From Escherichia phage vB_EcoM_WFL6982: DNA of 64,000 bases. The stretch's first letter is position 1, and every line of letters begins with the position of its first letter. The translations under genes and the position numbers were made by a program. Location of the stretch: the sequence record MK373774.1; one strand, given 5' to 3'. The notes beneath the pieces were generated by a model. The model worked only from the letters and a program-made list of their open reading frames with translations, did not search any database and had not been told where the DNA came from. Of the stretch, positions 1 to 64,000 are shown one piece after another.

Positions 1-1
1 T

Positions 2-133
2 TCTAAAGCAAAACGTAGACAAATCGCTCGTAAGGTCGTTAAAGCTAAAAAAGCTAACCCTTCAGGCCAAGTTAAAGGCTTGCGTAAGCGTAAAAAAGCT
101 CTTAAACGTCGTAAAGCATTAGGATTAAGCTAA
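2..133 (+). CDS. partial CDS: C-terminal 43 codons of the upstream prohead core protein (gp67/68-like), Lys/Arg-rich
   Basis: Open frame from the window edge ending at TAA 131-133, overlapping the gene 21 ATG (TAATG); position matches T4 map. Confidence 0.45.
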
Positions 134-774
134 TGAATAAACCCGAGTTACTTATTGAAACTTGGGGTCAACCCGGTGAGATTATTGATGGTGTTCCAAT
201 GTTGGAATCTCATGATGGAAAAGATTCTGGCTTAAAACCAGGGCTTTATATAGAAGGTATTTTTCTTCAGGCAGAGGTTGTTAACCGAAATAAACGTTTA
301 TATCCTAAACGCGTTTTGGAAAAAGCAGTAAGTGACTATATTAAAGAACAAGTCGCAACCAAACAAGCCCTTGGAGAATTAAACCATCCACCTCGTGCAA
401 ATGTTGACCCTATGCAAGCCGCTATCATTATTGAAGATATGTGGTGGAAAGGAAACGATGTATATGGACGTGCTAGAATTATTGAAGGAGACCATGGTCC
501 CGGTGATAAATTAGCTGCTAATATACGAGCTGGTTGGATTCCAGGTGTTTCCTCTCGTGGTCTTGGTTCTTTAACCGACACCAATAAAGGGTACCGTATC
601 GTGAACGAAGGATTTAAATTAACCGTCGGCGTAGATGCCGTATGGGGACCTTCTGCTCCAGATGCTTGGGTTACTCCTAAACAAATATCAGAATCAGAAA
701 ATTCGGTGGAAATCACCAAAAACAGTGCTGACGAAGCATTTAAAGCTCTCGCAGAGAGTTTAAAAGCATTATAA
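133..774 (+). CDS. 21: prohead core scaffold protein and protease gp21
   Basis: 213 aa; recalled similarity to T4 gp21; synteny 21-22-23. Confidence 0.88.
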   Translation: MNKPELLIETWGQPGEIIDGVPMLESHDGKDSGLKPGLYIEGIFLQAEVVNRNKRLYPKRVLEKAVSDYIKEQVATKQALGELNHPPRANVDPMQAAIIIEDMWWKGNDVYGRARIIEGDHGPGDKLAANIRAGWIPGVSSRGLGSLTDTNKGYRIVNEGFKLTVGVDAVWGPSAPDAWVTPKQISESENSVEITKNSADEAFKALAESLKAL

Positions 775-777
775 ATA
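770..777 (+). promoter_or_regulatory. late promoter TATAAATA upstream of gene 22
   Basis: Exact T4 late promoter octamer about 30 nt upstream of the ATG. Confidence 0.6.
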
Positions 778-807
778 ATAATGTAATCTAAACCACAGGA
801 CACTAAA

Positions 808-1620
808 ATGATCAAAGAACAACTTTTGAAAGAAGCTCAGAACATCGAGACTTCAGTTGCTCTTAATAGTGTTTTCGAATCAGTAGAACTGTCTCCGGAC
901 GTTAAAGCTAATTTCAGCACTGTATTCGAAGCCACCGTTAAGCAGGAAGCAGTCAAACTTGCTGAATCTCATATCAAAGCCATCGCCGAAAAGGCCGAAG
1001 AAGAAGTTGAAAAGGCTAAAGAAGATGCTGAAGAGAAAGCTGATAAAAAATTGGCTGAACAAGCTTCTAAATTCCTAGACCATCTTGCAAAAGAATGGCT
1101 CGCAGAAAACCAAATCGCAGTTGATAAAGGCATTAAAGCTGATTTGTTCGAATCCATGCTTGGTGGTCTGAAAGAACTGTTTGTTGAACATAACGTTGTT
1201 GTTCCAGAAGAATCTGTAGATGTTGTAGCAGAAATGGAAGAAGAGCTGGCCGAACATAAAGAAGAAACCGCTCGTTTGTTCGAAGAAGTTACCAAACGTG
1301 ATGCATATATCAATTACGTTCAGCGTGAAACCGCTATTAATGAAAGCGTAAAAGACCTGACTGAATCTCAGAAAGAAAAAGTTATTGGCCTGGTTGAAGG
1401 TATGGATTATTCTGACGCATTTGGTACTAAGTTAACTGCTATTGTAGAAATGGTTAAAGGTTCTACTAAAGAAGAAGCCGCTATTACCGAAAGTATAAAT
1501 ACAGTTGACAATGACGCTGCCGGTCTTAATTTTGTTGCCGAAGCAGTTGACACTACCACAACTCAGGTAGAACAGAATTCTAATGTAAGTTTATATGCGA
1601 AAGTCGCATCTCGTTTCTAA
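808..1620 (+). CDS. 22: prohead core scaffold protein gp22
   Basis: 270 aa, acidic and coiled-coil-like (E/K/A rich); TATAAATA at 770-777 upstream; synteny. Confidence 0.85.
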   Translation: MIKEQLLKEAQNIETSVALNSVFESVELSPDVKANFSTVFEATVKQEAVKLAESHIKAIAEKAEEEVEKAKEDAEEKADKKLAEQASKFLDHLAKEWLAENQIAVDKGIKADLFESMLGGLKELFVEHNVVVPEESVDVVAEMEEELAEHKEETARLFEEVTKRDAYINYVQRETAINESVKDLTESQKEKVIGLVEGMDYSDAFGTKLTAIVEMVKGSTKEEAAITESINTVDNDAAGLNFVAEAVDTTTTQVEQNSNVSLYAKVASRF

Positions 1621-1637
1621 TTTAAAGGTTAACACAA

Positions 1638-3206
1638 ATGACTACTATCAAAACTAAAGCTCAGCTCGTAGACAAATGGAAAGAACTGCTGGAAGGTGAA
1701 GGCCTGCCGGAAATCGCTAATAGCAAGCAGGCTATTATCGCTAAAATCTTCGAAAACCAGGAAAAAGATTTCGAAGTATCCCCTGAATATAAAGACGAGA
1801 AAATCGCTCAGGCATTTGGTTCTTTCTTGACCGAAGCTGAAATTGGCGGTGACCACGGTTATAACGCTCAGAACATCGCAGCAGGTCAAACCTCTGGTGC
1901 AGTAACCCAAATTGGGCCGGCAGTTATGGGTATGGTTCGTCGTGCTATTCCTAATCTGATCGCTTTTGATATTTGTGGTGTTCAGCCTATGAACAGCCCT
2001 ACCGGTCAGGTATTTGCTCTCCGTGCAGTATATGGTAAAGACCCTATCGCTGCCGGCGCTAAAGAAGCTTTCCATCCGATGTATGCTCCAGATGCGATGT
2101 TCTCTGGTCAGGGTGCTGCTAAGAAATTCCCAGCTCTGGCTGCTAGCACACAAACCACAGTAGGTGATATCTATACTCACTTCTTCCAAGAAACTGGTAC
2201 TGTATATCTGCAAGCTTCTGCTGTCGTAACACTTGATTCTGGTGCAACTGATGCAGCTAAATTAGATGCAGAAGTTAAGAAACAAATGGAAGCTGGTGCA
2301 CTGGTAGAAATCGCTGAAGGTATGGCTACTTCTATCGCTGAACTCCAGGAAGGTTTCAACGGTTCTACCGATAACCCATGGAATGAAATGGGCTTCCGTA
2401 TCGATAAACAAGTTATCGAAGCTAAATCTCGCCAGCTGAAAGCTGCTTACTCTATCGAATTAGCACAAGACCTCCGTGCAGTACACGGTATGGATGCTGA
2501 TGCTGAATTGAGTGGTATTCTGGCTACAGAAATTATGCTAGAAATCAACCGTGAAGTTGTTGATTGGATTAACTACTCTGCACAGGTTGGTAAATCTGGT
2601 ATGACCCTGACTCCGGGTTCTAAAGCTGGTGTATTTGACTTCCAGGACCCGATTGATATCCGTGGTGCTCGTTGGGCCGGTGAAAGCTTTAAATCTCTGT
2701 TGTTCCAGATTGATAAAGAAGCAGTTGAAATTGCTCGTCAAACCGGTCGCGGTGAAGGTAACTTCATTATCGCTTCCCGTAACGTAGTTAACGTACTGGC
2801 TTCAGTTGATACTGGTATTTCTTACGCTGCACAGGGTCTGGCTTCTGGTTTTAATACCGACACTACTAAGTCTGTATTTGCCGGTGTCCTTGGTGGTAAA
2901 TACCGCGTATACATCGACCAGTATGCTAAACAGGATTACTTCACCGTTGGTTACAAAGGCGCTAACGAAATGGATGCAGGTATCTACTATGCTCCTTACG
3001 TTGCACTTACCCCGCTGCGTGGTTCCGATCCTAAGAACTTCCAGCCGGTAATGGGCTTTAAAACTCGTTACGGTATCGGTGTTAACCCGTTTGCTGAAAG
3101 TTCCCTGCAGGCTCCAGGTGCTCGCATCCAGTCCGGTATGCCGTCTATCCTGAACAGCCTTGGTAAGAACGCTTACTTTAGACGCGTCTACGTTAAAGGA
3201 ATTTAA
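1638..3206 (+). CDS. 23: major capsid protein gp23
   Basis: 522 aa (T4 gp23 is 521); synteny; hairpin terminator downstream. Confidence 0.95.
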   Translation: MTTIKTKAQLVDKWKELLEGEGLPEIANSKQAIIAKIFENQEKDFEVSPEYKDEKIAQAFGSFLTEAEIGGDHGYNAQNIAAGQTSGAVTQIGPAVMGMVRRAIPNLIAFDICGVQPMNSPTGQVFALRAVYGKDPIAAGAKEAFHPMYAPDAMFSGQGAAKKFPALAASTQTTVGDIYTHFFQETGTVYLQASAVVTLDSGATDAAKLDAEVKKQMEAGALVEIAEGMATSIAELQEGFNGSTDNPWNEMGFRIDKQVIEAKSRQLKAAYSIELAQDLRAVHGMDADAELSGILATEIMLEINREVVDWINYSAQVGKSGMTLTPGSKAGVFDFQDPIDIRGARWAGESFKSLLFQIDKEAVEIARQTGRGEGNFIIASRNVVNVLASVDTGISYAAQGLASGFNTDTTKSVFAGVLGGKYRVYIDQYAKQDYFTVGYKGANEMDAGIYYAPYVALTPLRGSDPKNFQPVMGFKTRYGIGVNPFAESSLQAPGARIQSGMPSILNSLGKNAYFRRVYVKGI

Positions 3207-3235
3207 TGCTTTAACGTTAAAATACATAACCTTAT

Positions 3236-3257
3236 GGGAGACTTCGGTCTCCCATTT
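3236..3257 (+). terminator. intrinsic terminator after gene 23 (GGGAGAC-UUCG-GUCUCC hairpin plus U-run)
   Basis: Perfect tetraloop hairpin followed by ttttt. Confidence 0.6.
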
Positions 3258-3263
3258 TTGGTT

Positions 3264-3533
3264 TTATTTCTGTGCAATTTCGATGTAAGTTTTCAAAATA
3301 TTTTGCCAATTAGGCATACCTTCTTGGGCATATGCCGGAGAACCATCTTTGTTTTTGAATGATGCAAGTTTATCAGTGGCCCAATAACCTTTAGCTCGAG
3401 CTTCAGAATCAACTTTCATCCATACTTTGTTGAAGGCATTACCATTAACTTTTGCACCATATTTTTCTACTAACTTAACTGCTTCAGCTTCCAGAACTTT
3501 TAAAGTATCTCGTAAGAAACGTGCTTTAGTCAT
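3264..3533 (-). CDS. hypothetical 89-aa protein, antisense to the capsid operon, in the position of T4 segD
   Basis: ORF with upstream RBS and early-promoter-like GTTTAC element at 3563-3593; function not recognised. Confidence 0.5.
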   Translation of the reverse strand: MTKARFLRDTLKVLEAEAVKLVEKYGAKVNGNAFNKVWMKVDSEARAKGYWATDKLASFKNKDGSPAYAQEGMPNWQNILKTYIEIAQK

Positions 3534-3562
3534 TTTGTTTACTCCTCTGTAGTTGATAAGTC

Positions 3563-3593
3563 TATAGTATCACATACCAAATACGTTGTAAAC
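3563..3593 (-). promoter_or_regulatory. early promoter (GTTTAC -35, TAnTAT -10) for the antisense gene 3264..3533
   Basis: Plus-strand gtaaac at 3588-3593 with AT-rich -10 17-18 nt away. Confidence 0.45.
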
Positions 3594-3599
3594 AATCTT

Positions 3600-3607
3600 T
3601 ATAAATA
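3600..3607 (+). promoter_or_regulatory. late promoter TATAAATA upstream of gene 24
   Basis: Exact octamer 28 nt upstream of the ATG. Confidence 0.6.
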
Positions 3608-3634
3608 ATCTATATCACATAAGGAAAAAATGCA

Positions 3635-4918
3635 ATGAGTAAAATCCAAAAATTATTGCGTGAATCTACAACGTCTACTAGCAACTCAATTGGTCGCCCA
3701 AATCTCGTTGCTTTGACTCGCGCTACGACTAAATTAATATATTCTGACATTGTAGCAACACAAAGAACTAATCAACCTGTTGCTGCTTTTTATGGTATCA
3801 AATATCTTAACCCAGATAACGAATTCACATTTAAAACTGGCGCTACTTATGCTGGTGAAGCTGGATACGTAGACCGAGAAAAAATTACTGAGCTCACAGA
3901 AGAATCAAAAGTCACACTAAATAAAGGCGATTTTTTCAAATATAATAATATCGTCTATAAAGTGTTAGAAGATACACCATTTGCAGATATTCAAGAAAGT
4001 GATCTAGAATTAGCTCTTCAGATTGCAGTCGTTCATTTAAAGGTACGGTTATTTTCAGATGCAGCGGTAACAAGCAAATTTGAAAGCTCTGATAGCGAAA
4101 TTTCTGATGCAAGATTCCAGATTAATAAATGGCAAACTTCAGTCAAATCTCGTAAACTTAAAACTGGTCTCACGGTTGAATTAGCGCAAGATTTGGAAGC
4201 GAATGGATTTGATGCCCCTAACTTCTTAGAAGATTTGCTTGCTACTGAAATGGCAGATGAAATTAATAAAGATATTCTTCAGTCTTTAATTACTGTATCG
4301 AAACGTTATAAAGTTACTGGAATTACTGACACCGGATTTATTGACTTGAGCTATGCATCCGCTCCAGAAGCAGGTCGTTCGTTATATCGAATGGTGTGTG
4401 AAATGGTATCACACATCCAAAAAGAGACAACTTATACTGCAACGTTTTGTGTAGCCTCAGCTCGTGCAGCTGCTATTCTTGCTGCTTCCGGTTGGTTAAA
4501 ACATAAGCCAGAAGATGACAAGTATCTTTCACAAAATGCTTATGGATTCTTGGCAAATGGATTACCTCTTTACTGCGATACCAACAGCCCGTTAGATTAT
4601 GTTATTGTGGGTGTTGTAGAAAATCTCGGCGAAAAAGAAATTGTAGGGTCCATCTTTTATGCTCCATACACTGAAGGAGTGGATTTAGATGACCCGGAAC
4701 ATGTCGGTGCATTTAAAGTTGTAGTTGATCCGGAAAGCTTGCAACCGTCTATTGGATTATTGGTTAGATATGCTTTATCAGCAAATCCTTACACAGTAGC
4801 AAAAGATGAAAAAGAAGCGAGAGTAATTGATGGCGGGGACATGGATAAAATGGCGGGACGTTCAGACTTGTCTGTTTTACTCGGTGTTAAATTGCCTAAA
4901 ATTATTATAGATGAATAA
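3635..4918 (+). CDS. 24: head vertex protein gp24
   Basis: 427 aa; TATAAATA at 3600-3607; gp23 paralogue position. Confidence 0.9.
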   Translation: MSKIQKLLRESTTSTSNSIGRPNLVALTRATTKLIYSDIVATQRTNQPVAAFYGIKYLNPDNEFTFKTGATYAGEAGYVDREKITELTEESKVTLNKGDFFKYNNIVYKVLEDTPFADIQESDLELALQIAVVHLKVRLFSDAAVTSKFESSDSEISDARFQINKWQTSVKSRKLKTGLTVELAQDLEANGFDAPNFLEDLLATEMADEINKDILQSLITVSKRYKVTGITDTGFIDLSYASAPEAGRSLYRMVCEMVSHIQKETTYTATFCVASARAAAILAASGWLKHKPEDDKYLSQNAYGFLANGLPLYCDTNSPLDYVIVGVVENLGEKEIVGSIFYAPYTEGVDLDDPEHVGAFKVVVDPESLQPSIGLLVRYALSANPYTVAKDEKEARVIDGGDMDKMAGRSDLSVLLGVKLPKIIIDE

Positions 4919-4920
4919 AC

Positions 4921-4950
4921 AAAAAAAAAGGGACCGTAAGGTCCCTTTTT
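4921..4950. terminator. bidirectional terminator between gene 24 and rnlB (A-run, GGGACC-GUAA-GGUCCC hairpin, U-run)
   Basis: Hairpin flanked by aaaaaaaaa and ttttttt. Confidence 0.65.
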
Positions 4951-4954
4951 TTCG

Positions 4955-5953
4955 TTATGATACTAATTCAATCCATGCAGGACGCAGAACATCTTGCACC
5001 ATTCGGACTAATTCTTTCTTAACAAGATTCGGATTATCAGATGATGTTAATACAATACCTTCACGAGAAGTTTCTTCCAGAATATCTTGAACAGTCAATC
5101 CCATCACTTTGCCAAAAGATTTTGGCGTTACAGCCCCAATCTTAGAAATAACATTATTAACACGATTTAATGTAACATAACAAGCTAGAACATCAAGCAA
5201 GTTTTTGTCAATTTCGGTTAATGGAACCTGAGTTTTAATAGGCTTATCAGACTTTTTCTTTTCACTGAATTTAGAGTTCTTGCACTTAATAGCTACACGA
5301 GTACCGTTTGGCAGCCATTTAGGGAAACAAGGCTTCAGAACATAACCTTCTGCCGTATTATCGCCAATAACATTAGCATCAAATACACAATTATTTGCTT
5401 CGACAAGGTCTTCTGACGCAGTAGCATTATAAGCGGCTAAGACGGAATCAAGGTCATTTGGAATCATGATAAGAGAATCAAATGTTCCACGACCAAGCAT
5501 TGGTGCCATTTTAAAACCGAATTCATTACAGAAATCTTGCATTTCGTAATCGGTCAAATACGTATTATCACCACTTTCTGTATTGATAAGGATATCGAAC
5601 ACATAAAAATCTTTTTCACCGTAGTCAACACCTTTCTGGATTCCACCACCAGCAAATTCACCGAATACTTGATATGATACGGCTCGAGCTGTGTACATGA
5701 ATTCCTGAACGGCTTTAATAGCTTTATCATACTTCTTGAGTACGATTTCATAACCATAAAAATCTTCTGCTGGAAGAATAGGGCCTGTGCGCTTGGCGCA
5801 TGTGACGTTGCCACGTTCAATTATTAACGAGAAGTTGGTCCCATGGATTTTCTCACGTGCTACCCAAACACCAGTAGTCAAACCATTAGTGTAGAGTTTT
5901 TCAATAAACTTAGAGTTGTAGTGGTTTTCAAGACTGCTGTATTTCTTAAACAT
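4955..5953 (-). CDS. rnlB: RNA ligase 2
   Basis: 332 aa, N-terminus [14 protein letters not shown] as in T4 Rnl2; nucleotidyltransferase KxHG-like motif (EKIHGTN). Confidence 0.9.
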
Positions 5954-6072
5954 AAATCACCATTATAAATAATAATATCAAAATAATTAGCAGAGACTCT
6001 ATCTCTGACCGGATGTTTAATTTGAATGGATAGAACCTAGATTCATTATACCATCAAAAAATGTAAAGCATA

Positions 6073-6324
6073 CTAGAACTTGATTTCTATCCAGTGCCCA
6101 TCACGCTGGTCGTGATTAATTTTGTACTGAAAGCCGTTATCACGAAGCCATTGACCGACTTGTTCAGTTATAGTTAAATCGTTCTTTGACGGGTAGTACG
6201 TGAATTGTGTCTGGCCTTTATCAGCGGCTTTCTCTGCTATCACAGAGAAGTTAGTAATAAAATCACTCAACAAATTAGCTTTAGCGGCCAGAGCCCTTTC
6301 TCTTAATTCCTGTGCAAAACTCAT
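6073..6324 (-). CDS. hypothetical protein (T4 24.2 position)
   Basis: 83-aa ORF, synteny only. Confidence 0.45.
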   Translation of the reverse strand: MSFAQELRERALAAKANLLSDFITNFSVIAEKAADKGQTQFTYYPSKNDLTITEQVGQWLRDNGFQYKINHDQRDGHWIEIKF

Positions 6325-6521
6325 TTCTTCACCTTTTTGTTAATCAAACGTTTACGGTATACAACTTTTTCTTTTGCTTTAAACTTTGACCGAGCTGTCT
6401 CGGCTTTAGTCCATAGTAATCCAACTTCTTTAGGTTGTAAACCAATTTTTTGAGCAATTTCTACGAATGAAAATCCCGCCTCATGTAATGTATAAACTTC
6501 AACTTCAGCTCTCATAATCAA
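6321..6521 (-). CDS. hypothetical small protein with HTH-like segment (T4 24.3 position)
   Basis: 66-aa ORF; segment FSFVEIAQKIGL resembles a helix-turn-helix. Confidence 0.4.
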   Translation of the reverse strand: MIMRAEVEVYTLHEAGFSFVEIAQKIGLQPKEVGLLWTKAETARSKFKAKEKVVYRKRLINKKVKK

Positions 6522-6595
6522 TCCCGTATTATTTGGTTTGTGCCATTATATACATCAATCTCAAGATGTGTTTTGTATGCTTTAAAAACGAAGAA

Positions 6596-6609
6596 AGGGG
6601 CCGAAGCCC
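6596..6609 (-). terminator. hairpin (GGGGC-tetraloop-GCCCC) downstream of hoc
   Basis: Stable stem-loop with T-rich tract on the minus strand. Confidence 0.5.
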
Positions 6610-6614
6610 CTTGA

Positions 6615-7109
6615 TTATGGATATGTATAGATGATACCAGTTTCCAAAGCAGTTTTATGGATGATGTATCCATTACGTGATTCTTGAACATCAACTTCTG
6701 GATAGTCTTTCATCATCTTCTGAAGCGTATAACGATGCAAGTAATACTTACTATCTGGATCTTCAGTTTTCCAATCTTTACCTTCTTCAGTCATTTTTTG
6801 GATTTCATCCATAACCCACCAACCGCACCAGATGTAAGCTGAAGTACGATGTGGAAGAGGATGAACATAAGGTAATTCACCTTCTGGAACTGTATTTGTT
6901 GCAACTACTTTAATAGTCTTTTGACCGGCAGGTCCTTTTAGTACATAACTAAAAGTTGCTTCAGCTCCATCTTGCGGAACATCATCTACAGACCAAGCAT
7001 ATGTAATAGTTCCACCTCCAGTTTCACCACCGGGAGTAGCAGTAAACTGCTTAGTCTCATCTATAACTCCAGTAGGTGTTTTAGGAGTTATATCAACTGT
7101 AAAAGCCAT
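6615..7109 (-). CDS. hoc: Hoc-like outer capsid decoration protein, short form with one Ig-like domain plus capsid-binding C-terminal domain
   Basis: 164 aa; position between 24.x and inh; Ig-like beta-rich N-terminal region, Trp-rich C-terminal region. Confidence 0.5.
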   Translation of the reverse strand: MAFTVDITPKTPTGVIDETKQFTATPGGETGGGTITYAWSVDDVPQDGAEATFSYVLKGPAGQKTIKVVATNTVPEGELPYVHPLPHRTSAYIWCGWWVMDEIQKMTEEGKDWKTEDPDSKYYLHRYTLQKMMKDYPEVDVQESRNGYIIHKTALETGIIYTYP

Positions 7110-7118
7110 AAGTTATCC

Positions 7119-7787
7119 TTATTTTAATGTTACGAAAGAAGAATTACGAGTTTCACGAATTAGAACTGATCCATCGCGATTAATATAATAAATTAAGCTA
7201 AATAATGTTTGGTGAGCAGAAGCGTGCACAAAACTGGTTGGGCGAGATTTCCAATCTGGGGTTTCGGCTATCCATTGATAAATCCACCAAGGAACAGTAA
7301 CATATCCTGGGCCTTTGCCTAATTTAATGAGTGTAGGACTAAAATTTTCAGGCAGAACAAATTTTACTTCTTTATTTACCTCTGGATCAGGCTCTTTTTC
7401 AGATTCAACAACCTGAGTAATTGCTTCTTCGAATTTATCATGGTCGAATTCTTTTTCTTGTTCGACAACTTCTAATACTTCAACTTGTTCTGTTGGAGAA
7501 TCAAACAACAGAATAGCTTCTTCTTTAACTTCTTCGTTGGTGAAATTAACACCGTCCACATCATCTGCGGCAGTAATTAAATCGGTGATAGATAATCCAT
7601 CGGTTTCAGGTAATGGTTCATCAGCCAGTGCGTTAAGAGCTTCTTCGATATCAATAACAATATTATCGAATGATTTTGTTTTCTTAACACTAATGCCAAA
7701 TTGTTTCGCATATTCGAACAGTTTAGCTTTGGCTTCCTTTTTATCAGAAAGAGCACGTAACTCTTCAATATAGTCTTTATCGATCAT
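7119..7787 (-). CDS. inh: Inh, inhibitor of prohead protease
   Basis: 222 aa (T4 Inh about 226), acidic; synteny hoc-inh-uvsW. Confidence 0.6.
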   Translation of the reverse strand: MIDKDYIEELRALSDKKEAKAKLFEYAKQFGISVKKTKSFDNIVIDIEEALNALADEPLPETDGLSITDLITAADDVDGVNFTNEEVKEEAILLFDSPTEQVEVLEVVEQEKEFDHDKFEEAITQVVESEKEPDPEVNKEVKFVLPENFSPTLIKLGKGPGYVTVPWWIYQWIAETPDWKSRPTSFVHASAHQTLFSLIYYINRDGSVLIRETRNSSFVTLK

Positions 7788-7800
7788 GGTATTTCCTCAT

Positions 7801-7808
7801 TATAAATA
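7801..7808 (+). promoter_or_regulatory. late promoter TATAAATA upstream of uvsW
   Basis: Exact octamer 30 nt upstream of the ATG. Confidence 0.55.
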
Positions 7809-7837
7809 TAACTATATTTATTACATGGTAATTTGAC

Positions 7838-9352
7838 ATGACTGACATTAAAGTACATTTTTATGATTTTAGTCACGTGCGCATTGAATGCGACGAAAGT
7901 ACGTTTTACGAACTTCGTGACTTTTTTAGCTTTGAAGCTGACGGGTATAAATTTAACCCAAAATATCGCTATGGGAACTGGGATGGTAGAATTCGACTTT
8001 TAGATTACAACCGTTTGTTACCATATGGACTTGTAGGACAAATAAAAAAGTTCTGTAGCAATATGAGTTATTCTGTATGGATTGACCCTAAAATCTTTGA
8101 GACCGAAGACCTTACCAGAGAAGATTTTGACGCATGGCTTTCTAAACAAGAAATTTATTCAGGCAACGCCAAAATCGAACCACATTGGTATCAAAAAGAT
8201 GCAGTATATGAAGGACTAGTTAATCGTCGTCGAATTTTAAACCTTCCGACATCAGCAGGTAAATCACTAATCCAAGCACTTTTAGCTCGATATTATCTAG
8301 AGAATTATGAAGGTAAAATTCTCATTATCGTCCCTACAACAGCATTGACAACCCAGATGGCTAATGATTTTGTTGATTATCGCTTGTTTAGTCATTCGAT
8401 GATTAAGAAAATTGGCGGTGGTGCTGATAAAGCAGACAAATCTAAAAACGACGCTCCAATTATTGTTGGCACATGGCAAACAGTAGTTAAGCAGCCTAAA
8501 GAATGGTTCTCTCAGTTCGGTATGATGATGAACGATGAATGCCACTTAGCAACAGGCAAAAGTATTTCTTCAATCATCGCAGGATTAAATAATTGTATGT
8601 TTAAATTCGGTTTATCTGGCTCATTAAGAGACGGAAAAGCCAATGTAATGCAGTACGTAGGTATGTTCGGCGAAATCTTCCGTCCTGTTAGCACGTCTAA
8701 ATTAATGGAAGACGGACAGGTAACTGAGCTTAAGATTAACAGTATTTTCCTTCGTTATCCGGACGAATTCACCGTTAAATTAAAAGGTAAAACATACCAA
8801 GAAGAAGTTAAAATTATTACCGGACTAAAACGACGTACAAAGTGGATTGCTCAACTTTCAGTCAAATTGGCTAAGAAAGACGAGAACGCCTTTGTAATGT
8901 TTAAACACGTTACACATGGTAAAGAAATATTTGAAGCTATTAAAGAGCTTGGATACGAAAAAGTTTATTACGTATCGGGTGAAGTTGATACTGAAACACG
9001 TAACGCGCTTAAAGTCATGGCAGAAAATGGTAAAGGCATTATTATTGTCGCATCATATGGAGTATTCTCTACTGGTATTTCAGTCAAGAATCTTCATCAT
9101 GTTATTTTCGCTCATGGTGTTAAATCAAAAATTATCGTACTTCAAACCGTAGGTCGCGTACTTCGTAAGCATGGTTCTAAAGCTGTTGCTACAGTTTGGG
9201 ATCTCATCGATGACGCAGGTGTAAAACCTAAATCATTAAATACTAAAAAGAAGTATACTCATCTTAATTACTTGTTAAAACACGGTATTGATCGTATCCA
9301 ACGTTACGCTGATGAGAAATTTAACTATGTAATGAAAACAATTAATTTATAA
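7838..9352 (+). CDS. uvsW: UvsW DNA/RNA helicase (SF2)
   Basis: 504 aa; Walker A LPTSAGKS, DEAH-like NDECH; TATAAATA at 7801-7808. Confidence 0.9.
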   Translation: MTDIKVHFYDFSHVRIECDESTFYELRDFFSFEADGYKFNPKYRYGNWDGRIRLLDYNRLLPYGLVGQIKKFCSNMSYSVWIDPKIFETEDLTREDFDAWLSKQEIYSGNAKIEPHWYQKDAVYEGLVNRRRILNLPTSAGKSLIQALLARYYLENYEGKILIIVPTTALTTQMANDFVDYRLFSHSMIKKIGGGADKADKSKNDAPIIVGTWQTVVKQPKEWFSQFGMMMNDECHLATGKSISSIIAGLNNCMFKFGLSGSLRDGKANVMQYVGMFGEIFRPVSTSKLMEDGQVTELKINSIFLRYPDEFTVKLKGKTYQEEVKIITGLKRRTKWIAQLSVKLAKKDENAFVMFKHVTHGKEIFEAIKELGYEKVYYVSGEVDTETRNALKVMAENGKGIIIVASYGVFSTGISVKNLHHVIFAHGVKSKIIVLQTVGRVLRKHGSKAVATVWDLIDDAGVKPKSLNTKKKYTHLNYLLKHGIDRIQRYADEKFNYVMKTINL

Positions 9353-9377
9353 GGGCTTCGGCCCTTAGGAGATAAAA

Positions 9378-9611
9378 ATGGTACTTGAATTTAAACAATT
9401 TTTATACGAAGCATCTATTGACGAATTCATGGGTAAAATTGCTAGTTGTCATACCTTAGAAGGGCTTGAAGAATTGGAAGCTTATTATAAGAAACGTATA
9501 AAAGAAACGGAATTAAAAGATACAGATGATATTTCTGTCAGGGATGCCTTAGCAGGTAAGCGTGCCGAACTTGAAGGCGACGATGATGAGGATGAGGAAG
9601 AAGACTTCTAA
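9378..9611 (+). CDS. uvsW.1: UvsW.1 small acidic protein
   Basis: 77 aa directly downstream of uvsW as in T4. Confidence 0.6.
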   Translation: MVLEFKQFLYEASIDEFMGKIASCHTLEGLEELEAYYKKRIKETELKDTDDISVRDALAGKRAELEGDDDEDEEEDF

Positions 9612-9668
9612 TTAAAAAAAGGCCCTTCCAAAAAGGTCGGGCCAAAACCATAGGCAAAAAAGGTAACA

Positions 9669-9836
9669 CTATAGTAAAAGTTTGGTTTCGTTCAATTGCT
9701 CTTCTGAACTTTCTGAAACCGGCATTTGTTGGACATAATTATAACAAGGCCCAGGATGTGCTGGACCTTTGTCTGTTTCAACAACCAATACAGAATCGAT
9801 TGGAGTTTTACAGACAACACAAATCTTATCTGACAT
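9669..9836 (-). CDS. hypothetical small Cys-containing protein (uvsY.-2 position)
   Basis: Track ORF 9669..9899 starts with GTG; internal ATG at 9836 has RBS AGGAGA and a TATAAATA (minus) at 9862-9869. Confidence 0.4.
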   Translation of the reverse strand: MSDKICVVCKTPIDSVLVVETDKGPAHPGPCYNYVQQMPVSESSEEQLNETKLLL

Positions 9837-9861
9837 GATTGTCTCCTTTTGAATATAGTAA

Positions 9862-9869
9862 TATTTATA
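9862..9869 (-). promoter_or_regulatory. late promoter TATAAATA (minus strand) upstream of the small gene 9669..9836
   Basis: Plus-strand tatttata. Confidence 0.4.
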
Positions 9870-9959
9870 AACCCATTTTAATCCGCATTTCTTGTACACG
9901 GATTAAGCAAGCTTCCATCTCTGCTAATAGTCGAAATACTTCTTTATAATCTGTCATAT

Positions 9960-10187
9960 TTACCCCATATCTCTCATATGCATATCAATGCCCATATCTT
10001 TTGTATAAAAATACTCGTCGATGTACCCAGCAAACTTCCCTTTAATATAAAGGACGTCTTCACCACAGGGGTGGTCTGCCAGGATACGAATATCCTGACG
10101 TCGTAGACGATACTTTTCCATTAAGAATTTAATTTCAGTTTCAAATTCTTCATCATTATTAAAGGCATCTTCAATTGAATAACGCAT
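9960..10187 (-). CDS. hypothetical protein (uvsY.-1 position)
   Basis: 75-aa ORF, stop overlaps uvsY. Confidence 0.5.
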   Translation of the reverse strand: MRYSIEDAFNNDEEFETEIKFLMEKYRLRRQDIRILADHPCGEDVLYIKGKFAGYIDEYFYTKDMGIDMHMRDMG

Positions 10188-10600
10188 TATTGTCCCGCTT
10201 CAAATTCTCGCATATCTTGAATATGTTTAAGTGCAAAACTACGAGACTTGACTGCATCAAGTGCACCACTACAGAACTCAAGTAAAATTCCCCAGTATTG
10301 TAAAGTAGTCTCTATTTTAAGCACATCTTTATCTGCGGCCAGGACAGTTTTCATTTCAGATTTCTCATATCGGTCCATACTGAATTCATCACCGTCACCT
10401 CGTCCCGAGTAGTAGTCTAATCTTGCTTTTAGAGCAGTTTTCTTCTGAGTCTCTATACGCAACATTTCTTTACGAATAAATGAGTGCTTACGTAGCCATT
10501 TGCTGTATAACTTAACATTATTCGCCGTCTCGTATTGCAACTTTGTCGTATCAATAGCTAAGTCTGCGTCTAACTCTTCCTGTAAATCTTCCAGCTTCAT
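10187..10600 (-). CDS. uvsY: UvsY recombination mediator
   Basis: Start placed at internal ATG 10600 (MKLEDLQEEL..., 137 aa) matching T4 UvsY; the track ORF start at 10681 would overlap gene 25. Confidence 0.88.
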   Translation of the reverse strand: MKLEDLQEELDADLAIDTTKLQYETANNVKLYSKWLRKHSFIRKEMLRIETQKKTALKARLDYYSGRGDGDEFSMDRYEKSEMKTVLAADKDVLKIETTLQYWGILLEFCSGALDAVKSRSFALKHIQDMREFEAGQ

Positions 10601-10680
10601 AATGTTCTCTCTTTTAACTAATAATCTCCCGGCTGTATCGGAAGGACCTAAAACCATTATACATAGGTTGCCTTGAAGCA

Positions 10681-11079
10681 TTACACTCTATTGCTTGAAG
10701 CCAACTGAAGTTTAATTTGTTCAATATCGTCAGGGTTGTCTACGACCGAAAATCTAATCTCTACTATAACCGTATAGTCATCATATACTGGCGTTACACT
10801 TACAGAAAGTTTGTCGATGCGTGGCTCATAGTTACGAACAGCTGCCTGGATATTACGCTCAATCGTATCGGCTGTAAGTGGTGTCATGTTCTCGAAAAGT
10901 TCATCGACCAAATCACATCCAAATTCAGGGTCGAAGGGGCGTGAGCCTTTTCTAGTTGTCACTATGCCAAGAAGACTATTTTTAATAGAACGAAGTCCTA
11001 CAGAACGAGCAACGTCCTTGTTCCAATCCATACGCATTTCTGGGTCGATATCTGAATAAAGTTTATTGATATTAGACAT
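10681..11079 (-). CDS. 25: baseplate wedge subunit gp25
   Basis: 132 aa as T4 gp25; synteny. Confidence 0.9.
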   Translation of the reverse strand: MSNINKLYSDIDPEMRMDWNKDVARSVGLRSIKNSLLGIVTTRKGSRPFDPEFGCDLVDELFENMTPLTADTIERNIQAAVRNYEPRIDKLSVSVTPVYDDYTVIVEIRFSVVDNPDDIEQIKLQLASSNRV

Positions 11080-11705
11080 TATAGTAACTCAAAGAATTCT
11101 TTGAGGCCTCGTATTGTGTGAACGTGTGACGCCCCACATTTGGGACATTTAATAGGGGTTGCTAGATAAATTGACGGTGATACTAAAAGATTTTTAATAT
11201 TGATCATGTCATCTTCCGTTATAAGGCCATAAAGGTCGTTTATTTCTGCTTCAGTTAAATCTTCAACAGGGATGGACTCTCCATTGACAAAAACGGCCTC
11301 AATACATGAAGCAATCATTAATGCGATATTTTTATCGTCAAATAATTTAGGTTGACGGAACTTAATTTTAATACCACTGAACGAATACCAGGGATCGGCC
11401 TGTTCATCTAATTGAGTGTGCAATAAATTCATATAGACTTGAAATGAATGCCCACAGGAACAATTCCAGGTGTGTTCTTGATTCACTTCACCTAATGAAT
11501 GGGCCCACAGATTTACCAACAATAACTCGGCTTCTTGTTTAGTCAAGTTTTTAGCGTTAGAACAATTAGTGATAATATTGTTCACTGCGGATTCAATAGT
11601 ACCGGTAGCCCGCGCACCTATGAGTCCTAAATATTCTTTTAAAGTAAAGGCTCTACAATTCACTTCTTTATCGCCTAAACGTACGGTAAACGTATATTTG
11701 TACAT
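11079..11705 (-). CDS. 26: baseplate hub subunit gp26
   Basis: 208 aa; divergent from gene 51 with a shared late-promoter region. Confidence 0.8.
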   Translation of the reverse strand: MYKYTFTVRLGDKEVNCRAFTLKEYLGLIGARATGTIESAVNNIITNCSNAKNLTKQEAELLLVNLWAHSLGEVNQEHTWNCSCGHSFQVYMNLLHTQLDEQADPWYSFSGIKIKFRQPKLFDDKNIALMIASCIEAVFVNGESIPVEDLTEAEINDLYGLITEDDMINIKNLLVSPSIYLATPIKCPKCGASHVHTIRGLKEFFELL

Positions 11706-11723
11706 GTTAACTCCTTTATTGTG

Positions 11724-11735
11724 TATTTATAAATA
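11724..11735. promoter_or_regulatory. divergent late promoters between gene 26 (minus) and gene 51 (plus)
   Basis: Plus-strand tatttataaata contains both orientations of the octamer. Confidence 0.55.
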
Positions 11736-11752
11736 ATAGAAAAGGAGTAATT

Positions 11753-12505
11753 ATGGCTAATATAATTCGTTGTAAATTACCGGATGGTGTTCATCGTTTT
11801 AAGCCGTTCACCGTGGCGGATTATAGAGACTTTTTACTAGTTAGAAATGATATCGAACATCGTTCGCCACAAGAACAAAAAGAAATAATTGCCGATCTGA
11901 TTGATGATTATTTTGGCGAGTACCCTAAAACATGGCAACCATTTATATTCCTGCAAGTTTTTGCAGGCTCTATAGGCAAAACAAAAGTTCCCGTTATTTT
12001 CACTTGCCCTAAATGCTCTAAAGAAAAAACTGCGCCATTTGAGATATATCAAAAAGAACTAGTCGAACCTGAACTTGATGTTGCTGGTATAAAAATACGT
12101 TTTTCTTTCCCTGAAAAGTTTTATGACAACAAAGCATTAATGATAAGTGAAAACATAAAAGAAATATATTATAATGATGAATGGTACCCATGGAATGATT
12201 TGACTGAAGAGAACCAAATCCAAGTAATAGAAGCAATAGACATTGACTCACTCGAGAAGGTTATTGCTTCTATGAACCCTATTAATTTGACCCTTAGATT
12301 AGGTTGTTGTGAACGTCATGTTAAAACATATACTGATATCTTAGAGGTTTTTAAATTGTTAGTTAACCCTGATGAGATTTTTACATTCTATCAGATAAAC
12401 CATTCACTAGTAAAGAGTCAATACACATTGGATTCTATTATGCAAATGATTCCTGTTGAACGTGGTATTGCTTTAACATTAGTAGAAAAGGACCATAAAA
12501 AATGA
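11753..12505 (+). CDS. 51: baseplate hub assembly catalyst gp51
   Basis: 250 aa; TATAAATA at 11728-11735; synteny. Confidence 0.8.
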
Positions 12506-13674
12506 CAGTATTCCAACGTCCAGGATATCCTAACTTAAGCGTTAAATTATACCAAGATTATTCAGCTTGGCAAGAAAATAGATACGTTGAACTCGCGGCA
12601 ACAATAACAACTTTAACCATGCGAGATTCGTTATATGGAAGAAATGAAGGGATTCTTCAATTTTATGACACTAAAAACATCCACACTAAAATGGATGGTA
12701 GACAGATAGTCCAAATCTCTGTTTCAAATTCAAACACACCTCTCCAAGTTAGAACTCGAATTTACGGATGCAGACATTATTCTGTGTCTGTGGACTCAAA
12801 AGGTGACAATATTATTGCAATTGAGCTTGGAACAATACATTCTATAGAGAACCTTAAATTTGGGCGTCCATTCTTCCCGGATGCAGGCGAATCTATACGT
12901 GAAATGTTAGGTGTCATATACAAAGACCGTGCGTTAATTACTCCGCCAATAAACACTATTAATGCTTATGTTCCTGATATCCCTTGGACAAGCACATTTG
13001 ATGATTATTTGGCATATGTCAGAGAATTAGGACTTGCTACAGCGAGTGATAAGTTCGTATTCGTATGGCAAGATATTTTAGGCGTAAACATGATTGACTA
13101 CGATACTCTTATTGGTCAGGAAGGCATTAAGATGATTGTAGGTGAGCCAAATACTGTAGGTCAGTATATTCAAGAGCTTGAGTATCCATTAGTATGGGAT
13201 TTTACCTGGATGACTAAAGCCAACCAATTTACAAGAGACCCTATTAAAAACGCCACGATATTCGCTCATTCATTTTTAGATACATCTATTCCGGTTATTG
13301 TTACAGGCGATGGTGATAATGCTATTCTTGTGTCAAGATCCGGTGGATATTCCGAAATGACCTATCGTAATGGATTTGAAGAAGCAAGTCGTCTTCAGAC
13401 AATGGCTCAATATGACGGATATGCTAAATGCACTACTACAGGCAATTTTAACATAACGCCTGCTACTAAAATTATATTTGTTGACCAAAAGAACCAATTC
13501 AAATCCGAATTTTACGTAGATGAAGTTATTCATGAGTTATCAAATAACAACTCACAAACTCATCTGTACATGTTTACCAACTCAATGGTGTTAGAACCTG
13601 TTAACCCAGTTAAGGTTAAAAATGAACTTAAATCTGATTCTACCTCTAAAGAAAATAATTCTACCACAGTCTAA
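12502..13674 (+). CDS. 27: baseplate hub subunit gp27
   Basis: 390 aa (T4 391); synteny. Confidence 0.85.
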
Positions 13675-14155
13675 TAAAAAGGTAATGATTCCTAAATTAG
13701 GGCTCAAACATTATAATCTTTTAAAGGACGTTAAAGGCCCTGATGAAAACATGAAAATCTTAGCTGATTCTATTTGTAAAAATATGAGTCCCGCAGATTT
13801 TGATTTTGCATGTCTACACATATTGGAATTTAATAACAAACTTAAGTCTGAAGTTGAAAAAGATGGATTCACTTATAAACTAGATGACGTCTATGTATGC
13901 CAACGAACAGAATTCCAATTCCAAGGTAATACTTTTTATTTTAGACCCCCAGGCAAATTTGAACAATTCGCTACAATCAGTGAAATGCTATCAAATTGCT
14001 TAATAAAAGTTAATGACGAAGAGAAAGAAATTTCTTTCCTTGAGATGCCTGCTTTTGTAATCAAATGGGCAGAAGACCTTTCGACAACTATTGCTATTCC
14101 AGGCCCTAATGGTCCTATTAAGGGTATAGCAGAAATTATTGGATTGCTTGAATGA
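13622..14155 (+). CDS. 28: baseplate hub distal subunit gp28
   Basis: 177 aa (T4 177); overlaps gene 27 end. Confidence 0.7.
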
Positions 14156-15924
14156 AACCTGAAGAAATGAAATCCATGCGTAGAAATAAGGTCATTGCCG
14201 ATAATAAACCACAAAAAGTAGCTGCAACAGCAGCTACCGATTCATTAGAAGCATTGAATGACATTTCATCAAAACTAGACGATGTCCAAGCCGCGTCTGA
14301 ACTCACATCACAAAGTGTAGAAGATAAAGGCAATGGAATTATTGAATCAATTGGAGACTTAAAGAATTCGACAGATAATACTGCTGAAGGCACAGAGCTT
14401 ATCGCAGAAGTTATTGAAAAACAAACTGAAGTCACTAAAAGTATAAACGAAGTTTCTAGTGCAATAAGCTCTAAGTTAGACCGATTAGCTACATTATTAG
14501 AGCAAAAATTACAAACATCTACCGCTATTCAAAATACAGGAGGCACCTCTCTTGAAGTAATTGAGAACGCAATACCTGTTAAAGTTGTTGAGAATGAAAC
14601 TTCTGATGAGCTGTTTAAAGCATTCCCTACACCTGAAAAGATTGATAATAAGCCAGACGAAGATTTCTTCCCAGCACCGGTTCAAGAAAGTGCTAATTCT
14701 ACTTCTGATTCTAAAGGCGGAATTAGCTTTAAATTGAGCGATAAAATTGCAATGCTCACCAAAACAGTTCAAGCCGGGTTTAATAAATCAATATCAATTT
14801 CAGACAGAATTGCTGGAATGCTTTTCAAATACACTATAACGGCTGCTATTGAAGCAGCAAAAATGGCCGCACTTATTCTTGGTATTGTTATCGGTATTGA
14901 TTTATTGATAGTCCATTTCAAATATTGGACAGACAAGTTCACTTCTGCCTGGGATTTATTTGATGAAAACTTTACTAAATTCTCTGATGAAGCTAAAGAG
15001 TGGGGTAAATTCTTAAGTGATATATTCACTTCTATTGACTCTATAAAACAATTGTGGGAAGCTGGAGACTGGGGTGGTTTAACCGTTGCTATTGTCAAAG
15101 GTGTAGGAACAGCATTAATGAACTTAGGTGAACTAATTCAATTAGGAATGGCTAAACTCTCTGCGTCTATATTGCGTGCTATAGGTTTTGGCGATACCGC
15201 GGACGAAATAGAAGGACGTGCTTTAGAAGGATTCCAAGAAACTACTGGGAACAAATTAAAGAAAGAAGACCAAGAGAAAGTCGCTAAATATCAAATGAAA
15301 CGTGACGATGGGGAATTAGGAACCGTTTCTAAAGGTCTTGATATGTTACAACGCGGCAAAACATTCGTTACTAACTGGGTTCGTGGTAATGACAATAAAG
15401 AAGAGTTTAGTACAAGCGATGAGCGTGCTGCGGAATCAGCAAAATTAAAAGAGTTACCTGAAGAGGAGCGTAAAGAGGCGTATATAAAAGCTAATGAAAC
15501 TCGTGCGGCACTGGTTAGATTTGAGGATTATATCGATAAAATCGATATGACTAACCCAGAAAATGCTAAAAACGTCGAGAAGTCTTATGCTGATTTAAGT
15601 AAACTTATTAAAGACCCTGAACTTAATAAAACTCCTGCTGTTAAAAAGGAAATAGATGCTAGATTTGAAAAGCTAAATAATAAAATGGCTGAAGCCAAAA
15701 AGGCTCAGACAACAGTTAAGCCTGAATCTTCGTCTAAATCTCCGGAAGCAAAACAAGTTCAGTCAATAGAGAAAGGACGTGCTTCTGAATCTAAACAACA
15801 GCAACCGGTAGCGGCGATTAGTAACACAAATAATGTCGTCAAAAAGAATACCGTAGTCCAGAATATGACCCCTGTAACAAGTACAACGGCTCCTGGAATT
15901 TTCCATGCCACCGGTGTTAATTAA
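14152..15924 (+). CDS. 29: baseplate hub subunit / tail length determinant gp29
   Basis: 590 aa (T4 590); synteny. Confidence 0.85.
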   Translation: MKPEEMKSMRRNKVIADNKPQKVAATAATDSLEALNDISSKLDDVQAASELTSQSVEDKGNGIIESIGDLKNSTDNTAEGTELIAEVIEKQTEVTKSINEVSSAISSKLDRLATLLEQKLQTSTAIQNTGGTSLEVIENAIPVKVVENETSDELFKAFPTPEKIDNKPDEDFFPAPVQESANSTSDSKGGISFKLSDKIAMLTKTVQAGFNKSISISDRIAGMLFKYTITAAIEAAKMAALILGIVIGIDLLIVHFKYWTDKFTSAWDLFDENFTKFSDEAKEWGKFLSDIFTSIDSIKQLWEAGDWGGLTVAIVKGVGTALMNLGELIQLGMAKLSASILRAIGFGDTADEIEGRALEGFQETTGNKLKKEDQEKVAKYQMKRDDGELGTVSKGLDMLQRGKTFVTNWVRGNDNKEEFSTSDERAAESAKLKELPEEERKEAYIKANETRAALVRFEDYIDKIDMTNPENAKNVEKSYADLSKLIKDPELNKTPAVKKEIDARFEKLNNKMAEAKKAQTTVKPESSSKSPEAKQVQSIEKGRASESKQQQPVAAISNTNNVVKKNTVVQNMTPVTSTTAPGIFHATGVN

Positions 15925-15932
15925 GGATTATT

Positions 15933-17042
15933 ATGATTAGTGTAAAAGAAATAGTAGTAGATGCAAAGGATTTAAATAAAGCGATACCAGTCACAGAAAG
16001 TGCTGGGCAAAGCACTAAAACCGAAACAACTACTAAAACTTATGTTGCTCAATTTCCTACAGGAAGAGCAGCCGGAAATGACTCCACAGGAGACTTCCAG
16101 GTAACAGACCTTTATAAGAATGGATTATTATTTACCGCGTACAATATGTCTGCACGCGATTCAGGATCCCTCAGGAATTTACGTCCGGCGTATGCCGGGA
16201 CTTCATCTAATGGTATCATATCAGATTTAACTGATAACGTGAAAGATGCAGTGACTAAATTCTCAAATGGCTTGCTTCCTGCCGGAGCTAATAAGTCTAC
16301 TATAAACAAAACTCCTGTTGCTAATATACTTTTGCCACGTTCCAAATCTGATGTTGATACAACTTCACATCGTTTTAATGATATCGGTGATAGCCTTATT
16401 ACTAAAGGTGGAGGTACTGCTACGGGTGTTTTAAGTAACATTGCTTCTACTGCAGTTTTTGGTGCATTAGATTCTATTACTCAAGGGCTTATGGCTGATA
16501 ATAACGAACAGATTTATACGACTTCTCGTAGTATGTATGGCGGTGCTGAGAACCGTACTAAAGTCTTTACATGGGATTTAACTCCACGTTCAACTGAAGA
16601 CCTTATGGCTATTATAAACATTTACCAGTATTTTAACTATTTCTCATATGGTGAGACCGGTAAATCACAGTACGCCCAAGAGATTAAAAGTTATTTAGAC
16701 GAATGGTACCGTTCAACGTTTATTGAGCCTATGACGCCAGATGATGCAGTAAAAAATAAGACATTGTTTGAAAAGATTACTGCGTCATTAACAAATGTAT
16801 TAGTTGTAAGCAACCCTACAATTTGGATGGTTAAAAACTTTGGTTATACGTCTAAATTTGATGGATTAACTGACGTATTTGGTCCATGCCAAATTCAAAG
16901 CGTACGTTTTGATAAAACTCCAAATGGACAATTTAATGGTCTTGCTGTTGCTCCTAACTTACCATCAACATTTACGTTAGAGATAACAATGCGAGAAATT
17001 ATTACATTAAACCGTTCTTCACTTTATGCGGGGACTTTCTAA
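15933..17042 (+). CDS. 48: baseplate tail tube cap gp48
   Basis: 369 aa; synteny. Confidence 0.85.
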   Translation: MISVKEIVVDAKDLNKAIPVTESAGQSTKTETTTKTYVAQFPTGRAAGNDSTGDFQVTDLYKNGLLFTAYNMSARDSGSLRNLRPAYAGTSSNGIISDLTDNVKDAVTKFSNGLLPAGANKSTINKTPVANILLPRSKSDVDTTSHRFNDIGDSLITKGGGTATGVLSNIASTAVFGALDSITQGLMADNNEQIYTTSRSMYGGAENRTKVFTWDLTPRSTEDLMAIINIYQYFNYFSYGETGKSQYAQEIKSYLDEWYRSTFIEPMTPDDAVKNKTLFEKITASLTNVLVVSNPTIWMVKNFGYTSKFDGLTDVFGPCQIQSVRFDKTPNGQFNGLAVAPNLPSTFTLEITMREIITLNRSSLYAGTF

Positions 17043-18004
17043 TGTACTCTTTAGAAGAATTTAATAACCAAGCTATAAATGCAGATTTCCAACGAAACAA
17101 TATGTTTAGTTGTGTATTTGCTACTACACCATCAACCAAATCGTCTTCACTAATTTCGTCAATTGGTAGTTTTGCTTATAATAACTTAGGGTTGGATTCA
17201 GATTGGCTAGGATTGTCTCAAGGTGATATCAATCAGGGCGTAACAACCCTGATTACAGCAGGAACACAGAAATTAATTCGAAAATCAGGTATAAGTAAAT
17301 ATCTGATTGGAGCAATGAGTCAACGTACGGTACAAAGCTTGTTAGGTGAGTTCACAGTAGGAGCTTATCTGATAGACTTCTTCAATATGGCATATAATAA
17401 TACAGGTTTAATGATTTATTCTGTAAAAATGCCTGAGAACCGATTATCTTATGAAACGGATTTCAACTATAACTCACCGAACATCCGAATTACCGGCCGT
17501 GAAATGGACCCGTTAGTAATAAGCTTTAGAATGGATTCCGAAGCATCTAACTTTAGAGCAATGCAAGACTGGGTAAACTCAGTCCAAGACCCTGTAACAG
17601 GTCTTCGCGCTTTACCACAAGACGTCGAAGCAGATATTCAGGTTAATTTACATGCACGAAATGGTTTACCACATACCGCTGTCATGTTCACTGGATGTAT
17701 TCCTGTTAGTGTCTCTTCTCCTGAGTTAACGTATGATGGTGATAATCAGATAACAGTTTTTGACGTAACATTTGCCTATCGCGTTATGCAATCAGGTGCT
17801 GTAAATAGACAGGCTGCTTTAGAATGGCTGGAATCAGGACTTATTAGTAGTGTTTCAGGAATGTTTGGAAATAATCAGAATGATTCTGGACTAGGAAGTG
17901 CAGTATCAAGACTTTCTAGATTAGGTGGGACTGCTGGTGGTGTGTCTAATATAAACACATTGACAGGTGTGGTGAATTCTGCGTCAAGAGTTTTAGGACT
18001 ATAA
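17042..18004 (+). CDS. 54: baseplate tail tube initiator gp54
   Basis: 320 aa (T4 320); synteny. Confidence 0.85.
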   Translation: MYSLEEFNNQAINADFQRNNMFSCVFATTPSTKSSSLISSIGSFAYNNLGLDSDWLGLSQGDINQGVTTLITAGTQKLIRKSGISKYLIGAMSQRTVQSLLGEFTVGAYLIDFFNMAYNNTGLMIYSVKMPENRLSYETDFNYNSPNIRITGREMDPLVISFRMDSEASNFRAMQDWVNSVQDPVTGLRALPQDVEADIQVNLHARNGLPHTAVMFTGCIPVSVSSPELTYDGDNQITVFDVTFAYRVMQSGAVNRQAALEWLESGLISSVSGMFGNNQNDSGLGSAVSRLSRLGGTAGGVSNINTLTGVVNSASRVLGL

Positions 18005-18010
18005 GAAAAA

Positions 18011-18030
18011 GGGAGACGTTGTCTCCCTTT
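18011..18030. terminator. hairpin GGGAGAC-GUUG-GUCUCCC with U-runs on both sides, between gene 54 and the convergent minus gene
   Basis: Perfect 7-bp stem. Confidence 0.55.
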
Positions 18031-18036
18031 AGGGGT

Positions 18037-18330
18037 TTATTTACGGAATGAAAGGAATGCTGGTGCTCGGAATGGAGTATCATCTTTAGAGTATTTAACT
18101 AATACGACCATTGGTACCTCTGTTTCTAAATGACCTGTCACTACACCGACAAAAATTTGATCAGTGTGCTCAGGGTCACGAAAGTTTTTAAGAGGTTCCA
18201 TAGCAATATGGAATGCACCTGGGAATACTCGATTCAATTCGTCAATCACAGCTTCGTTAAAAACATCATCTGCCGGGATAGCATCTTCAACTACTAGTTC
18301 TTGACCATTAAAGCGAAGCATAGATTTCAT
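18037..18330 (-). CDS. hypothetical protein (alt.-x position)
   Basis: Start placed at internal ATG 18330 with RBS GAGGA; the early-promoter element 18360-18389 lies inside the longer track ORF. Confidence 0.45.
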   Translation of the reverse strand: MKSMLRFNGQELVVEDAIPADDVFNEAVIDELNRVFPGAFHIAMEPLKNFRDPEHTDQIFVGVVTGHLETEVPMVVLVKYSKDDTPFRAPAFLSFRK

Positions 18331-18359
18331 AACGTTTTCCTCATGTTGTTGATAGGATA

Positions 18360-18389
18360 ATAGTATCACACATCCATGTGTTTGTAAAC
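18360..18389 (-). promoter_or_regulatory. early promoter
   Basis: gtaaac at 18384-18389, -10 around 18362-18368, conserved leader with RBS. Confidence 0.45.
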
Positions 18390-20476
18390 TATCCTTGGAC
18401 AAATTTAAACGGAACTGATTCTAAATCCATTAAAGATGCTAACAATTTCAAACCTTTAGGTGCACTAGTTTTTTCTACAAATGAAGAGAACGATACCGGC
18501 TCATCCGATTCGATTTCACCCGTCATAGCAACCACCTCGCCTGTTTCCATGAGAACATCACCATCGTAAATGACAGCTTCATCCAACTGGTCTGAGGACA
18601 TGACTTCAGCTTGAATAAATTTAAGGTTAGATTCTAAACCTGCACCAGTGTCAGATGACGCATCTGTAATTTTATTTATCTGCAAGAGAATGCCTCTAGG
18701 CAAAATAATTTCTTGCTCATTAGGGTGATTACTCAACTGTCCTGGATAAATCACGTTAACTTTATGGGCGCCGTCAATAGCCCATCCAACGTTAACACGG
18801 ATTTGTTCTGGCGCATGCATAGCGGTACGCACCAGACTAGGAGAAATAGTAACACCTTCATCATTATTGTCAATGTTAAGCTCTTTGCGAACTTCTTCAG
18901 GAGCAAGTCCAAGGGCAACGTTCTCTTTAAACCCACCGAAAATAATAGGAGCTAGTGAAGTGGAAACATAGTTTCTGAAGTAGAATACCTTATTTTTAAC
19001 CATTGCTTCGTAAATAGGCATTCTGATAGACTGAGCTCTATATAACGTTAGTCCTTCAGGTAAACGGTCTCCATTTAAAAACGCCGAATCAAGACCATCA
19101 ATAGCGCGTTTAACTTCATCTTCATCTGCAACATCGTAAAAATCTGGTTTATAACGACCTAACAACATATTATTGATATCGGTATACGCAGAAGAGGCAT
19201 ATTCACGAATAGCTCGTTTTTCAGCAACAGAGTATTGTTTAGGGTCCCGATTCATTGTTATATTAAAGGTGCCTCTAGCCGATTCTCGTGCATAAGTATA
19301 CATCACACTAGACAAGAACGCTGATTTACGTTGTTTCCAAGTTTTTTCAGATACTTCAGCTAAAACATCGTCGGCCAGTTGGAAATTATCACGTCTAAAA
19401 TCTTCAAACCATTCGTCTTTAATAGAGTCCGCAATTTCGTTTGCAGCTTCAACAAAAGCAGCTAATGCTTTAACAGATGTTGTTTTTTCAGTTTTAATTT
19501 TCTTAGCAAACTTTTCTAAAGTTGGCTTAATAACACTACCATAAGAAACTTCATCAGCAAATCTAAAGGATTCATCAATACGATTATAAATCTTATTTTC
19601 GATATCAGCAACTAAAGTGCCTTTTGCTGTGGATGATGCTTGGGCTAGTACGATTTCATATGCTTCAGGAAGTAATTCGGCTGTAGCCGGGCCACTAACT
19701 TCTTTAGCAGAATTTTCGTATTTCTGGAATAACTCACCTTCTTGGCGGTCAGCTTCTAAAGATTGGCTTGCGGCAATAGCACGACGAGAAATTTTAGTAC
19801 GAGCAATAACAGGCTTATCTTTACGTTTTTCTTCTACAGCAGCAATAGAACCGGCGATAGCCGTTTCTTTGGTGACCTTTTCGCCAGTCTTTTTACTCAC
19901 ATAAACTTCGCCAACATCAGAATCTACTTTCGCGTACAACTCTGTGTTAATGTTAGGGATGCCTTTAATATCTTCAATGTTGGCATTTTTACGAACCATC
20001 ATCACATAGGTGTGTTTACCTGTGAATTGATACATTGCCGACAATACTTTAAAACGACCACCGGTTTTAGTAGAAACTAAACGAGCAAGAAGAGTTTGAA
20101 GCTGCTGTCCACGTCCTTTCAATTTCTTGGTAGGGAATCGGAATAGAACCGCATCCATACGAAGAGCTTTAACCTGTTCATATACTGTATTGAAAATGGT
20201 GTTGATTGCATCAATAGGAGCAGGACCAAGGCCATTTTTCAATTCAGCGAGATTACCCTTTTCAGACAGACTCATAATAACAACATGAGCGTATTTGTCG
20301 CCAAGTTTAACTTGTTTTACAGCGTCGCCTTCGGAAAGGTAAGAGAATAAACGAACTACGATGTTTGTATCAACATCACCAATTTTCCAGACTTGTGGAA
20401 CTTTAGCTTTAGGGTTCAAATTGACGACAGGAAGACTGCCTTCAGATTCAAACACTTCATTTAATTGTTCAGACAT
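18389..20476 (-). CDS. alt: Alt-like ADP-ribosyltransferase (packaged head protein)
   Basis: 695 aa; C-terminal R / S-T-S / E-x-E ART triad (YRAQ, STS, EQEIILPRG); T4 position after gene 54. Confidence 0.8.
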   Translation of the reverse strand: MSEQLNEVFESEGSLPVVNLNPKAKVPQVWKIGDVDTNIVVRLFSYLSEGDAVKQVKLGDKYAHVVIMSLSEKGNLAELKNGLGPAPIDAINTIFNTVYEQVKALRMDAVLFRFPTKKLKGRGQQLQTLLARLVSTKTGGRFKVLSAMYQFTGKHTYVMMVRKNANIEDIKGIPNINTELYAKVDSDVGEVYVSKKTGEKVTKETAIAGSIAAVEEKRKDKPVIARTKISRRAIAASQSLEADRQEGELFQKYENSAKEVSGPATAELLPEAYEIVLAQASSTAKGTLVADIENKIYNRIDESFRFADEVSYGSVIKPTLEKFAKKIKTEKTTSVKALAAFVEAANEIADSIKDEWFEDFRRDNFQLADDVLAEVSEKTWKQRKSAFLSSVMYTYARESARGTFNITMNRDPKQYSVAEKRAIREYASSAYTDINNMLLGRYKPDFYDVADEDEVKRAIDGLDSAFLNGDRLPEGLTLYRAQSIRMPIYEAMVKNKVFYFRNYVSTSLAPIIFGGFKENVALGLAPEEVRKELNIDNNDEGVTISPSLVRTAMHAPEQIRVNVGWAIDGAHKVNVIYPGQLSNHPNEQEIILPRGILLQINKITDASSDTGAGLESNLKFIQAEVMSSDQLDEAVIYDGDVLMETGEVVAMTGEIESDEPVSFSSFVEKTSAPKGLKLLASLMDLESVPFKFVQG

Positions 20477-20516
20477 AGTGTTTTCCTTTTAGTAATAATT
20501 TATATTTATGCCAAAA

Positions 20517-20532
20517 AGAGCCCGAAGGCTCT
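20517..20532 (-). terminator. hairpin AGAGCC-UUCG-GGCUCU plus U-run
   Basis: Stem-loop followed by ttttt on the minus strand. Confidence 0.5.
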
Positions 20533-20720
20533 TAATCCACAATCGGAAGCAAAGTACGATAAACTTCAAAATTAGAGCCTTTTTCGTACTTATCGAAATT
20601 GTCCATAAAAATATGATAGGAATCGTTATTAGGAAAATCTAATATAATCTGAGAGCAAGAGGTGGAAACATCTCCACCATCCTTCTTAGCTACAATAACT
20701 GTTTCTAAATAAGCTTTCAT
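20532..20720 (-). CDS. hypothetical small protein
   Basis: ATG at 20720 overlaps ligase stop (TAATG); hairpin and T-run follow. Confidence 0.4.
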   Translation of the reverse strand: MKAYLETVIVAKKDGGDVSTSCSQIILDFPNNDSYHIFMDNFDKYEKGSNFEVYRTLLPIVD

Positions 20721-22213
20721 TATAAACCTGTCTGGGACCACGGTCCAAATACGTCTTCAAACGAATCCGCTTCTGTTTTATCAAAACGGAACCCTTTAAT
20801 AATTGGGAGGAAAATACCTACAGTGCCTTCACGTCCTTTAGAATGAACCCAACCATTGCATTCACAATCAGCAATACGTCCAATCAATTTACCTTCACGA
20901 GCTTCGGTCATTAATCGTTCACGGTCCAAATCATGTCGCTCATCTAAAGGAATAAGAACCTTTACACCATCAACTGTTTTATGAGTTGTATCTTTAAACC
21001 CTGAACCACAATCGGTTGTAATACGACGACAACGTGATACGAGTTCGACACCACCTAATTTGTTAGGGTCTTTAGAGTGTTCATAGTATCCTACAACTTC
21101 TAAAGCGATATCAATAACTTCTTTAAATTTAATTAGGTTCTTAGAACGTTTGTTTTCCCAATATGAATCACGGTTTTTAAGGATAATACCTTCAAGACCT
21201 TGGTCAACATATTTTTTATAAACCACTTTAGCTTCGTCAAGATTACGAACTAACTGATTTTCAATTGGCTCAATTCGTTTAAAGCCTTCAGCCATATTTT
21301 CAAGAGCAGCAAAACGAACATCGTATTTCTGACCTTTAATTTTGCCATCAGAATAGACTTCATCTAAAGGAACATAGTCCCAGGCTTGAAGAACCATACC
21401 TTCAGCTTCTTTAGGAGAAATAGTCCCTTGAAGAGATTTATTTGCTAAACCGTTTGAAGTGCTACGGTCCGCAACTTGTACTTCTTCGGATTCTTCATTA
21501 TCACCAAATAAGAACGACAGGTCATTTCCTGAGCTCACAGCCTTTTTAATATCAAATGAATGGTAAACTAATTCACCGTCGATTAAAACCCCATTAGGGT
21601 GTCTTTCACGAGCTTCTTTAGTCATTTCCATTAGTTCATCCGCTAATAGAGTAAGACCATGATATTCGTTGCCGGCACGAGAAAAGAATTGAACACCATC
21701 ATCGCGAACTTCAGCGAAACAACGAGCACCATCTGCTTTTAATTGGGCAAATGCGGGCCATTTAATATTTTTAGTAATCAATTTCTCGTCATATGCAGAT
21801 GCTAACATCTGTGGTTGCAATTGAATAAGTCCAGGCCACACCTTATTCGCGATAGACACTGAAGCACCTACTTCAAGATCGCGCATCATTACACGACGAA
21901 GGACTTCTACATCATCAGGTTTACCATCAGCGATATAACCCATGAGCTCTTTAATTGCAGCATTACCAGTGAGTTTACGAGTGGCTAATGTGAACTCAAT
22001 AAAATCCAACATGTCATCTAATTCAAGAAGACCATACGCTTGAGACCTTTCACCTGGTCCTGGCCATTTCTTAATATAATACTGGATACCACGTGCATAT
22101 GTTAAACGATACACACGTTCAAGTAATTTGTTGTCCTTATTTTTCTTAAGGATTTCCTGTTTTGTTTTAGTAGAACCAATCGCAGCTATTTGGTTTAAAA
22201 TATCTAAAATCAT
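20720..22213 (-). CDS. 30: ATP-dependent DNA ligase gp30
   Basis: 497 aa; ligase motif I KADGAR; recalled similarity to T4 DNA ligase. Confidence 0.92.
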   Translation of the reverse strand: MILDILNQIAAIGSTKTKQEILKKNKDNKLLERVYRLTYARGIQYYIKKWPGPGERSQAYGLLELDDMLDFIEFTLATRKLTGNAAIKELMGYIADGKPDDVEVLRRVMMRDLEVGASVSIANKVWPGLIQLQPQMLASAYDEKLITKNIKWPAFAQLKADGARCFAEVRDDGVQFFSRAGNEYHGLTLLADELMEMTKEARERHPNGVLIDGELVYHSFDIKKAVSSGNDLSFLFGDNEESEEVQVADRSTSNGLANKSLQGTISPKEAEGMVLQAWDYVPLDEVYSDGKIKGQKYDVRFAALENMAEGFKRIEPIENQLVRNLDEAKVVYKKYVDQGLEGIILKNRDSYWENKRSKNLIKFKEVIDIALEVVGYYEHSKDPNKLGGVELVSRCRRITTDCGSGFKDTTHKTVDGVKVLIPLDERHDLDRERLMTEAREGKLIGRIADCECNGWVHSKGREGTVGIFLPIIKGFRFDKTEADSFEDVFGPWSQTGL

Positions 22214-22479
22214 TTGATGTCCTCGATTTTGGTTACGGTTCTATTATAAGCCACTTCATCTAGAAGCGATTTCAGCGTTTTCTGATAAGTTGTAATCCAT
22301 TTACCGAGTCCTTCAACATAGTATTCTGAAATGTAGATGAACCCTTGTTCAACACACTCTTTAAATATTTCTGCGTCTTTTACTGAACGAAACAATGGCC
22401 AGTCTCGAAAGAACATGTTAACGTGACCGTAGTCACGTGTGGTATTTTTGCCATCTGTAATATCATGAACTACAAACAT
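22210..22479 (-). CDS. hypothetical protein (30.1 position)
   Basis: 89-aa ORF, overlapping stops/starts in operon. Confidence 0.5.
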   Translation of the reverse strand: MFVVHDITDGKNTTRDYGHVNMFFRDWPLFRSVKDAEIFKECVEQGFIYISEYYVEGLGKWITTYQKTLKSLLDEVAYNRTVTKIEDIK

Positions 22480-22488
22480 AATTAACCC

Positions 22489-23313
22489 TTAACAATTTAT
22501 AGACCAAGTCCATTTAGACGAATCTAAAGGAAAGTTTTGAATCGTCCACCACGGCTGCATATCAGTTGGTCCTGGGGTTCGCCAGGTATATGGAGTACGT
22601 GTTGTCGAGGGGCCACCAATTTGATTAGGCCATGCACCTGGACTTGTTGCACCAGATTCTTTAAGCAAATCCGCCAATCGTTTTAAAAGGTCTTCACGAT
22701 CTGAATCTGAATTATTCTTAGGCAGAACCAAACGAGATTCAATATCATCCCACGTGTGTACACGTTGTGCAGTACGAGGAATGGCATCACGTTCACCACG
22801 AGCCAACCAATAAATCGGTACATTAAGAATTTCTGCCGCATGGTCACAATGATGAGCTAAATCGTCAACGTAACAAATTACGTTATATTTTGTTTTAGCT
22901 AGTTCGAATAATTGTTCCTTTGAAGAATCATGACCACACATCATTACTTCAGAGAAAGCGCCTGGGAACAAAGCATTCAAATTAAATTGTCTATTCAATC
23001 GAGCATCAATTGAATCACCTAGCGCCGTCACGGCTACAAAATTATAGTCTTCTTTTAGTTTATTGATAACTCGAAGAGCATCAGAATAAGGCGCTAAGTA
23101 ACGAATAAAATCAGAGCTATTATATTTTTCTATTAATTGTTTACCAAGGTTATCGTCGGTGTTGAACAGTTTACCAGGAGAAATAAATTTTTCGTCCTGA
23201 ATCATTTTTAAAATATGTTCTAATGGAAGGTTATATTTTTGGGCAAAATAAGGAAGTCCAGATTGCCAGCTTAAACATACACCATCAATATCAGTCAAAA
23301 TAGTAGGCTTCAT
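22489..23313 (-). CDS. HAD-superfamily hydrolase-like protein (30.2 position)
   Basis: N-terminal DxDGV motif (LTDIDGV) and downstream DD motif typical of HAD phosphatases. Confidence 0.5.
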   Translation of the reverse strand: MKPTILTDIDGVCLSWQSGLPYFAQKYNLPLEHILKMIQDEKFISPGKLFNTDDNLGKQLIEKYNSSDFIRYLAPYSDALRVINKLKEDYNFVAVTALGDSIDARLNRQFNLNALFPGAFSEVMMCGHDSSKEQLFELAKTKYNVICYVDDLAHHCDHAAEILNVPIYWLARGERDAIPRTAQRVHTWDDIESRLVLPKNNSDSDREDLLKRLADLLKESGATSPGAWPNQIGGPSTTRTPYTWRTPGPTDMQPWWTIQNFPLDSSKWTWSINC

Positions 23314-23777
23314 AAAGAGTCTCTTAATAGGTTTAACACGTCAATAAATTCATCTTCAGTTAGTATTGTATCATCTTTTGTTAGGTGGCTGGCCATGCTG
23401 TGCTTCAAAATTTTTCCTTTAGAGGCTTGTAAGGCATCACGAAACCCCTTGTTTTGGATCGCGGCTTCAAAATATGCATTTGTGTATAATTCTTTCCATG
23501 CTTCGGAGTATCTTGAAAATGGAACTCCTAACCAGAAGAGAGTCCCACGGTCCTGAGCTCTTGCGTAAGACCTTCCAGCTTGCTGTGCAGCCAATCCAGA
23601 CAACCAAAATATACGTCTTTGTTGTTCAACATTTTTCACCTTACATCCTTGGAGAAATCCTTCAAGACCTCCGAATTGAATACCATCCATAACAAAAGGC
23701 CATTGAGCAAAGTTACTTAATGCACATGACGGCCATTTGAAATTACTTCTTATTTCTAATTCAGACATCTTTAACAC
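23310..23777 (-). CDS. NADAR / YbiA-like (DUF1768) domain protein
   Basis: Motif pattern LSNF..PF..DG..F...E..Q..K resembles the NADAR family. Confidence 0.45.
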   Translation of the reverse strand: MLKMSELEIRSNFKWPSCALSNFAQWPFVMDGIQFGGLEGFLQGCKVKNVEQQRRIFWLSGLAAQQAGRSYARAQDRGTLFWLGVPFSRYSEAWKELYTNAYFEAAIQNKGFRDALQASKGKILKHSMASHLTKDDTILTEDEFIDVLNLLRDSL

Positions 23778-23979
23778 TTATAATTTCAACATCAGCCCAA
23801 TGTCCGTATCCAGGTATACGGTCTTCGATAGATAAATTTCTGTCATTTTTAGGCATTTTAATTGACGTAACGTATGGTTCTAAACGGTTTTCCGCGTAAT
23901 ATGGAAAAACGTCGGTTACACGATAAGTAACTTCAATCATTTCCGTACCAAACAATTTCTGGATTAATTTATTCAACAT
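23761..23979 (-). CDS. hypothetical protein
   Basis: 72-aa ORF in the 30.x early cluster. Confidence 0.4.
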   Translation of the reverse strand: MLNKLIQKLFGTEMIEVTYRVTDVFPYYAENRLEPYVTSIKMPKNDRNLSIEDRIPGYGHWADVEIISVKDV

Positions 23980-24166
23980 GTTTCAACCCTTTAATAGGAG
24001 ATAACTCTTTACCCATACGTATGTCAGAAGTCCCATCAACCCATTGAACAGCATACGCTTCATTGATAATTCCAGCGGCAGTTTTAAATTCGTTGAGAAC
24101 TTTAAAAATCATCCCAGGGATTCCAACACCTTTTAATTGGACTGTTTGTGCTATTAAAAATTTCAT
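23969..24166 (-). CDS. hypothetical protein
   Basis: 65-aa ORF with early-promoter-like element upstream (about 24190-24221). Confidence 0.4.
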   Translation of the reverse strand: MKFLIAQTVQLKGVGIPGMIFKVLNEFKTAAGIINEAYAVQWVDGTSDIRMGKELSPIKGLKHVE

Positions 24167-24220
24167 ATTTTTCCACTTACTAAAGAAATCATTATACTCT
24201 AATCCGTCCTTGGATGTACA

Positions 24221-24835
24221 CTACTTAATGAAATTAATTTCTACCGGATGAACAACAGGTTGAGCAGTGATATATTGAGTAATTGCTTTCATGACTAGAG
24301 CTTCAGAACCAGGATTTTTCTCAACGAATTCACGTGCTAGGTTATGAGCTTCGAGTTCACTCAATAAACCGGAACGCTGGCATCCACGGTCTTGAGTACC
24401 CTGTTCAGATAAAAGGACTACTACATATTTTTCATCGTCGTAGGGCTTAGCCAGTTGAGCAAATGTTCCTTTACTTCCAAAAGGAGAGTTATGTCGCCAC
24501 ATCACGCCGTGAGGAGTTTCAACCTTCGTATATTCGTGCGGTCCATTTTTCTTAGTTTCTTGATGTGGAACTTCATAGACTTTAGGGTTAGGACATTCAA
24601 TAAAATGCTCATCTAAATCGGTCGAGAATATTAAAGTAAAACAATTACTGAATTTACCAACACCGGCCTGATAAATTTTACCTTCAGAAGTTCTAATTTC
24701 ACAAACTGAGCCGGCATCAGTAACTTCTAAAACTTCAAAAGGCTCAATAAGGTCATATGAGAACATGTTTTTAAGGCGTGGAGTAATATCCCCATTTTTA
24801 AAATTCATTTTATAAAAAGTATTAACTTTAAACAT
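24221..24835 (-). CDS. hypothetical protein
   Basis: ATG at 24835 with RBS GAGG; the track ORF start is a TTG further upstream. Confidence 0.5.
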   Translation of the reverse strand: MFKVNTFYKMNFKNGDITPRLKNMFSYDLIEPFEVLEVTDAGSVCEIRTSEGKIYQAGVGKFSNCFTLIFSTDLDEHFIECPNPKVYEVPHQETKKNGPHEYTKVETPHGVMWRHNSPFGSKGTFAQLAKPYDDEKYVVVLLSEQGTQDRGCQRSGLLSELEAHNLAREFVEKNPGSEALVMKAITQYITAQPVVHPVEINFIK

Positions 24836-24870
24836 AATTTCCTCAGTGGGAGCCGAAGCTCCCAATTAAT

Positions 24871-25236
24871 TTAGATATCAAATTCGTTAAGAACTACATC
24901 AAAGATTGCTTCGAGATGTTCAGGTTTAGCTCGGTTACTCAGGATATGACGAATCCAAGTTTTAACCAGAAGTTTACGATTAACACCATTCCAGCAAGGA
25001 TGAGTACCTAAATCACGCTGACGGAAATCATCATCTAATGCAATTTTAAAATTTGAACCTTCCATCGTGATTGAAACCGTGATACCATTTTCAAATCGCA
25101 TATAAACGTAATTAGGAGTCATGCACTGTTCGATTTCACAAACTGTACCGTTTTCGTGTTTCCATAAGCAAATAACTTCAGAAGAACCAGCAATACCGTT
25201 AGAAACATATTTACGTTCGAAGTTGGTGTAGTTCAT
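24871..25236 (-). CDS. hypothetical protein
   Basis: Internal ATG at 25236 with RBS GGAGA and early promoter at 25276-25308. Confidence 0.45.
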   Translation of the reverse strand: MNYTNFERKYVSNGIAGSSEVICLWKHENGTVCEIEQCMTPNYVYMRFENGITVSITMEGSNFKIALDDDFRQRDLGTHPCWNGVNRKLLVKTWIRHILSNRAKPEHLEAIFDVVLNEFDI

Positions 25237-25275
25237 TTTATTCTCCAGATGTTTAAGTTGTTTGTTGGTACAGGT

Positions 25276-25308
25276 CTCTATAATAACATAACCTGTACCA
25301 AAGTAAAC
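25276..25308 (-). promoter_or_regulatory. early promoter with flanking inverted repeat
   Basis: gtaaac at 25303-25308; ggtacaggt / acctgtacc inverted repeat flanks the -10. Confidence 0.45.
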
Positions 25309-25312
25309 TGTT

Positions 25313-25681
25313 TTATGCAACTTTAATCCAATTGTCTAAATTTAAAACACCTTTGGCTTTCATTTTTTCTATCAGGTTATCTGCTGTAATGCGTCCATTT
25401 TGATACCATGTAACATCTTCAGAGTAACCAGTTTCTTCGTCAACATATGTTTCTGAACGAATTTTACCGGTAATAATAGTTTTTAATTCGTATGTGTCAC
25501 CTGTGAAAAAGTTTGCTAACACAATTTTCCAAGAGAAATCATCAGAAGGACCTTCAGGGGTCATACAACCTACGAACTCAAATTGCTCTTTGTATAACAT
25601 CCACTGGAATTCTTTAATTTCGATAGCTTTATAACCATCGTGGTCTTTACATTTGATGTATGAGTTCAGATTGATTTTCAT
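25313..25681 (-). CDS. hypothetical protein
   Basis: 122-aa ORF, RBS GGAGA, early promoter at 25720-25752. Confidence 0.5.
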   Translation of the reverse strand: MKINLNSYIKCKDHDGYKAIEIKEFQWMLYKEQFEFVGCMTPEGPSDDFSWKIVLANFFTGDTYELKTIITGKIRSETYVDEETGYSEDVTWYQNGRITADNLIEKMKAKGVLNLDNWIKVA

Positions 25682-25719
25682 TTTGTTCTCCAGGTTGTTT
25701 TATTGATTAGATGGTACAA

Positions 25720-25752
25720 GTCTATAGTAACACATCCTACAGGAGAGTAAAC
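25720..25752 (-). promoter_or_regulatory. early promoter
   Basis: gtaaac at 25747-25752. Confidence 0.45.
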
Positions 25753-25788
25753 ATCTTTTTAAACTTTTTCTGCCCTAAACGCACAAAA

Positions 25789-25806
25789 GGGAGACCGAAG
25801 TCTCCC
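25789..25806 (-). terminator. hairpin GGGAGAC-UUCG-GUCUCCC plus U-run, downstream of the small basic-protein gene
   Basis: Perfect stem-loop, TTTT follows on the minus strand. Confidence 0.6.
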
Positions 25807-25811
25807 TAAAA

Positions 25812-25991
25812 TTATGCAACAACCTTTCCAAAACGAGAAGCATCATCTCGAAGAACTGCACGTGCTCTGCGCATGATCTTCTCAACTGTTTGATTAATAC
25901 GAGAGTTCGACCCACGCTTGTATCCAGCGCGTTTAGAGGTACCATCAACTTTCTTTTCAACTGCTTTCTTTGCTTTAGCTTGTTTTGCCAT
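25812..25991 (-). CDS. unlisted small highly basic protein (59 aa), probable nucleic-acid-binding
   Basis: ATG 25991 to TAA 25812, translating MAKQAKAKKAVEKKVDGTSKRAGYKRGSNSRINQTVEKIMRRARAVLRDDASRFGKVVA; hairpin plus T-run terminator immediately downstream. Confidence 0.4.
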   Translation of the reverse strand: MAKQAKAKKAVEKKVDGTSKRAGYKRGSNSRINQTVEKIMRRARAVLRDDASRFGKVVA

Positions 25992-26286
25992 TATAAATTC
26001 TCTTTAAATGAAAATGCAGGACTTATTGACATTGCCTGCGCAAGCCCTCAAGGGGAACATAGGTTTTGGATATTTAACGACAGGATAACCATAAACCCGT
26101 CATCATACCAACCACGACTTAGACAGATAACCTTTTTCTGACGCGTGATAGTACAAAATACATTCAAGAGGTACACCGTAAAACTGCCGGGGCCTTAAAA
26201 CTATAATGATTCGCAAATCATTAATCAGACAGTTCGACGGCTCCTCGATTTTCTAGCCGCACTTAAGGTAGCGAATCACCTAAAAC

Positions 26287-26535
26287 TTATTTAAGGGTAA
26301 TAACAAAATGACGTACTGCTTTACGAGCTGCAGAAGCCAAAGGCTTAGCATATTTCAGTTCATCTTTTGCTTCCAGTTCAGAGGCCAAAGCTGCCTGTAC
26401 CGGGTTCAGATGTTTGAAATAATGCAGGATTTCCAGTGCTTCGGCTTCAACATCAATCGACGCGCCGTAGTTTTCGTGACCGTTATTCCATGCGTTTCGT
26501 TGCAGTTCAAGAGCGTGTTGTAATTGTTTAATCAT
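26287..26535 (-). CDS. rIII: rIII-like lysis-inhibition accessory protein
   Basis: 82 aa (T4 rIII 82 aa), adjacent to gene 31 as in T4. Confidence 0.5.
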   Translation of the reverse strand: MIKQLQHALELQRNAWNNGHENYGASIDVEAEALEILHYFKHLNPVQAALASELEAKDELKYAKPLASAARKAVRHFVITLK

Positions 26536-26659
26536 TTTAAATTCTCAATTCGAGATAATATTTAGTAGCCACGTTCGTCTGAATTTCACCTTCTTTCGAC
26601 AAGTCTCTCAGTTGTAGGCTACCGCTTAGAAGAGTGTTCTCTTCATATAGTTATTTATA

Positions 26660-26992
26660 TCACTTATAAAGACACGGAATAGCTTTATAGTGGCATGTTA
26701 CGAATTTCTGTTTAATTTCTTTAGGTTGTTTAAGTCCCAAAGCCACAAATGGATGTGGAACATTTCGAATTTGTCCAACTGGTAGTGGAGTCAAATCACC
26801 GACTTCAACAAAACCTTCAGGAACATCAGGACCTACAGAATGAACTACACATAGTTCAGGAACTTCACCTTGAACACGTTTACCAATCACAAGTCCTGAT
26901 TCGGTAACTTCTTCATCACCTGCTTGAGCGGGTTCAGAAACCAGAATGACATATTCACCAACAGCACGAATTGGGAGTTGTACTTCAGACAT
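26660..26992 (-). CDS. 31: co-chaperonin gp31 (GroES-like)
   Basis: 110 aa; near-identical to recalled T4 gp31 ([28 protein letters not shown]...). Confidence 0.92.
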
Positions 26993-27049
26993 CTTATTTC
27001 CTTGTTGTTTGACGATAGATTAATAATACCATACTATTCGTAAAGCATA

Positions 27050-27358
27050 TTACATAAGAAGCAAACGTTCTACCGGAGTACCATCAACCGAAATTACTTT
27101 ATCAAGGCGGAAAGAACGCCACTGACCTAACTTGGTATCGAATGCTCGAACTGATTCACGAGGTTCAGAACGAACTTCTGATGCCGGATTGTTATTTTCA
27201 TATTTGACTTCAAGTTCATCGCGAGAAGCAAACATAGTGCGTACCTCACCGTTAGCCTTTTCAAATACAACACAATGAACGCCTACAGACAGAATAGTTT
27301 TAATACGTTCACGAAGAACCATAGTTTCTTGTTCAGTTAAAATCATATTATTCACCAC
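27050..27358 (-). CDS. hypothetical protein (31.1 position)
   Basis: 102-aa ORF, synteny. Confidence 0.5.
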   Translation of the reverse strand: MVNNMILTEQETMVLRERIKTILSVGVHCVVFEKANGEVRTMFASRDELEVKYENNNPASEVRSEPRESVRAFDTKLGQWRSFRLDKVISVDGTPVERLLLM

Positions 27359-27929
27359 AAAAGTTTCGGATTTGTTCCCAATTCAGAGAACGAAGATTAT
27401 TACGAGAGTACTGAATTACTTCAATACCGGCTTGTTTTAGAATGTCTGCCCAATTTTCAGGAGATCGGTCGTATAATTCTGCATATACAACCTTTTTAAT
27501 ACCTGACTGTGTAATAGCTTTAGTGCAATCAGGACACGGAGAAAGCGTCGTATATAACGTAGCACCTTCAATAGAATTACCTTTACGAGCTGCAAATAAA
27601 ATTGCATTCAGTTCAGCATGGATTTCATTATTAGCAGACCATGCACTATGAGCGGCCCGATGTTCTTTAGCCAAAACAAAATTATCCACCCGTCCAAATG
27701 CTGTAGTGCCTTCTTTATGCCCAGCAACGATGACCGGGCTTGGTTTATTCTTCAACCAACCGTTTTCGGATGCATGTTCGCAACAGTTTGTACCACCTGA
27801 AGGAGAGCCATTATAACCTGTAGAAATAATGCGTCCATCTTTTTCAATGACGGCGCCAACTTTCCATGAACAACATTTTGATTCTTGAGAAATCAGATAT
27901 GCAATCTGAAGGTATGTGCTAGCTTTCAT
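27348..27929 (-). CDS. cd: dCMP deaminase
   Basis: 193 aa; zinc deaminase motifs HAELNAI and SPCPDC. Confidence 0.9.
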   Translation of the reverse strand: MKASTYLQIAYLISQESKCCSWKVGAVIEKDGRIISTGYNGSPSGGTNCCEHASENGWLKNKPSPVIVAGHKEGTTAFGRVDNFVLAKEHRAAHSAWSANNEIHAELNAILFAARKGNSIEGATLYTTLSPCPDCTKAITQSGIKKVVYAELYDRSPENWADILKQAGIEVIQYSRNNLRSLNWEQIRNFCGE

Positions 27930-28921
27930 TATTGAACCTTATTAATATAAGTTAACAGCTCTTTAGTTTGTTCCCAACTGATGCACGCATCGGTAACGGA
28001 AACGCCATAGGACATATTATCAGAAATTTTTTGATTTCCTTCATGTAGGAACGATTCTATCATAATTCCTTTGACCAAATCATTAGCTGCTAAATTTTTA
28101 CCAATACCAATTTGATTGCTATAATGCCCATCAGCGTTTGCATGGCTACAGTCAACCATTACATAATGATTCAGACCTACTGCCCTTGCTTTGTTAGAAG
28201 CTTCTTGAATATCAGAAGAATGATAGTTCGGGCCGTTGGTCCCGCCACGCAATACGATATGCGTATTCTGATTACCTTCAGCTTCAACAATGCCTACAGT
28301 ACCATCGACGTCCATACCCATATACCGATGAGGCCAGGCGGCACTATACATCGCGTCTATAGCTACTTTAATAGAACCATTGGTTGCGTTCTTGAAGCCT
28401 ACGCACATCGGTAGACCTGAAGCAATTTCACGATGTGTCTGACTTTCAGTCGTACGGGCGCCAATAGCAACCCATGAGAAAATACCAGAAAGATACTTAA
28501 TCGTGAATGGGTCTAATACTTCAGTTGCTAATGGAAGTCCCATACGTAGAAGTTTACGACACAATGTTCGTGCAACTATAAGACCGTGGTTCATATCAAA
28601 ACTTCCGTCAAGATATGGATCATTTACAAGACCTTTCCAACCTACGGTAGTTCGAGGCTTTTCAAAATAAACGCGCATCACTAACAGAACATTAGGAAGA
28701 CGAGTTTGAAGTTCAGCCAGACGTTTGCCGTATTCAACAGCAGCAATAGGGTCATGAATTGAACAAGGACCTACAACGATAAGTTTGCGTGGGTCTTCAC
28801 CATTCATAATCGAATTAACTTGTTCGCGATGAGAAGCCACTTGTGATGCGTAAGCTTCCGACAAAGGAATAATCTCAGCCAGTTCTTTTGGAGAAATAAG
28901 TTTTCCGACGACAGGTAACAT
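27929..28921 (-). CDS. 3-deoxy-D-arabino-heptulosonate-7-phosphate (DAHP) synthase, AroG/AroF/AroH class
   Basis: 330 aa; long collinear matches to E. coli AroG (GPCSIHD, VMRVYFEKPRTTVGWKGL, GARTTESQ.HRE.ASGL, KVAIDA, IVLRGG, MIESFL.EGNQ); RBS; TAATG-coupled to cd. Confidence 0.85.
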   Translation of the reverse strand: MLPVVGKLISPKELAEIIPLSEAYASQVASHREQVNSIMNGEDPRKLIVVGPCSIHDPIAAVEYGKRLAELQTRLPNVLLVMRVYFEKPRTTVGWKGLVNDPYLDGSFDMNHGLIVARTLCRKLLRMGLPLATEVLDPFTIKYLSGIFSWVAIGARTTESQTHREIASGLPMCVGFKNATNGSIKVAIDAMYSAAWPHRYMGMDVDGTVGIVEAEGNQNTHIVLRGGTNGPNYHSSDIQEASNKARAVGLNHYVMVDCSHANADGHYSNQIGIGKNLAANDLVKGIMIESFLHEGNQKISDNMSYGVSVTDACISWEQTKELLTYINKVQ

Positions 28922-28929
28922 AACAATCC

Positions 28930-29055
28930 TTAGGAGATATAAACAGATTCTGATTCAACAATACCTTTAACCGGATTAGACAGGCTAAGTTGGTAGTGCT
29001 CAGATTTATGACCATTCTCGATAGTAATGAGATAGCTCTCATTATAGTGTTCCAT
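28930..29055 (-). CDS. hypothetical small protein (cd.x)
   Basis: Internal ATG at 29055; overlaps upstream gene by 14 nt; weak RBS. Confidence 0.3.
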   Translation of the reverse strand: MEHYNESYLITIENGHKSEHYQLSLSNPVKGIVESESVYIS

Positions 29056-29278
29056 ATACTCGAGTTGCTTCAACAAGACCATCACTGCATAATTTAAGAT
29101 TAGTAATTTGGTCACCATCTTTAGGATTAACGATTATGAGAAAAGAACGTGGAGATTCTTGAATAACTCGTAATGTTGCATCTTGGAAACGTTCAGACAC
29201 TTTATTGATGAGTGCTTGAGCAAATTCTTTTACTTTAATCTGAAATTCGTGTACTGTAATTGGGTTTTCACTTAGCAT
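29042..29278 (-). CDS. hypothetical protein (cd.x)
   Basis: 78-aa ORF with RBS GAGGAAA and early promoter at 29303-29336. Confidence 0.5.
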   Translation of the reverse strand: MLSENPITVHEFQIKVKEFAQALINKVSERFQDATLRVIQESPRSFLIIVNPKDGDQITNLKLCSDGLVEATRVYGTL

Positions 29279-29302
29279 TTCTATTTCCTCATTTGTTGGT
29301 AG

Positions 29303-29336
29303 AGTTATAGTATCACAACTCCACCATGTTGTAAAC
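29303..29336 (-). promoter_or_regulatory. early promoter
   Basis: gtaaac at 29331-29336. Confidence 0.45.
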
Positions 29337-29338
29337 CA

Positions 29339-29614
29339 TTAAATTGCTTTGCATTCAATTTTTTGTGTACCGAAATTGATATCACATTGGATAACTAAAT
29401 CGCCGTCAAGATCAAATACCACGATGACGTGTGCAGACCCAGGGAGAAGAGTAATAGCAATAGAATCTACTTGGTCTGGGAGCAAAGCATTGAGTACATG
29501 AGTTACTTGAGCATGAACTCTGAGTTCGGCTGCATTATCAAGCACTTCAAACATATTATTAGCAATAATCTGACTGAAGACTACCTTTACAATTTCAGAA
29601 TAAGTTGGGAACAT
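29339..29614 (-). CDS. hypothetical protein (cd.x)
   Basis: 91-aa ORF in an operon of small early genes. Confidence 0.45.
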   Translation of the reverse strand: MFPTYSEIVKVVFSQIIANNMFEVLDNAAELRVHAQVTHVLNALLPDQVDSIAITLLPGSAHVIVVFDLDGDLVIQCDINFGTQKIECKAI

Positions 29615-29621
29615 AATTACC

Positions 29622-29846
29622 TCAGTGCACAGTATTTACTTTAACTCGAACAACAAATCGCTCGGTTGGTTCACCTACAGGAACAAACTCTACATGATAT
29701 TCACCTTTGTAACGAGTATTCAGATCATTACGAATTCCTGCGAGTTTGTTGATTAATGTAGGACTCATATTAAGTCCCACTAGTTTACGAAGCATTTTGT
29801 ATGCTTCATCTTCGATTTCATGATGTTTATCGTACATAGTTTTCAT
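29622..29846 (-). CDS. hypothetical protein (cd.x)
   Basis: 74-aa ORF. Confidence 0.45.
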   Translation of the reverse strand: MKTMYDKHHEIEDEAYKMLRKLVGLNMSPTLINKLAGIRNDLNTRYKGEYHVEFVPVGEPTERFVVRVKVNTVH

Positions 29847-30018
29847 TTAACCATTCAATTGCCTGGTCGACGTTATCAAATATACCGCCGTCCAAACGTT
29901 CTTCATGCTCATAGTCCAGCACATCAATACCGAACTGTCCATTTACTAAAGGCCAGGCAACAAACAAATATTCTTTATGCTGTTCGATGGCCTCAATCAC
30001 TTCATATAATCGTTTCAT
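29827..30018 (-). CDS. hypothetical protein (cd.x)
   Basis: 63-aa ORF abutting the pseT stop. Confidence 0.4.
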   Translation of the reverse strand: MKRLYEVIEAIEQHKEYLFVAWPLVNGQFGIDVLDYEHEERLDGGIFDNVDQAIEWLNENYVR

Positions 30019-31105
<1,087 letters not shown>

Positions 31106-31106
<1 letters not shown>

Positions 31107-31405
31107 TATTTGATTCCTAAGAAAGCTTCAAGAATACGAATGTTGAGTTCGCGCCGGTCTTTATTAATTTCAGCAACGTTTTTATTAATTGACGTACTTC
31201 TAACGTTTGAAGAAATAAATTTAATCATATGACTTTTGAGTTGTTGCAAATCCAACCCTTTTTCTTTAGCAGCTTTACGAAGAGCTTTACCTGCTTCATC
31301 TAGTGCCTTTGCTGCATCTTTGTCATAATCTACAAGTGTCATTCCACGGCAGATATCAATATACTCATCAGACCGTTTGATGTAATTCTCTAGTAATGTT
31401 TTCAT
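31106..31405 (-). CDS. hypothetical protein (pseT.x)
   Basis: 99-aa ORF, RBS, early promoter at 31429-31463. Confidence 0.5.
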
Positions 31406-31428
31406 TTAGATTTCCTCAATTATCCATA

Positions 31429-31463
31429 GGAGCATTATACTCTGCTCCCGAGAGTTTGTAAAC
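31429..31463 (-). promoter_or_regulatory. early promoter with inverted repeat ggagca / tgctcc
   Basis: gtaaac at 31458-31463; near-duplicate of the element at 61422-61457. Confidence 0.45.
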
Positions 31464-31687
31464 TATTTTACTAAAGATTCAATATACTCATGAAGAGCTT
31501 TAGTCGCTACTGCCCACTTATTCTGATATTCATTTTTCAGATTAGCACGAGACTGAACTAACAAGCGGTCATTAGTCGGAGGCAAAGATTCTAATCGTTG
31601 AATCTGGCGTCCATAAATCATAGCCGCCATTTCAGATTCATAGATAAGCCCTTTAATGTATTCATGCTGTTCTTTAGTCATTGGCAT
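31463..31687 (-). CDS. hypothetical protein (pseT.x)
   Basis: 74-aa ORF. Confidence 0.45.
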   Translation of the reverse strand: MPMTKEQHEYIKGLIYESEMAAMIYGRQIQRLESLPPTNDRLLVQSRANLKNEYQNKWAVATKALHEYIESLVK

Positions 31688-31968
31688 TTTTCCTCTTTTA
31701 AACCACTACGATAATAACATAACATAGTCTTCTGGTCATGTATATATCTTTTTACGTCGTTTAACCAGATACGAAATTCTTGAGAGTCTTCAAATGGCAT
31801 TCCAACCCACGGATTACCATCAATAACCTTTACTTGCCATTTCTGGTTGTATTCGGAAATAGGCGTAGGCCATGAAGGATGTAAAGTTTCTTTAGGGCTT
31901 ACTGGCACATCCTGAGTACATCCAACTAGGAGACCAATAGATAATACAGCCACAGTTAATTTAATCAT
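31678..31968 (-). CDS. predicted small lipoprotein
   Basis: N-terminus MIKLTVAVLSIGLLVGC has a signal peptide ending in a lipobox-like L-V-G-C. Confidence 0.45.
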   Translation of the reverse strand: MIKLTVAVLSIGLLVGCTQDVPVSPKETLHPSWPTPISEYNQKWQVKVIDGNPWVGMPFEDSQEFRIWLNDVKRYIHDQKTMLCYYRSGLKEEKCQ

Positions 31969-32321
31969 TCTGAGAGCTTCCTGAGGTCTTCTGCAAAGGA
32001 ATCGAAGGACCTGTTGATTTGTTTTTCGACCAATCCTGGCTTACTTGCCACCACGTTCTTCTTCTTCGAATCCTTACGGAGCTTTTCATTTTCAGCCTTA
32101 AGTTGGTCAACTAAAACACGGTTCTTATAAGTCATTTCTTCGATTGACTGATATTGAATCTTGAAGTCGTCTAATACTTTAGCATTGTTTTTAGCAGTCT
32201 CTTTAACAGAAGCCAATTCAGTATTCAGCGAATCGACTTTATGGTTCAGAAATGCTATTGTTACAGTAGCAACAACTGCAAAAGCTGCCACTACAATATA
32301 TGATGCATTTACTTTAAGCAT
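31965..32321 (-). CDS. hypothetical membrane-anchored coiled-coil protein
   Basis: Hydrophobic N-terminal helix followed by heptad-like charged region. Confidence 0.45.
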   Translation of the reverse strand: MLKVNASYIVVAAFAVVATVTIAFLNHKVDSLNTELASVKETAKNNAKVLDDFKIQYQSIEEMTYKNRVLVDQLKAENEKLRKDSKKKNVVASKPGLVEKQINRSFDSFAEDLRKLSE

Positions 32322-32809
32322 GTTTGAATAATCTCAATGATTTCGTCTCGGGATAATCCATTGATAAGAACTGTTTTAGGCCCGTCAGTTTGGATTTTGT
32401 ATGATTCAAACAATACACACAACTCTTCTGCTGTATGATATGGGCTTGAGATTCCGAGACGGTTGAATTTGTCGGTAAGAGGGTCGCAAATAATATAGAA
32501 TTTGATACCTGCGATATGTACGTTTGGTTGACTAATATTAATGAACACATTAGCGTCATATTTAGTCAAATTGTTTTGAAGAAATTCTACCATAGAATTA
32601 ACTGCTTCTGGCATCGCTTCGCGTTTCTCTTCAGCGTATCGGGTTGAATACTCTTTTTGTTTTACTTTCTTTTTAAGATTTTTGGCCAGTGTAACACGTA
32701 GGTCAGTAAGATAACCAACTGGACGTCCTTTCTTAAAGACCCGGATTCCGTCAGTTGTGTCTCCAAAAGCGTTTACGACCATATCGTTAGTAATCAATTG
32801 CATATTCAT
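32309..32809 (-). CDS. alc: Alc-like protein (inhibitor of host transcription on dC-DNA)
   Basis: Start at internal ATG 32809 after RBS GAGGAG (166 aa; T4 Alc 167); directly upstream of rnlA as in T4; early promoter at 32838-32868. Confidence 0.55.
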   Translation of the reverse strand: MNMQLITNDMVVNAFGDTTDGIRVFKKGRPVGYLTDLRVTLAKNLKKKVKQKEYSTRYAEEKREAMPEAVNSMVEFLQNNLTKYDANVFINISQPNVHIAGIKFYIICDPLTDKFNRLGISSPYHTAEELCVLFESYKIQTDGPKTVLINGLSRDEIIEIIQTCLK

Positions 32810-32837
32810 AATTTTCTCCTCGTGTTGTTGATAAACC

Positions 32838-32868
32838 CATAGTATCACCATCCTTGGTGTTTGTAAAC
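32838..32868 (-). promoter_or_regulatory. early promoter upstream of alc
   Basis: gtaaac at 32863-32868. Confidence 0.45.
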
Positions 32869-32870
32869 CG

Positions 32871-34004
<1,134 letters not shown>

Positions 34005-34017
34005 TCAGTTAGTTTTT

Positions 34018-34051
34018 TTAAATTGTACCACAATCCTTGTGGTATGTAAAC
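34018..34051 (-). promoter_or_regulatory. early promoter upstream of rnlA
   Basis: gtaaac at 34046-34051. Confidence 0.45.
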
Positions 34052-34461
34052 TACTTTTTCTTATGTTGGATATTCCAAGGCGGGTTGAACTTTTTGATAA
34101 AAAGTGGTTCTTCAAGGTCCATTGTTGCGATGGTCATTGAACCAAGTTCGTTGGTGACTGAAAGGTCAAAACATTGGCGGGCCCAGAATTCAACCTTTTT
34201 GCCTTGCATTAAGGCATCCAAAATCATAAGTGATTTTCTTGAATCTGAAGTCTGGTCTTTTCGATTTATGGCTGTTCGATAATAGTTAATGCGTTTCTTT
34301 AAATTCTTGGTTTTACCAATATACACGAGTTCGTCATCTATAGCAATAGCATATATGACATTTTTCTTATTAGGGACATCAACTGTTTTAATTGTTGCAT
34401 CTTCTAATAGCTCCAATTCTGTATATTTAATAAAGGAATATTCGGCGGCGATATCTTTCAT
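34051..34461 (-). CDS. denA: endonuclease II (GIY-YIG-like)
   Basis: 136 aa (T4 DenA 136); VYIGKT...YY motif. Confidence 0.85.
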   Translation of the reverse strand: MKDIAAEYSFIKYTELELLEDATIKTVDVPNKKNVIYAIAIDDELVYIGKTKNLKKRINYYRTAINRKDQTSDSRKSLMILDALMQGKKVEFWARQCFDLSVTNELGSMTIATMDLEEPLFIKKFNPPWNIQHKKK

Positions 34462-34487
34462 AATAAAGTGGGACCGAAGTCCCGTCC

Positions 34488-34990
34488 TTAGAAATATTTT
34501 TTGTATGAATTGATTACATTTTGGTCTACATCATTATCAATTTGTGCGACAAGATAAGAACTGATTTCAACTTCCTGAGGAGCTGCTTGAACTAAATCAG
34601 AGTTCAGATATTCACGAATCCAAGGATACGGATGCTTGGTCGGAGCATCCGTAATTGGACATGGCAAACCACACTGTTTCATACGAGACACAGTCAAGTA
34701 ATCAACAAAAGCACACATACTCTGCGTATTGATACCTGGACATGTACCATCTTTAAAGAGGTGTGCAGCCCATTCCTTCTCTTGACTATTTACTTCCATA
34801 AAAATGTCAACTGCTTCTTGTTCACATTCTTTAGCAATTTGAACCCACTCATCACCGTCAGTACCAGATTGAAGTTGACGGATAATGTACTGAGTACCCT
34901 TGAGATGGAGTTGTTCGTCACGAGCAATGAACTTCATAATCTTTGCATTGCCTTCCATAATTTCCATATTCTTGTGGAAGTTAAAGGTAC
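34488..34990 (-). CDS. nrdB: ribonucleotide reductase small subunit NrdB, exon 2 (C-terminal part)
   Basis: Encodes ...MEGNAKI..IARDEQLHL... matching the R2 C-terminal half; 5' limit is an inferred 3' splice site, uncertain by a few nt. Confidence 0.75.
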
Positions 34991-36081
34991 CGTTATGTTC
35001 GATTGAGCTCGCTAATTCTCAACCCGTTCTCTTATGAACTGCTACATATTACTATGCAGACCAGACTATATCACAATCCCAGAGGGATTCTCCCCATTTC
35101 GAGTCGCTTGACCCTACGTCCGAAGACTAGTCGTTGAACCTTGCTTTGCAATTGTCGCCGTGCCATCGTTTATATGTTGATGGTGATAAATCTTTCTTAT
35201 CACAATATGGACAATTCAATTGAATTCTATTTGGATTTAATTTACATCTGTCATTATGTTTTAGATAAAATCCAGGACCTTTACCAATGTGACCACAAAA
35301 ATCACACGTGATTTCTTTTTGTGCAGGATGGGTCCCGTTCTTAACCATTTCTAATGTTTTTGCTGATGTTCTTTTCTTATGGTCTTCTGATAAGAAATGA
35401 TGTGAACCGTCATTTACCCGTTTTGATTGAGTTTCTGACTGCATTTTACCACCGCAAAATACATGAGTACCTTCTTTTATAGCTGCAATATTGCGTTCTT
35501 TAACTTTTGCAATATGCTCAGCTTGTTGAAAATTATGTATACCTAATGCAACTCTATTTAAATTAGATTTACGCTGTATTTCACCGTCTAAAAGATGAAA
35601 TGTACCATTTTCTATCTTAGATTTAATAGAGGCAATATTTTTAGCTCGTACTTCAGGGATATTAAAAATCTGGATTTCTCTAGATTTTGCGGCTTTAGAA
35701 GCTAATTCAGAAATTTCTTCAGGAGAATATTTCATTCTAAGCTTTATAGCATGACAAGCCTGGTAATCTTTTTGAGCTAAATGTATATCATAATGTTCCT
35801 GTATAGAAAGGCACATCAAATTATCTAAATCATTATTTTCACGGTTACCGTCTTTATGATGGATTTCATATGTTCTTCCATCAGAATCTTTAGGTATAGG
35901 TCCGTTAGCATCTATCCAAATTTTTCTATAGTTCAATTGTGCATCCTCTTAAAAGTATAATCATATTTATATTATACTAATTAAAGGTGCAAGCAAAACC
36001 TTGGCTGCTAGTTTTCCTATAAAGGACTTTCCAGCAATTAAAGGAGTTTTCGATAAACGTTACCGTTTAAAGGCGCATTTT
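34991..36081 (-). mobile_element. group I self-splicing intron in nrdB carrying an intact I-TevIII ORF
   Basis: nrdB reading frame interrupted by about 1.09 kb containing an HNH endonuclease ORF; boundaries inferred from R2 protein alignment. Confidence 0.7.
35127..35936 (-). CDS. I-TevIII: intron-encoded HNH homing endonuclease I-TevIII
   Basis: 269 aa; HNH motif EIHHKDGNRENNDLDNL; two CxxC-type zinc motifs; located inside the nrdB intron. Confidence 0.85.
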   Translation of the reverse strand: MNYRKIWIDANGPIPKDSDGRTYEIHHKDGNRENNDLDNLMCLSIQEHYDIHLAQKDYQACHAIKLRMKYSPEEISELASKAAKSREIQIFNIPEVRAKNIASIKSKIENGTFHLLDGEIQRKSNLNRVALGIHNFQQAEHIAKVKERNIAAIKEGTHVFCGGKMQSETQSKRVNDGSHHFLSEDHKKRTSAKTLEMVKNGTHPAQKEITCDFCGHIGKGPGFYLKHNDRCKLNPNRIQLNCPYCDKKDLSPSTYKRWHGDNCKARFND

Positions 36082-36082
36082 A

Positions 36083-36757
36083 CGCAAAAGATACATAAAA
36101 ACGAATAGCTTCTAAGGCATTAATAACGTGCAAACAGAGGTAAAGAGATTTCATTAGCTCACGCTTCCAATATGTCTCATGCTCAATAGCATCTTCAATA
36201 ACGTCTTCGTCTGCATTAATTTCTTTTTGGTATTCGATATCGGCTTTAGCGTTTTCCCAATAACGAGTTTTAACCAGAACATCATCGTAATATTTACCTA
36301 TTGATTCAGCTCGTTTCATGATTGCTTCGTCTAATACAATCTCATCAAATACCTTAGATGGGTCTGTATAAAGATTTCGCATAATATGAGTGTACGAACG
36401 AGAGTGAATAGTTTCACTGAATGTCCATGTTGCAACCCATGTATCTAATGAAGGGTCGGAAATCAGTGCCATAAGTACCGCAGATGGGGCCCTGCCTTGG
36501 ATAGAATCTAATAATGATTGATACTTAAGATTGTTTGTAAAGATGTCCTGTTGGAACTGAGGAAGCTTATTGAACTGCGCAGAGTCCAACATCAAGTTTA
36601 CCTCTTCTGGGCGCCAGAAAAATGACAATTGCTTTTCAATAAGTTCTTCAAAAACTTTATGTCGCTGAATATCATAACGTGCGAGGCCAAGACCAGAACC
36701 AAAGAACATTGGTTCATTCAAAACATCGACTTGTTGTGTGTTAAAAACTGTACTCAT
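36083..36757 (-). CDS. nrdB: ribonucleotide reductase small subunit NrdB, exon 1
   Basis: Encodes the N-terminal R2 portion ending ...RFYVSFA; the downstream in-frame stop lies in the intron. Confidence 0.8.
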
Positions 36758-36812
36758 TATATTTTCTCACTTAGTTATTAACTCATCCATGAGTAAATTA
36801 TAATCAAAAGTC

Positions 36813-39077
36813 TTAAAGCTTACAAGCAGAACAATCTTCAGCTTTAGGTGTTTCTAATTCATAGTCATCTGTACCTGACCCATCACGAGTGTTATGATAG
36901 TAGAGGTTTTTTCCGCCAAAGTACCAGAAGTAAAGCAGATCGTCAAGCATTACCGACATTGGCACTTTACCTTTCTCAAATACTGCAGGGTCATAGTAAG
37001 TATTAGCAGAAGCAGATTGGCACACCCATTTCAACATGATAGCAACTTGGGTCAAATAAGGTTTATTACCTTTCTTAGCAAGTTTCCACGCGTAGTCGTA
37101 AAGACTCATGTTATGTTCTATATTAGGAACAACCTGTCGGAAGTTGCCTTCTTTAGATTCTTTAATACTTACTGGACCGCGTGGGGGCTCAATCCCGTTT
37201 GTAGAGTTCGATACTTGACTGCTTGACTCACAAGGCATGAGTGCAGACAACGTTGAGTTACGAATTCCATGTTCTTTGAGTTCAGCTCGAAGTTCTTCCC
37301 AATCACATACGTAGTTCGGGGCTGCGATTTGGTCAATCTTTTTATTGTACCAGTCGATAGGTAATTCGCCTCTAGACCATTTAGTGTCTGAATAATACTC
37401 GCAACATCCTTTTTCTTTGGCGAGTTTGATTGAAGCTTTGATAAGGCCATATTGCAATCTCTCAAACAATTCATGAGTCAAATCGTTAGCGTCTTCATAT
37501 GAAGCGAAGTTAGAAGCTAACCATGCAGCATAGTTCGTAACACCAACACCAAGATTACGACGCTTTTTGGCTTTTAAAGCTTCTGGAACCGGATAATCTT
37601 GATAGTCTAACAGGTTATCAAGTGCACGTACTTGTACTTCAGCAAGTTCATTAATTTTATCTTGGTCTTGCCAATCAAATTTATCTAACACGAATGCAGA
37701 TAACGTGCATAAACCAATTTCAGCATCAGGACCATTCACATCATTAGTTGGAATAGCGATTTCACAACATAAGTTACTCTGACGAATTGGAGCTTTTTCA
37801 CGAATAAACGGAGTGTAGTTATTCGTGTTATCAACAAACTGTGGATAAATTCGAGCAGTACCAGAGCGTTCAGTCATGAACAATTCAAAGAGTTCTAGTG
37901 CTTTGATTCTTTTCTTTCTGATTGTTGGGTCTTTTTCAGCTTTCTCATAAAGCTCACGGAATTTATCTTGATCTTCAAAGAACGAGTAGTATAGTTCGCC
38001 TGACATTTCGTGAGGGCTAAATAAAGTAATATAATCATTTTTACCAAGGCGTTCCATCATAAGGTCATTAATCTGAATTCCGTAGTCCATATGTCGAATA
38101 CGGTTTTCATCCACGCCTTTGTTATTTTTCAGAACTAATAGGTTCTCTACTTCTAAGTGCCACATCGGATAATACGCTGTAGCAGCACCACCACGAATAC
38201 CACCTTGAGAACAAGATTTTACTGCAGTTTGGAAATGTTTCCAGAATGGAATAACACCCGTATGTCGAACTTCACCCATACCGATCTTAGAACCTTCTGC
38301 ACGAAGCATACCAACGTTGATACCAATACCAGCTCGTTTAGAAATATATTCAATAATTGATGCTGAAGTTTTGTTAATAGATTTTAACGAATCACCGGCT
38401 TCAATAACTACACAACTAGAGAACTGGCGAGTTGGAGTACGAGCACCTGCCATAATTGGGGTTGGCAATGAAACTTGATGAGTAGAAACGGCATTATAAA
38501 AACGAATAATATGTTTCAAACGGTCATGAGTTTCGTCTTGGTGTAAGGCCATGCCAATAGCCATGATAGCAAACTGGGGAGTTTCATAAATCTTCCCAGT
38601 TGTTTTATCTTTAACTAGATATTTTTCTTTAAGCTGCATAGCACCAGCATAAGTCAGGTCAAAGTCTCGTTCATGTTTAATCTGTGAATCGAGATAAATG
38701 ATTTCTTCTGCTGAATATTGAGACAACAGCTCAGGGTCATATTTGCCTTCATTAACACAATAAGAAATATGGTCGATAAAAGCAGGCGGTTCAAACTGCC
38801 CATATACATCTTTACGAAGTGCAAACATTAGCCCTTTGGCGGCGACATACTGATAATCAGGTTCTTCGACAGAAATCGAGTTAGCTGCAACTTTAATACA
38901 AATCTTCTGGATATCTTTGGTGCTCATCCCGTCGACAAGATGGGTCTTAATTTCTTCATACAATTCATATGGGTCAATTTGTGTTCCTTCACATTGCCAA
39001 GTTAAGACTTGAATAATTTTCTGTGCATCAAAATTTTGGGATACACCTGAATTTTTCACTACTTTAAAATTATACAT
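36813..39077 (-). CDS. nrdA: ribonucleotide reductase large subunit NrdA
   Basis: 754 aa (T4 NrdA 754); class I R1 features including active-site NLCCEI and C-terminal Cys pair. Confidence 0.92.
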   Translation of the reverse strand: MYNFKVVKNSGVSQNFDAQKIIQVLTWQCEGTQIDPYELYEEIKTHLVDGMSTKDIQKICIKVAANSISVEEPDYQYVAAKGLMFALRKDVYGQFEPPAFIDHISYCVNEGKYDPELLSQYSAEEIIYLDSQIKHERDFDLTYAGAMQLKEKYLVKDKTTGKIYETPQFAIMAIGMALHQDETHDRLKHIIRFYNAVSTHQVSLPTPIMAGARTPTRQFSSCVVIEAGDSLKSINKTSASIIEYISKRAGIGINVGMLRAEGSKIGMGEVRHTGVIPFWKHFQTAVKSCSQGGIRGGAATAYYPMWHLEVENLLVLKNNKGVDENRIRHMDYGIQINDLMMERLGKNDYITLFSPHEMSGELYYSFFEDQDKFRELYEKAEKDPTIRKKRIKALELFELFMTERSGTARIYPQFVDNTNNYTPFIREKAPIRQSNLCCEIAIPTNDVNGPDAEIGLCTLSAFVLDKFDWQDQDKINELAEVQVRALDNLLDYQDYPVPEALKAKKRRNLGVGVTNYAAWLASNFASYEDANDLTHELFERLQYGLIKASIKLAKEKGCCEYYSDTKWSRGELPIDWYNKKIDQIAAPNYVCDWEELRAELKEHGIRNSTLSALMPCESSSQVSNSTNGIEPPRGPVSIKESKEGNFRQVVPNIEHNMSLYDYAWKLAKKGNKPYLTQVAIMLKWVCQSASANTYYDPAVFEKGKVPMSVMLDDLLYFWYFGGKNLYYHNTRDGSGTDDYELETPKAEDCSACKL

Positions 39078-39717
39078 AATAATTCCATGTTGGATAATTT
39101 GATGATTTTAGCCGGCGTCTAACCGTTTGGGTGCTCATAGATAAAACTATTGACGCTTCATTTAATGTATCATATATTACGTCGTTTATAATTACTTTCT
39201 TTGCAAATGGATTCTTGGCTCCTATCATAGCATTAGAAATAGCTTGCTTAGTTGATTCTTTTAATGGGACTCCTTTAGAAATTTTTGTTTTAATTTTTAT
39301 ATTGTATTGTCCGCGTTTTTTACCTAATAAAGAATTTCGTATCTTTTCTTTAGTCTCTTCAGATTTAACATGTCCTAGTTTGGAACGAGATATTTTATCT
39401 TTTGTTTTTTGGTCTAATTTTCGCCCTTTAAGCAAATCAACCATTTTTGCTCTAGCCCATCCAAATTCTTTATTATTTCTAGAACTCATTAAATTAACCG
39501 CGGTTGCTAAACCTAAATTGTTCGGATATATTTTTAATAAAAGAAGATGAGCCAAATAATGTTCTGAATATGTTAATTTAACTAGATTGTATGACTCATT
39601 GGTGCCACCTAAACATTTTGGGATTATATGATGCCATTCACCATCTATATCTTCAAAATTTCTTTCTTTATTTACCAAGTTTTTATATATTTTTAAATAA
39701 TCCATAGTATAATCCAC
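39070..39717 (-). CDS. free-standing HNH homing endonuclease with NUMOD-like repeats (MobE-like)
   Basis: 215 aa; HNH core EWHHIIPKCLGGTNESYNLVKLTYSEHYLAH; repeated KxKxKIS/LG motifs; stop overlaps nrdA start by 8 nt. Confidence 0.7.
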   Translation of the reverse strand: MDYTMDYLKIYKNLVNKERNFEDIDGEWHHIIPKCLGGTNESYNLVKLTYSEHYLAHLLLLKIYPNNLGLATAVNLMSSRNNKEFGWARAKMVDLLKGRKLDQKTKDKISRSKLGHVKSEETKEKIRNSLLGKKRGQYNIKIKTKISKGVPLKESTKQAISNAMIGAKNPFAKKVIINDVIYDTLNEASIVLSMSTQTVRRRLKSSNYPTWNYYV

Positions 39718-39780
39718 TTTGTAGTATCAACGGGATAGTATTTATCCCGTTAATTTATTATACACTTTTAAACTGAAGCG

Positions 39781-40035
39781 TTAATTATCCACAGCAATAA
39801 TTTCTTCATATTCTTTAGGTGTCAAGACTGTGATATTGAAATAAACCAACGGTTCTTTTTCTATACCGAATCCACCACAAAATTCACGATATTCATAAAT
39901 TCGTTCATGTGAATAGCAAATGAATCGTTCACCTTTAACTGTGATTTCACTATTCGGTGAAGGGATATCTAGTTCGGTAGGATTTTTCATTTCAAAAATT
40001 GTGGTGCCATATGAATTAATAAAACGTAAAATCAT
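39781..40035 (-). CDS. hypothetical protein (nrdA.x position)
   Basis: 84-aa ORF directly downstream of td. Confidence 0.45.
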   Translation of the reverse strand: MILRFINSYGTTIFEMKNPTELDIPSPNSEITVKGERFICYSHERIYEYREFCGGFGIEKEPLVYFNITVLTPKEYEEIIAVDN

Positions 40036-40896
40036 TTATACCGCCATTTTAGCTTTGATAGTTGGATGAGATTCATAATTTTTAAGAACGAAATCAGAAT
40101 GTGTCATAGTTCCAGTAACCCAGTCCATTTGGATTTTTGTAGGCCAATTCTCAAAATTACTAGGCCAATTAATTTCAAGAGAACATAACTCTTTAGGTTC
40201 ACGACGAAGAACTTCTTTGCATTGTTCTATATGATTGCTGTAGATATGCGTGTTGCCGCCTGAGAACACTAAATCACCTGGGATAAGATTACACATCTTA
40301 GCCACAATATGCGTCAAGGCAGCGTACGAGGCAATGTTGAATGGCAATCCCAAGAAAACATCTACACTGCGTTGATACCATTGTAAATCAAGATGCCCAT
40401 TACGCACATTAAATTGATAGAACATATGACAAGGAGGAAGAGCCATTTGGTCAATTTCGGCCGGGTTCCATGCAGAAACTATTTGACGACGATCATTAGG
40501 AAGAGCTTTAATACGGTCGATAGTTTTGTCCAATTGGTCTACACCACCAAAATCACGCCATTGCTTACCATAAATAGGACCAAGTTCGCCGCTATGATAC
40601 CCAAGGTCTTTTGCCTGATTTTCATAGTTGTCGTCCCAAATAGTTTTACCTTGAATAAGACTACCATGAGTACGAATACGCAAATCATTAACATTGGTAG
40701 AACCAGACATGAACCACAGTAACTCGGCAATACAAGCTTTCCACGCTAATTTCTTAGTTGTTACCGCAGGGAATCCTTTAGTCAGATCCCAACGTAATTT
40801 AGTTCCGAACAGGGCAATTGTTCCTGTGCCTGTACGGTCGTCTGTTTCGTAGCCATTTTCTAGGATATCATTAATCAGGTATTGGTATTGTTTCAT
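40036..40896 (-). CDS. td: thymidylate synthase (uninterrupted, no intron)
   Basis: 286 aa continuous ORF equal to spliced T4 Td length; conserved ThyA motifs. Confidence 0.92.
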   Translation of the reverse strand: MKQYQYLINDILENGYETDDRTGTGTIALFGTKLRWDLTKGFPAVTTKKLAWKACIAELLWFMSGSTNVNDLRIRTHGSLIQGKTIWDDNYENQAKDLGYHSGELGPIYGKQWRDFGGVDQLDKTIDRIKALPNDRRQIVSAWNPAEIDQMALPPCHMFYQFNVRNGHLDLQWYQRSVDVFLGLPFNIASYAALTHIVAKMCNLIPGDLVFSGGNTHIYSNHIEQCKEVLRREPKELCSLEINWPSNFENWPTKIQMDWVTGTMTHSDFVLKNYESHPTIKAKMAV

Positions 40897-41480
40897 TTAT
40901 ATACGCTCTCAGTAATTTCGGTGAGTTCATCGATTCTGTAGTAATGAGATTCTACCATAGAACGTTGAAGCATAATATCTTGGACGAAATCTTTATCAAG
41001 TTGAACATCGGAATTAACACGACATTTCTTAATGATTTTAGTCATCACGATTTCATCGGCATAAGGCAGTGCTTGTTTTAATAGAGCAGGACCGCCGATA
41101 ACAGATACATTAACATGTTCAGTAGAAAGTTTAAACGGTACATCAGTTGCAGGGCTAAACAGGTTAATTTCACCACCTGTTACCAAGGTAATAAATTCAG
41201 ATTGGGTGATATAGAACCGTGCAAGTTCATCAGTTTTAGTCCTAGGCAGTTTTCTGGCCATATCAGTGACAACCACATGAGTACGATCTGGGAGTAGACG
41301 AGGTAATGATGCAAAAGTCTTAGCACCCATAACCATTACAGTGTTTTTAGTGCGAGCAACAAAGTTACTCATATCTTGTTTGATATGCTTCCATGGAAGT
41401 CCATCACCTAATCCAAAAGCATATTCCAGTTTATCATCAACTGTTTTAGATGGTGCGCATGCGAATACTAATTTAAGCAT
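40893..41480 (-). CDS. frd: dihydrofolate reductase
   Basis: 195 aa; high recalled identity to T4 Frd (AFGLGDGLPW, MGAKTF, VIGGPALL). Confidence 0.92.
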   Translation of the reverse strand: MLKLVFACAPSKTVDDKLEYAFGLGDGLPWKHIKQDMSNFVARTKNTVMVMGAKTFASLPRLLPDRTHVVVTDMARKLPRTKTDELARFYITQSEFITLVTGGEINLFSPATDVPFKLSTEHVNVSVIGGPALLKQALPYADEIVMTKIIKKCRVNSDVQLDKDFVQDIMLQRSMVESHYYRIDELTEITESVYK

Positions 41481-41721
41481 TTTTAAGTCCTTTAATAACT
41501 TTTTGGATTTGTGATTTAGACGAAACTAGTTCTGTCTGAATTTCCAAACCATCGGTTTGGTCAAATGTTGTAACACAAACACGAGGTTTTGTTGTGTATC
41601 ATCCAGACAAATCAAATGCATCACCAATGAATTCGGCCAAATCCGGATGGTCTAAATTAACTGAAGTATAAACTTCATATCCGACATCAGCGCCTTGAGA
41701 GTATTCAACAACAACATTCAT
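41473..41721 (-). pseudogene. 82-codon reading frame interrupted by one in-frame TGA (codon 41); nonsense-disrupted gene or UGA read-through candidate
   Basis: ATG 41721 with RBS GAGGAA; in-frame TGA at 41599-41601; frame stays open 41 more codons to TAA overlapping the frd ATG. Confidence 0.35.
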
Positions 41722-41723
41722 AA

Positions 41724-41972
41724 TTATTTCCTCAGATTTTTCTTAACAACTTTCCAATCGGCTTTGAACATTTCAACATCAGAGTGGCAAATCCAGAATC
41801 CTGCACTTTCACCATCTTCGTAGAGTGGACATCCATCACATTCTTCGTTCCAACCCATTTCGCGTAAAGCTTCTTCAGCTTGTTCAAGGAGTTCAGCATC
41901 TTTACCAACGATGTTGAAGTACCATTTACCTCTAACTTCAGAATCTTTGATGCTCTGTCGTTGCAATCTCAT
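41724..41972 (-). CDS. hypothetical protein (frd.x)
   Basis: Start at internal ATG 41972 with RBS GGAGAA; early promoter element 42001-42034 lies inside the longer track ORF. Confidence 0.45.
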   Translation of the reverse strand: MRLQRQSIKDSEVRGKWYFNIVGKDAELLEQAEEALREMGWNEECDGCPLYEDGESAGFWICHSDVEMFKADWKVVKKNLRK

Positions 41973-42000
41973 TTTATTCTCCTTCACTTTTGATTTGATA

Positions 42001-42034
42001 GGGCTACTATAACATAACCCTATCTGATTGTACA
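42001..42034 (-). promoter_or_regulatory. early promoter (GTGTAC variant -35) with inverted repeat gataggg / ccctatc
   Basis: Same architecture as the other units. Confidence 0.35.
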
Positions 42035-42427
42035 CTACTTTTTAAAAGTTTTTTGCAAAAGTTCGATGATTTCGTCGACGTTGGTTTCATCTACGATACA
42101 ATGGATTTTTGTTACACCTAAAGCTATACCTTCGTTAGTAGGTTGAGGCTTTACTATATCTACCTCAGTAAAGTATTTGAACTCGTCAGGATAAATCTCA
42201 AAATAAGTTTCAATTTCACCACCGGCAGAACATACAGTACCATCTTCCATAGTTACACTTACTACGTTTGACGTATCGCTATCATAATCAGGTTCCATTC
42301 CGTTTACAACAAAACTAGGCCCGTGAAGTTCAATCAATTTTAACATCTTAGCGTTATTGTGTGGTGCTTCTTGAACAAAGTCATCTTTAAATAAAGGGTT
42401 AATGATATAAGATTTTCCGATTTCCAT
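42035..42427 (-). CDS. hypothetical protein (frd.x)
   Basis: 130-aa ORF with RBS GAGGAA and early promoter at 42453-42485. Confidence 0.5.
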   Translation of the reverse strand: MEIGKSYIINPLFKDDFVQEAPHNNAKMLKLIELHGPSFVVNGMEPDYDSDTSNVVSVTMEDGTVCSAGGEIETYFEIYPDEFKYFTEVDIVKPQPTNEGIALGVTKIHCIVDETNVDEIIELLQKTFKK

Positions 42428-42452
42428 TTTGATTTCCTCATGTTGTTGATAG

Positions 42453-42485
42453 GTCTATACTAACACATCCAGGGAAGAAGTAAAC
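42453..42485 (-). promoter_or_regulatory. early promoter
   Basis: gtaaac at 42480-42485. Confidence 0.45.
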
Positions 42486-42516
42486 AACTTTTTCGGCAAT
42501 TTACAGATACTCAAAA

Positions 42517-42534
42517 GGGAGACCGAAGTCTCCC
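42517..42534 (-). terminator. hairpin GGGAGAC-UUCG-GUCUCCC plus U-run, downstream of gene 32
   Basis: Same sequence as the 25789 hairpin. Confidence 0.65.
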
Positions 42535-42540
42535 AATTTA

Positions 42541-43443
42541 TTATAAACCAGCTAACAGGTCATCGAGGTCGCCATCATCAGAGGATGAGGTAGAGCTCAT
42601 GAAGTCATCTTCAGTTTTTGCAGAACTAAAGGCTTCCATGTCTTTATCAAAATCGTCAAGGTCAGAAGCAACTTTATCTGCAACAGAAGCTGCTGCGGCT
42701 GCTGCACCACCAAGAGCGGCAGTACCAAGAACCTTAGCGAAAGATTCATTTAATTTTTCAAAGGATTTGAACTGGTCTTTAGCCGTCAAAGTAGTAAGGT
42801 CTACCATCTGGTCATATAGTTCTTTCTGGAATGCTTCATCATTAATACGAGGAATTTCAGATTGACCCAAGAATTTAGATTCGTCATAGTTGCTAAAACC
42901 GGAAACCTGCTTAGCTTTCAGAACGAAGTTGGCACCTTCAAACGGACAAGTAACATCAACTGGAGTTTCACCCATTTCGGTATCAACAGCAATCATTGCA
43001 TTGATTTTGTCCCAAATCTTTTTACCGAAACGATATTTAAATACTTTACCTTCGTTATCTGGAGCTTGAGGGTCTTTAACAACCAGAATATTAGCCCAAT
43101 AAGAAGTTTTACGTTTCAGTTGAGAATATTCATTTTTGTTGGTATTGTACAGGTCATTTTTACTAATGTACTGACATACAGGACAAGAGTCATAATCACC
43201 ATGTGTAGAAGAGCAATTTTCAATATACCATTTACCATTTTTCTTGAAACCGTGGTTAACAAGAATTGCAAATGGTAGTGCATCATCAGTTTTTGCTGGC
43301 AAGAAACGAATTACCGCTTGACCATTACCGGATGCATCTAGCTTCAGCTTCCATTCGCCTTTATCTTCTGAAGAGAAACCTTTGTTACCATTCAGTTTAG
43401 CCATTTGAGCAGCGAGGTCAGCAGTAGATTTACGTTTAAACAT
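42541..43443 (-). CDS. 32: single-stranded DNA-binding protein gp32
   Basis: 300 aa (T4 301); acidic Ser/Asp-rich C-terminal tail; translational operator upstream. Confidence 0.95.
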
Positions 43444-43520
43444 GGATTATTACCTTTTATTTAGATTATTTAATTTATTTACAGTTGGTTGCTACGACAC
43501 TTATACCTCGTAGCTGGTAT
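43444..43520 (-). promoter_or_regulatory. gene 32 mRNA leader: AU-rich (UAAAU) repeat operator with upstream hairpin/pseudoknot element
   Basis: Minus strand reads GCTACGAGGTATAAGTGTCGTAGC...TAAATAAATTAAATAATCTAAATAAAAGGTAATAATCC-ATG; matches the known gp32 autoregulatory operator architecture. Confidence 0.6.
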
Positions 43521-43524
43521 GTTT

Positions 43525-43532
43525 TATTTATA
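43525..43532 (-). promoter_or_regulatory. late promoter TATAAATA (minus strand) upstream of gene 32
   Basis: Plus-strand tatttata about 80 nt upstream of the gene 32 ATG. Confidence 0.5.
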
Positions 43533-43561
43533 CGGTAATTCTAACACAGATAAAATAAAGC

Positions 43562-44215
43562 TTAATACTTACATGATTTGATTGTTTCTATGAACAATTT
43601 CTTAGCAGCATTTCCATCGATTTGAAGTATTTTTCGATATGCCTTTAATTTGATAGAATAATTTTGCCAGACTAAGTTATCGGTGAGTTCGTCGTGCTTA
43701 TTTATAATATTCAAAAACGAGTCCAACAATAAGAAAGTCTCAAATGAAATTATATTGCTTTGTAGCAATTTGAATATGTAGCTCGACTGAACGTTGTTAT
43801 TATAATCAAATATCTCTTGAAGCGCACTAACTTCAACTTTCTTACTGAAATAGTAGATGTTGCGTACGTCTTCAGCAAACGTCTCTTTAGCTTGTTTGAG
43901 ACGTCCAATATATTCCCTATAGAAAACTAATGCATCAGCGTCTGATATCTCACCAATCCATGCGTCTTGGTTAGCAACTAAGTTGCTTATGAATATCAAG
44001 GTGAGTTCCTTCAATTTATATTTCTCTGCTAGTTTTTCAAAGAAATATTTATCTCGGCGTTTTTGATACGCATTATCCGAAACACGCATGCACCAGTTAT
44101 ATTTGATTACGTCATACCGACCATTAAAATGTTGTTTGCACATCAAGTATAGTTTGTATACCGATTTTCCGTTAATATAACGTTCTCCATCAGGAGGCAT
44201 GCGTATTTTAATCAT
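43562..44215 (-). CDS. 59: helicase loader gp59
   Basis: 217 aa (T4 217); high recalled identity. Confidence 0.92.
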   Translation of the reverse strand: MIKIRMPPDGERYINGKSVYKLYLMCKQHFNGRYDVIKYNWCMRVSDNAYQKRRDKYFFEKLAEKYKLKELTLIFISNLVANQDAWIGEISDADALVFYREYIGRLKQAKETFAEDVRNIYYFSKKVEVSALQEIFDYNNNVQSSYIFKLLQSNIISFETFLLLDSFLNIINKHDELTDNLVWQNYSIKLKAYRKILQIDGNAAKKLFIETIKSCKY

Positions 44216-44550
44216 AATAAGAAATCTAACGTATTAGTTTTTTCACCACGAGCAACTGATGGGCGAAGCATGTTTTCGTCAATTGCTTCGCTTGTAATTT
44301 TTTCAACAATTCCTGTAGGAATAAATTTAGCAAATTGTGTTTCTGGAATAGAATTTTCTTCCAAGAAAGCAGTTGTTGCTTCTAAATAAGACATACCAAA
44401 TTGTTCAACCATGGATTCGATAATGAATCCGTTTTCTTGTCGGTCAAGCAATTTAGCGATATCATCTTTATCGTGTTTTACTGCTAATTCTTGTTCAGAT
44501 AAACCGGCCTCATCAACCGGTTTAATATCACTTAGTGAAAACTGTGTCAT
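44212..44550 (-). CDS. 33: late transcription co-activator gp33
   Basis: 112 aa (T4 112); synteny 59-33-dsbA-rnh. Confidence 0.8.
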   Translation of the reverse strand: MTQFSLSDIKPVDEAGLSEQELAVKHDKDDIAKLLDRQENGFIIESMVEQFGMSYLEATTAFLEENSIPETQFAKFIPTGIVEKITSEAIDENMLRPSVARGEKTNTLDFLL

Positions 44551-44815
44551 AAAGCTCGACTACCTCTTCATTTTCAGCTTCAAATTGATCACGAGCGTCT
44601 TTATGATAAAGAGCTAACAAACGATTAAACATTTTTCCATCGACACCAAGCTCTTCTTTAGCACGAGTACGAATGTCTTTAATCAGTTCATTATAACCAG
44701 AAATTTTAAGTTTGTTATCGGAAGCTTCCTTGACTAGTTTAGCCAGTTCTTCACCGTGCACATCTTGATTAAATTCAACTGCTTCTTTCTTAGCCATGTT
44801 TACCTCAGAATTCAT
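44528..44815 (-). CDS. dsbA: dsDNA-binding protein DsbA
   Basis: 95-aa ORF in T4 position. Confidence 0.7.
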   Translation of the reverse strand: MNSEVNMAKKEAVEFNQDVHGEELAKLVKEASDNKLKISGYNELIKDIRTRAKEELGVDGKMFNRLLALYHKDARDQFEAENEEVVELYDTVFTK

Positions 44816-45722
44816 TAATTACACTTGTTAATTTAGAAAGACCAGATTTTACAAAGTATGAATAAATCTTGCCTTTAGGTTGTTGTTTATATGAGTTATA
44901 ATACTCTATAATGGTTGAAGCAATATTATCAGGGATATAATCAAAATCAATGAGAACCAAATTTTCTTGATACCGTTTATATTCTTCAGCACTTAATAAT
45001 ACTTCAGCTTGAGAACGGTCATTGGCAATTGCTTCAATAATCGATGTTTTCATACTCGGAGTTCGTTCACCATCAACTCTGGTAAACCAGAAGTCGCCAC
45101 GAACTCGAACAGATGCAACACCATCCTTACGGTCACCTTTAAGAATTTTAGTCATGCAATCAATTTCAGCAGAACCATTCTTAATTTTAACCCATTTTTT
45201 CTGTGGTGGCGACCACTGTTTAACGTTAGGATATTTGTGTAATTGTGTAAAGTCACCATCTGATGCAACAATACATACTTTATGTCCAGCTAATGACAAA
45301 TATTTAGTTAATACACCGATATGGTCATCCGCTTCATACTTGTCAATATCCATTACAACGTATGGCATGTATTTCTTAATCTCATCAACAACTTGATGGA
45401 GTGCAGTAAAATATCCTTCCCAATCCCACTTTGAAGCTTCACGATCGGTTTTACGATTTTTCTTGTAATAGTAAGCAAAGTCACGACGCCAATAACCCGA
45501 AGTAGCATTATCCATACACAATACAAATTTTGTATAGCCTTGCTTACGGAACATCACTACGTTTTTACGAATTGAATTCAAGATTACATGGCGAACCATC
45601 GGAACGGTAATTTTATCGCCGTCTTCAAAGTTGTTTAATGCGGCTGCCAATGCAATGTTACTAAAGTCAGCAAGTGCAATACCTTCTTTGTAATCTTCAT
45701 CCAACATCATTTCTAAATCCAT
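44805..45722 (-). CDS. rnh: RNase H (5'-3' exonuclease, FEN family)
   Basis: 305 aa (T4 305); synteny. Confidence 0.88.
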   Translation of the reverse strand: MDLEMMLDEDYKEGIALADFSNIALAAALNNFEDGDKITVPMVRHVILNSIRKNVVMFRKQGYTKFVLCMDNATSGYWRRDFAYYYKKNRKTDREASKWDWEGYFTALHQVVDEIKKYMPYVVMDIDKYEADDHIGVLTKYLSLAGHKVCIVASDGDFTQLHKYPNVKQWSPPQKKWVKIKNGSAEIDCMTKILKGDRKDGVASVRVRGDFWFTRVDGERTPSMKTSIIEAIANDRSQAEVLLSAEEYKRYQENLVLIDFDYIPDNIASTIIEYYNSYKQQPKGKIYSYFVKSGLSKLTSVINEF

Positions 45723-45799
45723 ATGAACCTCTTGTTCAGTTAGTCAACTTGTCTATAGTAACACACTCATTTGAAAGCGTAAATAGTCTTTTACTCATT

Positions 45800-45807
45800 T
45801 ATAAATA
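45800..45807 (+). promoter_or_regulatory. late promoter TATAAATA upstream of gene 34
   Basis: Exact octamer. Confidence 0.6.
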
Positions 45808-45841
45808 GTAAAATAGAACACATAATGATAAGAGGACTACC

Positions 45842-48800
45842 ATGGTTGACATCAAACGTAAGTTCAGGGCCGAAGATGGTCTTGATGCAGGCGGTGATAA
45901 GATAGTTAACGTTGCGCTTGCCGACCGCACAGTTGGCACCGATGGCGTGAACGTTGACTTTTTGGTGCAAGAAAACACCGTACAGAATTATGACGATACG
46001 CGCGCGTATACAAAAGATTTTATTGTTCTTTATAATAATCGTTTTTATCAAGCTTTAAGCGATATTCCAGCTCCGGCAGGCCCTTTCTCTTTGGTTAAAT
46101 GGAAGGCAACTCGTGCAGATGCAGAATGGATTACAGTTCAAGGCGGAGATTTCCAATTATCAGTAGGTAACTCTATTGCGGTTGATACTTCAGCTGGCAC
46201 TGATATTAATTTCACTTTGCCTCAAAATCCTTTAGATGGCGATACAGTTATTTTGTCTGATATTGGCGGTAGAGTAGGCTATGTAAAAGTTCAAATTACG
46301 GCAGAGGCTCAAAGTATTGTAAACTTTAGAGGACAACAGGTTCGTTCAGTTTTAATGACGCACCCAAAATCTAAAATGGTCTTCATTTTTAGCAACCGCC
46401 TATGGCAAATGTATGTTTCTGATTACGAACGTAATGCAGTCACAGTAACTCCTGCTACGCCATATCAAGCACAACCTAATGATTTTATCATTCGACGTTT
46501 TACATCAGCCGCTCCTATTAATATTACATTGCCTCGTAATGCTAATAATGGCGATATTATTAATTTAGTGGATTTAGACAAATTAAACCCATTATATCAC
46601 ACAATTGTCAAAACTTACGATGATACAACTTCTATACGAGAAGCTGGTGTTCATGTAGCAGAAGGACGTAATTTTGCTGATGCTCTTTTTATTTTTGATG
46701 CAGCATCTAGTTTGTGGAGAGTTTGGGAAGGTGACCAGAAATCTCGTTTACGTATAGTTCGTAATGATACTGATTTACGCCCTAATGAAGAAGTTCTTGT
46801 TTTTGGAACTGATAATAATACAATCTCGACGGTAAATCTTACTTTGCCTACAGATATTTTGTCTGGCGATACTGTTAAAATATCGTTGAATTATATGCGT
46901 AAAGGGCAAACTGTAAAAATTAAAGCTGCTGAAGGCGATACAATTGCTAGCAGTATTTCTTTATTACAGTTCCCAAAACGTTCGGAGTATCCACCTGATG
47001 CACAATGGGTTTCTGTTAGTGAGCTGGAATTTAATGGCGATACTTCGTATGTACCTGTACTTGAGTTAGCTTATATAGAAGATTATTCATCTGAAACAAA
47101 ATATTGGGTAGTTCAACAAAACACTGTAACCGTCGAACGAGTCGATGCATCGAGCAATACAACTCGAGCTCGTTTAGGTGTTATTGCTCTTGCTTCTCAA
47201 GCGCAAGCAAATGTTGATTTAGAAAATGCTCCTGGTAAAGAACTGGCTATTACTCCGGAAACATTAGCAAATCGTACAGCAACTGAAACTCGTCGTGGTA
47301 TTGCTCGTATTGCAACAACTGCACAAGTTAACCAGAATACCGATTTTGCATTCCAAGACGACTTGATTATTTCTCCTAAGAAATTGAACGAACGTACAGC
47401 AACTGAAACCCGTAGAGGTGTTGCTGAAGTTGCAACTCAGGCTGAAACTAATGCTGGAACAGATGATACCACTATTATTACTCCTAAGAAATTGGATGCC
47501 CGTCAAGGTTCTGAAGTTTTATCTGGTATTGTAAAATACACATCTACGACTGGTACTACAGCTGCTACTATTCGTGGTAATGCTGGGACTAACGTTTATA
47601 ACAAAGCCGTAGATAATTTAACTATTTCTCCAAAGGCCCTTGACCAATATAAAGCTACCCCTACTCAGCAGGGTGCAGTAATTCTTGCTATTGAAAGCGA
47701 AGTTATCGCTGGCGAATCACAAGCTGGTTGGGCTAATGCTGTAGTGACCCCTGAAACTCTGCATAAGAAAACTTCTACTGATGGACGTATTGGTTTAATT
47801 GAAATTGCTACGCAAGCAGAAACTAACACTGGAACTGATTATACTAGAGCAGTAACGCCTAAGACGTTAAATGATAGGAAAGCTACGGAAGGATTATCTG
47901 GCATAGCCGAAATTGCTACGCAAGTTGAATTTGATACTGGAACTGACGATACTCGTATCTCGTCTCCACTGAAAATTAAAACTCATTTTGATTCTTCTGA
48001 CCGTACCAGTGTTAATTCTGATTCCGGACTTATTGAAGAAGGAACCTTGTGGAACCATTATACTCTTGATATTTCTAAAGCAAATGAAACACAACGTGGT
48101 ACACTTCGTGTAGCGACCCAAGCTGAATCTAATGCAGGAACTTTAGATGACGTTCTTATTACTCCTAAAAAGCTTTTAGGGACTAAGTCCACTGAAACGT
48201 CTGAAGGCGTAATTAAGGTTGCTACTCAGGCTGAAACTGTAACAGGAACTTCTGCTAATACTGCTGTATCTCCTAAGAATTTAAAATGGATTGTTCAATC
48301 AGAACCATCATGGACTGCTACTACGGCAATTCGTGGATTCGTTAAAACTTCATCTGGTTCTATTACATTTGTTGGTAATGATACAGTTGGTTCAACACAA
48401 TCTTTAGAATCATATGAGAAAAATAGCTATGCGGTATCACCATATGAATTAAACCGTGTACTTGCTAACTACTTACCGTTGAAAGCTAAAGCAGCTGATA
48501 GTAATTTGTTAGATGGTCTAGATTCTCTTCAGTTCATCCGTAGAGACATCGACCAGACGGTTAATGGTTCTTTAAGTCTTACTAAACAGACCAACCTGAG
48601 TGCTCCTTTAGTATCTACAAGCACTGCTTCTTTTGGTTCCGAAGCATCTGTTACTCGTAGATTAACTCTTAATGACTCTAGCGGTTCCGAAATATTTTTC
48701 ACTAAAGGAACCCAATCTCTTAGTAATAAAGAGAATTTCGTTGTTAGAGCATGGGGCAATAGCGCTACAGATGGTGCCCGTGATACAGTATTTGAAGCGG

Positions 48801-49675
48801 GTGACGAAACCGGATACCATTTCTATTCTCAGCGCGCTGCTGATAATAAAGTATCATTTAATATTAATGGAACACTTTATTCAACAGGTATTGTTTCTAC
48901 AAATGGATTAAATGTTACAGGTGTTTCTACCTTTACAGGGCCTATTAGTGCTACAGGCGAAATTGTTTCTAGTTCTCCTATTGCATTCAGAGCTATTAAT
49001 GGTAACTATGGTGTTATGCTTTATAATGCTGGTAACAGTTCTTATATTGCATTAACTAACTCAGGTGACCAGACCGGGACGTTTAATAACTTACGCCCGA
49101 TCACGATTAACAACGCCACAGGCTTAGTTCGTCTTGACAATGGTGTTCAAATCACGAGTGGTGCAACAATAACTACCGGTGGGTTAACTGTAAATAACAG
49201 AATTATTTCTAACGGCGTTAAAACCGCCACTGTTTATACCGATAAACCAACAGCTTCTACTGTAGGTTTTTGGTCTATTGACATTAACGATTCTGCTGTA
49301 TATAGCCAATTCCCTGGATACTGGACGCGTGATAACAAAGGTAACCGTGACCAAGAAATTAAATATCCTGGTACTTTGACTCAATTCGGCAATAGCTTAG
49401 ATTCGCTTTATCAGGATTGGATTTGTTATCCTACAGGTGCAAATGGCGGTAGCATTCGATATACTCGTACCTGGCAGAAAAATAAAGATGCTTGGACTTC
49501 ATTTGCAATGGTATTTGATAGTGGCAACCCACCTTCACCTAGCGATGTCGGTGCTATCCCATCTGATAATGCTGTTATTGGAAACCTTACTATTCGAGAC
49601 TTCTTACAATTAGGAAATGTGAGAATTGTTCCAGACCCGGTTAACAAAACAGTTAAATTTATATGGGTTGAATAA
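45842..49675 (+). CDS. 34: long tail fibre proximal subunit gp34
   Basis: 1277 aa; TATAAATA at 45800-45807; internal tandem repeats. Confidence 0.9.
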   Translation: MVDIKRKFRAEDGLDAGGDKIVNVALADRTVGTDGVNVDFLVQENTVQNYDDTRAYTKDFIVLYNNRFYQALSDIPAPAGPFSLVKWKATRADAEWITVQGGDFQLSVGNSIAVDTSAGTDINFTLPQNPLDGDTVILSDIGGRVGYVKVQITAEAQSIVNFRGQQVRSVLMTHPKSKMVFIFSNRLWQMYVSDYERNAVTVTPATPYQAQPNDFIIRRFTSAAPINITLPRNANNGDIINLVDLDKLNPLYHTIVKTYDDTTSIREAGVHVAEGRNFADALFIFDAASSLWRVWEGDQKSRLRIVRNDTDLRPNEEVLVFGTDNNTISTVNLTLPTDILSGDTVKISLNYMRKGQTVKIKAAEGDTIASSISLLQFPKRSEYPPDAQWVSVSELEFNGDTSYVPVLELAYIEDYSSETKYWVVQQNTVTVERVDASSNTTRARLGVIALASQAQANVDLENAPGKELAITPETLANRTATETRRGIARIATTAQVNQNTDFAFQDDLIISPKKLNERTATETRRGVAEVATQAETNAGTDDTTIITPKKLDARQGSEVLSGIVKYTSTTGTTAATIRGNAGTNVYNKAVDNLTISPKALDQYKATPTQQGAVILAIESEVIAGESQAGWANAVVTPETLHKKTSTDGRIGLIEIATQAETNTGTDYTRAVTPKTLNDRKATEGLSGIAEIATQVEFDTGTDDTRISSPLKIKTHFDSSDRTSVNSDSGLIEEGTLWNHYTLDISKANETQRGTLRVATQAESNAGTLDDVLITPKKLLGTKSTETSEGVIKVATQAETVTGTSANTAVSPKNLKWIVQSEPSWTATTAIRGFVKTSSGSITFVGNDTVGSTQSLESYEKNSYAVSPYELNRVLANYLPLKAKAADSNLLDGLDSLQFIRRDIDQTVNGSLSLTKQTNLSAPLVSTSTASFGSEASVTRRLTLNDSSGSEIFFTKGTQSLSNKENFVVRAWGNSATDGARDTVFEAGDETGYHFYSQRAADNKVSFNINGTLYSTGIVSTNGLNVTGVSTFTGPISATGEIVSSSPIAFRAINGNYGVMLYNAGNSSYIALTNSGDQTGTFNNLRPITINNATGLVRLDNGVQITSGATITTGGLTVNNRIISNGVKTATVYTDKPTASTVGFWSIDINDSAVYSQFPGYWTRDNKGNRDQEIKYPGTLTQFGNSLDSLYQDWICYPTGANGGSIRYTRTWQKNKDAWTSFAMVFDSGNPPSPSDVGAIPSDNAVIGNLTIRDFLQLGNVRIVPDPVNKTVKFIWVE
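47260..48290 (+). repeat. tandem coding repeats of about 40 codons within gene 34 (motif ATQAETN.GTDDT..ITPKKL)
   Basis: At least six to seven recognisable repeat units in the translated sequence. Confidence 0.7.
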
Positions 49676-49683
49676 GAGGTTAT

Positions 49684-50808
49684 ATGGAAAAATTTATGGC
49701 AAGGTTTGGACAGGGATACGTCCAAACGCCGTTTTTATCGGAAAGCAATTCAGTTAGATTTAAGCTAAGTATAGCGGGTTCATGCCCGCTTTCAACAACT
49801 AATCCGTATATTTTATTCCAAAATGAGCCTTTAGGGTTGCAGTCTTTTGGTATTGGACTAAATGTTAGGGTGATAAATCCGGAAAATGGAACTATAGTTG
49901 ATAGTAAATTATACAATTTTGCGCCTACAAATAATGCAACTTCAGCTGCATTTATTTCGTTTGTTAATACATACGCAGATAATTTCATTTTCGCATTTAT
50001 TTCCAATAACAAATTTAATTTGCCACCAGAAATAATTGAATGGTTTAAAGCTGCTGGGAGTTCAGTTATACCGTCAATTGAAGTTGCTAGTCTTGTTGAT
50101 ATTTCATATTCAGCGTTTTATGTTTCAGGTAAAAATACTATTGCATTAGAACACATAAAATACAGTAATAAGAAAACAATTTCTGATTACGCAACTCCAT
50201 TAGATATTGTATATGACTCTATTGCTGATATAGGTGCTACCGGCTATCCTAGACGTACATATGAAGCTCTAGAAACGTTTTTATCTCCTGTTGGAGGAAC
50301 TAACAATGAAATAAAAAGGATGCCTACATCATCCCTTGTTACTCCTATCGCAAACTATGGATTAAAGCCTACAGATTTTCTTTATTTGAAATTTCAATTA
50401 ATGGCTGATGAAGCATTACTAGAGGAAGGAACCGCAAGACTTTCAATTCGTTTCTTTAAGACTCCATCTAGCTCTCCTATATCATCTAAAGATATAAACT
50501 TTGATGGAACTGCTGGTGAATGGAAGTTATACGAAGAATATGTTGAAATACCAGCCGAAGCCGATGGCTTTACGGTATATTGTTACCGTACGGCCCCAGT
50601 CGGTCAAGGTGGACTAAGAAATGTTATTTTCACTGAAGTATCATGTAACGGAAGTATAGCAAAACCTGCTGAGTTTGGTATAAACGGTATTCGTGTTAAT
50701 TACATTGATGAATCATTAACCGGTAATGATATAATGGACTTGCCTACTCAGTTATCTAACGACACAGGTAAGGTATTTGGGCAGGAATTTAAAGAGTACA
50801 CAGAATAA
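49684..50808 (+). CDS. 35: long tail fibre hinge connector gp35
   Basis: 374 aa (T4 372); synteny. Confidence 0.85.
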   Translation: MEKFMARFGQGYVQTPFLSESNSVRFKLSIAGSCPLSTTNPYILFQNEPLGLQSFGIGLNVRVINPENGTIVDSKLYNFAPTNNATSAAFISFVNTYADNFIFAFISNNKFNLPPEIIEWFKAAGSSVIPSIEVASLVDISYSAFYVSGKNTIALEHIKYSNKKTISDYATPLDIVYDSIADIGATGYPRRTYEALETFLSPVGGTNNEIKRMPTSSLVTPIANYGLKPTDFLYLKFQLMADEALLEEGTARLSIRFFKTPSSSPISSKDINFDGTAGEWKLYEEYVEIPAEADGFTVYCYRTAPVGQGGLRNVIFTEVSCNGSIAKPAEFGINGIRVNYIDESLTGNDIMDLPTQLSNDTGKVFGQEFKEYTE

Positions 50809-50830
50809 AGGAGACTTCGGTCTCCTTTTC
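50809..50830 (+). terminator. hairpin AGGAGAC-UUCG-GUCUCCU plus U-run after gene 35
   Basis: Stem-loop followed by tttt. Confidence 0.65.
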
Positions 50831-50833
50831 GCG

Positions 50834-50841
50834 TATAAATA
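50834..50841 (+). promoter_or_regulatory. late promoter TATAAATA upstream of genes 36-37
   Basis: Exact octamer just after a terminator hairpin. Confidence 0.6.
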
Positions 50842-50867
50842 CTTTAATATTAATAAGGAGACACGAA

Positions 50868-51524
50868 ATGGCCGATTTAAAAGCCGGAAGTACAGTTGGT
50901 GGTTCCGTCATATGGCATCAAGGCAATTTTCCTTTAATGCCAGCTGGCGATGACATCCTATATAAAACATTTAAATTATACACCGAATATAACAAGCCAA
51001 AAGCGGCTGATAACGATTTCGTATCTAAAGCAAATGGTGGGACATATCTCAAAAAGGTAATCTTTAACGAAGGTGTTGCAGTCAAAACAGCAGATGACCA
51101 AACGAATGGCATTTTTTCTGGCGGTGGTGACGCCGCGACATTCGACCAAACAAACATGGATATTGTTTCGTGGTATGGTATTGGGTTTAAATCATCTCAA
51201 GGTACAGGTGAAAGAACTGTTGTAATTGATACTCGCACCGGTAATATAAGTTCTAAAGGCGTTATTGAAGCATCTCAATTCAGAGCCACAACGTTAGCAC
51301 CTTTAAATAATTACGACCTTACTCGCAAAGATTATGTTGATAGTCAAATAAATACAGTTAATGCTAATGCAAACAGTCGTGTACTCCGTTCAGGAGATAC
51401 GATGACCGGCGCGCTAACCGCCCCAAACTTTTTCTCACAGAATCCTGCATCTCAACCCTCGCATGTTCCACGATTTGACCAAATTGTTATTAAGGATTCT
51501 GTTCAAGATTTCGGCTATTATTAA
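50868..51524 (+). CDS. 36: long tail fibre distal connector gp36
   Basis: 218 aa; TATAAATA at 50834-50841. Confidence 0.85.
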   Translation: MADLKAGSTVGGSVIWHQGNFPLMPAGDDILYKTFKLYTEYNKPKAADNDFVSKANGGTYLKKVIFNEGVAVKTADDQTNGIFSGGGDAATFDQTNMDIVSWYGIGFKSSQGTGERTVVIDTRTGNISSKGVIEASQFRATTLAPLNNYDLTRKDYVDSQINTVNANANSRVLRSGDTMTGALTAPNFFSQNPASQPSHVPRFDQIVIKDSVQDFGYY

Positions 51525-51532
51525 GAGGACTT

Positions 51533-54500
51533 ATGGCTACTTTAAAACAAATACAATTTAAAAGAAGCAAAACTGCAGGAGCACGTCCTGCCGCTTCAGT
51601 ATTAGCCGAAGGTGAATTGGCTATAAACTTAAAAGACCGTGTACTTTTTACTAAAGATGACCAAGGAAATATTATTGATCTGGGTTTTGCTAAAGGTGGT
51701 AGTATTGACGGGAATGTTATTCATACTGGCAATTATAACCAAACTGGCGATTATACTTTAAATGGCACCTTCACTCAGACAGGTAATTTTAATTTAACCG
51801 GTATTGCTCGAGTAACACGTGATATTATTGCCGCTGGGCAGATTACGACTGAAGGCGGAGAACTTATTACAAAAAGTTCAGGTACAGCACATGTTCGTTT
51901 TCATGATTCGGCTGATCGTGAACGTGGCATTATTTATTCACCGGCTAATGATGGATTAACTACGCAAGTAGTTAATATCCGCGTTAAAGACTACGCCGCT
52001 GGTGATGAAAGCACCTATGCATTTTCGGGCAGTGGACTATTTACTTCACCTGAAGTATCAGCATGGAAATCTATGTCAACTCCTCAGATTTTGACAAATA
52101 GAGTTATTACTAATAATAAATCTACGAGCGATTATGACATTTATTCTATGGCAGACAACGTTCCATTGTCTGAAAGCACTACTGCTATTAATCATCTCCG
52201 TGTTATGCGCAATGCTGTAGGCGCTGGTGTATTCCATGAAGTTAAAGATAATGATGGAATAACTTGGTATACTGGAGATGGCTTAGACACTTATCTTTGG
52301 TCGTTTACCTGGTCCGGTGGATTGAAAGCAGGCCATTCTATTTCTGTTGGTACTCCTGGTGGCAATAAAGGATACTCTGAATTAGGGACTGCTTCAATTT
52401 CTCTTGGTGATAATGATACTGGATTTAAATGGCATCAGGATGGATATTTCCATACAGTAAACAACGGAACAAGAACTTTCATTTACGGTCCTGCGGAAAC
52501 ACAAAGCCTTAGAAAAATGGTTATGGGTTATTCTCCGGATGGTGTTCTTATGACAACGCCACCGACAGAAAACTATGCTTTGGCTACTGTTGTTACTTAC
52601 CATGATAATAATGCATACGGCGATGGTCAAACACTTTTAGGATATTATCAAGGTGGTAATTACCACCACTATTTCCGTGGTAAAGGCACTACAAATATTA
52701 ACACTGCAGGCGGATTGTTAGTTACTCCAGGCAATATTGACGTTATTGGTGGTTCTGTTAATATCGATGGTAGAAATAATTCTTCTACGCTGATGTTTAG
52801 AGGTAACACAACAGGATACAGCTCAGTTGATAATATGGATATTAAAGTTTGGGGTAATACGTTTGTTGATCCAAGCGGAGGTATCCGTAAAAACATTATG
52901 GAAATTTCTGATGCAACTAGCTGGATGAGCTATATTCAAAGACTTACTACTGGCGAAGTAGAAATGAACGTTAATGGTTCATTTGAATCATCTGGTGTTA
53001 CTGCTGGAGATAGAGGAGTTCACACAACAGGTGAAATTTCATCTGGAGCAGTGAATGCTCTTCGTATTTGGAACGCAGATTATGGAGCCATTTTTAGACG
53101 TTCAGAAGGAAGTCTTCATATTATTCCAACTGCTTATGGCGAAGGCAAAGATGGCGATATTGGTCCACTTCGCCCGTTTAGTATGGCTTTAGATACCGGT
53201 AAAGTTACTATTCCAGATTTACAATCAAGTTACAATACGTTTGCTGCTAACGGTTATATTAAATTTGTTGGTCATGGAGCGGGTGCCGGCGGTTATGACA
53301 TTCAATATGCTCAAGCGGCTCCTATTTTCCAGGAAATTGATGATGATGCTGTAAGCAAATATTATCCTATTGTTAAACAGAAGTTTTTAAATGGTAAAGC
53401 TGTTTGGTCTTTAGGTACTGAAATTAGTTCAGGTACATTCGTTATTCATCATCTGAAAGAAGATGGTTCACAAGGCCATACGTCTCGTTTTAATCAAGAC
53501 GGTACTGTTAACTTCCCAGATAACGTTTCTGTCGGCGGCGGTGAAGCTACTATTGCTCGCAATGGTAATATCTGGTCTGATATCTGGAAAACGTTTACTT
53601 CAGCAGGCGACGTAACTAATATTCGCGATGCAATAGCTACTCGTGTTGCTAAAGAAGGTGATACGATGACCGGTAGGTTGACTTTATCTGCTGGAAATGA
53701 TGCCCTTGTTTTAACTGCAGGCACGGGCGCTTCATCGCACATCCGTAGTGATGTAGGTGGTACAAATAATTGGTTTATAGGCAAAGGCGGCGGTGACAAT
53801 AGTATAAGTTTTTACAGTTACATTACACAAGGCGGTGTAAACATAACAAATAACGGCGAAATAGCGCTTTCTACTCAAGGACAAGGAACATTTAATTTTA
53901 ATAGAGACCGCCTTCATATAAACGGTACACAATGGACCGCACACCAGGCTGGCGATTGGGGAAATCAATGGCGCCAGGAAGCTCCTGTATTTGTGGATTT
54001 TGGTAATGTCGGTAATGATAGTTATTATCCTATTATTAAAGGAAAATCTGGTATTACTAATGAAGGGTATATATCTGGTGTAGATTTTGGTATGCGACGC
54101 ATTCCTAATAACTGGGCACAAGGTATTATTCGTGTAGGTAATCAGGAAAACGGTTCCGACCCACAAGCTATCTTCGAATTCCACCATAATGGAAACATGT
54201 ACGTTCCTGACATGGTTAAAGCTGGAGTAAGAATATCAGCTGGTGGAGGTGACCCTGCATGGACAGGCGCATGTGTTGTTATTGGTGATAATGACACCGG
54301 ATTAGTTCATGGTGGTGACGGCCGAATCAATATGGTTGCCAATGGTATACATATTGCAAACTGGGGAGCAGGCTATCAATCTCATCCTGGGCTTTGGGAT
54401 TCAACCGGTGCTTTTTGGACAGAAGTTGGAAGAGCTATCGTTTCTCATGGGCATCTCGTTCAGGCAAATGATAGTTATTCAACGTTTGTCCGTGATGTTT

Positions 54501-54844
54501 ATGTCCGTTCTGATATTCGTGTTAAAAAAGACCTTGTTAAATTTGAAAATGCTTCTGAGAAGCTTTCAAAAATTAATGGTTACACTTATATGCAGAAGCG
54601 AGGCCTAGATGAAGAAGGTAATCAAAAATGGGAACCTAATGCCGGTTTAATTGCCCAAGAAGTTCAAGCTATTTTACCTGAATTAGTTGAAGGCGATCAG
54701 GATAGTGAAGCTTTACTTCGTTTGAACTATAACGGTGTAATTGGTTTAAATACAGCTGCAATCAATGAGCATACTGCAGAAATTGCAGAACTTAAATCAG
54801 AAATTGAAGAACTTAAAGCATTAGTTAAATCATTGTTAAAATAA
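51533..54844 (+). CDS. 37: long tail fibre distal subunit gp37 with C-terminal intramolecular chaperone / autoproteolysis domain
   Basis: 1103 aa; C-terminal S-D-I-R-V-K-K-D motif (Ser codon 54509-54511) resembles the SDxRxK signature of S74-type chaperone domains. Confidence 0.88.
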
Positions 54845-54849
54845 TAAGA

Positions 54850-54863
54850 GGGGCTTCGGCCCC
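54850..54863 (+). terminator. hairpin GGGGC-UUCG-GCCCC between gene 37 and gene 38 (no U-run; attenuator or RNA-stability element)
   Basis: Stem-loop immediately before the gp38 RBS. Confidence 0.4.
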
Positions 54864-54875
54864 TTGGAGGTTTAT

Positions 54876-55670
54876 ATGGCAGTAACAGGACCGTGGGTAG
54901 GATCGTCTGCAGTAGTTAATACAGGACAAAATTGGATGGGCGGCGCGGCCCAACGATTAAGAATGGGTGCTCCATTTTGGATGAGTAATATGATAGGTCG
55001 ATCTGTTGAAGTAATTCACACGCTTGGAGCAGACCATAACTTCAATGGTCAATGGTTCCGAGATAGATGTTTTGAGGCAGGTAGTGCACCTATAGTGTTT
55101 AATATTACTGGAGATTTAGTATCATATTCTAGAGATGTGCCACTTTTCTTTATGTATGGGGATACGCCTAATGAATATGTTGTTCTTAATATTCATGGTG
55201 GTGTTCATATGTGGGGTCGTGGTGGTAATGGTGGATACACTCACTCAGGAGGCGACGGTAACGGTACACAAGGCGGTCATGTTATTCAAAATGATATCGG
55301 TGGACGGCTTCGTATTTGGAACTACGGTGTTATAGCTGCTGGTGGTGGCGGTGGTGGTGGTATTGCATATCGTCCACACTCAGGGGCAAACTGGCAAGAT
55401 ATCGGTGGCGGTGGTGGTCGACCTTTCGGTGGCGCTGGCGGCGGCGGCGTACGTGGCGGTGGAGCTTCTTATGAAGGTCCGGGTGGTGGATATAACTATG
55501 GTAACGCTCACTCTGGGCAGGGTGGCAATGCTGGTGCAGCCGGACAAAACGCGTGGTCTGACGGCGGTAAAGTTCTAAAAGTTGGAGCAGGTGGTGCGTC
55601 TGGTCATGCAGTGTTTGGATCTTCTCCAACTTGGGGTGCTGTTGGAACAATTTACGGACCAAGAGTATAA
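54876..55670 (+). CDS. 38: T2-type gp38 receptor-binding adhesin with glycine-rich motifs
   Basis: Starts MAVTGPW after RBS GGAGG (track ORF begins at upstream TTG); conserved N-terminal gp37-attachment region, then poly-Gly motifs separating variable segments. Confidence 0.85.
55320..55470 (+). repeat. (GGT/GGC)n simple-sequence tracts encoding the glycine-rich motifs of gp38
   Basis: Runs such as ggtggtggcggtggtggtggt visible in sequence; these are coding. Confidence 0.7.
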
Positions 55671-55700
55671 TTTGAATAAATATCCTTAAAAGGAGGGTCT

Positions 55701-56357
55701 ATGGCAGCACCTAGAATATCATTTTCGCCCTCTGATATTCTGTTGGGTGTTCTAGATCGCTTGTTCAAAGATAATGCTACCGGGAAAGTTCTTGCTTCCC
55801 GGGTAGCTGTCGTAATTCTTTTGTTTATAATGGCGATTGTTTGGTATAGGGGAGATAGTTTCTTTGAGTACTATAAGCAATCAAAGTATGAAACATACCG
55901 TGAAATTATTGAAAAGGAAAGAAATGCACGCTTTGAATCTGTCGCCCTGGAACAACTCCAGATAGTTCATATATCATCTGAGGCAGACTTTAGTGCGGTG
56001 TATTCTTTCCGCCCTAAAAACTTAAACTATTTTGTTAATATTATAGCATACGAAGGAAAATTACCTTCAACAATAAGTGAAAAATCACTTGGAGGATATC
56101 CTGTTGATAAAACTATGGATGAATATACAGTTCATTTAAATGGACGTCATTATTATTCCAACTCAAAATTTGCTTTTTTACCAACTAAAAAGCCTACTCC
56201 CGAAATAAACTACATGTACAGTTGTCCATATTTTAATTTGGATAATATCTATGCTGGAACAATAACTATGTACTGGTATAGAAATGATCATATAAGTAAT
56301 GACCGCCTTGAATCAATATGTGCTCAGGCGGCCAGAATATTAGGAAGGGCTAAATAA
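55701..56357 (+). CDS. t: holin T
   Basis: 218 aa (T4 T 218); N-terminal TM segment, large periplasmic domain. Confidence 0.9.
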   Translation: MAAPRISFSPSDILLGVLDRLFKDNATGKVLASRVAVVILLFIMAIVWYRGDSFFEYYKQSKYETYREIIEKERNARFESVALEQLQIVHISSEADFSAVYSFRPKNLNYFVNIIAYEGKLPSTISEKSLGGYPVDKTMDEYTVHLNGRHYYSNSKFAFLPTKKPTPEINYMYSCPYFNLDNIYAGTITMYWYRNDHISNDRLESICAQAARILGRAK

Positions 56358-56630
56358 TTATTTGTTCGTATACATCTCTAGATATCGATATACACTCTCA
56401 AACCCCTCGTTGAATTCGTCGATGAGGGTTTTCTTATCTTCTTGAGTTAATTCAGAAACAATTTTACGGAATGAATTCTGATTTAATTTTCTACCTTCAT
56501 GCGTTACTCCAATCTCATTCAGAAATGCAATAAAATTAGCACGATTTTCAACAATATCTTCTCTGGAAAATTTAATCAAAATAGATGCAACAGTAATAAT
56601 TTCACGAACTGTATCAATGTTTTTATTCAT
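56358..56630 (-). CDS. asiA: anti-sigma70 protein AsiA
   Basis: 90 aa (T4 AsiA 90); early promoter at 56662-56691. Confidence 0.88.
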   Translation of the reverse strand: MNKNIDTVREIITVASILIKFSREDIVENRANFIAFLNEIGVTHEGRKLNQNSFRKIVSELTQEDKKTLIDEFNEGFESVYRYLEMYTNK

Positions 56631-56642
56631 TAACTATACCAC

Positions 56643-56795
56643 TCAATTAGTTGACTTTGTTATAATATCATCAGACACTTGATTTGTAAACTGGTCTGTG
56701 TTATTTTCTTCAAAAATTTTTTCTACGAATTCCTTGAACGACTCACGTTCCTGAGCTGCATTATGCTCGATTACCATTTCAAGATTATGACTCAT
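56643..56795 (-). CDS. unlisted small acidic protein (50 aa)
   Basis: ATG 56795 overlaps arn stop (ATGA); translates MSHNLEMVIEHNAAQERESFKEFVEKIFEENNTDQFTNQVSDDIITKSTN. Confidence 0.3.
   Translation of the reverse strand: MSHNLEMVIEHNAAQERESFKEFVEKIFEENNTDQFTNQVSDDIITKSTN
56662..56691 (-). promoter_or_regulatory. early promoter upstream of asiA
   Basis: gtaaac at 56686-56691, -10 TATTAT 18 nt away. Confidence 0.45.
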
Positions 56796-57070
56796 TCGAA
56801 ATAATCTTCAATTTCGTAATCATGGACATAAATCATTATAGTTTTTAATACATCATCAATACTTTTTCCTGGAGCTGGAATTACGTAAAAATATCCTGCT
56901 TTTGAGAGGTCTTTATAAGTTCCAACCAAGAAATCATTATTCTCGAGATGTAGTTCTTCAACTAATTCATTAACAATTGAGTGGTATAAATTTGGTAGAA
57001 ACTTATATAGCTTTTCTAGAATATCAATTTTGATTGTGTATTGAACCACAGACTGAGAATCAATAATCAT
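56792..57070 (-). CDS. arn: Arn-like anti-restriction (McrBC inhibitor) protein
   Basis: 92 aa (T4 Arn 92), acidic, in T4 position after asiA. Confidence 0.55.
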   Translation of the reverse strand: MIIDSQSVVQYTIKIDILEKLYKFLPNLYHSIVNELVEELHLENNDFLVGTYKDLSKAGYFYVIPAPGKSIDDVLKTIMIYVHDYEIEDYFE

Positions 57071-57153
57071 AGACCTTCCCCTTATGTTTCTGTTTGCGAT
57101 TAGATTCTTTAAACGCTTTCTTCTTATCTTTATGAACAGAAGCTTTATTAAAA

Positions 57154-57372
57154 TTATGTTTTGCGACTAAATTGTTCATAGTGCTGAATTACCTCTCTCA
57201 AACATTTGCATGTGAATGAAAACTTTTTAGCTACACCACATTCAAATATATGTTCTCTTAAATCACATGTATCGGTATATCCCATCTCAACAATAAAATG
57301 CCGTATTAGATTTTTATCTTTATCATTGAGAGAATTAAAATAATCAGATTTTGAATTAATTTCCCTGGCCAA
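57154..57372 (-). CDS. hypothetical Cys-rich small protein
   Basis: 72-aa ORF with clustered Cys (C..C....C.C). Confidence 0.45.
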   Translation of the reverse strand: MAREINSKSDYFNSLNDKDKNLIRHFIVEMGYTDTCDLREHIFECGVAKKFSFTCKCLREVIQHYEQFSRKT

Positions 57373-57652
57373 ATTGAATCACCTTCAGTTGACGTTTTAG
57401 TTCTTTTATCATTTCTTCGTTCATCGCAATATAAAGATCGCGTAAAGCAGGTTTTAGCATTCCATTTACCGGAGAACTAAATGGGCATACATAATCTTTT
57501 CCTACGAGCTTTTTAGTGAATTCCATATCACAGAACTGAAATGCCGGTTCATTGGCATAAATTCCCCAATTAGTTGACATCATTTTATTGGCATATTCCA
57601 ACGCCTGGATTTGATTCATAATTCCATCAATTTGAAACTTTTTAATATTCAT
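57356..57652 (-). CDS. hypothetical protein
   Basis: 98-aa ORF. Confidence 0.45.
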   Translation of the reverse strand: MNIKKFQIDGIMNQIQALEYANKMMSTNWGIYANEPAFQFCDMEFTKKLVGKDYVCPFSSPVNGMLKPALRDLYIAMNEEMIKELKRQLKVIQFGQGN

Positions 57653-58113
57653 TAATAAAGGTCCTCTGAATAAAGTTCTTTCTCACTTCCACCACGTTCA
57701 ATACGTACCTGTCCAGCATATGTTGCAATAATCATTGCTTCTTCACGCGTCCAGTAATTAGAGTATTGGTCAATAAAACCTTGGTCGTCACCACAAACTT
57801 GTTGCGAGACTAATTGAGGACCAACTATATCAAGTACTTCAGCCATATCTTTAGAGTAATGACGAACTCCAGGAATAATCAGAGTTCCGCCGCTCTTCAA
57901 TTTAAACCTATTAGCTGCACATACTATAACACGTTGAACTTTTTGGTCATTGTTCCAATAGCACGTTTGCCAACAGATTTCAGGAACTTCATTCATTATA
58001 TCATCAGCAGAATAATTATAACCGTAGGACTGGAATTTTTCTGCTAGACTTTCAGGAGTCTCACGAGACAAGGCCAAATCTAATAGCTCTAAACGTTCTT
58101 TAAATGATTTCAT
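57652..58113 (-). CDS. hypothetical protein
   Basis: 153-aa ORF. Confidence 0.45.
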
Positions 58114-58439
58114 TTAAACCATTCCTTAATACGTTGCCAAATAGATTTTTGTGCTTGTTTATTTACACCAATCGAACGAATAACCGGTTGTGATTGCTGA
58201 TATTCTTTATAATCTTCTTTATAGATTTCGTAAGCCGCATCAACAAATGAACTGATCGCTGCCATGTAGTTTTTACGAAGGCCAAATGGCGCATCATTAT
58301 TTTCACGAATAACCATATATTGGCCTGCTTTAATCTTTACAATTGTCCCTAAATAAGCCCCGTGGTACCAAATATCCCATCCTTCCTGAGTAGGTTCTGC
58401 ACATTTACGAAGTTCGTTAATAATATTCAGCTTATTCAT
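58110..58439 (-). CDS. hypothetical protein
   Basis: 109-aa ORF. Confidence 0.45.
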
Positions 58440-58449
58440 TATGTATTCC

Positions 58450-59082
58450 TCACAGTACGTTAGTTACAAGGGTAATGATTTCTTTGGACACATTAGGGAA
58501 GTCAATGTAAGTATATTTACCACCGATCTTAATCTTAACATCATTTTCAAGAGAAGTAAACAGCTTTGATTCAGTTTCTGACATGTTGTATGCAAAGATT
58601 CTAAGAGCGCCATCTCGACGAATTTCGATCTGACGAATACCTAGAACTCGTTTTGCAAATCGAACTTCCAAGTTACTACGGTTTTCACCAATTTCCTTAA
58701 CTTCAACTTTATCTTTAATATTTTCAAAAACAAAGTTTGCTAGTTCATGCATTTCAGGAGTAACTCCACGTGCTTTTCTAGTGTTACGTTTCTGAAGAAG
58801 TTCTGGAGCATTTTCTTGAGCAAATAGGTCTGCAGCTTTTTGGATAATATCCATTGCTTCGCCTGTTGCTACAAGTCCATCACCAGATTTTTCGACTAAA
58901 CCTTTCTTAATCAATACACCAATGTTAGAGTTAACAACCGATGCATTGTATTCTGCTTCCAGAGCTTCACGGACATTGGCAGCAGTGGTGAAGTTGTTCT
59001 TAATGATATAAACCATTATTGCAGCAGTTTTTTCATTCAGAACGTTTTCAGAAGCTTTGATGATGTAAGTAACTTTAGACAT
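58450..59082 (-). CDS. motA: middle transcription activator MotA
   Basis: 210 aa (T4 211); N-terminal region near-identical to recalled T4 MotA; early promoter at 59115-59150. Confidence 0.9.
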   Translation of the reverse strand: MSKVTYIIKASENVLNEKTAAIMVYIIKNNFTTAANVREALEAEYNASVVNSNIGVLIKKGLVEKSGDGLVATGEAMDIIQKAADLFAQENAPELLQKRNTRKARGVTPEMHELANFVFENIKDKVEVKEIGENRSNLEVRFAKRVLGIRQIEIRRDGALRIFAYNMSETESKLFTSLENDVKIKIGGKYTYIDFPNVSKEIITLVTNVL

Positions 59083-59114
59083 TTTATTTCTCCAATTTGG
59101 TTGTTTTGTTTTGA

Positions 59115-59150
59115 TAGGTCTATAATATCATGTTTTAAGCACATGTAAAC
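59115..59150 (-). promoter_or_regulatory. early promoter upstream of motA
   Basis: gtaaac at 59145-59150. Confidence 0.45.
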
Positions 59151-59175
59151 TGTTTTGTGAGAAAAATGCACAAAA

Positions 59176-59191
59176 GGGAGCCGAAGCTCCC
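59176..59191 (-). terminator. hairpin GGGAGC-UUCG-GCUCCC plus U-run downstream of gene 52
   Basis: Stem-loop followed by TTTT on the minus strand. Confidence 0.6.
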
Positions 59192-59267
59192 TAATCATGC
59201 TTGTCCAACCAATACAGCCAAATCACTAGTGCAGCTATTGCACCGAGAAATCCTAAGGCTAGGGCAC

Positions 59268-60593
59268 TCAAAGTGCCTCCAAGTCTTTAGTGTACTCTGT
59301 CACAACATCAGTAGACTTCCAATACTCATTTTCTTCTTTCTTAGCTTTAGCTTCTTCTGCTAGTTTACGTGCTTCATCGGAAGTGATATGGAAGATGTTA
59401 AGTCCTACCAGTTTATCGACATGTTCTTTATACATTTCGATTTGTGCTAGCTCTTCAGTCAAAGCTTTACGGGTCTTGCCCTGAATCACAATTTCGCCAC
59501 TGATAACTTTTTTGATGAAGTGTGCCTTAGCAAAAGCAAGTTTAAATGCTTTTTCAGATTCAAGGATTTTGTTATCAATACGTTTCTGAACGTAAGTCTT
59601 ACGGACTTCAACAAAATCTTTGATTAAGTCCACTACGTTATCGTAGACCGCTAATTTACCCTTTTCATTAATCACTGTGATGTTTTGTGAACGACGTTCG
59701 ATGAGACTAAAATCTTTCATGATTTTTTCATGACGTAGCTCTTCATCGTCAGGAAGCGAGTACTCTTTACGGAACTTCACCTTAAATCCAAAGCCGTGTT
59801 CACCACAATCATCTTCCCATGAGATTAGACCTTTGTCTTCCAACGGGTCAAGAACCTTACTCACATACGTTTCACGGTCGAATTTATATGGGATTTCAGT
59901 TATCTGCATTTGAGTGCGAGATGTGAACTTATATGTTCCGTGAATCTCATAACGCCCATCAACTTCATGCACTTCACCACGGAATTCCGGGAATTCAACT
60001 TTTGGTTTAGTGACATTTTTACCTTGAAGAGCTTGTAATACAGCCTTTTTGACTGATTTAAAACTATGAGGCAGAATATTTGTTGCGTAACCGGTTGCAA
60101 TACCAGAGACGCCATTCAAAAGAACTGTCGGAATAATAGGAAGATAGAATTTTGGTGGAATGTGTTCTTTATCTTCATGAGCTGGAGCATATTCAGTATC
60201 TTTATATACGTTATAGAAATTTTTACTTACACGAGCAAAAATATAACGAGATGCTGCAGCTTTTTGGACTGTTCGAGAACCAAAGTTGCCTTGGCCATCT
60301 AACAGTGGATAGTTGTTGTTCCATGTGTTAGCCATCAATGCACCTGCATCTTGTGCAGAAGATTCACCATGGTGATAACCTAAATCTGCAACACCGCCTG
60401 CAATTGACGCAAGTTTATGAAATTTTTCTTTATTACCACGAGCCAAATCTAACGCACGATGAACAACAAAACGTTGAACCGGCTTAAATCCATCAATCAT
60501 GTTTGGGATTGCACGGTTTTCAACGGTGTACATCGCATATGCTAAGGCTTCGTTATCAATAATACTTTTTAGATTACGAGAATTCAATTGCAT
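59268..60593 (-). CDS. 52: DNA topoisomerase II medium subunit gp52 (GyrA-like)
   Basis: 441 aa (T4 442); GyrA-type N-terminal motifs. Confidence 0.9.
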   Translation of the reverse strand: MQLNSRNLKSIIDNEALAYAMYTVENRAIPNMIDGFKPVQRFVVHRALDLARGNKEKFHKLASIAGGVADLGYHHGESSAQDAGALMANTWNNNYPLLDGQGNFGSRTVQKAAASRYIFARVSKNFYNVYKDTEYAPAHEDKEHIPPKFYLPIIPTVLLNGVSGIATGYATNILPHSFKSVKKAVLQALQGKNVTKPKVEFPEFRGEVHEVDGRYEIHGTYKFTSRTQMQITEIPYKFDRETYVSKVLDPLEDKGLISWEDDCGEHGFGFKVKFRKEYSLPDDEELRHEKIMKDFSLIERRSQNITVINEKGKLAVYDNVVDLIKDFVEVRKTYVQKRIDNKILESEKAFKLAFAKAHFIKKVISGEIVIQGKTRKALTEELAQIEMYKEHVDKLVGLNIFHITSDEARKLAEEAKAKKEENEYWKSTDVVTEYTKDLEAL

Positions 60594-60597
60594 ATTT

Positions 60598-60738
60598 TCA
60601 CCATATTAATGAACGAATAACCATTATAACATCTGAAATGAAAAGCACTACTTGGATTAGCCCAAACATCACACCGTAGTACAGAACCGTAAGCAACAAC
60701 AAGAGCCCGAAGGCTCCTGCTAAGATTTTCTTAATCAT
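60598..60738 (-). CDS. unlisted small hydrophobic membrane protein (46 aa; ac/52.1-like position)
   Basis: ATG 60738 overlaps upstream stop (TAATG); translates MIKKILAGAFGLLLLLTVLYYGVMFGLIQVVLFISDVIMVIRSLIW. Confidence 0.4.
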   Translation of the reverse strand: MIKKILAGAFGLLLLLTVLYYGVMFGLIQVVLFISDVIMVIRSLIW

Positions 60739-60884
60739 TACTCGCCTTTTAACACGTTAAGAAGAGCTAAGACCGCTAAGGTACCTTGTGATACGGCCTG
60801 TTGAAATACTGTTGTTTCGCCTGTAACTAAAGTGCTAACGAATAAAAACGACCAACACAGCAATGCAATAATCCATGCTACCAT
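60738..60884 (-). CDS. unlisted small hydrophobic membrane protein (48 aa; ac/52.1-like position)
   Basis: ATG 60884 with RBS GAGG; translates MVAWIIALLCWSFLFVSTLVTGETTVFQQAVSQGTLAVLALLNVLKGE. Confidence 0.4.
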   Translation of the reverse strand: MVAWIIALLCWSFLFVSTLVTGETTVFQQAVSQGTLAVLALLNVLKGE

Positions 60885-60936
60885 TTTAATTACCTCAAAA
60901 ATAAATTAAAGGCCCAACTTAATAGGCCCGTATAAA

Positions 60937-61383
60937 TTAGTAACTCTGCAGAATGAATTTGAAATTATCAGCCAGAAGACGGTTCATTTCAGTGAGTGTT
61001 TGATATTCTGATGTATGGTTGCGAGTGAATGCCAGAGCCAATTGACCTTTACCATAACCAGTGGTCAGTGGTTTCATGTTCTTAGCTGCAACAAAGATTA
61101 CATCATATTCAATATTGTTAGTGCCCATGGTACGGGCTAGTTGCGAACGGCCTTGACGAATGTGAGAAAGAATTGCATCCAACCCTTGTTTAGAACGTTG
61201 ACGTCCTACAAAGAACCGTGCTGCTACTTGTCGCCAATCAGATGAACCTTTAACAAAGAAGTAAAAACCTTCACGAGAACGAAACTCTTTAGAAACTTCG
61301 GAACCGTATTCGCCATTACGAACTACTGCAACAACTTCACCACCAACTGCCAGAAGGTCTTTACGAGTTAAATATTTGGACAT
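60937..61383 (-). CDS. ndd: nucleoid disruption protein Ndd
   Basis: 148 aa; strong recalled identity to T4 Ndd ([46 protein letters not shown]). Confidence 0.88.
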
Positions 61384-61421
61384 GCTAATTTCCTCAATTG
61401 ATTAATGTTTTTGTAATCCAT

Positions 61422-61457
61422 GAGAGCATTATACTCTGCTCTCAAGAGTTTGTACAA
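61422..61457 (-). promoter_or_regulatory. early promoter upstream of ndd with inverted repeat gagagca / tgctctc
   Basis: gtacaa at 61452-61457; near-duplicate of 31429-31463. Confidence 0.45.
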
Positions 61458-61459
61458 TT

Positions 61460-61660
61460 TTATTCGGCCATATCAGAACGTTCAAAAAGCTCTTCAACAG
61501 TTAAACATTCAGTGTCATCTTCAATAAAGAATCGAGTCCAACACGTTGGGGCGATGCAGTTATGAGTTTGTCCGGCGATAGAAGCTACACGAATAAGCTG
61601 CTGGCCATTATTCAGGACAAATTTTTCACCAATTTCAACATCTTTAAAAAGCTTAGCCAT
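61460..61660 (-). CDS. hypothetical protein
   Basis: 66-aa ORF with early promoter at 61687-61718. Confidence 0.45.
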   Translation of the reverse strand: MAKLFKDVEIGEKFVLNNGQQLIRVASIAGQTHNCIAPTCWTRFFIEDDTECLTVEELFERSDMAE

Positions 61661-61686
61661 TTTGTGTTCCTCGTGTTTTGATAGGA

Positions 61687-61718
61687 CTACTATACCATAA
61701 TCCTACTGTGTTGTAAAC
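61687..61718 (-). promoter_or_regulatory. early promoter
   Basis: gtaaac at 61713-61718. Confidence 0.45.
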
Positions 61719-61910
61719 AATTAAATTACATTAAAATATGTTAAAGCCAACCATGTTCCAGTGAACGAACATGCGATGTAAAAACCCGTATCACAAATTG
61801 TTCTTAGTACAATAAGAAGTGCATTTTTCATAAGTACCTCAATGCAATTGAAAATATTATACAAATCATAGGGATACTAAGCAACCATATTCCGATCCAC
61901 ATTTTAGAGC

Positions 61911-62174
61911 TCATATCTCAACTTCCACGAGTTCCATATATCCTTTGTTGATAACCTCTTTAAGGTCTTTAGAAAGAATGACATTAAAATGGTCATTCAT
62001 ATGTCCATTAACCAGACGAGTTATTTCGGCTTCAGATGACATATAAGGCACGTCTGAGTCCCAATGAGATAGTCCCAAATGGGTATAAATCATCCCTTCG
62101 TCGTCTGCAGTGTTGTACATTGAAACAAATTCGCCTGTTACTTTATGTTTTGCGTAGAAAAATTTAAATTTCAT
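61911..62174 (-). CDS. hypothetical protein
   Basis: 87-aa ORF with early promoter at 62198-62230. Confidence 0.45.
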   Translation of the reverse strand: MKFKFFYAKHKVTGEFVSMYNTADDEGMIYTHLGLSHWDSDVPYMSSEAEITRLVNGHMNDHFNVILSKDLKEVINKGYMELVEVEI

Positions 62175-62197
62175 AATGTTATCCTCTTTTAGATAGG

Positions 62198-62230
62198 ACT
62201 ACTATATCATAGTCCTACTTAGTTGTAAAC
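62198..62230 (-). promoter_or_regulatory. early promoter with inverted repeat taggacta / tagtccta
   Basis: gtaaac at 62225-62230. Confidence 0.45.
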
Positions 62231-62242
62231 ACTTTTATGAAA

Positions 62243-62800
62243 TTAAAGATGAAGATACCACCCGTTGTAGTTGCTCTTGCGGACGATTTTCTTTAGGTCT
62301 TCATGGTCTCCCACGAACTTTATAGAATAAGAGAAGACGTCAGGTGAGGTTTCTTTGACATTCAATATAATAATACAGTCAGCGACTCGATGATTAAGGA
62401 AGGGCCCTATGTTGATTCCGTTGCCACCCGGATAATCACCACCGTATCCTGTGGTAACCGAAATCCATTTCGAATCCATCTGATGGGTCTTTACTTCTAC
62501 GCGTAGACCACAGTACTTAGGATGAGCTAACACGTCCCATGCATACGTGTACGGGTCTTCTACATCTTCAATACCTTTATTAACATATCCATCTAGCCAA
62601 TTTGCTACTACATACTCTGCAAAGACTGCAACCTTACAACGTCGAACAACGTCTTCTTTTATTTGACCTGGATCTTGTTTCAACGAGTACCGAGCAGTAT
62701 CAGCAATCTTAACCTTCATTTCGCTAGTCAAAAACTCATTCGACAGGATAAATGTCGGAAGACTCTTCAGCCTCAACAGCCCCAAGTTCGTCTTTACCAT
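62243..62800 (-). CDS. denB: endonuclease IV-like (DenB) protein
   Basis: Start at internal ATG 62800 gives 185 aa (T4 DenB 185); position next to rIIB. Confidence 0.55.
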   Translation of the reverse strand: MVKTNLGLLRLKSLPTFILSNEFLTSEMKVKIADTARYSLKQDPGQIKEDVVRRCKVAVFAEYVVANWLDGYVNKGIEDVEDPYTYAWDVLAHPKYCGLRVEVKTHQMDSKWISVTTGYGGDYPGGNGINIGPFLNHRVADCIIILNVKETSPDVFSYSIKFVGDHEDLKKIVRKSNYNGWYLHL

Positions 62801-63023
62801 AGATACCTCTGATGTGTAGTTCGCCAAAATAAATGCGGTCACCTTCTTCAAGATATTCTGCATCTACCGGTGGGATTTCAATAACAACTTCGTCGCATTC
62901 TAACCAGCCGTAGTGTGCATCACCAGGATGTTTTACCAATTTAGCGCAATAAACTGATTTACACTTATGATGACCACGAAGATTAGCAATTTTGGATTCT
63001 GATACGTCAAATGGATGAATCAT
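62736..63023 (-). CDS. hypothetical protein
   Basis: 95-aa ORF overlapping the denB 5' end in another frame. Confidence 0.4.
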   Translation of the reverse strand: MIHPFDVSESKIANLRGHHKCKSVYCAKLVKHPGDAHYGWLECDEVVIEIPPVDAEYLEEGDRIYFGELHIRGIYGKDELGAVEAEESSDIYPVE

Positions 63024-63043
63024 AATTACCCCTAAAGAAAAAA

Positions 63044-63059
63044 GGGGACCGAAGTCCCC
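63044..63059 (-). terminator. hairpin GGGGAC-UUCG-GUCCCC plus U-run downstream of rIIB
   Basis: Stem-loop followed by TTTTTT on the minus strand. Confidence 0.65.
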
Positions 63060-63064
63060 AATTA

Positions 63065-63991
63065 TTATTCTGCAAATAATTCAGTAACGTCTGAAATTAC
63101 TTCGTAACGACAAGTACGCATCTTAGCATCGCCATAGTCAACTGGGATAGATACAACATCACGTGGATGAACTTTAACTTTCACAACTTTATCTGAGCTT
63201 GAACCAAAGTGGCGAATATAAGATTTAGCACAAACGTGGAGACCGCGAGAACAGGTTTGAGTATCATCGTCGTTAACTCGAGTACGAGGCATTGAAACAA
63301 CTTTACCTGGGGAGTTATCAAATGTACCACTATAGCAGTCTAAATAGTCCTTACGAACTACTTTCCACGCATAGAAATGACCATCTTCAGTGATTTCAAT
63401 ATCGTTTGCAACCAAGAAGTCGAATAAACGTTGTACAGCTTTTTCGCTTGGGTTTTCTAACAGGTTTTCAAGGAATGGCAGATAGAATTTAAAGTCTTCA
63501 CCTTTTTCCATAGAATCAATAATACGATTAACCAGGCCAGAACGAATCTCTATACCTTGATAAAATAAACTACCACCTTCAATAACAACATTACCGTCAA
63601 CAAACTTACTAATAGCTTTCTTGATGTTAATAAGTTCGACAGCTTTACTAAGGTTTCCTGCGACCAGATTAGCTTTAATTTCTTCAAAATTTGCATGACT
63701 TGATGGAGTCGCATTGTATGCTACGCGTCCTTCAATAATTGAAATAAATTTAGATGACGCATTCCATACGATTTCAGGACGATGGCCGCCGATAATAGGT
63801 TCATCATTTTCTGGAACTTCTTCAACTTTCGAAGTCTCATCTTCGGCTTTAAAATTCTTAACAATCTTACGAAGAGTATCTGTTGAAATGTAGAAGTAAT
63901 CAGCAATTTCCCGACGGGTCCATTGACCTGATTCAACCAGTCTGTAAGCTTCTAACTGTTCTTCTTTGGACAAGCATTTGATATTGTACAT
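63065..63991 (-). CDS. rIIB: rIIB protein
   Basis: 308 aa (T4 312); extensive recalled identity in the C-terminal two thirds. Confidence 0.92.
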   Translation of the reverse strand: MYNIKCLSKEEQLEAYRLVESGQWTRREIADYFYISTDTLRKIVKNFKAEDETSKVEEVPENDEPIIGGHRPEIVWNASSKFISIIEGRVAYNATPSSHANFEEIKANLVAGNLSKAVELINIKKAISKFVDGNVVIEGGSLFYQGIEIRSGLVNRIIDSMEKGEDFKFYLPFLENLLENPSEKAVQRLFDFLVANDIEITEDGHFYAWKVVRKDYLDCYSGTFDNSPGKVVSMPRTRVNDDDTQTCSRGLHVCAKSYIRHFGSSSDKVVKVKVHPRDVVSIPVDYGDAKMRTCRYEVISDVTELFAE

Positions 63992-64000
63992 AATGTTTCC

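Follow-up and report, generated by a model that had tools for sequence, protein, structure and literature searches.

The window, a stretch of 64,000 nucleotides of Escherichia phage vB_EcoM_WFL6982 (MK373774.1), contains two overlapping minus-strand genes that we identify as the orthologues of T4 30.3 (adfN) and 30.2. The best explanation overall, and very probably the correct one, is that the first encodes a functional AdfN, which acts against the host DarTG1 defence, and the second an independent HAD protein resembling the 5'(3')-deoxyribonucleotidases (NT5C), with neither of them tied to the ADP-ribosyltransferase Alt. The first-pass annotation had combined the NADAR and HAD genes with alt into a single set for handling ADP-ribose or NAD metabolites, possibly directed against host defences. 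The NADAR fold and the role against an ADP-ribosylating defence stand, whereas the Alt-centred module does not. That AdfN is an anti-DarTG1 enzyme has already been published (PMC11825919), so this finding is correct but known, and the occurrence of NADARs together with ADP-ribosyltransferases was described by Iyer et al. 2022 (PMC9503650). Both the NADAR signature and the HAD motif were recognisable from the raw sequence.

The 30.x gene cluster

The window comes from a T4-like phage (Tequatrovirus). In a megablast search, bases 22000-24300 were 100% identical to Escherichia phage vB_EcoM_WFK and matched 665 phage records, whose hosts are almost all Escherichia, Shigella and their relatives; hundreds of the matches were to Tequatrovirus. 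The minus-strand order in the window is 30.5, 30.4, 30.3, 30.2, 30.1, 30, alt.1-like and alt, and the T4 annotation gives the same order with alt.1; the 155-aa and 274-aa ORFs can therefore be taken as the orthologues of T4 30.3 and 30.2 (Table 1). Both ORFs are present on the minus strand with the motifs first ascribed to them, at 23310..23777 (155 aa from a GTG) and 22489..23313 (274 aa). Judged by their profile matches they are not chance ORFs, because Pfam PF08010 (Phage_30_3) matches the 155-aa ORF at 230.8 bits (cut-off 36; profile positions 1-138 of 138 covered) and phrog_420 the 274-aa ORF at 262 bits.

The GTG at 23777 is merely the start of the longest ORF found mechanically. T4 30.3 is annotated as 152 aa, with its ATG start overlapping the stop of 30.4 by 8 nt, and the same ATG lies at 23768 in the window; by homology with the T4 annotation, this is probably the start of adfN, giving a protein of 152 aa. 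The 30.4 and 30.5 orthologues (23761..24166, minus strand) lie upstream of adfN, overlap it and are probably co-transcribed with it. At the other end of adfN, its stop codon and the start codon of 30.2 share an ATGA, as they do in T4, which makes translational coupling of the two genes plausible.

The direction of transcription on the minus strand places adfN and 30.2 upstream of the DNA ligase gene and not downstream, as had been stated. The first-pass annotation also described an early operon ending in alt. A single operon of this kind is doubtful, because a hairpin and a late-promoter-like box, TATAAATT, separate the alt.1-like ORF from alt. These two elements are 7-of-8 or rule-edge matches and are only suggestive of a terminator and a T4 late promoter ahead of alt; an exact search for the late promoter TATAAATA upstream of alt gave no match, and the consensus terminator scan did not call the hairpin. 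A MotA-box search found no site inside the 30.x cluster, the only middle-promoter-like site being upstream of gene 31 (27047..27023).

Table 1. Features of the 30.x region, in positions of the window
Feature	Position	Strand	Basis and remarks
30.5-like ORF	23969..24166	-	with 30.4: phrog_2042 and phrog_1690, T4 gene order
30.4-like ORF	23761..23979	-	with 30.5: phrog_2042 and phrog_1690, T4 gene order
adfN (T4 30.3 orthologue)	23310..23768	-	152 aa, NADAR fold (predicted); longest mechanical ORF 23310..23777, 155 aa
Catalytic Glu codon GAA, E36 (T4 numbering)	23661..23663	-	read directly; invariant in the family
Catalytic Lys codon AAG, K43 (T4 numbering)	23640..23642	-	read directly
His123 codon CAC, last strand (T4 numbering)	23400..23402	-	read directly; invariant in the homologue alignment
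30.3 stop / 30.2 start overlap, ATGA	23310..23313	-	read from the sequence; same arrangement in T4
30.2 orthologue	22489..23313	-	274 aa; predicted C1-capped HAD phosphatase (NT5C-like) with C-terminal tail
C-terminal tail of gp30.2 (residues 223-274): disordered, hypervariable, rich in Trp and Pro	22492..22647	-	pLDDT below 50
30.1 orthologue (DUF3045)	22210..22479	-	PF11243, 92.8 bits
Gene 30, ATP-dependent DNA ligase	20720..22213	-	PF01068; most constant neighbour of 30.2
alt.1-like 69-aa ORF	between DNA ligase and alt	-	ORF list
Hairpin AAGAGCC-TTCG-GGCTCTT and T run	20533..20513	-	read by eye; between the alt.1-like ORF and alt
Late-promoter-like TATAAATT	20504..20497	-	read by eye; 20 nt ahead of the alt ATG at 20476
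alt, ADP-ribosyltransferase	18389..20476	-	PF03496, 99 bits; context only

AdfN and resistance to DarTG1

The window AdfN is 95% identical to T4 gp30.3 across all 152 residues, which by homology makes the 155-aa ORF the AdfN orthologue. The seven substitutions (window>T4: K11R, W55G, E89P, I120V, M125I, H128G and D139A) leave the tested catalytic residues untouched. In the numbering of the 155-aa ORF, the NADAR signature consists of L20-S-N-F23, P27-F28, D31-G32, F35, E39, Q43 and K46, and both the catalytic Glu and Lys of its E..Q..K motif (E36 and K43 in T4 numbering) are kept. The gp30.3 family was recognised earlier as a phage NADAR subfamily defined by a last-strand histidine in place of the Glu of YbiA and the Asp of BC4488/DarG1 (PMC11125620, PMC11543638); the window protein carries this histidine as H123. 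Its C-terminal helix is whole, in that the alignment reaches the last residue of T4 gp30.3 and the model places a helix at 141-154, and a frameshift of the RB69 type is absent from the gene.

The AlphaFold2 model of the window AdfN, made from nine homologues (pLDDT 89, pTM 0.84), has the alpha+beta fold of NADAR. With this predicted fold and with E36 and K43 kept, the 155-aa protein appears to be the NADAR protein that its signature had suggested. The window AdfN had no match to the PF08719 NADAR model of Pfam at E <= 0.1 and none in NCBIfam, and a phmmer search against the PDB returned no NADAR among its sequence matches. Among 1.84 billion representative proteins, a profile search found 1361 relatives of AdfN; when the longer ones of these, 77 relatives matching PF08010, were scanned, 12 also matched PF08719, below its 35.1-bit cut-off in all cases shown. 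We place AdfN among the NADARs on the strength of the predicted fold, the conserved motifs and these bridging sequences.

The function of this protein is known from T4. Johannesman et al. [quoted passage not shown] Its deletion from T4 or T2 abolished plaquing on DarTG1 cells, whereas RB69, which carries a DarTG1-sensitive allele with a frameshift that removes the C-terminal helix, was rescued by ectopic AdfN (PMC11825919). Purified AdfN strips ADP-ribose from DarT1-modified DNA while the E36A variant does not, and K43A and a C-terminal truncation of T4 AdfN are impaired (PMC11825919). The substrate is the ADP-ribose that DarT1 places on guanine in DNA, and AdfN is necessary and sufficient for resistance to DarTG1 (PMC11825919). 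The suggestion that the NADAR protein may counter a host ADP-ribosylating defence is therefore proven for T4 gp30.3 (PMC11825919).

An independent confirmation of this role comes from transposon sequencing. In the HIDEN-SEQ screen of T4 under DarTG1 against control, 30.3 had a log2FC of -7.25 with an adjusted p of 0 in a table sheet that bears no printed header and that we assigned to DarTG1 by its place after the RnlAB sheet and by this value of 30.3 (bioRxiv 10.1101/2025.11.20.689424). The adjacent 30.4 was also depleted (log2FC -1.79, adjusted p 0.014; bioRxiv 10.1101/2025.11.20.689424), which is probably a polar effect on 30.3.

Identity, predicted fold and catalytic residues were determined on the window protein itself, and activity and phenotype are those of its T4 orthologue; by analogy, we infer that the window allele behaves like that of T4. 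AdfN would then be made during infection and would release the ADP-ribose that the host DarT1 has attached to guanine in phage DNA, by hydrolysing the N-glycosidic bond between the two. This removal would restore replication, and the DarTG1 defence would be defeated. Because adfN is full length and E36, K43 and H123 are intact, the practical prediction is that the phage should resist DarTG1.

The closest known counterpart is T4 AdfN, whose gene and the window gene share their neighbours and overlap 30.4 and 30.2 alike. The DarG1/BC4488-type NADAR antitoxins (G. lovleyi, 8bat) and PnNADAR (8bau) are different: the window AdfN is without the N-terminal extension of DarG1, has His and not Asp in the last strand, and is encoded by a gene that does not adjoin a DarT. 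In uninfected cells, moreover, DarT1 is not neutralised by T4 AdfN (PMC11825919). E. coli YbiA (2b3w), an N-glycosidase acting on riboflavin intermediates, differs by its last-strand Glu and its housekeeping role, and the window AdfN alone does not reach the PF08719 model.

Gene 30.2 and its product

The 274-aa ORF begins with MKPTILTDIDGV and is 72% identical to T4 gp30.2. All four HAD catalytic motifs (DxDx[TV], S/T, K/R and DD) are found in it as D8-I-D10-G-V, T96, K132 and D150-D151; in an alignment of 44 homologues D8, D10 and K132 are invariant, T96, D150 and D151 are nearly invariant, and much of the stretch between motifs I and II is highly conserved too. The model of gp30.2, with a pLDDT above 89 for residues 1-190 and below 50 for 223-274, has a Rossmannoid HAD core fold, and about 80 helical residues between the first two core strands, and between motifs I and II, form a C1 cap. 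The predicted fold and the four motifs bear out the HAD-like assignment that had been made from the DxDGV motif. The C-terminal tail is poorly conserved even between the window and T4, is unalignable among homologues and is absent from family members of about 200 aa.

No Pfam HAD model was above its gathering score for gp30.2 (HAD_2 16 bits, cut-off 23.8), as this family lies too far from the curated HAD models; the fold assignment rests on the model and the conserved motifs. Some matches hint at a nucleotidase. The best PDB sequence match is the mitochondrial 5'(3')-deoxyribonucleotidase, in which DIDGVCLSWQSGL of gp30.2 is aligned with NMDGVLADFESGL, and the viral structure neighbours in BFVD outside its own family are often annotated as 5' nucleotidases. 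The Pfam NT5C model PF06941 had no match in gp30.2 itself and was matched weakly by 6 of the 44 relatives (best E-value 0.002). From the model and motifs, we judge gp30.2 to be a catalytically competent, C1-capped HAD phosphomonoesterase that resembles the 5'(3')-deoxyribonucleotidases. As to the substrate class, we infer that gp30.2 most likely removes the phosphate from a nucleoside monophosphate or from some related small phospho-sugar. From the established enzymes of this group (NT5C, PF06941; human mdN/cdN; S. epidermidis 3bwv), gp30.2 differs in having no Pfam NT5C match and in its extra disordered tail of 50-90 residues.

The literature that we searched yielded no paper mentioning gp30.2. 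On K-12, 30.2 is non-essential.

Relations among adfN, 30.2, DNA ligase and alt

We surveyed 77 viral loci with 30.2, with flanks of 4 kb, and 41 with this NADAR gene. In 72 of the 77 loci 30.2 is followed by the DNA ligase gene, a neighbour that it keeps stably in T4-like phages. In 37 of the 77, 30.2 is immediately preceded on its strand by a gp30.3-type NADAR gene, also in distant T4-like phages in which the NADAR is only 36-48% identical; the other 40 have no NADAR within 4 kb. In several T4-like genomes, some 50-90 kb separate the NADAR gene from 30.2 (locus pairs L021/L090, L038/L091 and L029/L065).

A possible counterpart of the pair was found in bacteria as a single polypeptide, of which the Bacteroidales encode many. 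P0182 is a fusion protein in which an NT5C domain comes after a gp30.3-type NADAR, and its best 120 homologues, mostly from Bacteroidales genomes, all have PF08010 and PF06941. Like 30.3-30.2, these fusions (e.g., P0182 and P0354) have the gp30.3-type NADAR, with the His kept, ahead of an NT5C-type HAD domain, so that their domains stand in the order of the phage genes, and they share with gp30.2 the NT5C-type extension of motif I, [FW]QSGL. Unlike the phage pair, they are encoded on bacterial chromosomes, some beside ADP-ribosylglycohydrolase and RelA/SpoT genes: in two of three contexts, an ADP-ribosylglycohydrolase gene precedes and relA/spoT follows the fusion gene, with SIR2 nearby in one, and in the third the fusion gene is near a TIR protein. 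The HAD domain of the fusions was located through a motif search and through Pfam, and its relation to gp30.2 is remote. The gp30.2 profile had no matches among 146 NADAR-family representatives, leaving the fusions undetected, and hhalign of this profile with the fusion HAD domain was weak, with 63% probability over 67 columns.

These fusions raise the question of whether 30.3 and 30.2 are a split NADAR::NT5C enzyme acting in sequence on an ADP-ribosylated or ribosyl-phosphate substrate, beyond or besides DarT1-modified DNA. The consistent co-occurrence of the two domains, their order, the shared motif I extension and the adjoining ADP-ribosylglycohydrolase and SIR2 or TIR genes all speak for such an enzyme. 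The weak hhalign result and the failure of the gp30.2 profile to detect the fusions speak against it, as do the missing adjacency of 30.3 and 30.2 at half of the loci and the published screens, which report no 30.2 phenotype; we consider it unlikely. In its more specific form, the pair would be a module equivalent to the fusions, in which AdfN cuts an N-glycosidic bond to a ribosyl group while gp30.2 takes the phosphate off the nucleotide or ribosyl-phosphate product so released, or off a related one. The two would shield the phage from a defence, ADP-ribosylating or NAD-derived, that is not DarTG1. We hold this form to be distinctly unlikely. The link between HAD and NADAR thus has some comparative support from the fusions, while 30.2 is dispensable for the one known phenotype of 30.3.

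The preferred reading, an NT5C-like phosphatase that acts independently of AdfN, also has to be weighed against the linkage with DNA ligase, the tightest of all. This linkage might mean that gp30.2 is a PNKP-like DNA-end 3'-phosphatase that readies nicks for the ligase encoded next to it. PNKP-type phosphatases are, however, capless, and a C1 cap typifies small-molecule HAD phosphatases. We rank this explanation low because gp30.2 has such a cap, of about 80 helical residues, and consider it quite improbable; the higher-scoring matches of gp30.2 are small-molecule phosphatases, T4 already has PseT according to its annotation, and the linkage with ligase may be mere core-genome synteny.

The reading of the first-pass annotation, that NADAR, HAD and Alt form one ADP-ribose/NAD set, is very improbable; in such a set the NADAR and HAD would edit, reverse or clean up the ADP-ribosylations made by Alt. 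The three genes share a strand and a stretch of about 5 kb, alt is inside the 4-kb flank of 56 of the 77 30.2 loci, and the NADARs of T4-like phages are expressed early along with ADP-ribosyltransferases (Iyer et al. 2022, PMC9503650). Nevertheless, the demonstrated substrate of AdfN is the guanine-ADP-ribose in DNA made by the host DarT1 and not by Alt (PMC11825919), and alt insertions were neutral under DarTG1 (log2FC -0.01; bioRxiv 10.1101/2025.11.20.689424). Alt is, moreover, packaged and, according to the T4 annotation, delivered into the host together with the infecting DNA, and the hairpin and late-promoter-like box part its gene from those upstream. Alt is near 19 of the 41 NADAR loci (ligase near 20 of 41) and NADAR is missing at 40 of the 77 30.2 loci, which indicates that the proximity reflects the synteny of the T4 core. 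A mechanistic tie of AdfN or gp30.2 to Alt is therefore not supported. The HIDEN-SEQ screen links Alt to the evasion of another system, Mokosh type I (bioRxiv 10.1101/2025.11.20.689424).

T4 AdfN works fully only in T-even infections, being ineffective in uninfected cells and when the infecting phage is T5 or Bas25; a T-even helper protein has been postulated (PMC11825919). That gp30.2 is this factor, needed by AdfN for full activity outside T-even infection, would accord with the ATGA overlap, the conserved gene order at 37 of the 77 loci and the fusions of the same order, but it is hardly credible and was rejected on the published T4 transposon data, in which insertions in 30.2 (71 sites) were not depleted under DarTG1 (log2FC -0.12, p 0.61) while those in 30.3 were (bioRxiv 10.1101/2025.11.20.689424); AdfN alone is active in vitro (PMC11825919), and the separation of NADAR from 30.2 in several genomes and the 40 loci without NADAR count against it as well. 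Since 30.2 insertions are neutral under DarTG1 and 30.2 is non-essential on K-12, gp30.2 is not the required DarTG1 helper of AdfN, and the transposon data exclude it from the search for one. Insertions in 30.1 had a log2FC of -0.01 under DarTG1 (bioRxiv 10.1101/2025.11.20.689424). Any cooperation between gp30.2 and AdfN would concern a condition other than DarTG1, and the ATGA overlap, the conserved order and the NADAR::NT5C fusions hint that there may be one. Two modest leads follow from this: what gp30.2 acts on, and what its pairing with the NADAR, mirrored by the bacterial NADAR::NT5C fusions, may signify.

We also note that 30.2, non-essential in the laboratory, is conserved beside DNA ligase in nearly all T4-like phages.

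Distribution and mobility of the NADAR gene

The 'phage' NADAR family PF08010, to which the product of adfN (30.3) belongs, comprises 1361 clusters (50% identity, E ≤ 0.001). Some of the relatives that we scanned (proteins P0119-P0264) are carried on large bacterial contigs, and some are fused to LRR_5, ASCH, HD_4, GDSL lipase, LGT or FtsW-like domains. The large size of the family, its members on bacterial contigs and its varied domain fusions indicate that it extends beyond T4-like phages. Within the T4-like group, the gp30.3-type NADAR gene lies ~50-90 kb from the 30.2 homologue in some genomes of about 160-167 kb (L021/L090, L038/L091 and L029/L065, each pair of loci on the same IMG/VR contig); therefore, the NADAR gene has been relocated or independently acquired.

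In Bacteroidales (Prevotella, Bacteroidaceae), a gp30.3-type NADAR domain fused to an NT5C HAD nucleotidase forms an abundant protein family (P0182, P0265-P0383), in which the NADAR part retains the His and of which we found no mention in the literature searched. In two of the three fusion contexts, the order is ADP_ribosyl_GH, NADAR::NT5C fusion and relA/spoT, with SIR2 close by in one of the two, while the third has a TIR_2 protein in the vicinity.

Variable and conserved parts of the 30.x cluster

The gp30.2 tail is almost completely diverged from that of T4, while the HAD core is roughly 85-90% identical, and many gp30.2 homologues lack the tail entirely. Although 30.3 in the window shares 95% identity with that of T4, the reading frame of the 30.3' counterpart is cut off after 34 codons by a stop, which suggests that 30.3' has not been conserved as a coding gene.

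In the published T4 transposon screen under DarTG1, insertions in 30.4 were significantly depleted (log2FC -1.79, adj p 0.014) and those in 30.5 had a log2FC of -3.0, which was not significant. A polar effect on adfN probably accounts for this depletion, in which case the genes would be co-transcribed; alternatively, 30.4 may play a direct role under DarTG1. The T4 30.6 position is a variable slot of the cluster, since the 214-aa ORF found there is present in only one related locus among those fetched.

Transcription signals near alt and gene 31

The hairpin and the adjoining CATAAATA/TATAAATT element ahead of alt look like a terminator followed by a late promoter; neither of the two consensus scanners called a hairpin or late-promoter-like element at this site. 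The MotA-box middle-promoter-like pattern, one copy of which precedes gene 31, occurs 10 times in the window versus 2.0 expected by chance.

Locations of the features in the window and of the fusion contexts
Feature	Position	Strand	Remark
gp30.2 C-terminal tail	22492..22647	-	Trp/Pro-rich, predicted disordered
30.3' counterpart	23405..23632	-	out-of-frame ORF inside 30.3; T4 annotation
30.4 and 30.5	23761..24166	-	
sigma-70-like TGTACA-18-TATAAT	24220..24191		gap ahead of 30.5
214-aa ORF (phrog_17531) and 149-aa ORF	24221..25320	-	in place of T4 30.6
AAGAGCC-TTCG-GGCTCTT hairpin, T run, then CATAAATA/TATAAATT	20497..20533	-	just upstream of alt
MotA-box middle-promoter-like TGCTTTA-12-TATTAT	27023..27047	-	just upstream of gene 31
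NADAR::NT5C fusion contexts	L119:4908-6984, L123:3904-5990, L125:1245-5993		metagenome and genome contigs

Follow-up and report, generated by a model that had tools for sequence, protein, structure and literature searches.

Structured RNA modules in the spacer between rIII and gene 30.9 of T4-like phages

The spacer between rIII and the small gene that follows it in a T4-like Mosigvirus contains RNA folds that are maintained by compensatory changes. The initial annotation of this DNA had suggested that the region might encode a structured RNA, and the conservation and covariation of individual modules show that structured RNA is indeed under selection here. The explanation we favor, with moderate confidence, is that the spacer carries a row of independently folding, separately inherited RNA modules upstream of gene 30.9, rather than one switch, and that the row ends in a leader that would occlude the Shine-Dalgarno sequence of the gene.

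Results

The spacer and gene 30.9

We analyzed a 64-kb stretch of DNA (the window) from a T4-like Mosigvirus. rIII occupies 26287-26535 on the minus strand, and the next ORF on that strand, of 59 codons, lies at 25812-25991. The 295-nt gap between them spans 25992-26286; the end of rIII, the ORF and the length of the gap had all been placed correctly at the outset. The counterpart spacer in T4 measures 244 nt (T4 130541-130784) and is shorter because one module, D, is missing there. Along the gene-sense strand the modules follow one another in the order M0, T, D, B, C.

The 59-codon ORF had been presented as an unlisted gene. It is in fact catalogued as T4 gene 30.9 and adjoins rIII in more than 1000 phage records; it was absent from the ORF list solely because of a 60-aa cut-off. 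The encoded protein (59 aa, 6.6 kDa, pI 11.35, conserved core SKRAGYKRGSNSRINQTVEKIMRRARAVLRDDASRFGK) matched PHROG 1427 with an E value of 2.4e-31 over residues 1-57 and is 96% identical to T4 gp30.9 over 56 aa. A tblastn search for gp30.9 returned 1006 phage records. At all loci examined, including the distant P0070 and P0074, the gene sits between rIII and 30.8 on the same strand. On sequence and synteny, we identify this ORF as the T4 gene 30.9 ortholog. The T4 protein is listed in UniProt as P17310, 'Uncharacterized 11.1 kDa protein in Gp30-rIII intergenic region', and has been catalogued as 'conserved hypothetical'. An RNA-seq study of T4 (PMC9697503) gives the 30.9 transcript only an 'early' class.

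The description of a real gene for a small, very basic protein, followed by a tetraloop terminator, proved sound; the number of basic residues is 18 (10 Lys and 8 Arg) rather than 15. This composition makes nucleic-acid binding by gp30.9 plausible. The AlphaFold2 model (pLDDT 66) is disordered over residues 1-29 and helical over residues 30-54, and because it amounts to a single helix, a fold search would be meaningless. Pfam gave nothing over threshold for gp30.9, and a sequence search of the PDB returned only an insignificant helix of SlmA (E 0.12). A profile search of 1.8 billion proteins found 17 matches, one of them a repetitive false positive; the two that we looked up both lie in T4-like synteny.

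Transcription signals around the spacer

The intrinsic terminator predicted directly past the gene, at 25780-25807 on the minus strand, reads AGGGAGAC-UUCG-GUCUCCCU followed by UUUUGUG. Its perfect 8-bp stem (AGGGAGAC-TTCG-GTCTCCCT in the DNA, 25788-25807) has a folding z score of -4.44, and none of 200 shuffled sequences was as stable. In the records of G53 and ATK47 this element carries a terminator annotation. Its U-run is only four residues long before a G, and a strict terminator scan (rule: 5 U in 8) misses it for that reason. An early promoter, GTTTAC-N17-TACTAT, lies just beyond at 25724-25752 (minus strand), and its counterpart in fPS-2 is annotated 'predicted early promoter'. A PeSL cassette consists of a terminator-like stem-loop with, immediately behind it, a promoter of consensus TTTACW-N17-TAYWAT (PMC4122927), a Shine-Dalgarno sequence and a start codon. 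The terminator and early promoter together (25807-25724) fit this definition and form a cassette of the PeSL type for gene 30.8.

Our scan detected no terminator-like element between rIII and 30.9, and we found neither a MotA-box middle promoter nor a late promoter within the spacer. A late promoter consensus, TATAAATA, is located upstream of rIII at 26652-26659 (minus strand) and is a likely source of read-through transcripts. The promoter-like site noted earlier inside the spacer does exist in this phage, as TTTACG-N16-TATTTT at 26155-26182 (minus strand). This pattern match has its -35 element in the 3' arm of module T. A -10-like TAnnnT is suitably placed in JS98, fPS-2 and L007, but the -10 is deleted in T4.

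Folding energy, conservation and searches for known RNAs

Folded as a whole, the 295-nt spacer had a minimum free energy (MFE) z score of -0.55, and 59 of 200 shuffled sequences folded equally well. We therefore analyzed the modules singly. The 86-nt module T behaved differently: its MFE and centroid structures coincide, its z score is -2.59, and a single shuffle in 200 was as stable. The expectation that folding would exceed shuffled controls thus failed for the spacer and held for this module. The significance of the spacer lies in conservation and covariation, not in folding energy.

Conservation is pronounced in three modules. Compared with T4, rIII of this phage shows 85.5% identity over its full length and 66.3% at third-codon positions, whereas module T is 97.7%, module B 98.0% and module C 98.5% identical. 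All three modules far exceed the synonymous sites of the neighboring gene in conservation. Part of this high identity between T4 and the Mosigvirus could stem from recent recombination rather than constraint.

The Rfam comparison suggested at the outset matched no family: Rfam 15 gave no match to 25992-26286 even at E values up to 10, and none to the spacers of 12 related loci at E values up to 1. A tRNA scan of the window returned 0 tRNAs, with no cloverleaf recognized by ARAGORN or the Rfam tRNA model. GenBank records carry no RNA annotation under the spacer matches, only 'None' or 'hypothetical protein'. We found no published description of an RNA in the rIII-30.9 spacer and no transcript-end or processing maps for it; a catalogue of 10,006 candidate viral structured RNAs (PMC10690425) could include these motifs. 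A target search with the conserved loops within the window recovered the loci themselves only. As far as we could check, the RNA modules of the spacer are previously undescribed; gene 30.9 was already known.

Module T is a conserved bulged hairpin

Module T (26168-26246, minus strand) is a bulged hairpin of about 80 nt, GAGG-A-GCCGU-C-GAACUGUC ... UAAUGAUU[UGCG]AAUCAUUA ... GGCAGUUU-U-ACGGU-GUA-CCUC. It contains the inverted repeat TAATGATT/AATCATTA at 26204-26211 and 26216-26223. Its 25 pairs are 99% paired across the alignment, and 4 of them have changed on both sides, a result that none of 500 shuffles reproduced; the alignment is shallow (12 distinct sequences), and most of the compensatory changes come from one metagenomic contig (L075). 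Three invariant G-U pairs are compatible with the gene-sense strand only. Module T is thus a hairpin maintained by compensatory changes. It showed no match to module A, a 136-nt kissing-loop RNA present in about 400 other phages and widespread in therapeutic-type Klebsiella and Enterobacter phages.

The initial annotation had envisaged a switch in which mutually exclusive hairpins, together with a palindromic operator, regulate the small protein gene. Both alternative pairings do exist in this phage, since TGATTCGC can pair with GCGAATCA (26207-26214 and 26271-26278) in competition with the hairpin of module T. The TGATTCGC arm belongs to module M0 (26249-26280, minus strand), which has a weak 4-bp hairpin, a folding z score of +0.80 and 65.5% identity to T4. 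Read from the sequences, two of the eight alternative base pairs are mismatched in T4. M0 is absent in JS98 and L075, yet both retain the T hairpin, which even covaries. The alternative pairings are therefore not conserved as a pair, and the MluI site and 12-mer discussed below are not conserved as palindromes. We consider a hairpin switch very improbable.

Module B is a conserved pseudoknot

Module B (26055-26108, minus strand) has the layout of an H-type pseudoknot of about 50 nt. Stem 1 pairs UGAUGACGGG (26105-26096) with CCUGUCGUUA (26084-26075). The loop GGUU (26090-26087) then pairs with AACC (26065-26062), past an A-rich linker, to form stem 2, which has only 4 bp in this phage and T4 and draws its support mainly from other lineages. 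Across the alignment, 79.8% of cells are paired, compared with 31-48% when the partners are slid. Double changes occupy 52 cells against 21.5 in shuffles, and none of 500 shuffles reached this level. Each loop also fits its own tail better than permuted tails (3 of 20,000 permutations). Energy alone is borderline (z -1.74). As in module T, G-U pairs are compatible with the gene-sense strand only. These results establish module B as a pseudoknot, with two stems and loop-to-downstream pairing, that is maintained by compensatory changes.

A protein-coding explanation for the spacer is the one to which we give the least credence. It would hold that small genes are hidden there, and single genomes do offer examples: a 37-aa CDS in G53 and a 97-aa extended form of 30.9 that was once annotated in T4. 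None of these frames is conserved. The N-terminal extensions of 30.9 differ completely while the MAKQ start stays constant, and indels of 1-2 nt and deletions of whole modules break every frame. By our reading of the sequences, the ATGATG in module B meets a stop after 3, 10 or 16 codons, depending on the phage.

Modules C and D

Module C (25992-26060, minus strand) is the leader at the ribosome-binding site. It comprises a small hairpin, CCCC-UUGA-GGG (26055-26045), a second hairpin, GCAGG[CAAUGUCAAUAAGU]CCUGC (26039-26016), and a predicted pairing of AUUUUC (26015-26010) with the Shine-Dalgarno region GAGAAU (26002-25997). Folding energy by itself gives module C no significance (z 0.11). In L023 and L028 the stem of the second hairpin covaries to GAACUGG/CCAGUUC around an unchanged loop. 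For about 12 of the 19 distinct leaders, folding predicts a small stem (CUCC...GGAAG type) that covers the Shine-Dalgarno sequence or adjoins it; these hairpins are weak, at about -3 kcal/mol. The near-palindrome GCCTGCGCA/TGCGCAAGC at 26034-26045 is the 12-mer that had been taken for an operator. The sequence is present, but it is the foot of the GCAGG...CCUGC hairpin, whose stem covaries to ACUGG...CCAGU elsewhere.

ACGCGT and CCCCTTGAGGG also occur in the spacer. The MluI palindrome lies in module D (26109-26159, minus strand), a small hairpin with CAGA[AAAAGGUUA]UCUG inside CACG...CGUG. The site is real in this phage but is not conserved, being absent along with module D from T4 and reading CATGCGT in other phages. 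Module D occurs in only 5 distinct sequences, in which CAGA/UCUG changes to CAGC/GCUG in L005 and L026, and its folding z score is -0.76. By eye, module D resembles the 3' half of module B (GGUUAUCUGUC), which raises the possibility that D is a decayed copy.

The modules are inherited as a mosaic

rIII-30.9 spacers range from 120 to 416 nt among phages, and the order and content of their modules vary; other modules can lie on either side of B. In L200, the most distant relative, the spacer is a plain terminator/promoter unit with no modules. Because L200 nevertheless carries 30.9, none of the modules is required for the gene. Every other rIII-30.9 spacer examined has one copy of B, and in the window the motifs of M0, B and C are each single-copy.

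This mosaic presence and absence could arise at the DNA level if the spacer were a graveyard or workshop of PeSL-like recombination cassettes and promoter remnants, kept similar by frequent exchange. A true PeSL next door, the early-promoter-like site overlapping T, the plain PeSL that takes the place of the modules in L200, and a circle-type insertion with a 13-nt repeat in phi92 fit such a history. The compensatory changes and sense-only G-U pairs of T and B point instead to selection on RNA pairing. T and B also lack a U-run or promoter spacing of their own, and the modules occur once per genome, whereas PeSLs recur at many intergenic sites. Compared with the PeSL definition, T overlaps TTTACG-N16-TATTTT but is not terminator-like, the gene lies 155 nt away, and T4 lacks the -10. 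We regard a DNA-level origin of the conservation as improbable.

Some modules lie among tRNA genes. In an unrelated phage contig (L095), module B on its own occupies precisely the 58 nt that separate tRNA-Asp from tRNA-Pro, and the 12.5 kb of contig examined contain no 30.9. In L205, module B lies 220 nt past tRNA-Ile; L095 and L205 may be one lineage. L095 came to light in a collection scan with CGTTAAATANNCAAAAC that was too unspecific and gave mostly chance matches. In phi92 a whole T4-type block, without gene 30.9, lies within the tRNA cluster. At 98.8% identity to T4, this block is a recent transfer and says little about function.

These locations bear on a cis-only leader, which we consider unlikely. 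In such a scheme, T, B and C would be the 5' UTR of 30.9 and could serve as RNase barriers once the joint transcript of rIII and 30.9 has been cleaved, or as an operator for gp30.9. Wherever T4-like loci carry B and C, these do precede 30.9, gp30.9 is very basic, and C abuts the ribosome-binding site. There is also a precedent in the T4 gene 32 leader, where gp32 nucleates on a pseudoknot that acts as a translational operator. However, B lies anywhere between about 60 and about 290 nt ahead of the 30.9 start codon, with other modules able to intervene, and this variability argues against a leader operator of the gene 32 type. The scheme also sits poorly with module B between tRNA genes in L095, where the 12.5 kb examined lack 30.9, with the phi92 block, which lacks 30.9, and with the module-free spacer of L200.

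We also compared the spacer with the RNAs of the T4 tRNA region. By eye, M0 and T together share with rnaD the motif UCGCUACC..UAAGU, an AU-rich hairpin with a UUUGCG loop and a 3' ACGGYGYACC. Neither nhmmer nor the T covariance model supported this likeness, and we dropped the claim of homology. On the T4 tRNA region, the T covariance model gave only hits with E values above 4, none on rnaC or rnaD. Profiles of modules A and B had no match in the rnaC/rnaD region.

Discussion

We propose that the modules are transcribed most likely by read-through from rIII promoters, because no terminator separates rIII from 30.9. The weak internal early-type promoter may contribute transcripts, and all of them would stop at the UUCG-tetraloop terminator past 30.9. 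T and B would then be self-contained functional RNA domains rather than operators specific to 30.9; they may be stable RNAs cut from the transcript, or platforms for proteins. In the last ~65 nt, corresponding to module C, weak local structure would tie up both the Shine-Dalgarno sequence and the start codon of 30.9, and translation of the gene may thereby be damped or conditional.

A more speculative form of this modular model, which we offer only tentatively, treats the spacer as an 'RNA island'. At this constant location, autonomous structured non-coding RNAs (among them T, B and the 136-nt kissing-loop RNA) would be carried and exchanged, and they would be released from the transcript to act in trans. 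Their targets might be, for example, ribosomal protein S1 or ribonucleases, or they might serve as decoys against RNA-targeting defenses. Such RNAs would be functional kin of the small RNAs in phage tRNA clusters.

Among lytic phages T4 is the best studied, and folds kept by compensatory mutation in this spacer are concrete RNA candidates there. Acting in trans, these RNAs would form a further class of phage non-coding RNA beside rnaC and rnaD; acting in cis, they would account for the expression of a conserved small basic protein.

We compared the locus with known systems. The gene itself shows no substantive difference from T4 gene 30.9: its orthologous sequence, equal length, position between rIII and 30.8, and terminator all match, and only the T4 spacer, at 244 nt and without module D, differs. 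The pseudoknot of the gene 32 leader is, like module B, an untranslated H-type fold upstream of a gene for a protein that looks like a nucleic-acid binder, with an A/U-rich stretch after it. It has no sequence relation to B, and unlike that operator B stands at variable distances and also occurs elsewhere without the gene. The preQ1-I riboswitch aptamer shares the topology of module B, a hairpin with an A-rich tail whose end pairs with the loop, but B is larger, has no Rfam match at E values up to 10 and has no link to queuosine genes. PeSL cassettes (PMC2839356, PMC4122927) are, like the modules here, stem-loops in intergenic DNA that go along with a mosaic gain and loss of neighboring sequence. 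They are short, terminator-like, repeated stems, whereas T and B are larger, single-copy, free of U-runs and marked by RNA-type covariation. Finally, rnaC and rnaD of T4 (species 1 and 2) are structured RNAs of 50-140 nt among tRNA genes, a setting shared by module B in L095 and by the phi92 block. We found no homology between them and the modules, and the modules of T4-like phages do not lie beside tRNA genes.

Gene 30.9 and its protein

The minus strand of the window carries, in order, genes for DAHP synthase, cd, 31.1, 31, rIII, a 59-codon ORF, 30.8 and 30.7. A 295-nt spacer (25992-26286) separates rIII (26287-26535) from the ORF (25812-25991), and both gap and ORF lie where the initial annotation had placed them. 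Over the 901 bases around this site, the sequence matches Escherichia phage vB_EcoM_G53 and other Mosigvirus genomes at 100% identity, and about 600 further T4-type phages at 80-90%. The DAHP synthase gene (AroG-like, 330 aa, 27929-28921, minus strand) is directly upstream of the dCMP deaminase gene; phage ATK47 has the same annotation at that position, where T4 has cd.1.

The ORF had been flagged as an unlisted gene. Sequence comparison identifies it as the ortholog of T4 gene 30.9 (NP_049823, 58 aa), a gene that was already known and that starts 244 nt downstream of rIII in T4. The expression of 30.9 is reportedly the subject of a 2003 paper by Driukas and Nivinskas (cited in PMC9409239). 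The predicted product belongs by sequence to the gp30.9 family and matches PHROG 1427 (function unassigned, E 2.4e-31). A tblastn search located 30.9 in 1006 phage records (hosts Escherichia, Klebsiella, Enterobacter, Yersinia, Serratia and others), and the spacer sequence alone matches 775. Searches found neither a Pfam family nor, by sequence, a PDB relative for the protein. An old over-extended T4 form is listed in UniProt as 'Uncharacterized 11.1 kDa protein in Gp30-rIII intergenic region'. Across phages the start MAKQ does not vary and the N-terminal extensions upstream of it are wholly different, so the 59-aa form is the correct one. Its core, SKRAGYKRGSNSRINQTVEKIMRRARAVLRDDASRFGK, is nearly invariant. 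The protein has a pI of 11.35 and 18 basic residues, not the 15 counted at first, and an AlphaFold2 model built with 28 homologs predicts a disordered, basic N-terminal half and one helix at residues 30-54 (mean pLDDT 66). When 1.8 billion representative proteins were searched with a profile, 17 matched, one of these being a repetitive false positive; the two distant members that we looked up both have the cd-31.1-31-rIII-30.9-30.8 arrangement. The PMC9697503 supplement places the T4 30.9 transcript in the early class and leaves the protein unclassified; in the literature consulted this was the one expression record met, and a search for mapped transcript ends or processing within the spacer found none.

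Modular composition of the spacer

We compared 28 spacers, drawn from three annotated genomes and 25 IMG/VR loci. In all 28, 30.9 is the gene next to rIII, and the spacer between them ranges from 120 to 416 nt. The alignment shows blocks that appear and vanish between phages. We call these modules M0, T, D, B and C, in gene-sense orientation, plus a module A that is absent from the window. The order is M0-T-D-B-C in this phage, M0-T-B-C in T4, M0-T-A-B-C in Yersinia phage fPS-2, T-A-B-C in JS98 and hairpin-B-M0-A-C in Klebsiella-type phages. Comparison of this phage with T4 gives identities of 97.7% for T, 98.0% for B, 98.5% for C and only 65.5% for M0; rIII is 85.5% identical overall and 66.3% at third-codon positions. 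No conserved ORF was found on either strand of the spacer. The G53 record lists a TTG-initiated CDS of 37 aa across modules T and D (window 26103-26216, minus strand; L003 1885-1998); this CDS is broken in T4 and in all likelihood spurious. In the ATK47 record, 10 bases immediately before the 30.9 start (L001 2089-2098, window ~26002-26011) carry the label 'ori type 2 repeat', for which we found no other copy and no support for origin function.

Folding of modules T, A and B

The inverted repeats named in the initial annotation are all present in the spacer, as are ACGCGT, CCCCTTGAGGG and TTTAC-N16-TATTTT. Their interpretation as a switch between alternative hairpins is contradicted by the comparison between phages; T and B would instead be self-contained RNA domains. 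Against shuffled controls, the whole spacer is not unusually stable (z -0.55) and module T is (z -2.59, with 1 of 200 shuffles as stable). Module T (26246-26168, minus strand) is a long bulged hairpin whose minimum-energy fold equals its centroid and whose tip is the previously noted TAATGATT-tgcg-AATCATTA. Across 12 distinct sequences its 25 pairs are 99% paired and four have changed on both sides, a level of covariation reached by none of 500 shuffles. One position varies among G-C, G-U and A-U, and a metagenomic locus, L075, adds compensatory changes in two tip pairs and one lower-stem pair. The support for module T is genuine but shallow. Three G-U pairs are invariant and would be C-A mismatches on the opposite strand; the fold is therefore that of a gene-sense RNA.

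Module A is a 136-nt element of the rIII-30.9 spacer in about 407 phage records, at least 92% identical across genera (for example L010 1252-1387, L049 701-835 and L198 2188-2323). It occurs in many Klebsiella, Enterobacter and Dhakavirus phages and some Tequatrovirus phages, and in the loci searched its true copies are confined to T4-like contigs. RNAalifold predicted 37 pairs, of which 17 show compensatory changes. Once the loops of two hairpins were allowed to kiss through 6 bp, pairing reached 98.8%; all six kissing pairs covary, and 19 of the 40 pairs are then changed on both sides (0/500 shuffles). Module A also has a GNRA hairpin, a closing helix and long invariant single strands. Module A has no Rfam match and no annotation.

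Module B (26108-26055, minus strand) is an H-type pseudoknot. Its profile hits every locus exactly once among those searched before L200 (described below) was reached, and hits the 64-kb window once; the covariance model agrees on a single copy. A hairpin of 8-10 pairs with an 11-nt loop is followed by an A-rich linker and a short 3' stretch that pairs with the loop. The second-stem partners are GGUU/AACC in this phage, UUGGUU/AACCAA in Klebsiella types, and GUAGU/ACUAC, AGGUU/AACCU, GAUGG/CCAUC, GUGAG/CUCAC or CAAGGUU/AAUCUUG in other lineages, so that loop and tail co-vary between lineages. In this phage and T4 that stem has just 4 bp. Each loop fits its own tail better than permuted partners (3/20000), and in a 28-sequence alignment 79.8% of cells are paired, compared with 31-48% when the partners are slid. 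Cells changed on both sides number 52, against 21.5 in shuffles (0/500), a conservative count given that one lineage is offset by one column. Recombination acting at the DNA level alone might explain the spacer; the compensatory changes, together with G-U pairs that fit one strand only, lead us to give this a low probability.

The 30.9 leader and transcription signals

Module C (26060-25992, minus strand) is the leader of 30.9 and abuts its start. Its small GC hairpin covaries (CCCU/AGGG, GCCU/AGGC, UCC/GGA), and a second hairpin changes its stem from GCAGG/CCUGC to GAACUGG/CCAGUUC between lineages and keeps a 14-nt loop. A U/C-rich stretch is predicted to pair with the Shine-Dalgarno region. 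About 12 of 19 distinct leaders have a weak predicted stem on or beside the Shine-Dalgarno (UUUUC/GAGAA in this phage, CUCC/GGA(A)G elsewhere), and the conserved loop of the T4 type is complementary to the start-codon region as well. Module C would thereby damp or condition 30.9 translation. In L075 (contig QZLZ01027750.1, reverse strand ~870-900), 30.9 lacks its 5' half including the start, so that codon ~24 is joined to the small module C hairpin. This is a deletion that arose in nature or else an artefact of assembly; on the strength of this contig, 30.9 may be dispensable.

Upstream of rIII are a late promoter consensus (26659-26652) and a sequence match to a sigma-70-like site (26583-26555), both on the minus strand; PMC9409239 describes promoters of the early, middle and late types for rIII. 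We found nothing terminator-like between rIII and 30.9, and read-through is therefore expected. The promoter-like site noted earlier within the spacer (26182-26155) is present, and its -35 lies within the 3' arm of T. A rightly spaced -10-like hexamer occurs in JS98, fPS-2 and locus L007; this hexamer is deleted in T4. The tetraloop terminator described after 30.9 has a perfect stem and far exceeds shuffles in stability (z -4.44). Together with the GTTTAC-N17-TACTAT that follows it, this terminator has the sequence of a typical PeSL terminator/early-promoter cassette ahead of 30.8 (25724-25807, minus strand).

Modules among tRNA genes

Module B also occurs away from 30.9. In L095, a metagenomic phage contig with terminase, portal and HNH genes, it takes up precisely the 58 nt that separate tRNA-Asp from tRNA-Pro in a cluster of 12 tRNAs (6797-6854, minus strand). 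The 12.5 kb examined are not T4-like, and neither rIII nor 30.9 was found there. A 473-aa protein of PHROG 850 ('RNA-binding protein', E 2.4e-143) is encoded next to this cluster (8936-10357, minus strand). Another copy, in L205 (1358-1412), lies 220 nt after tRNA-Ile and beside an ORF that by eye is terminase-like; L205 and L095 may be of the same lineage. Phage phi92 (Justusliebigvirus; L197 1794-2139) has an M0-T-B-C block, 98.8% identical to T4, between tRNA-Gly and tRNA-Gln. The final 27 codons of rIII come after the block, and the GenBank 'putative rIII' CDS there is a fragment. The 13-nt direct repeat TTTATTGGAGATT flanks the insert on both sides and overlaps the 5' end of tRNA-Gln; from this arrangement the insert looks like an integrated circularised fragment. 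The transfer is recent, and the block therefore says little on selection.

Among the 30.9 relatives found, L200 is the most distant. Its spacer (1076-1216) consists of a terminator, GGACUCUUAGGAGUCC followed by U6, and a sigma-70 promoter, TTGACA-N17-TATTAT; none of the RNA modules was found in it. B shifts relative to the start codon, B is found without 30.9, and 30.9 is found without B. We therefore rank a purely cis-acting leader of 30.9 below autonomous RNA domains, which are the most likely interpretation.

Comparison with known systems

The Rfam scan suggested in the initial annotation returned no family (Rfam 15) for any module. The folds appear undescribed in Rfam 15, the GenBank annotations examined and the papers searched. 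With the leader pseudoknot of gene 32, and with the topology of preQ1-I, the modules share form only. We tested them for homology to T4 rnaC/rnaD and found none; the only likeness is that both are unexplained structured RNAs accompanying tRNA genes.

Follow-up and report, generated by a model that had tools for sequence, protein, structure and literature searches.

A phage type I-alpha DAHP synthase with an altered inhibitor-site signature in the pseT-cd interval of T4-like phages

The window analyzed here, a 64,000-nucleotide stretch of Escherichia phage vB_EcoM_WFL6982 (MK373774.1), matches Escherichia phage vB_EcoM_WFK (Mosigvirus) at 100% identity. Within the interval bounded by pseT and cd it carries an ORF of 330 aa with an ATG start, labeled hypothetical in vB_EcoM_WFK, that encodes a DAHP synthase. 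The features of this interval are as follows:

27348..27929, minus strand: cd, dCMP deaminase, 193 aa, directly downstream of the DAHP synthase gene (Pfam dCMP_cyt_deam_1, 1.7e-26)
27914..27932, no strand assigned: proximal copy of an imperfect 19-nt direct repeat, at the cd start (coding strand ATAATGAAAGCTAGCACAT)
27927..27931, minus strand: TAATG stop/start overlap of the DAHP synthase gene and cd (read from the sequence)
27929..28921, minus strand: phage type I-alpha DAHP synthase CDS, 330 aa (PF00793 at 6e-76, TIGR00034, PHROG 5045, AF2 model, residue analysis)
28927..28931, minus strand: AAGGA resembling a Shine-Dalgarno sequence, 5 nt ahead of the DAHP synthase start codon (read from the sequence)
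28930..29055, minus strand: degenerate cd.2-like C-terminal fragment between intact cd.2 and the DAHP synthase gene (phrog_15876, phrog_1504, DUF7320)
29027..29045, no strand assigned: distal copy of the 19-nt repeat, at the cd.2 stop (coding strand ATAATGAGAGCTATCTCAT)
29042..29278, minus strand: cd.2 homolog, 78 aa, DUF7320 (Pfam 7e-35, phrog_1504 3e-37)
29307..29335, minus strand: sigma-70-like site TTTACA-17-TACTAT with TG extension, in the cd.3/cd.2 gap (sequence scan)
30019..30918, minus strand: pseT, polynucleotide kinase/phosphatase, upstream boundary of the syntenic interval (HAD_PNKP 5.7e-59 and AAA_33)

The TAA stop of the DAHP synthase gene (27931..27929) and the cd start codon ATG (27929..27927) have one A in common, and from this overlap the two genes are probably translationally coupled. 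The gene has a GC3 of 0.30, like the adjoining phage genes, compared with 0.50 for aroF. The translation contains GPCSIHD, VMRVYFEKPRTTVGWKGL, GARTTESQTHRE, KVAIDA, IVLRGG, and MIESFLHEGNQ, and its N terminus, counted up to the conserved Pro19, is 8 residues shorter than that of AroG, 9 shorter than that of AroF, and 7 shorter than that of AroH. An earlier note on this DNA had described the ORF at 27929..28921, its TAATG overlap with cd, these motifs, and an N terminus about 8 residues shorter than that of AroG, all of which we find as described. The same is true of the nucleotide-metabolism neighborhood that it reported: cd lies downstream, and for a genome at 99% identity RefSeq annotates alc, rnlA, denA, nrdB, nrdA, td, and frd further upstream of pseT. 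The flanking proteins resemble those of T4 (71.5% identity for Cd and 74.9% for PseT), and cd.2 is collinear with the cd.2 of both RB69 and T4. Within the 32 kb of annotation inspected around it, the DAHP synthase gene is the only shikimate gene, so that any benefit to the phage would depend on host enzymes.

Family models place the protein far above their curated cutoffs: Pfam DAHP_synth_1 (PF00793) is matched at E=6e-76 with 255.3 bits (cutoff, 25.5), NCBIfam TIGR00034 (aroFGH) with 430.6 bits (cutoff, 173.2), and PRK12755 with 456.4 bits (cutoff, 343) over residues 6 to 327. In addition, residues 1 to 330 align to profile positions 8 to 337 of the 341 in PHROG 5045 (E=1.9e-182), a family annotated as phospho-2-dehydro-3-deoxyheptonate aldolase in the category “moron, auxiliary metabolic gene and host takeover.” The NCBIfam matches at E<=0.001 comprise aroFGH-type models only, with no KdsA model among them. 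The earlier note had called the enzyme AroG type; this stands insofar as the protein is of the AroF/G/H type, but it resembles AroF more than AroG, with E. coli AroF (6agm, E=1e-105) as its closest solved relative, and it scores below the AroG-specific NF006723 equivalog cutoff (365 versus 568 bits) and the AroH-specific NF009396 subfamily cutoff (388.8 versus 463 bits).

On the alignment to AroG, whose numbering is used throughout, the catalytic metal ligands C61, H268, E302, and D326 are all kept in the window protein, as they are in each listed phage homolog. The same holds for R92, K97, P98, R99, T100, G163, A164, R165, K186, and R234, the PEP/E4P-binding residues of the AroG structures. 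The ORF is thus a full-length type I-alpha (AroF/G/H-type) DAHP synthase with its catalytic residues intact, and such a protein is probably catalytically competent. An AF2 model (pLDDT 90.9, pTM 0.91) has helices at 11 to 17 and 22 to 39 and strands at 198 to 203 and 209 to 214, the latter forming a beta6a/beta6b hairpin, and Foldseek superposes it on N. meningitidis and E. coli DAH7PS structures with TM scores of 0.94 to 0.95 and an rmsd of about 1.7 Å. The predicted fold is a (beta/alpha)8 barrel that carries the beta6a/beta6b hairpin as an insertion and a helical extension at its N terminus.

The gene is found in more than 200 records, 139 of them near-identical and about 70 more distant, and is kept in 139 of approximately 150 Mosigvirus-type records. 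We observe it in the pseT-cd interval of Mosigvirus, Winklervirus, Marfavirus, and Bragavirus, as well as of two metagenomic T4-like contigs, and the locus is the same in the T4-like genomes examined (JK45, CHI14, VAC36, and PM2). Surveyed at this locus, T4-like genomes carry the gene in many cases, and it is absent from T4, from RB69, and from a small number of further Mosigvirus isolates; RB69, moha, JK42, JK36, and mar005P1 lack it, and the gene is therefore dispensable. The phage DAHP synthases are monophyletic (100/100 NJ bootstraps; stem, 0.16), cellular homologs are at most 55% identical to the phage enzyme, and overall identity within the phage clade falls to 57%. From genus to genus the enzyme has diverged in step with cd and pseT, so that loss from T4 and RB69 is as likely an explanation as gain by the phages that carry it. 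The earlier note had read the gene as a gained auxiliary metabolic gene; a novel gain peculiar to this phage is not supported, since at least four T4-like genera, and metagenomic contigs as well, carry the gene at the same place between pseT and cd. We read it as part of an old lineage, specific to phages, that is settled between these two genes in many T4-like phages of Enterobacterales. Against JK45, dN/dS is 0.44, a value that is uninformative with only 10 differences, and in pairs more distant than JK45 the synonymous sites would be saturated.

The segment absent from RB69 is 1.1 kb long and includes the degenerate cd.2-like fragment, which is part of an ORF (28930..29118) whose residues 22 to 62 match phrog_15876 (7e-32), phrog_1504 (the cd.2 family; 2e-5), and DUF7320 (2e-6). 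In a three-way junction comparison, the two repeat copies, identical at 15 of 19 bases, coincide with the two edges of this segment, and the blastn alignments share 19 nt at their break points. The T4 record bears out the statement of the earlier note that the T4 interval between pseT and cd holds only the small ORFs cd.1 to cd.5. T4 cd.1, which occupies the corresponding place, was considered as a DAHP synthase remnant and rejected, as it has no similarity to the enzyme (E=12).

The sigma-70-like site between cd.3 and cd.2 is a weak candidate for an early promoter feeding cd.2, the DAHP synthase gene, and cd. Promoter and terminator counts from a scan of the region equal the shuffled expectation, and early expression is therefore argued from T4 synteny only, the T4 record noting an early promoter between cd.2 and cd.3. 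By this analogy, the DAHP synthase gene would be transcribed together with the early nucleotide-metabolism genes.

The phage clade departs from cellular enzymes at the site where aromatic amino acids bind. Comparing 26 phage-like with 98 cellular sequences, we observe K or R at position 151 in 26/26 phage-like sequences versus Q in 98/98 cellular ones, P at position 180 in 26/26 versus S in 97/98, I at position 150 in 25/26 versus P in 91/98, and G at position 155 in 25/26 versus D in 95/98. The stretch before Pro19 measures 8 to 12 aa in phage-like sequences, leaving no counterpart to D6/D7, and 16 to 53 aa in cellular ones. In the window protein, nothing aligns to AroG positions 2 to 9, so that the D6/D7 segment is absent, and I150, K151, P180, and Y209 replace the canonical P150, Q151, S180, and F209; the canonical aromatic-amino-acid inhibitor site made up of these elements is thus lacking. 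Feedback regulation is a feature of individual isozymes and not a requirement for catalysis.

An unbiased scan of 350 columns for at least 90% conservation within each group, with a different residue in each, returned seven: 150, 151, 155, 156, 180, 209, and 223. Five of these (P150I, Q151K, D155G, S180P, and F209Y) belong to a list of 13 literature positions for allosteric or feedback-resistance sites, an enrichment (Fisher p=6e-7; p=0.008 against a second cellular set) that rests on one stem branch, so that the 26 sequences are not independent events. Published work on the E. coli enzymes links several of these positions to inhibition: P150L confers complete feedback resistance, S180F, F209A, and F209S are likewise resistant, and Q151 and S180 (Q152 and S181 in AroF) contact the inhibitor main chain (PMC9529685), while D6 and D7 belong to the Phe site, where double substitutions yield feedback-resistant AroG (PMC6520568). 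The natural P150I, Q151K, S180P, and F209Y differ from the assayed P150L, S180F, and F209A/S.

The conserved change of this pocket suggests that host feedback control is no longer effective on the phage enzyme. The earlier note had proposed a deregulated enzyme from the shortened N terminus; with Q151, S180, P150, D155, and F209 replaced across the phage clade, the case is now stronger than the N terminus alone would make it. We also observe that the changed pocket residues are strongly conserved within the clade and not decayed, and that the beta6a/beta6b hairpin is kept in the AF2 model, a pattern that would fit a repurposed effector site equally with a silenced one.

On balance, we favor the reading of an active, early-expressed DAHP synthase that escapes inhibition by Phe, Tyr, and Trp. 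The enzyme would condense PEP and erythrose-4-phosphate to DAHP, the first committed step of the shikimate pathway, which PMC9529685 and PMC11845039 describe as the step controlling carbon entry into the pathway. With the Asp6/Asp7 segment gone and P150I, Q151K, D155G, S180P, and F209Y fixed, this clade specifically has lost the canonical inhibitor site, and because that site is lost the phage enzyme is predicted to ignore Phe/Tyr/Trp feedback. In the infected cell, where host gene expression is off and host AroF/G/H are throttled by end products, it would keep carbon flowing to chorismate via the remaining host shikimate enzymes. This flux would supply aromatic amino acids and/or cofactors made from chorismate (pABA/folate, for example), the latter being the rationale of the earlier note and plausible from what is known of the pathway.

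The altered pocket may instead have been repurposed, with I150, K151, G155, P180, Y209, and A223 binding another effector (a chorismate-pathway intermediate, folate, or dCTP/hm-dCTP) and placing the enzyme under a phage-relevant signal; we regard this as fairly unlikely. The substituted residues are almost invariant in the clade down to 57% identity, where drift would be expected after simple loss of function, Q151K introduces a positive charge at the place normally taken by the main chain of the inhibitor with its carboxylate (contacts in PMC9529685), the hairpin is retained, and the gene is probably coupled to cd, which, according to the T4 record note, encodes an enzyme under allosteric activation by dCTP and hm-dCTP. 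However, the sequence allows no inference of a ligand, the phage protein is missing the N-terminal stretch by which the site is closed across the dimer, and loop 146-156 adjoins active-site and dimer-interface elements, so that its conservation may be structural. That such a new effector site couples shikimate entry flux to a phage signal (a pyrimidine nucleotide, folate, or a chorismate-derived metabolite) is unlikely; if true, it would tie chorismate/folate supply to the adjacent cd/td/frd/nrd nucleotide program. An ordinary, feedback-regulated extra copy of a host-type, Tyr-sensitive AroF that merely adds enzyme dosage is less probable still: E. coli AroF is indeed the nearest solved relative, Gly at position 211 and Pro at position 147 are as in AroF, and several GenBank records read “aroF, Tyr-sensitive,” yet the Tyr main-chain contacts Q152 and S181 are K and P in the phage protein, AroF residues 2 to 10 are without a counterpart, and no cellular enzyme is more than 55% identical. 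The phage-like codon composition likewise indicates that the gene is no recent host copy.

KDO8P synthase, which uses arabinose-5-phosphate, also belongs to PF00793, and a shift in substrate to arabinose-5-phosphate or another phosphosugar could feed, for example, arabinosyl-hmC DNA modification and not the shikimate pathway. The Mosigvirus RB69 carries arabinosyl-hmC, related groups encode arabinose-5-phosphate-isomerase-like proteins (PMC6024577, PMC8056088), and the distribution of the gene resembles that of the putative arabinosylation genes. Against this, the PEP/E4P residues, including KPRT, and the four metal ligands are as in AroG, KdsA models are missing from the NCBIfam matches, RB69, in which ara-hmC was demonstrated, is without the gene, and the literature examined on these DNA modifications never mentions a DAHP synthase gene. 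The arabinosyl-hmC link was accordingly dropped as the main reading, given the gene's absence from RB69, the silence of that literature, and the unchanged E4P/PEP residues, and we rate a substrate shift the least probable of the alternatives. That the gene is a nonfunctional passenger or relic, playing no part in infection, is also very improbable: dispensability in RB69 and several natural isolates, together with the dN/dS of 0.44 from 10 differences to JK45, would suit it, but the ORF is full length with its own ribosome-binding site, every catalytic residue is kept down to 57% identity across more than 200 records, and the gene is retained in nearly all Mosigvirus-type records (139 of approximately 150).

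The gene itself is no discovery, being already present in RefSeq and PHROGs; RefSeq annotates it as “phospho-2-dehydro-3-deoxyheptonate aldolase” in T4-like phages such as JS09, HX01, APCEc01, PhAPEC2, CHI14, PM2, and KLB31. In Klebsiella phage KLB31 the DAHP synthase was noted in silico as an AMG in 2025 (PMC11845039), and no mention of such genes was found in the main text of the ocean-AMG paper cited there for them. Our literature search found no functional study (enzymology, expression, or phenotype) of any phage DAHP synthase, and public records and PMC11845039 offer a name or a generic AMG hypothesis only, without a description of the remodeled regulatory site that we could find.

Metabolic engineers deregulate DAHP synthase at these same residues to overproduce aromatics. 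If the phage clade is naturally feedback insensitive, enterobacterial T4-like phages would override host end-product control by the engineers' own trick, and the clade would provide a ready-made, evolution-tested deregulated enzyme. In addition, the presence or absence of the gene among near-identical Mosigvirus isolates supplies natural gene-plus/gene-minus pairs, which allow a direct measure of the value of an amino-acid/cofactor AMG to a coliphage.

Among known systems, the T4-like family in PHROG 5045 and RefSeq is the same gene family as the window ORF, with no difference in kind. A second phage-borne type I-alpha DAHP synthase, also with an intact catalytic set, occurs in Aeromonas phage HJ05 and its relatives (79- to 84-kb phages). 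It has A, H, P, P, and V at positions 150, 151, 155, 180, and 209, sharing S180P with the T4-like lineage, but it is a separate lineage, with 38% identity to the window protein, 37 aa before Pro19, and a genome that is not T4-like. Once the overall divergence of this protein is taken into account, its allosteric positions are not significantly enriched in changes (p=0.12), and convergence at these positions is suggestive only. Two further phage hits of low identity were excluded: contigs named “Acinetobacter phage MD-2021a,” which carry cobS, cobT, and cobU and look bacterial, and an unverified fecal “Bacteriophage sp.” contig of a different subfamily.

Like E. coli AroF (PDB 6agm/6agl), the window protein is of type I-alpha, aligning over residues 8 to 327 with identical metal ligands and PEP/E4P residues, and Pro147 and Gly211 are common to both. 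Unlike AroF, it is 26 residues shorter, with AroF residues 2 to 10 missing and short deletions at AroG positions 289-293 and 315-316, shows phage-like codon usage, and carries the equivalents of Q152K, S181P, P151I, and D156G. Neither the Tyr-contact residues Q152 and S181 of AroF nor the N-terminal segment around N8, a residue with a role in Tyr inhibition, are found in the window protein. With the Phe-sensitive E. coli AroG (1kfl, 1qr7) it shares 47% identity, a TM score of 0.95, and, by prediction, the reaction chemistry. The phage protein departs from wild-type AroG at the positions of the feedback-resistant variants P150L, S180F, F209A, and D6G-D7A, but, unlike in engineered AroG, the changes are natural, several occur together, and the residues are others: I and not L at 150, P and not F at 180, and Y and not A or S at 209.

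Between pseT and cd, we find a 330-aa open reading frame (ORF) encoding a full-length type I-alpha DAHP synthase. Its TAA stop and the ATG of the next gene share one base (TAATG on the coding strand), and the interval between cd and pseT also holds homologs of cd.2 (DUF7320) and cd.3 (DUF7355), plus two small ORFs. In the T4 record, an early promoter is noted between cd.2 and cd.3.

Features of the pseT-cd locus in the window
Immediately downstream of the synthase, minus strand: cd, dCMP deaminase (Pfam, 1.7e-26)
27914-27932, no strand assigned: proximal copy of an imperfect 19-nt direct repeat, at the cd start
27929..28921, minus strand: DAHP synthase ORF, 330 aa, ATG start (ORF reading)
5 nt upstream of the synthase start, minus strand: AAGGA ribosome-binding site (direct sequence reading)
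28930-29055, minus strand: second, degenerate copy of the cd.2 C-terminal region, within the segment absent from RB69
29027-29045, no strand assigned: distal copy of the 19-nt repeat, at the cd.2 stop
29335..29307, minus strand: sigma-70-like site, matching the place of the T4-noted promoter and statistically unremarkable
30019..30918, minus strand: pseT, polynucleotide kinase/phosphatase, 299-aa ORF (HAD_PNKP, 5.7e-59)

The synthase runs in the same direction as the early genes of nucleotide metabolism, and in a 99%-identical genome RefSeq annotates alc, rnlA, denA, nrdB, nrdA, td, and frd further upstream. An earlier note, made from the sequence alone, had described a 330-aa ORF overlapping cd as TAATG among cd, td, frd, and nrdAB; our ORF reading of the minus strand bears out the overlap, Pfam confirms cd and the RefSeq annotation the other genes, and every peptide motif quoted there is found in the translation. 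Shigella phage JK45 (NC_054940), a 99%-identical relative, is filed as Tequatrovirus despite its Mosigvirus-like sequence in this region; its nrdB annotation consists of two pieces with an intron-like DNA endonuclease gene between them (21490-23759 of the locus).

The note's identification of a DAHP synthase is correct. The protein matches Pfam DAHP_synth_1 (6e-76), scores far above the cutoff of the NCBIfam aroFGH equivalog TIGR00034 (430.6 bits; cutoff, 173.2), and passes PRK12755 (456.4 bits; cutoff, 343), while missing the cutoffs of the AroG-specific (365 versus 568) and AroH-specific (388.8 versus 463) NCBIfam models. The top solved structure is Escherichia coli AroF (6agm, 1e-105), followed by Neisseria meningitidis DAH7PS and E. 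coli AroG (7e-92), and an AlphaFold2 model with 55 homologs as input (pLDDT, 90.9; pTM, 0.91) superimposes on solved DAH7PS chains with a TM of 0.94 to 0.95 and an rmsd of ~1.7 Å. When aligned to the three E. coli isozymes (AroG numbering), the protein keeps all four metal ligands (C61, H268, E302, and D326) as well as the PEP/E4P residues R92, K97, P98, R99, T100, G163, A164, R165, K186, and R234, and the same positions are intact in each phage homolog listed. The phage clade also differs from cellular enzymes at K273 (G in the window protein) and by short deletions at AroG-equivalent positions 289-293 and 315-316.

Over window positions 27000-31000, the sequence matches that of Escherichia phage vB_EcoM_WFK, a Mosigvirus, at 100% identity; the record of that phage names the ORF "hypothetical protein." A tblastn search of 50,697 phage records with the window protein gave matches in 212: 139 at ≥95% identity, from E. 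coli and Shigella Mosigvirus-type phages; 47 at 60 to 80%, from phages of Klebsiella, Serratia, Enterobacter, Edwardsiella, and Erwinia; and 26 below 60%, from Proteus phages and some doubtful records. In many of the 212, the protein is already named phospho-2-dehydro-3-deoxyheptonate aldolase, DAHP synthetase, or "aroF." The protein also matches PHROGs family 5045 (1.9e-182; category "moron, auxiliary metabolic gene and host takeover"), and DAHP synthetase has been listed, with a generic hypothesis, as an auxiliary metabolic gene of one Klebsiella Kanagawavirus (2025, PMC11845039). In a full-text literature search, no phage DAHP synthase turned out to have been studied biochemically or genetically, so the gene is catalogued rather than functionally studied. 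One record, CAKLQH020000056.1 ("Acinetobacter phage MD-2021a"), has aroF beside cobS, cobT, cobU, and a phosphoglycolate phosphatase gene; its contigs resemble a bacterial chromosome, and the apparently mislabeled record inflates the count of "phage" DAHP synthases.

The same note had suggested that the gene was gained, T4 having only small ORFs cd.1 to cd.5 at this place. This agrees with the T4 record, and T4 cd.1, which takes the place of the synthase, is unrelated to it (E = 12). A gain peculiar to this phage is not supported: the synthase also lies between pseT and cd in Serratia phage CHI14 (Winklervirus), Klebsiella phage VAC36 (Marfavirus), Proteus phage PM2 (Bragavirus), and two metagenomic T4-like contigs that carry the deepest-branching members. 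Across those genera, synthase identity to the window (58 to 68%) tracks that of its neighbors cd (58 to 80%) and pseT (45 to 66%); T4 cd and pseT are 72 to 75% identical to the window's. Codon composition is phage-like, with a GC3 of 0.30 for the synthase, 0.26 to 0.32 for cd and pseT, and 0.50 to 0.57 for E. coli aroF and aroG. The closest cellular protein is at most 55% identical, and a neighbor-joining tree of 123 sequences groups the 25 phage-type proteins into one clade (100/100 bootstraps) with a long stem. The gene is an old resident of the locus, present in public annotation and catalogs for many T4-like phages, and its simplest history is a single old acquisition, a long stay, and later losses; the lack of the gene in T4 may likewise reflect loss.

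Within Mosigvirus, approximately 139 records carry the synthase and 11, from the six isolates RB69, mar005P1, JK42, JK36, moha, and ECO111 5-P, share the same gene-less junction. The stretch missing from RB69 is exactly window 27933..29026; the 1.1-kb segment is bounded by the two 19-nt repeat copies, whose coding-strand consensus, ATAATGA[A/G]AGCTA..CAT, duplicates the cd.2-stop/cd-start junction. The segment looks like a cassette moved in or out via recombination between short homologies among related phages, and the synthase is dispensable, since natural isolates exist without it. In the RB69 reference (NC_004928, 7660-8252; homologous to window 27348-27929), cd is annotated as ~170 aa, not 193 aa: near the C terminus a short out-of-frame stretch, "ILKPSWY*," stands where the window reads "ILKQAGIEVIQY," the expected residues lie in the +1 frame, and the original frame then resumes; the cause is either a set of frameshifts that compensate each other or faulty sequencing of the reference.

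At the regulatory site, the phage enzymes depart from their cellular relatives. We aligned the window protein with 120 database homologs and the three E. coli isozymes (26 phage-type, 98 cellular), and the two groups split cleanly.

Regulatory positions in phage-type and cellular DAHP synthases
Residues before Pro19: phage-type, 8-12; cellular, 16-53
D6/D7: phage-type, nothing aligned; cellular, present (E, N, D, or Q)
P150: phage-type, I 25/26; cellular, P 91/98
Q151: phage-type, K 25, R 1; cellular, Q 98/98
D155: phage-type, G 25/26; cellular, D 95/98
S180: phage-type, P 26/26; cellular, S 97/98
F209: phage-type, Y 25/26 (one gap, a fragment); cellular, F 97/98

In an unbiased scan of 350 AroG columns for those ≥90% conserved within each group yet different between groups, only 150, 151, 155, 156, 180, 209, and 223 pass, and five of these seven are on a 13-position literature list of inhibitor-site and feedback-resistance positions (Fisher P = 6e-7). 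A second comparison, with 117 cellular enzymes from a separate retrieval, gives a similar picture: of 104 conserved columns, only 9 are changed in the window protein, and 150, 180, and 209 are once more among them (P = 0.008). In AroG, P150L and D146N abolish Phe inhibition, and S180F, L175D, L179A, F209A, F209S, and V221A are also resistant; Q151 (Q152 of AroF) and S180 (S181) bind the inhibitor main chain, and D155 forms a stabilizing salt bridge (PMC9529685). D6 and D7 are part of the Phe site, and their double substitutions yield feedback-resistant enzymes (PMC6520568). With these changes coexisting with an untouched catalytic core, the phage enzyme probably lacks the canonical response to Phe, Tyr, or Trp, and the earlier suggestion of a deregulated enzyme, based on its shorter N terminus, is considerably strengthened by the clade-wide changes at allosteric residues.

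A second, unrelated lineage, Aeromonas phage HJ05 and three database relatives, is 38% identical to the window protein. HJ05 (OQ594355), a 79-kb non-T4-like phage, encodes an independent, unannotated 387-aa DAHP synthase at 3899-5062, and relatives are found on contigs as long as 84 kb. The HJ05 enzyme retains the catalytic residues, has noncanonical A150, H151, P155, P180, and V209, and shares S180P with the window clade; at these positions the cellular proteins nearest to it are canonical. Enrichment of its changes at allosteric positions is not significant (P = 0.12) because the protein is very divergent overall, so this lineage is suggestive of feedback-site remodeling in phage enzymes. 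K273 and Q288 are changed in the HJ05 lineage too.

We propose that the synthase is expressed early together with cd, as the promoter noted in T4 suggests, and that it provides a predicted DAHP synthase activity that end products cannot turn off. The six remaining pathway steps are host-encoded. Because DAHP synthase controls how much carbon enters the pathway (PMC9529685, PMC11845039), such an activity could keep chorismate production going in a cell with inhibited isozymes of its own that are no longer replaced once host expression is shut off. What the phage gains may be aromatic amino acids for its protein burst, pABA/folate for the reactions of td, frd, and hm-dC as the note proposed, or something else; a position next to cd would fit a folate role.

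The inhibitor pocket could instead be a repurposed effector site, since the changed residues are conserved inside the clade and the AlphaFold2 model keeps the beta6a/beta6b hairpin, but we consider this unlikely. An extra AroF under normal Tyr regulation is somewhat less probable still, given K and P at Tyr-contact positions and the missing N terminus. That the gene is a passenger without function is very improbable, with every catalytic residue conserved in >200 records, and the least credible reading is a shifted-substrate enzyme supplying arabinosyl-hmC (a DNA modification) or another sugar pathway: the E4P/PEP residues are unchanged, the NCBIfam search gave no match of the type of KdsA (KDO8P synthase), and RB69 makes arabinosyl-hmC without the gene.

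What the predicted feedback-insensitive synthase adds to public annotation is the clade-wide, position-specific remodeling of its feedback site, and it therefore represents a natural variant of a well-known kind of enzyme: compared with AroG, in which one substitution (or a double one at D6/D7) suffices for resistance, the phage clade combines changes at several such sites.

Follow-up and report, generated by a model that had tools for sequence, protein, structure and literature searches.

Our data point toward a recent nonsense mutation as the very probable origin of the in-frame UGA that interrupts an 82-codon frame between frd.1 and frd in Escherichia phage vB_EcoM_WFL6982; the mutation would be specific to one lineage, represented by this phage and its sibling vB_EcoM_WFK only, and it would have struck a small accessory gene of the family phrog_3183. 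The frame lies in a window of 64,000 nucleotides from sequence record MK373774.1. A reading made from the sequence alone had offered three explanations for it: a gene recently inactivated by a nonsense mutation, a sequencing error, or a UGA read-through that produces an extended protein. The first of these is upheld by the comparison with relatives. The orthologues have a sense codon at the position in question, this codon is one base away from a stop, the one-base change is found in a single lineage, and elsewhere the gene is under purifying selection. The locus is a disrupted member of phrog_3183, either a pseudogene or a leaky null.

Layout of the interrupted frame

The features of the locus are collected in Table 1. 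The frame opens with the ATG at 41721 to 41719, 2 nt (TT) past the TAA (41726 to 41724) of the upstream gene, runs through 40 sense codons to the TGA at 41601 to 41599, and continues on the same minus strand for another 41 sense codons to the TAA at 41475 to 41473. Its translation is MNVVVEYSQGADVGYEVYTSVNLDHPDLAEFIGDAFDLSG up to the premature stop and YTTKPRVCVTTFDQTDGLEIQTELVSSKSQIQKVIKGLKNA from there to the terminal stop. The start codon, the 2-nt spacing, the GAGGAA motif, the TGA at codon 41, and the 41 codons that follow are all located as the sequence-only reading had given them. It had also let the terminal TAA overlap the ATG of frd, which is correct in part: the disrupted frame does overlap frd, by 8 nt (ATGCTTAA), but the frd ATG occupies 41480 to 41478 and the TAA falls in frd codons 2 and 3, not on the ATG itself. 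The upstream gene, formerly called frd.x, is a DUF5417/Frd.1 homologue, as indicated by a Pfam match and by notes in the records of JS09 and HX01.

Table 1. Features of the interrupted frame and its surroundings (window coordinates unless stated otherwise)
Feature	Position	Strand	Description and basis
Disrupted gene	41473..41721	minus	82-codon accessory gene of the phrog_3183 family with one in-frame TGA; translation, end-to-end match to phrog_3183
Premature stop TGA, codon 41	41599..41601	minus	T at 41601, C in relatives (CGA, Arg)
40-codon stub, terminated product	41599..41721	minus	GenBank hypothetical proteins WFK_00233 and WFL6982_00233
Remnant, codons 42-82 and original TAA	41473..41598	minus	Identical to intact relatives; translated only on TGA read-through
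Shine-Dalgarno-like GAGGAA	41728..41733	minus	6 nt upstream of ATG 41721; read from the sequence
Upstream neighbour, frd.1 homologue (DUF5417)	41724..41972	minus	Pfam PF17438, E 2.9e-34
Downstream neighbour frd (dihydrofolate reductase)	40893..41480	minus	Own AAGGA at 41492-41488, 7 nt upstream of ATG
gp34 insertion site	49417-49471 (gp34 3' end); MK373775.1 149749-150006	plus	

A scan for promoters and terminators found no promoter-like or terminator-like site inside the frame on the strand of the gene, and the gene is therefore placed within a run of co-oriented genes that, after the terminator of gene 32, comprises frd.2, frd.1, the disrupted gene, frd, and td. The last of these, td (thymidylate synthase; 40036-40896, minus strand), is a continuous ORF of 286 codons without a group I intron or homing endonuclease, in contrast to the td of T4, which has them.

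The probability that 41 codons remain free of stops by chance had been put at 5 to 15%, and this estimate holds: base composition gives 5.5%, and a length of at least 41 codons is reached by 6.8% of the stop-to-stop runs when all six frames of the window are counted and by 6.2% of those obtained after shuffling. An open run of this length is by itself only mildly unusual, so that what decides the question is how relatives look at this locus and not the statistics of the run.

Codon 41 in relatives and siblings

The closest relative, SCS57, differs from the window at a single one of the 249 nt, a C-to-T change at ORF position 121 (window position 41601) that turns CGA (Arg) into TGA. Where the annotation of WFK has a stub of 123 nt, the records of SCS57 and NicPhage have a single CDS of 249 nt over the whole interval. 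All 12 other phage orthologues that were compared (82 to 99.6% nucleotide identity, 81 to 82 codons) are uninterrupted; ten of them have CGA at the homologous codon, and GAA is found in the two orthologues of 81 aa, which are the most divergent. The only metagenome contig that carries the site, OBCQ01000004.1 (167.6 kb), is likewise intact and has CGA. Over these 13 sequences, the codon is CGA in 11, GAA in 2, and a stop in none, so that the check proposed along with the sequence-only reading, a look for a sense codon in orthologous loci, gave a uniform answer. The same reading had named two outcomes that would speak against an interrupted gene, namely two independent genes in the orthologues and a downstream half that is not conserved; what the relatives have is a single gene of 81 to 82 codons, and its C-terminal half is conserved at the protein level. 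Intact phrog_3183 proteins of Mosigvirus, for example those of APCEc01, mar005P1, JS09, and phi25-307, resemble the disrupted gene in lying between frd.1 and frd, in their ribosome binding site, and in the 8-nt overlap with frd. Compared to the form found in APCEc01 and mar005P1, 81 of the 82 codons are identical; the difference is codon 41, TGA instead of CGA, as a consequence of which only residues 1 to 40 would be made efficiently.

In the record of SCS57 (OM960734.1), N bases are dispersed through gene 32 and point to a consensus of lower quality or of mixed origin there; the comparison of the frd.1-frd region is unaffected.

The gene was detected by tblastn in 77 phage records, all of them Mosigvirus-like and each with one full-length match. 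By contrast, a 30-mer with the T allele, centred so that every 28-nt seed word contains the T, matches WFK alone among 50,697 phage records. In a collection of 15 billion proteins, the exact 40-aa stub is represented by WFK_00233 and WFL6982_00233 only, and the intact 82-aa sequence occurs on 53 contigs; a full-length protein with Trp at position 41 is absent from this collection. Pattern scans of IMG/VR had no match for the TGA allele, for the CGA allele used as a positive control, or for a pattern tolerating C or T, indicating that the sequence is absent from IMG/VR; these scans therefore carry no weight for or against the mutation. One Logan contig (25631 of SRR13668452) was considered as an independent occurrence of the stub and rejected, since its gene call is cut by the end of the contig and it has the C allele. 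This contig ends in ...TCTGGGC at base 911, one base into codon 41 and thus at the mutated position; this may be a coincidence, or it may reflect a break of the graph where co-occurring Mosigvirus strains diverge.

Besides WFL6982 itself, the stop is found in vB_EcoM_WFK (MK373775.1; genus Mosigvirus), which is 100% identical to the window over 24 kb and is the only record with at least 99% identity over these 24 kb; the 3.8-kb locus, too, is identical. Both isolates came from one sewage sample (Wolfenbüttel, November 2015) and one host, DSM 101124; the genome of WFK has 164,590 bp at 455x coverage and that of WFL6982 (MK373774) 164,279 bp at 174x (Korf et al. 2019; PMC6563267). That the two sequences are separate assemblies is clear from their differences, which lie in gp34 and at a few further positions. 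In MK373775.1, an insertion of 313 nt, flanked by a perfect direct repeat of 55 bp, splits the long-tail-fibre gene gp34 into three annotated CDSs. The window does not have this insertion, and its gp34 is intact (45842-49675, plus strand, 1277 aa) and contiguous with that of relatives at 99.3%. The insertion may have been introduced during assembly, or it may be a genuine duplication by which WFK can be told apart from its sibling WFL6982. In the last 18.6 kb, the window and MK373775.1 differ otherwise only by an A/C SNP at 53873 and by a cluster at 55449-55453, where one deleted nucleotide, one inserted nucleotide, and two substitutions fall into a 5-nt stretch inside an adhesin gene. These positions (plus strand) belong to the region of the gp37-like tail fibre and the gp38 adhesin, and the changes could be sibling variation relevant to host range or local assembly noise.

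These genomes also bear on the second of the three explanations, an error of sequencing or assembly in a phage that truly has CGA and an intact 82-codon gene. The T has been seen in one lineage, by one laboratory, and in one study, so that a systematic error common to both records is conceivable, and the GenBank record of WFK does have at least one suspicious feature elsewhere, the insertion that splits the essential gp34. But the T is common to two genomes that were isolated and assembled separately and that are not identical, as gp34 and the few further differences show; their coverage was 455x and 174x, and the change, a substitution, does not lie in a homopolymer. The platforms used were PacBio RSII or Illumina MiSeq, and a substitution of this kind is not a typical error of either. 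Since two separately sequenced siblings share the stub, we consider an error unlikely.

Selection, family, and predicted fold

In an alignment of eleven 249-nt sequences (the window and ten orthologues), variable columns number 4, 5, and 23 at codon positions 1, 2, and 3, respectively, and pairwise pN/pS values among the relatives range from 0 to 0.14 in the N-terminal half and from 0.18 to 0.35 in the C-terminal half. Judged by these substitution patterns, both halves are under purifying selection in the relatives. When codon 41 is repaired to Arg, residues 1-82 of the protein match positions 1-80 of the 80 in the phrog_3183 profile (E 2.3e-28). Hence, the locus has the full-length profile match of a family member, and what it does not have is an uninterrupted frame over the whole domain, owing to the TGA at codon 41. 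No Pfam family matched the repaired protein above the cut-off; a sub-threshold match to EGF2_RECK is meaningless. Beyond the cluster of the query itself, a wide protein search returned three clusters, and the family of the gene is too narrow for inferences from remote homology. The cluster at 90% identity that contains the 82-aa protein also contains dihydrofolate reductases of 195 aa, one of which is its representative, although the proteins are unrelated. This mixed cluster may be an artefact of clustering overlapping genes, or there may be a fused gene call somewhere, and it may explain the three outside clusters returned by the search.

An AlphaFold (AF2) model of a close homologue, for which one of five runs was confident (mean pLDDT 90.4), predicts one compact ββα-ββα domain with strands at residues 2-8, 15-22, 48-54, and 59-66 and helices at 28-42 and 70-81. 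An independent model of the phi25-307 orthologue in BFVD has the same fold (TM 0.98). Full-length structural relatives of 76 to 86 aa are encoded by the T4-like phages SP18, PEi26, EcS1, and SH7, with TM scores of 0.73 to 0.79 at 20 to 26% identity. Matches in the PDB to ββαββα folds resembling the small subunit of RuBisCO were discarded, since their E values are 0.05 or worse, their TM scores are about 0.5, and the topology is generic.

In the model, the stop at codon 41 coincides with the end of the first helix (28-42), and the domain spans it. A fragment of 40 aa would be left without two of the four β-strands and without the C-terminal helix; because half of the sheet and this helix are removed, the model suggests that the fragment is most likely nonfunctional and unlikely to fold. 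The same model argues against two independent small genes, the second half being translated by re-initiation. An in-frame TTG at 41547 would indeed open an ORF of 24 codons, but it lies 18 codons past the stop and is not preceded by a convincing Shine-Dalgarno sequence, and none of the relatives has a start codon at codon 42. Furthermore, every relative encodes one continuous protein, and the predicted single domain builds its sheet with strands from both halves. We regard such a pair of genes as extremely improbable.

Decoding of the UGA and the variable slot upstream of frd

If the UGA had a function of its own, it would be kept in order to make an abundant peptide of 40 aa together with a rare 82-aa protein that carries the exchange R41W. 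The frame downstream of the stop is fully open and identical to that of functional relatives, as functional read-through would have it, but the recency of the mutation accounts for the open frame as well. In E. coli K-12, UGA leaks at about 2 to 4%; read-through of a UGA reporter in the wild type was about 2% at 37 °C and 4% at 25 °C, by Trp-tRNA-Trp in competition with RF2 (PMC10570021). Data on stop-codon context in mammalian cells (PMC9841425) were not applied to our claims on E. coli. The UGA is also bracketed by a long-range stem at 41532-41610 (minus strand), in which 10 bp (TTGTCTGGAT and ATTCAGACAG) enclose an inner hairpin and whose fold has a z score of −3.4 against dinucleotide shuffles. 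But this stem was rejected as a recoding signal and is probably fortuitous: the relatives retain 7 to 9 of the 10 pairs, the lost pairs are not compensated, no covariation is seen among the relatives, and the tenth pair is created by the C-to-T change itself. No Rfam family matched at the locus, neither a recoding element nor anything SECIS-like.

Conservation of the stop is the hallmark of programmed recoding, and here it is missing from each of the 13 other orthologous sequences and from every database record outside the lineage. The tRNAs encoded by the phage are those for Arg (UCU), Asn (GUU), and Met (CAU) only, which leaves it without a UCA suppressor, and the full-length protein with W41 is absent from the protein collection. 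The base after the stop is a U; Poole, Brown, and Tate are said to have reported in 1995 that this makes the strongest termination context in E. coli. With a stop that is confined to one lineage, no suppressor tRNA, no conserved structure, and a UGA-U context, functional read-through, the third explanation offered by the sequence-only reading, is highly improbable. A known precedent for comparison is the A1 (read-through) protein of Qbeta; there, too, an E. coli phage has an in-frame UGA with an open, protein-like frame behind it, and tRNA-Trp would be the expected decoder in both cases. In Qbeta, however, both the stop and the extension are conserved and the phage cannot do without the extended product, whereas the stop described here is unique to one lineage; moreover, Qbeta adds an extension to a core, whereas the UGA here interrupts a single domain.

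UGA is also the codon for selenocysteine, and some RNA structure is predicted downstream of it. But the orthologues have Arg or Glu at this position, never Cys or selenocysteine, and therefore insertion of selenocysteine is excluded for all practical purposes; in addition, the RNA structure is not conserved and no SECIS-like family was matched.

Passive read-through is a different matter. Since termination at UGA is by nature incomplete in E. coli K-12, a few percent of the ribosomes may insert Trp and give a small amount of R41W protein in K-12-type hosts, so that the mutation may be leaky rather than a complete null.

The place that the gene occupies differs among its relatives. Among 155 records with a match to the neighbourhood, the phrog_3183 gene is present in 77. 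It is cleanly absent from PECP20, in which frd starts 2 nt past the stop of frd.1, exactly where the gene starts here, and is served by the GAGGAA motif; in O157 typing phage 13, the slot is filled by an unrelated ORF of 83 codons (83 aa) without BLASTP similarity. The junction of frd.1 and frd (window 41721-41724) is thus a variable cassette slot in Mosigvirus, which may be empty or hold the phrog_3183 gene or an unrelated ORF, and the tight architecture, with a 2-nt spacing or overlapping stops, is kept in each of these states. Since the slot is variable, the phrog_3183 gene is dispensable.

The stop may also affect the gene downstream. In the relatives, the 8-nt overlap would allow translational coupling of frd to the phrog_3183 gene. 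In WFK and WFL6982, ribosomes would terminate 118 nt short of the frd ATG, and therefore frd would depend on its own AAGGA motif (Table 1); we infer that the coupling has been lost in this lineage.

In our model, a single C-to-T transition at 41601 would have changed codon 41 from CGA to TGA, and ribosomes starting at the ATG at 41721 would terminate after 40 residues. That the 41 codons downstream are still open would be explained by the recency of the mutation, which has left no time for further decay. As WFK and WFL6982 are effectively one lineage, the mutation would go back to a single event, in the environment or during enrichment. The phage would tolerate the loss because the gene is dispensable, as seen from close relatives that do without the gene or have an unrelated ORF in its slot, and a neutral or nearly neutral loss fits these observations. 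It is imaginable that the UGA allele is instead kept because it is useful, either through regulated low-level read-through that would turn the gene down to a few percent of full-length R41W protein beside the 40-residue peptide or because loss of the protein helps on the host DSM 101124, for example by escape from a host defence that senses the product; we consider this very unlikely.

A recent nonsense mutation in an accessory gene is a kind of event that is already well known. Opal (UGA) mutants of T-even phages and lineage-specific pseudogenes in variable accessory regions of T4-like phages are similar in that a one-base change creates a premature UGA in a nonessential gene of the early region and the phage stays viable; they are similar, too, in the open downstream frame, which marks a recent event, and in the slight leakiness of UGA in E. 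coli. Unlike the T-even opal mutants, the mutation described here was not induced by mutagenesis; it stems from an environmental isolate, in which it appeared naturally or in the course of enrichment, and the affected gene is one without known function.

In sum, the significance of the finding lies mostly in annotation, and it opens no question on the genetic code or on recoding. The 40-aa entries WFK_00233 and WFL6982_00233 represent what is left of a disrupted 82-codon gene and should be flagged accordingly in the annotation, and the "intergenic" gap of 126 nt before frd is the second half of that gene. Beyond annotation, WFK and WFL6982 constitute a natural knock-out, which shows that plaques can form on the isolation host without the phrog_3183 gene, and this fits the pattern of presence and absence of the gene among Mosigviruses.
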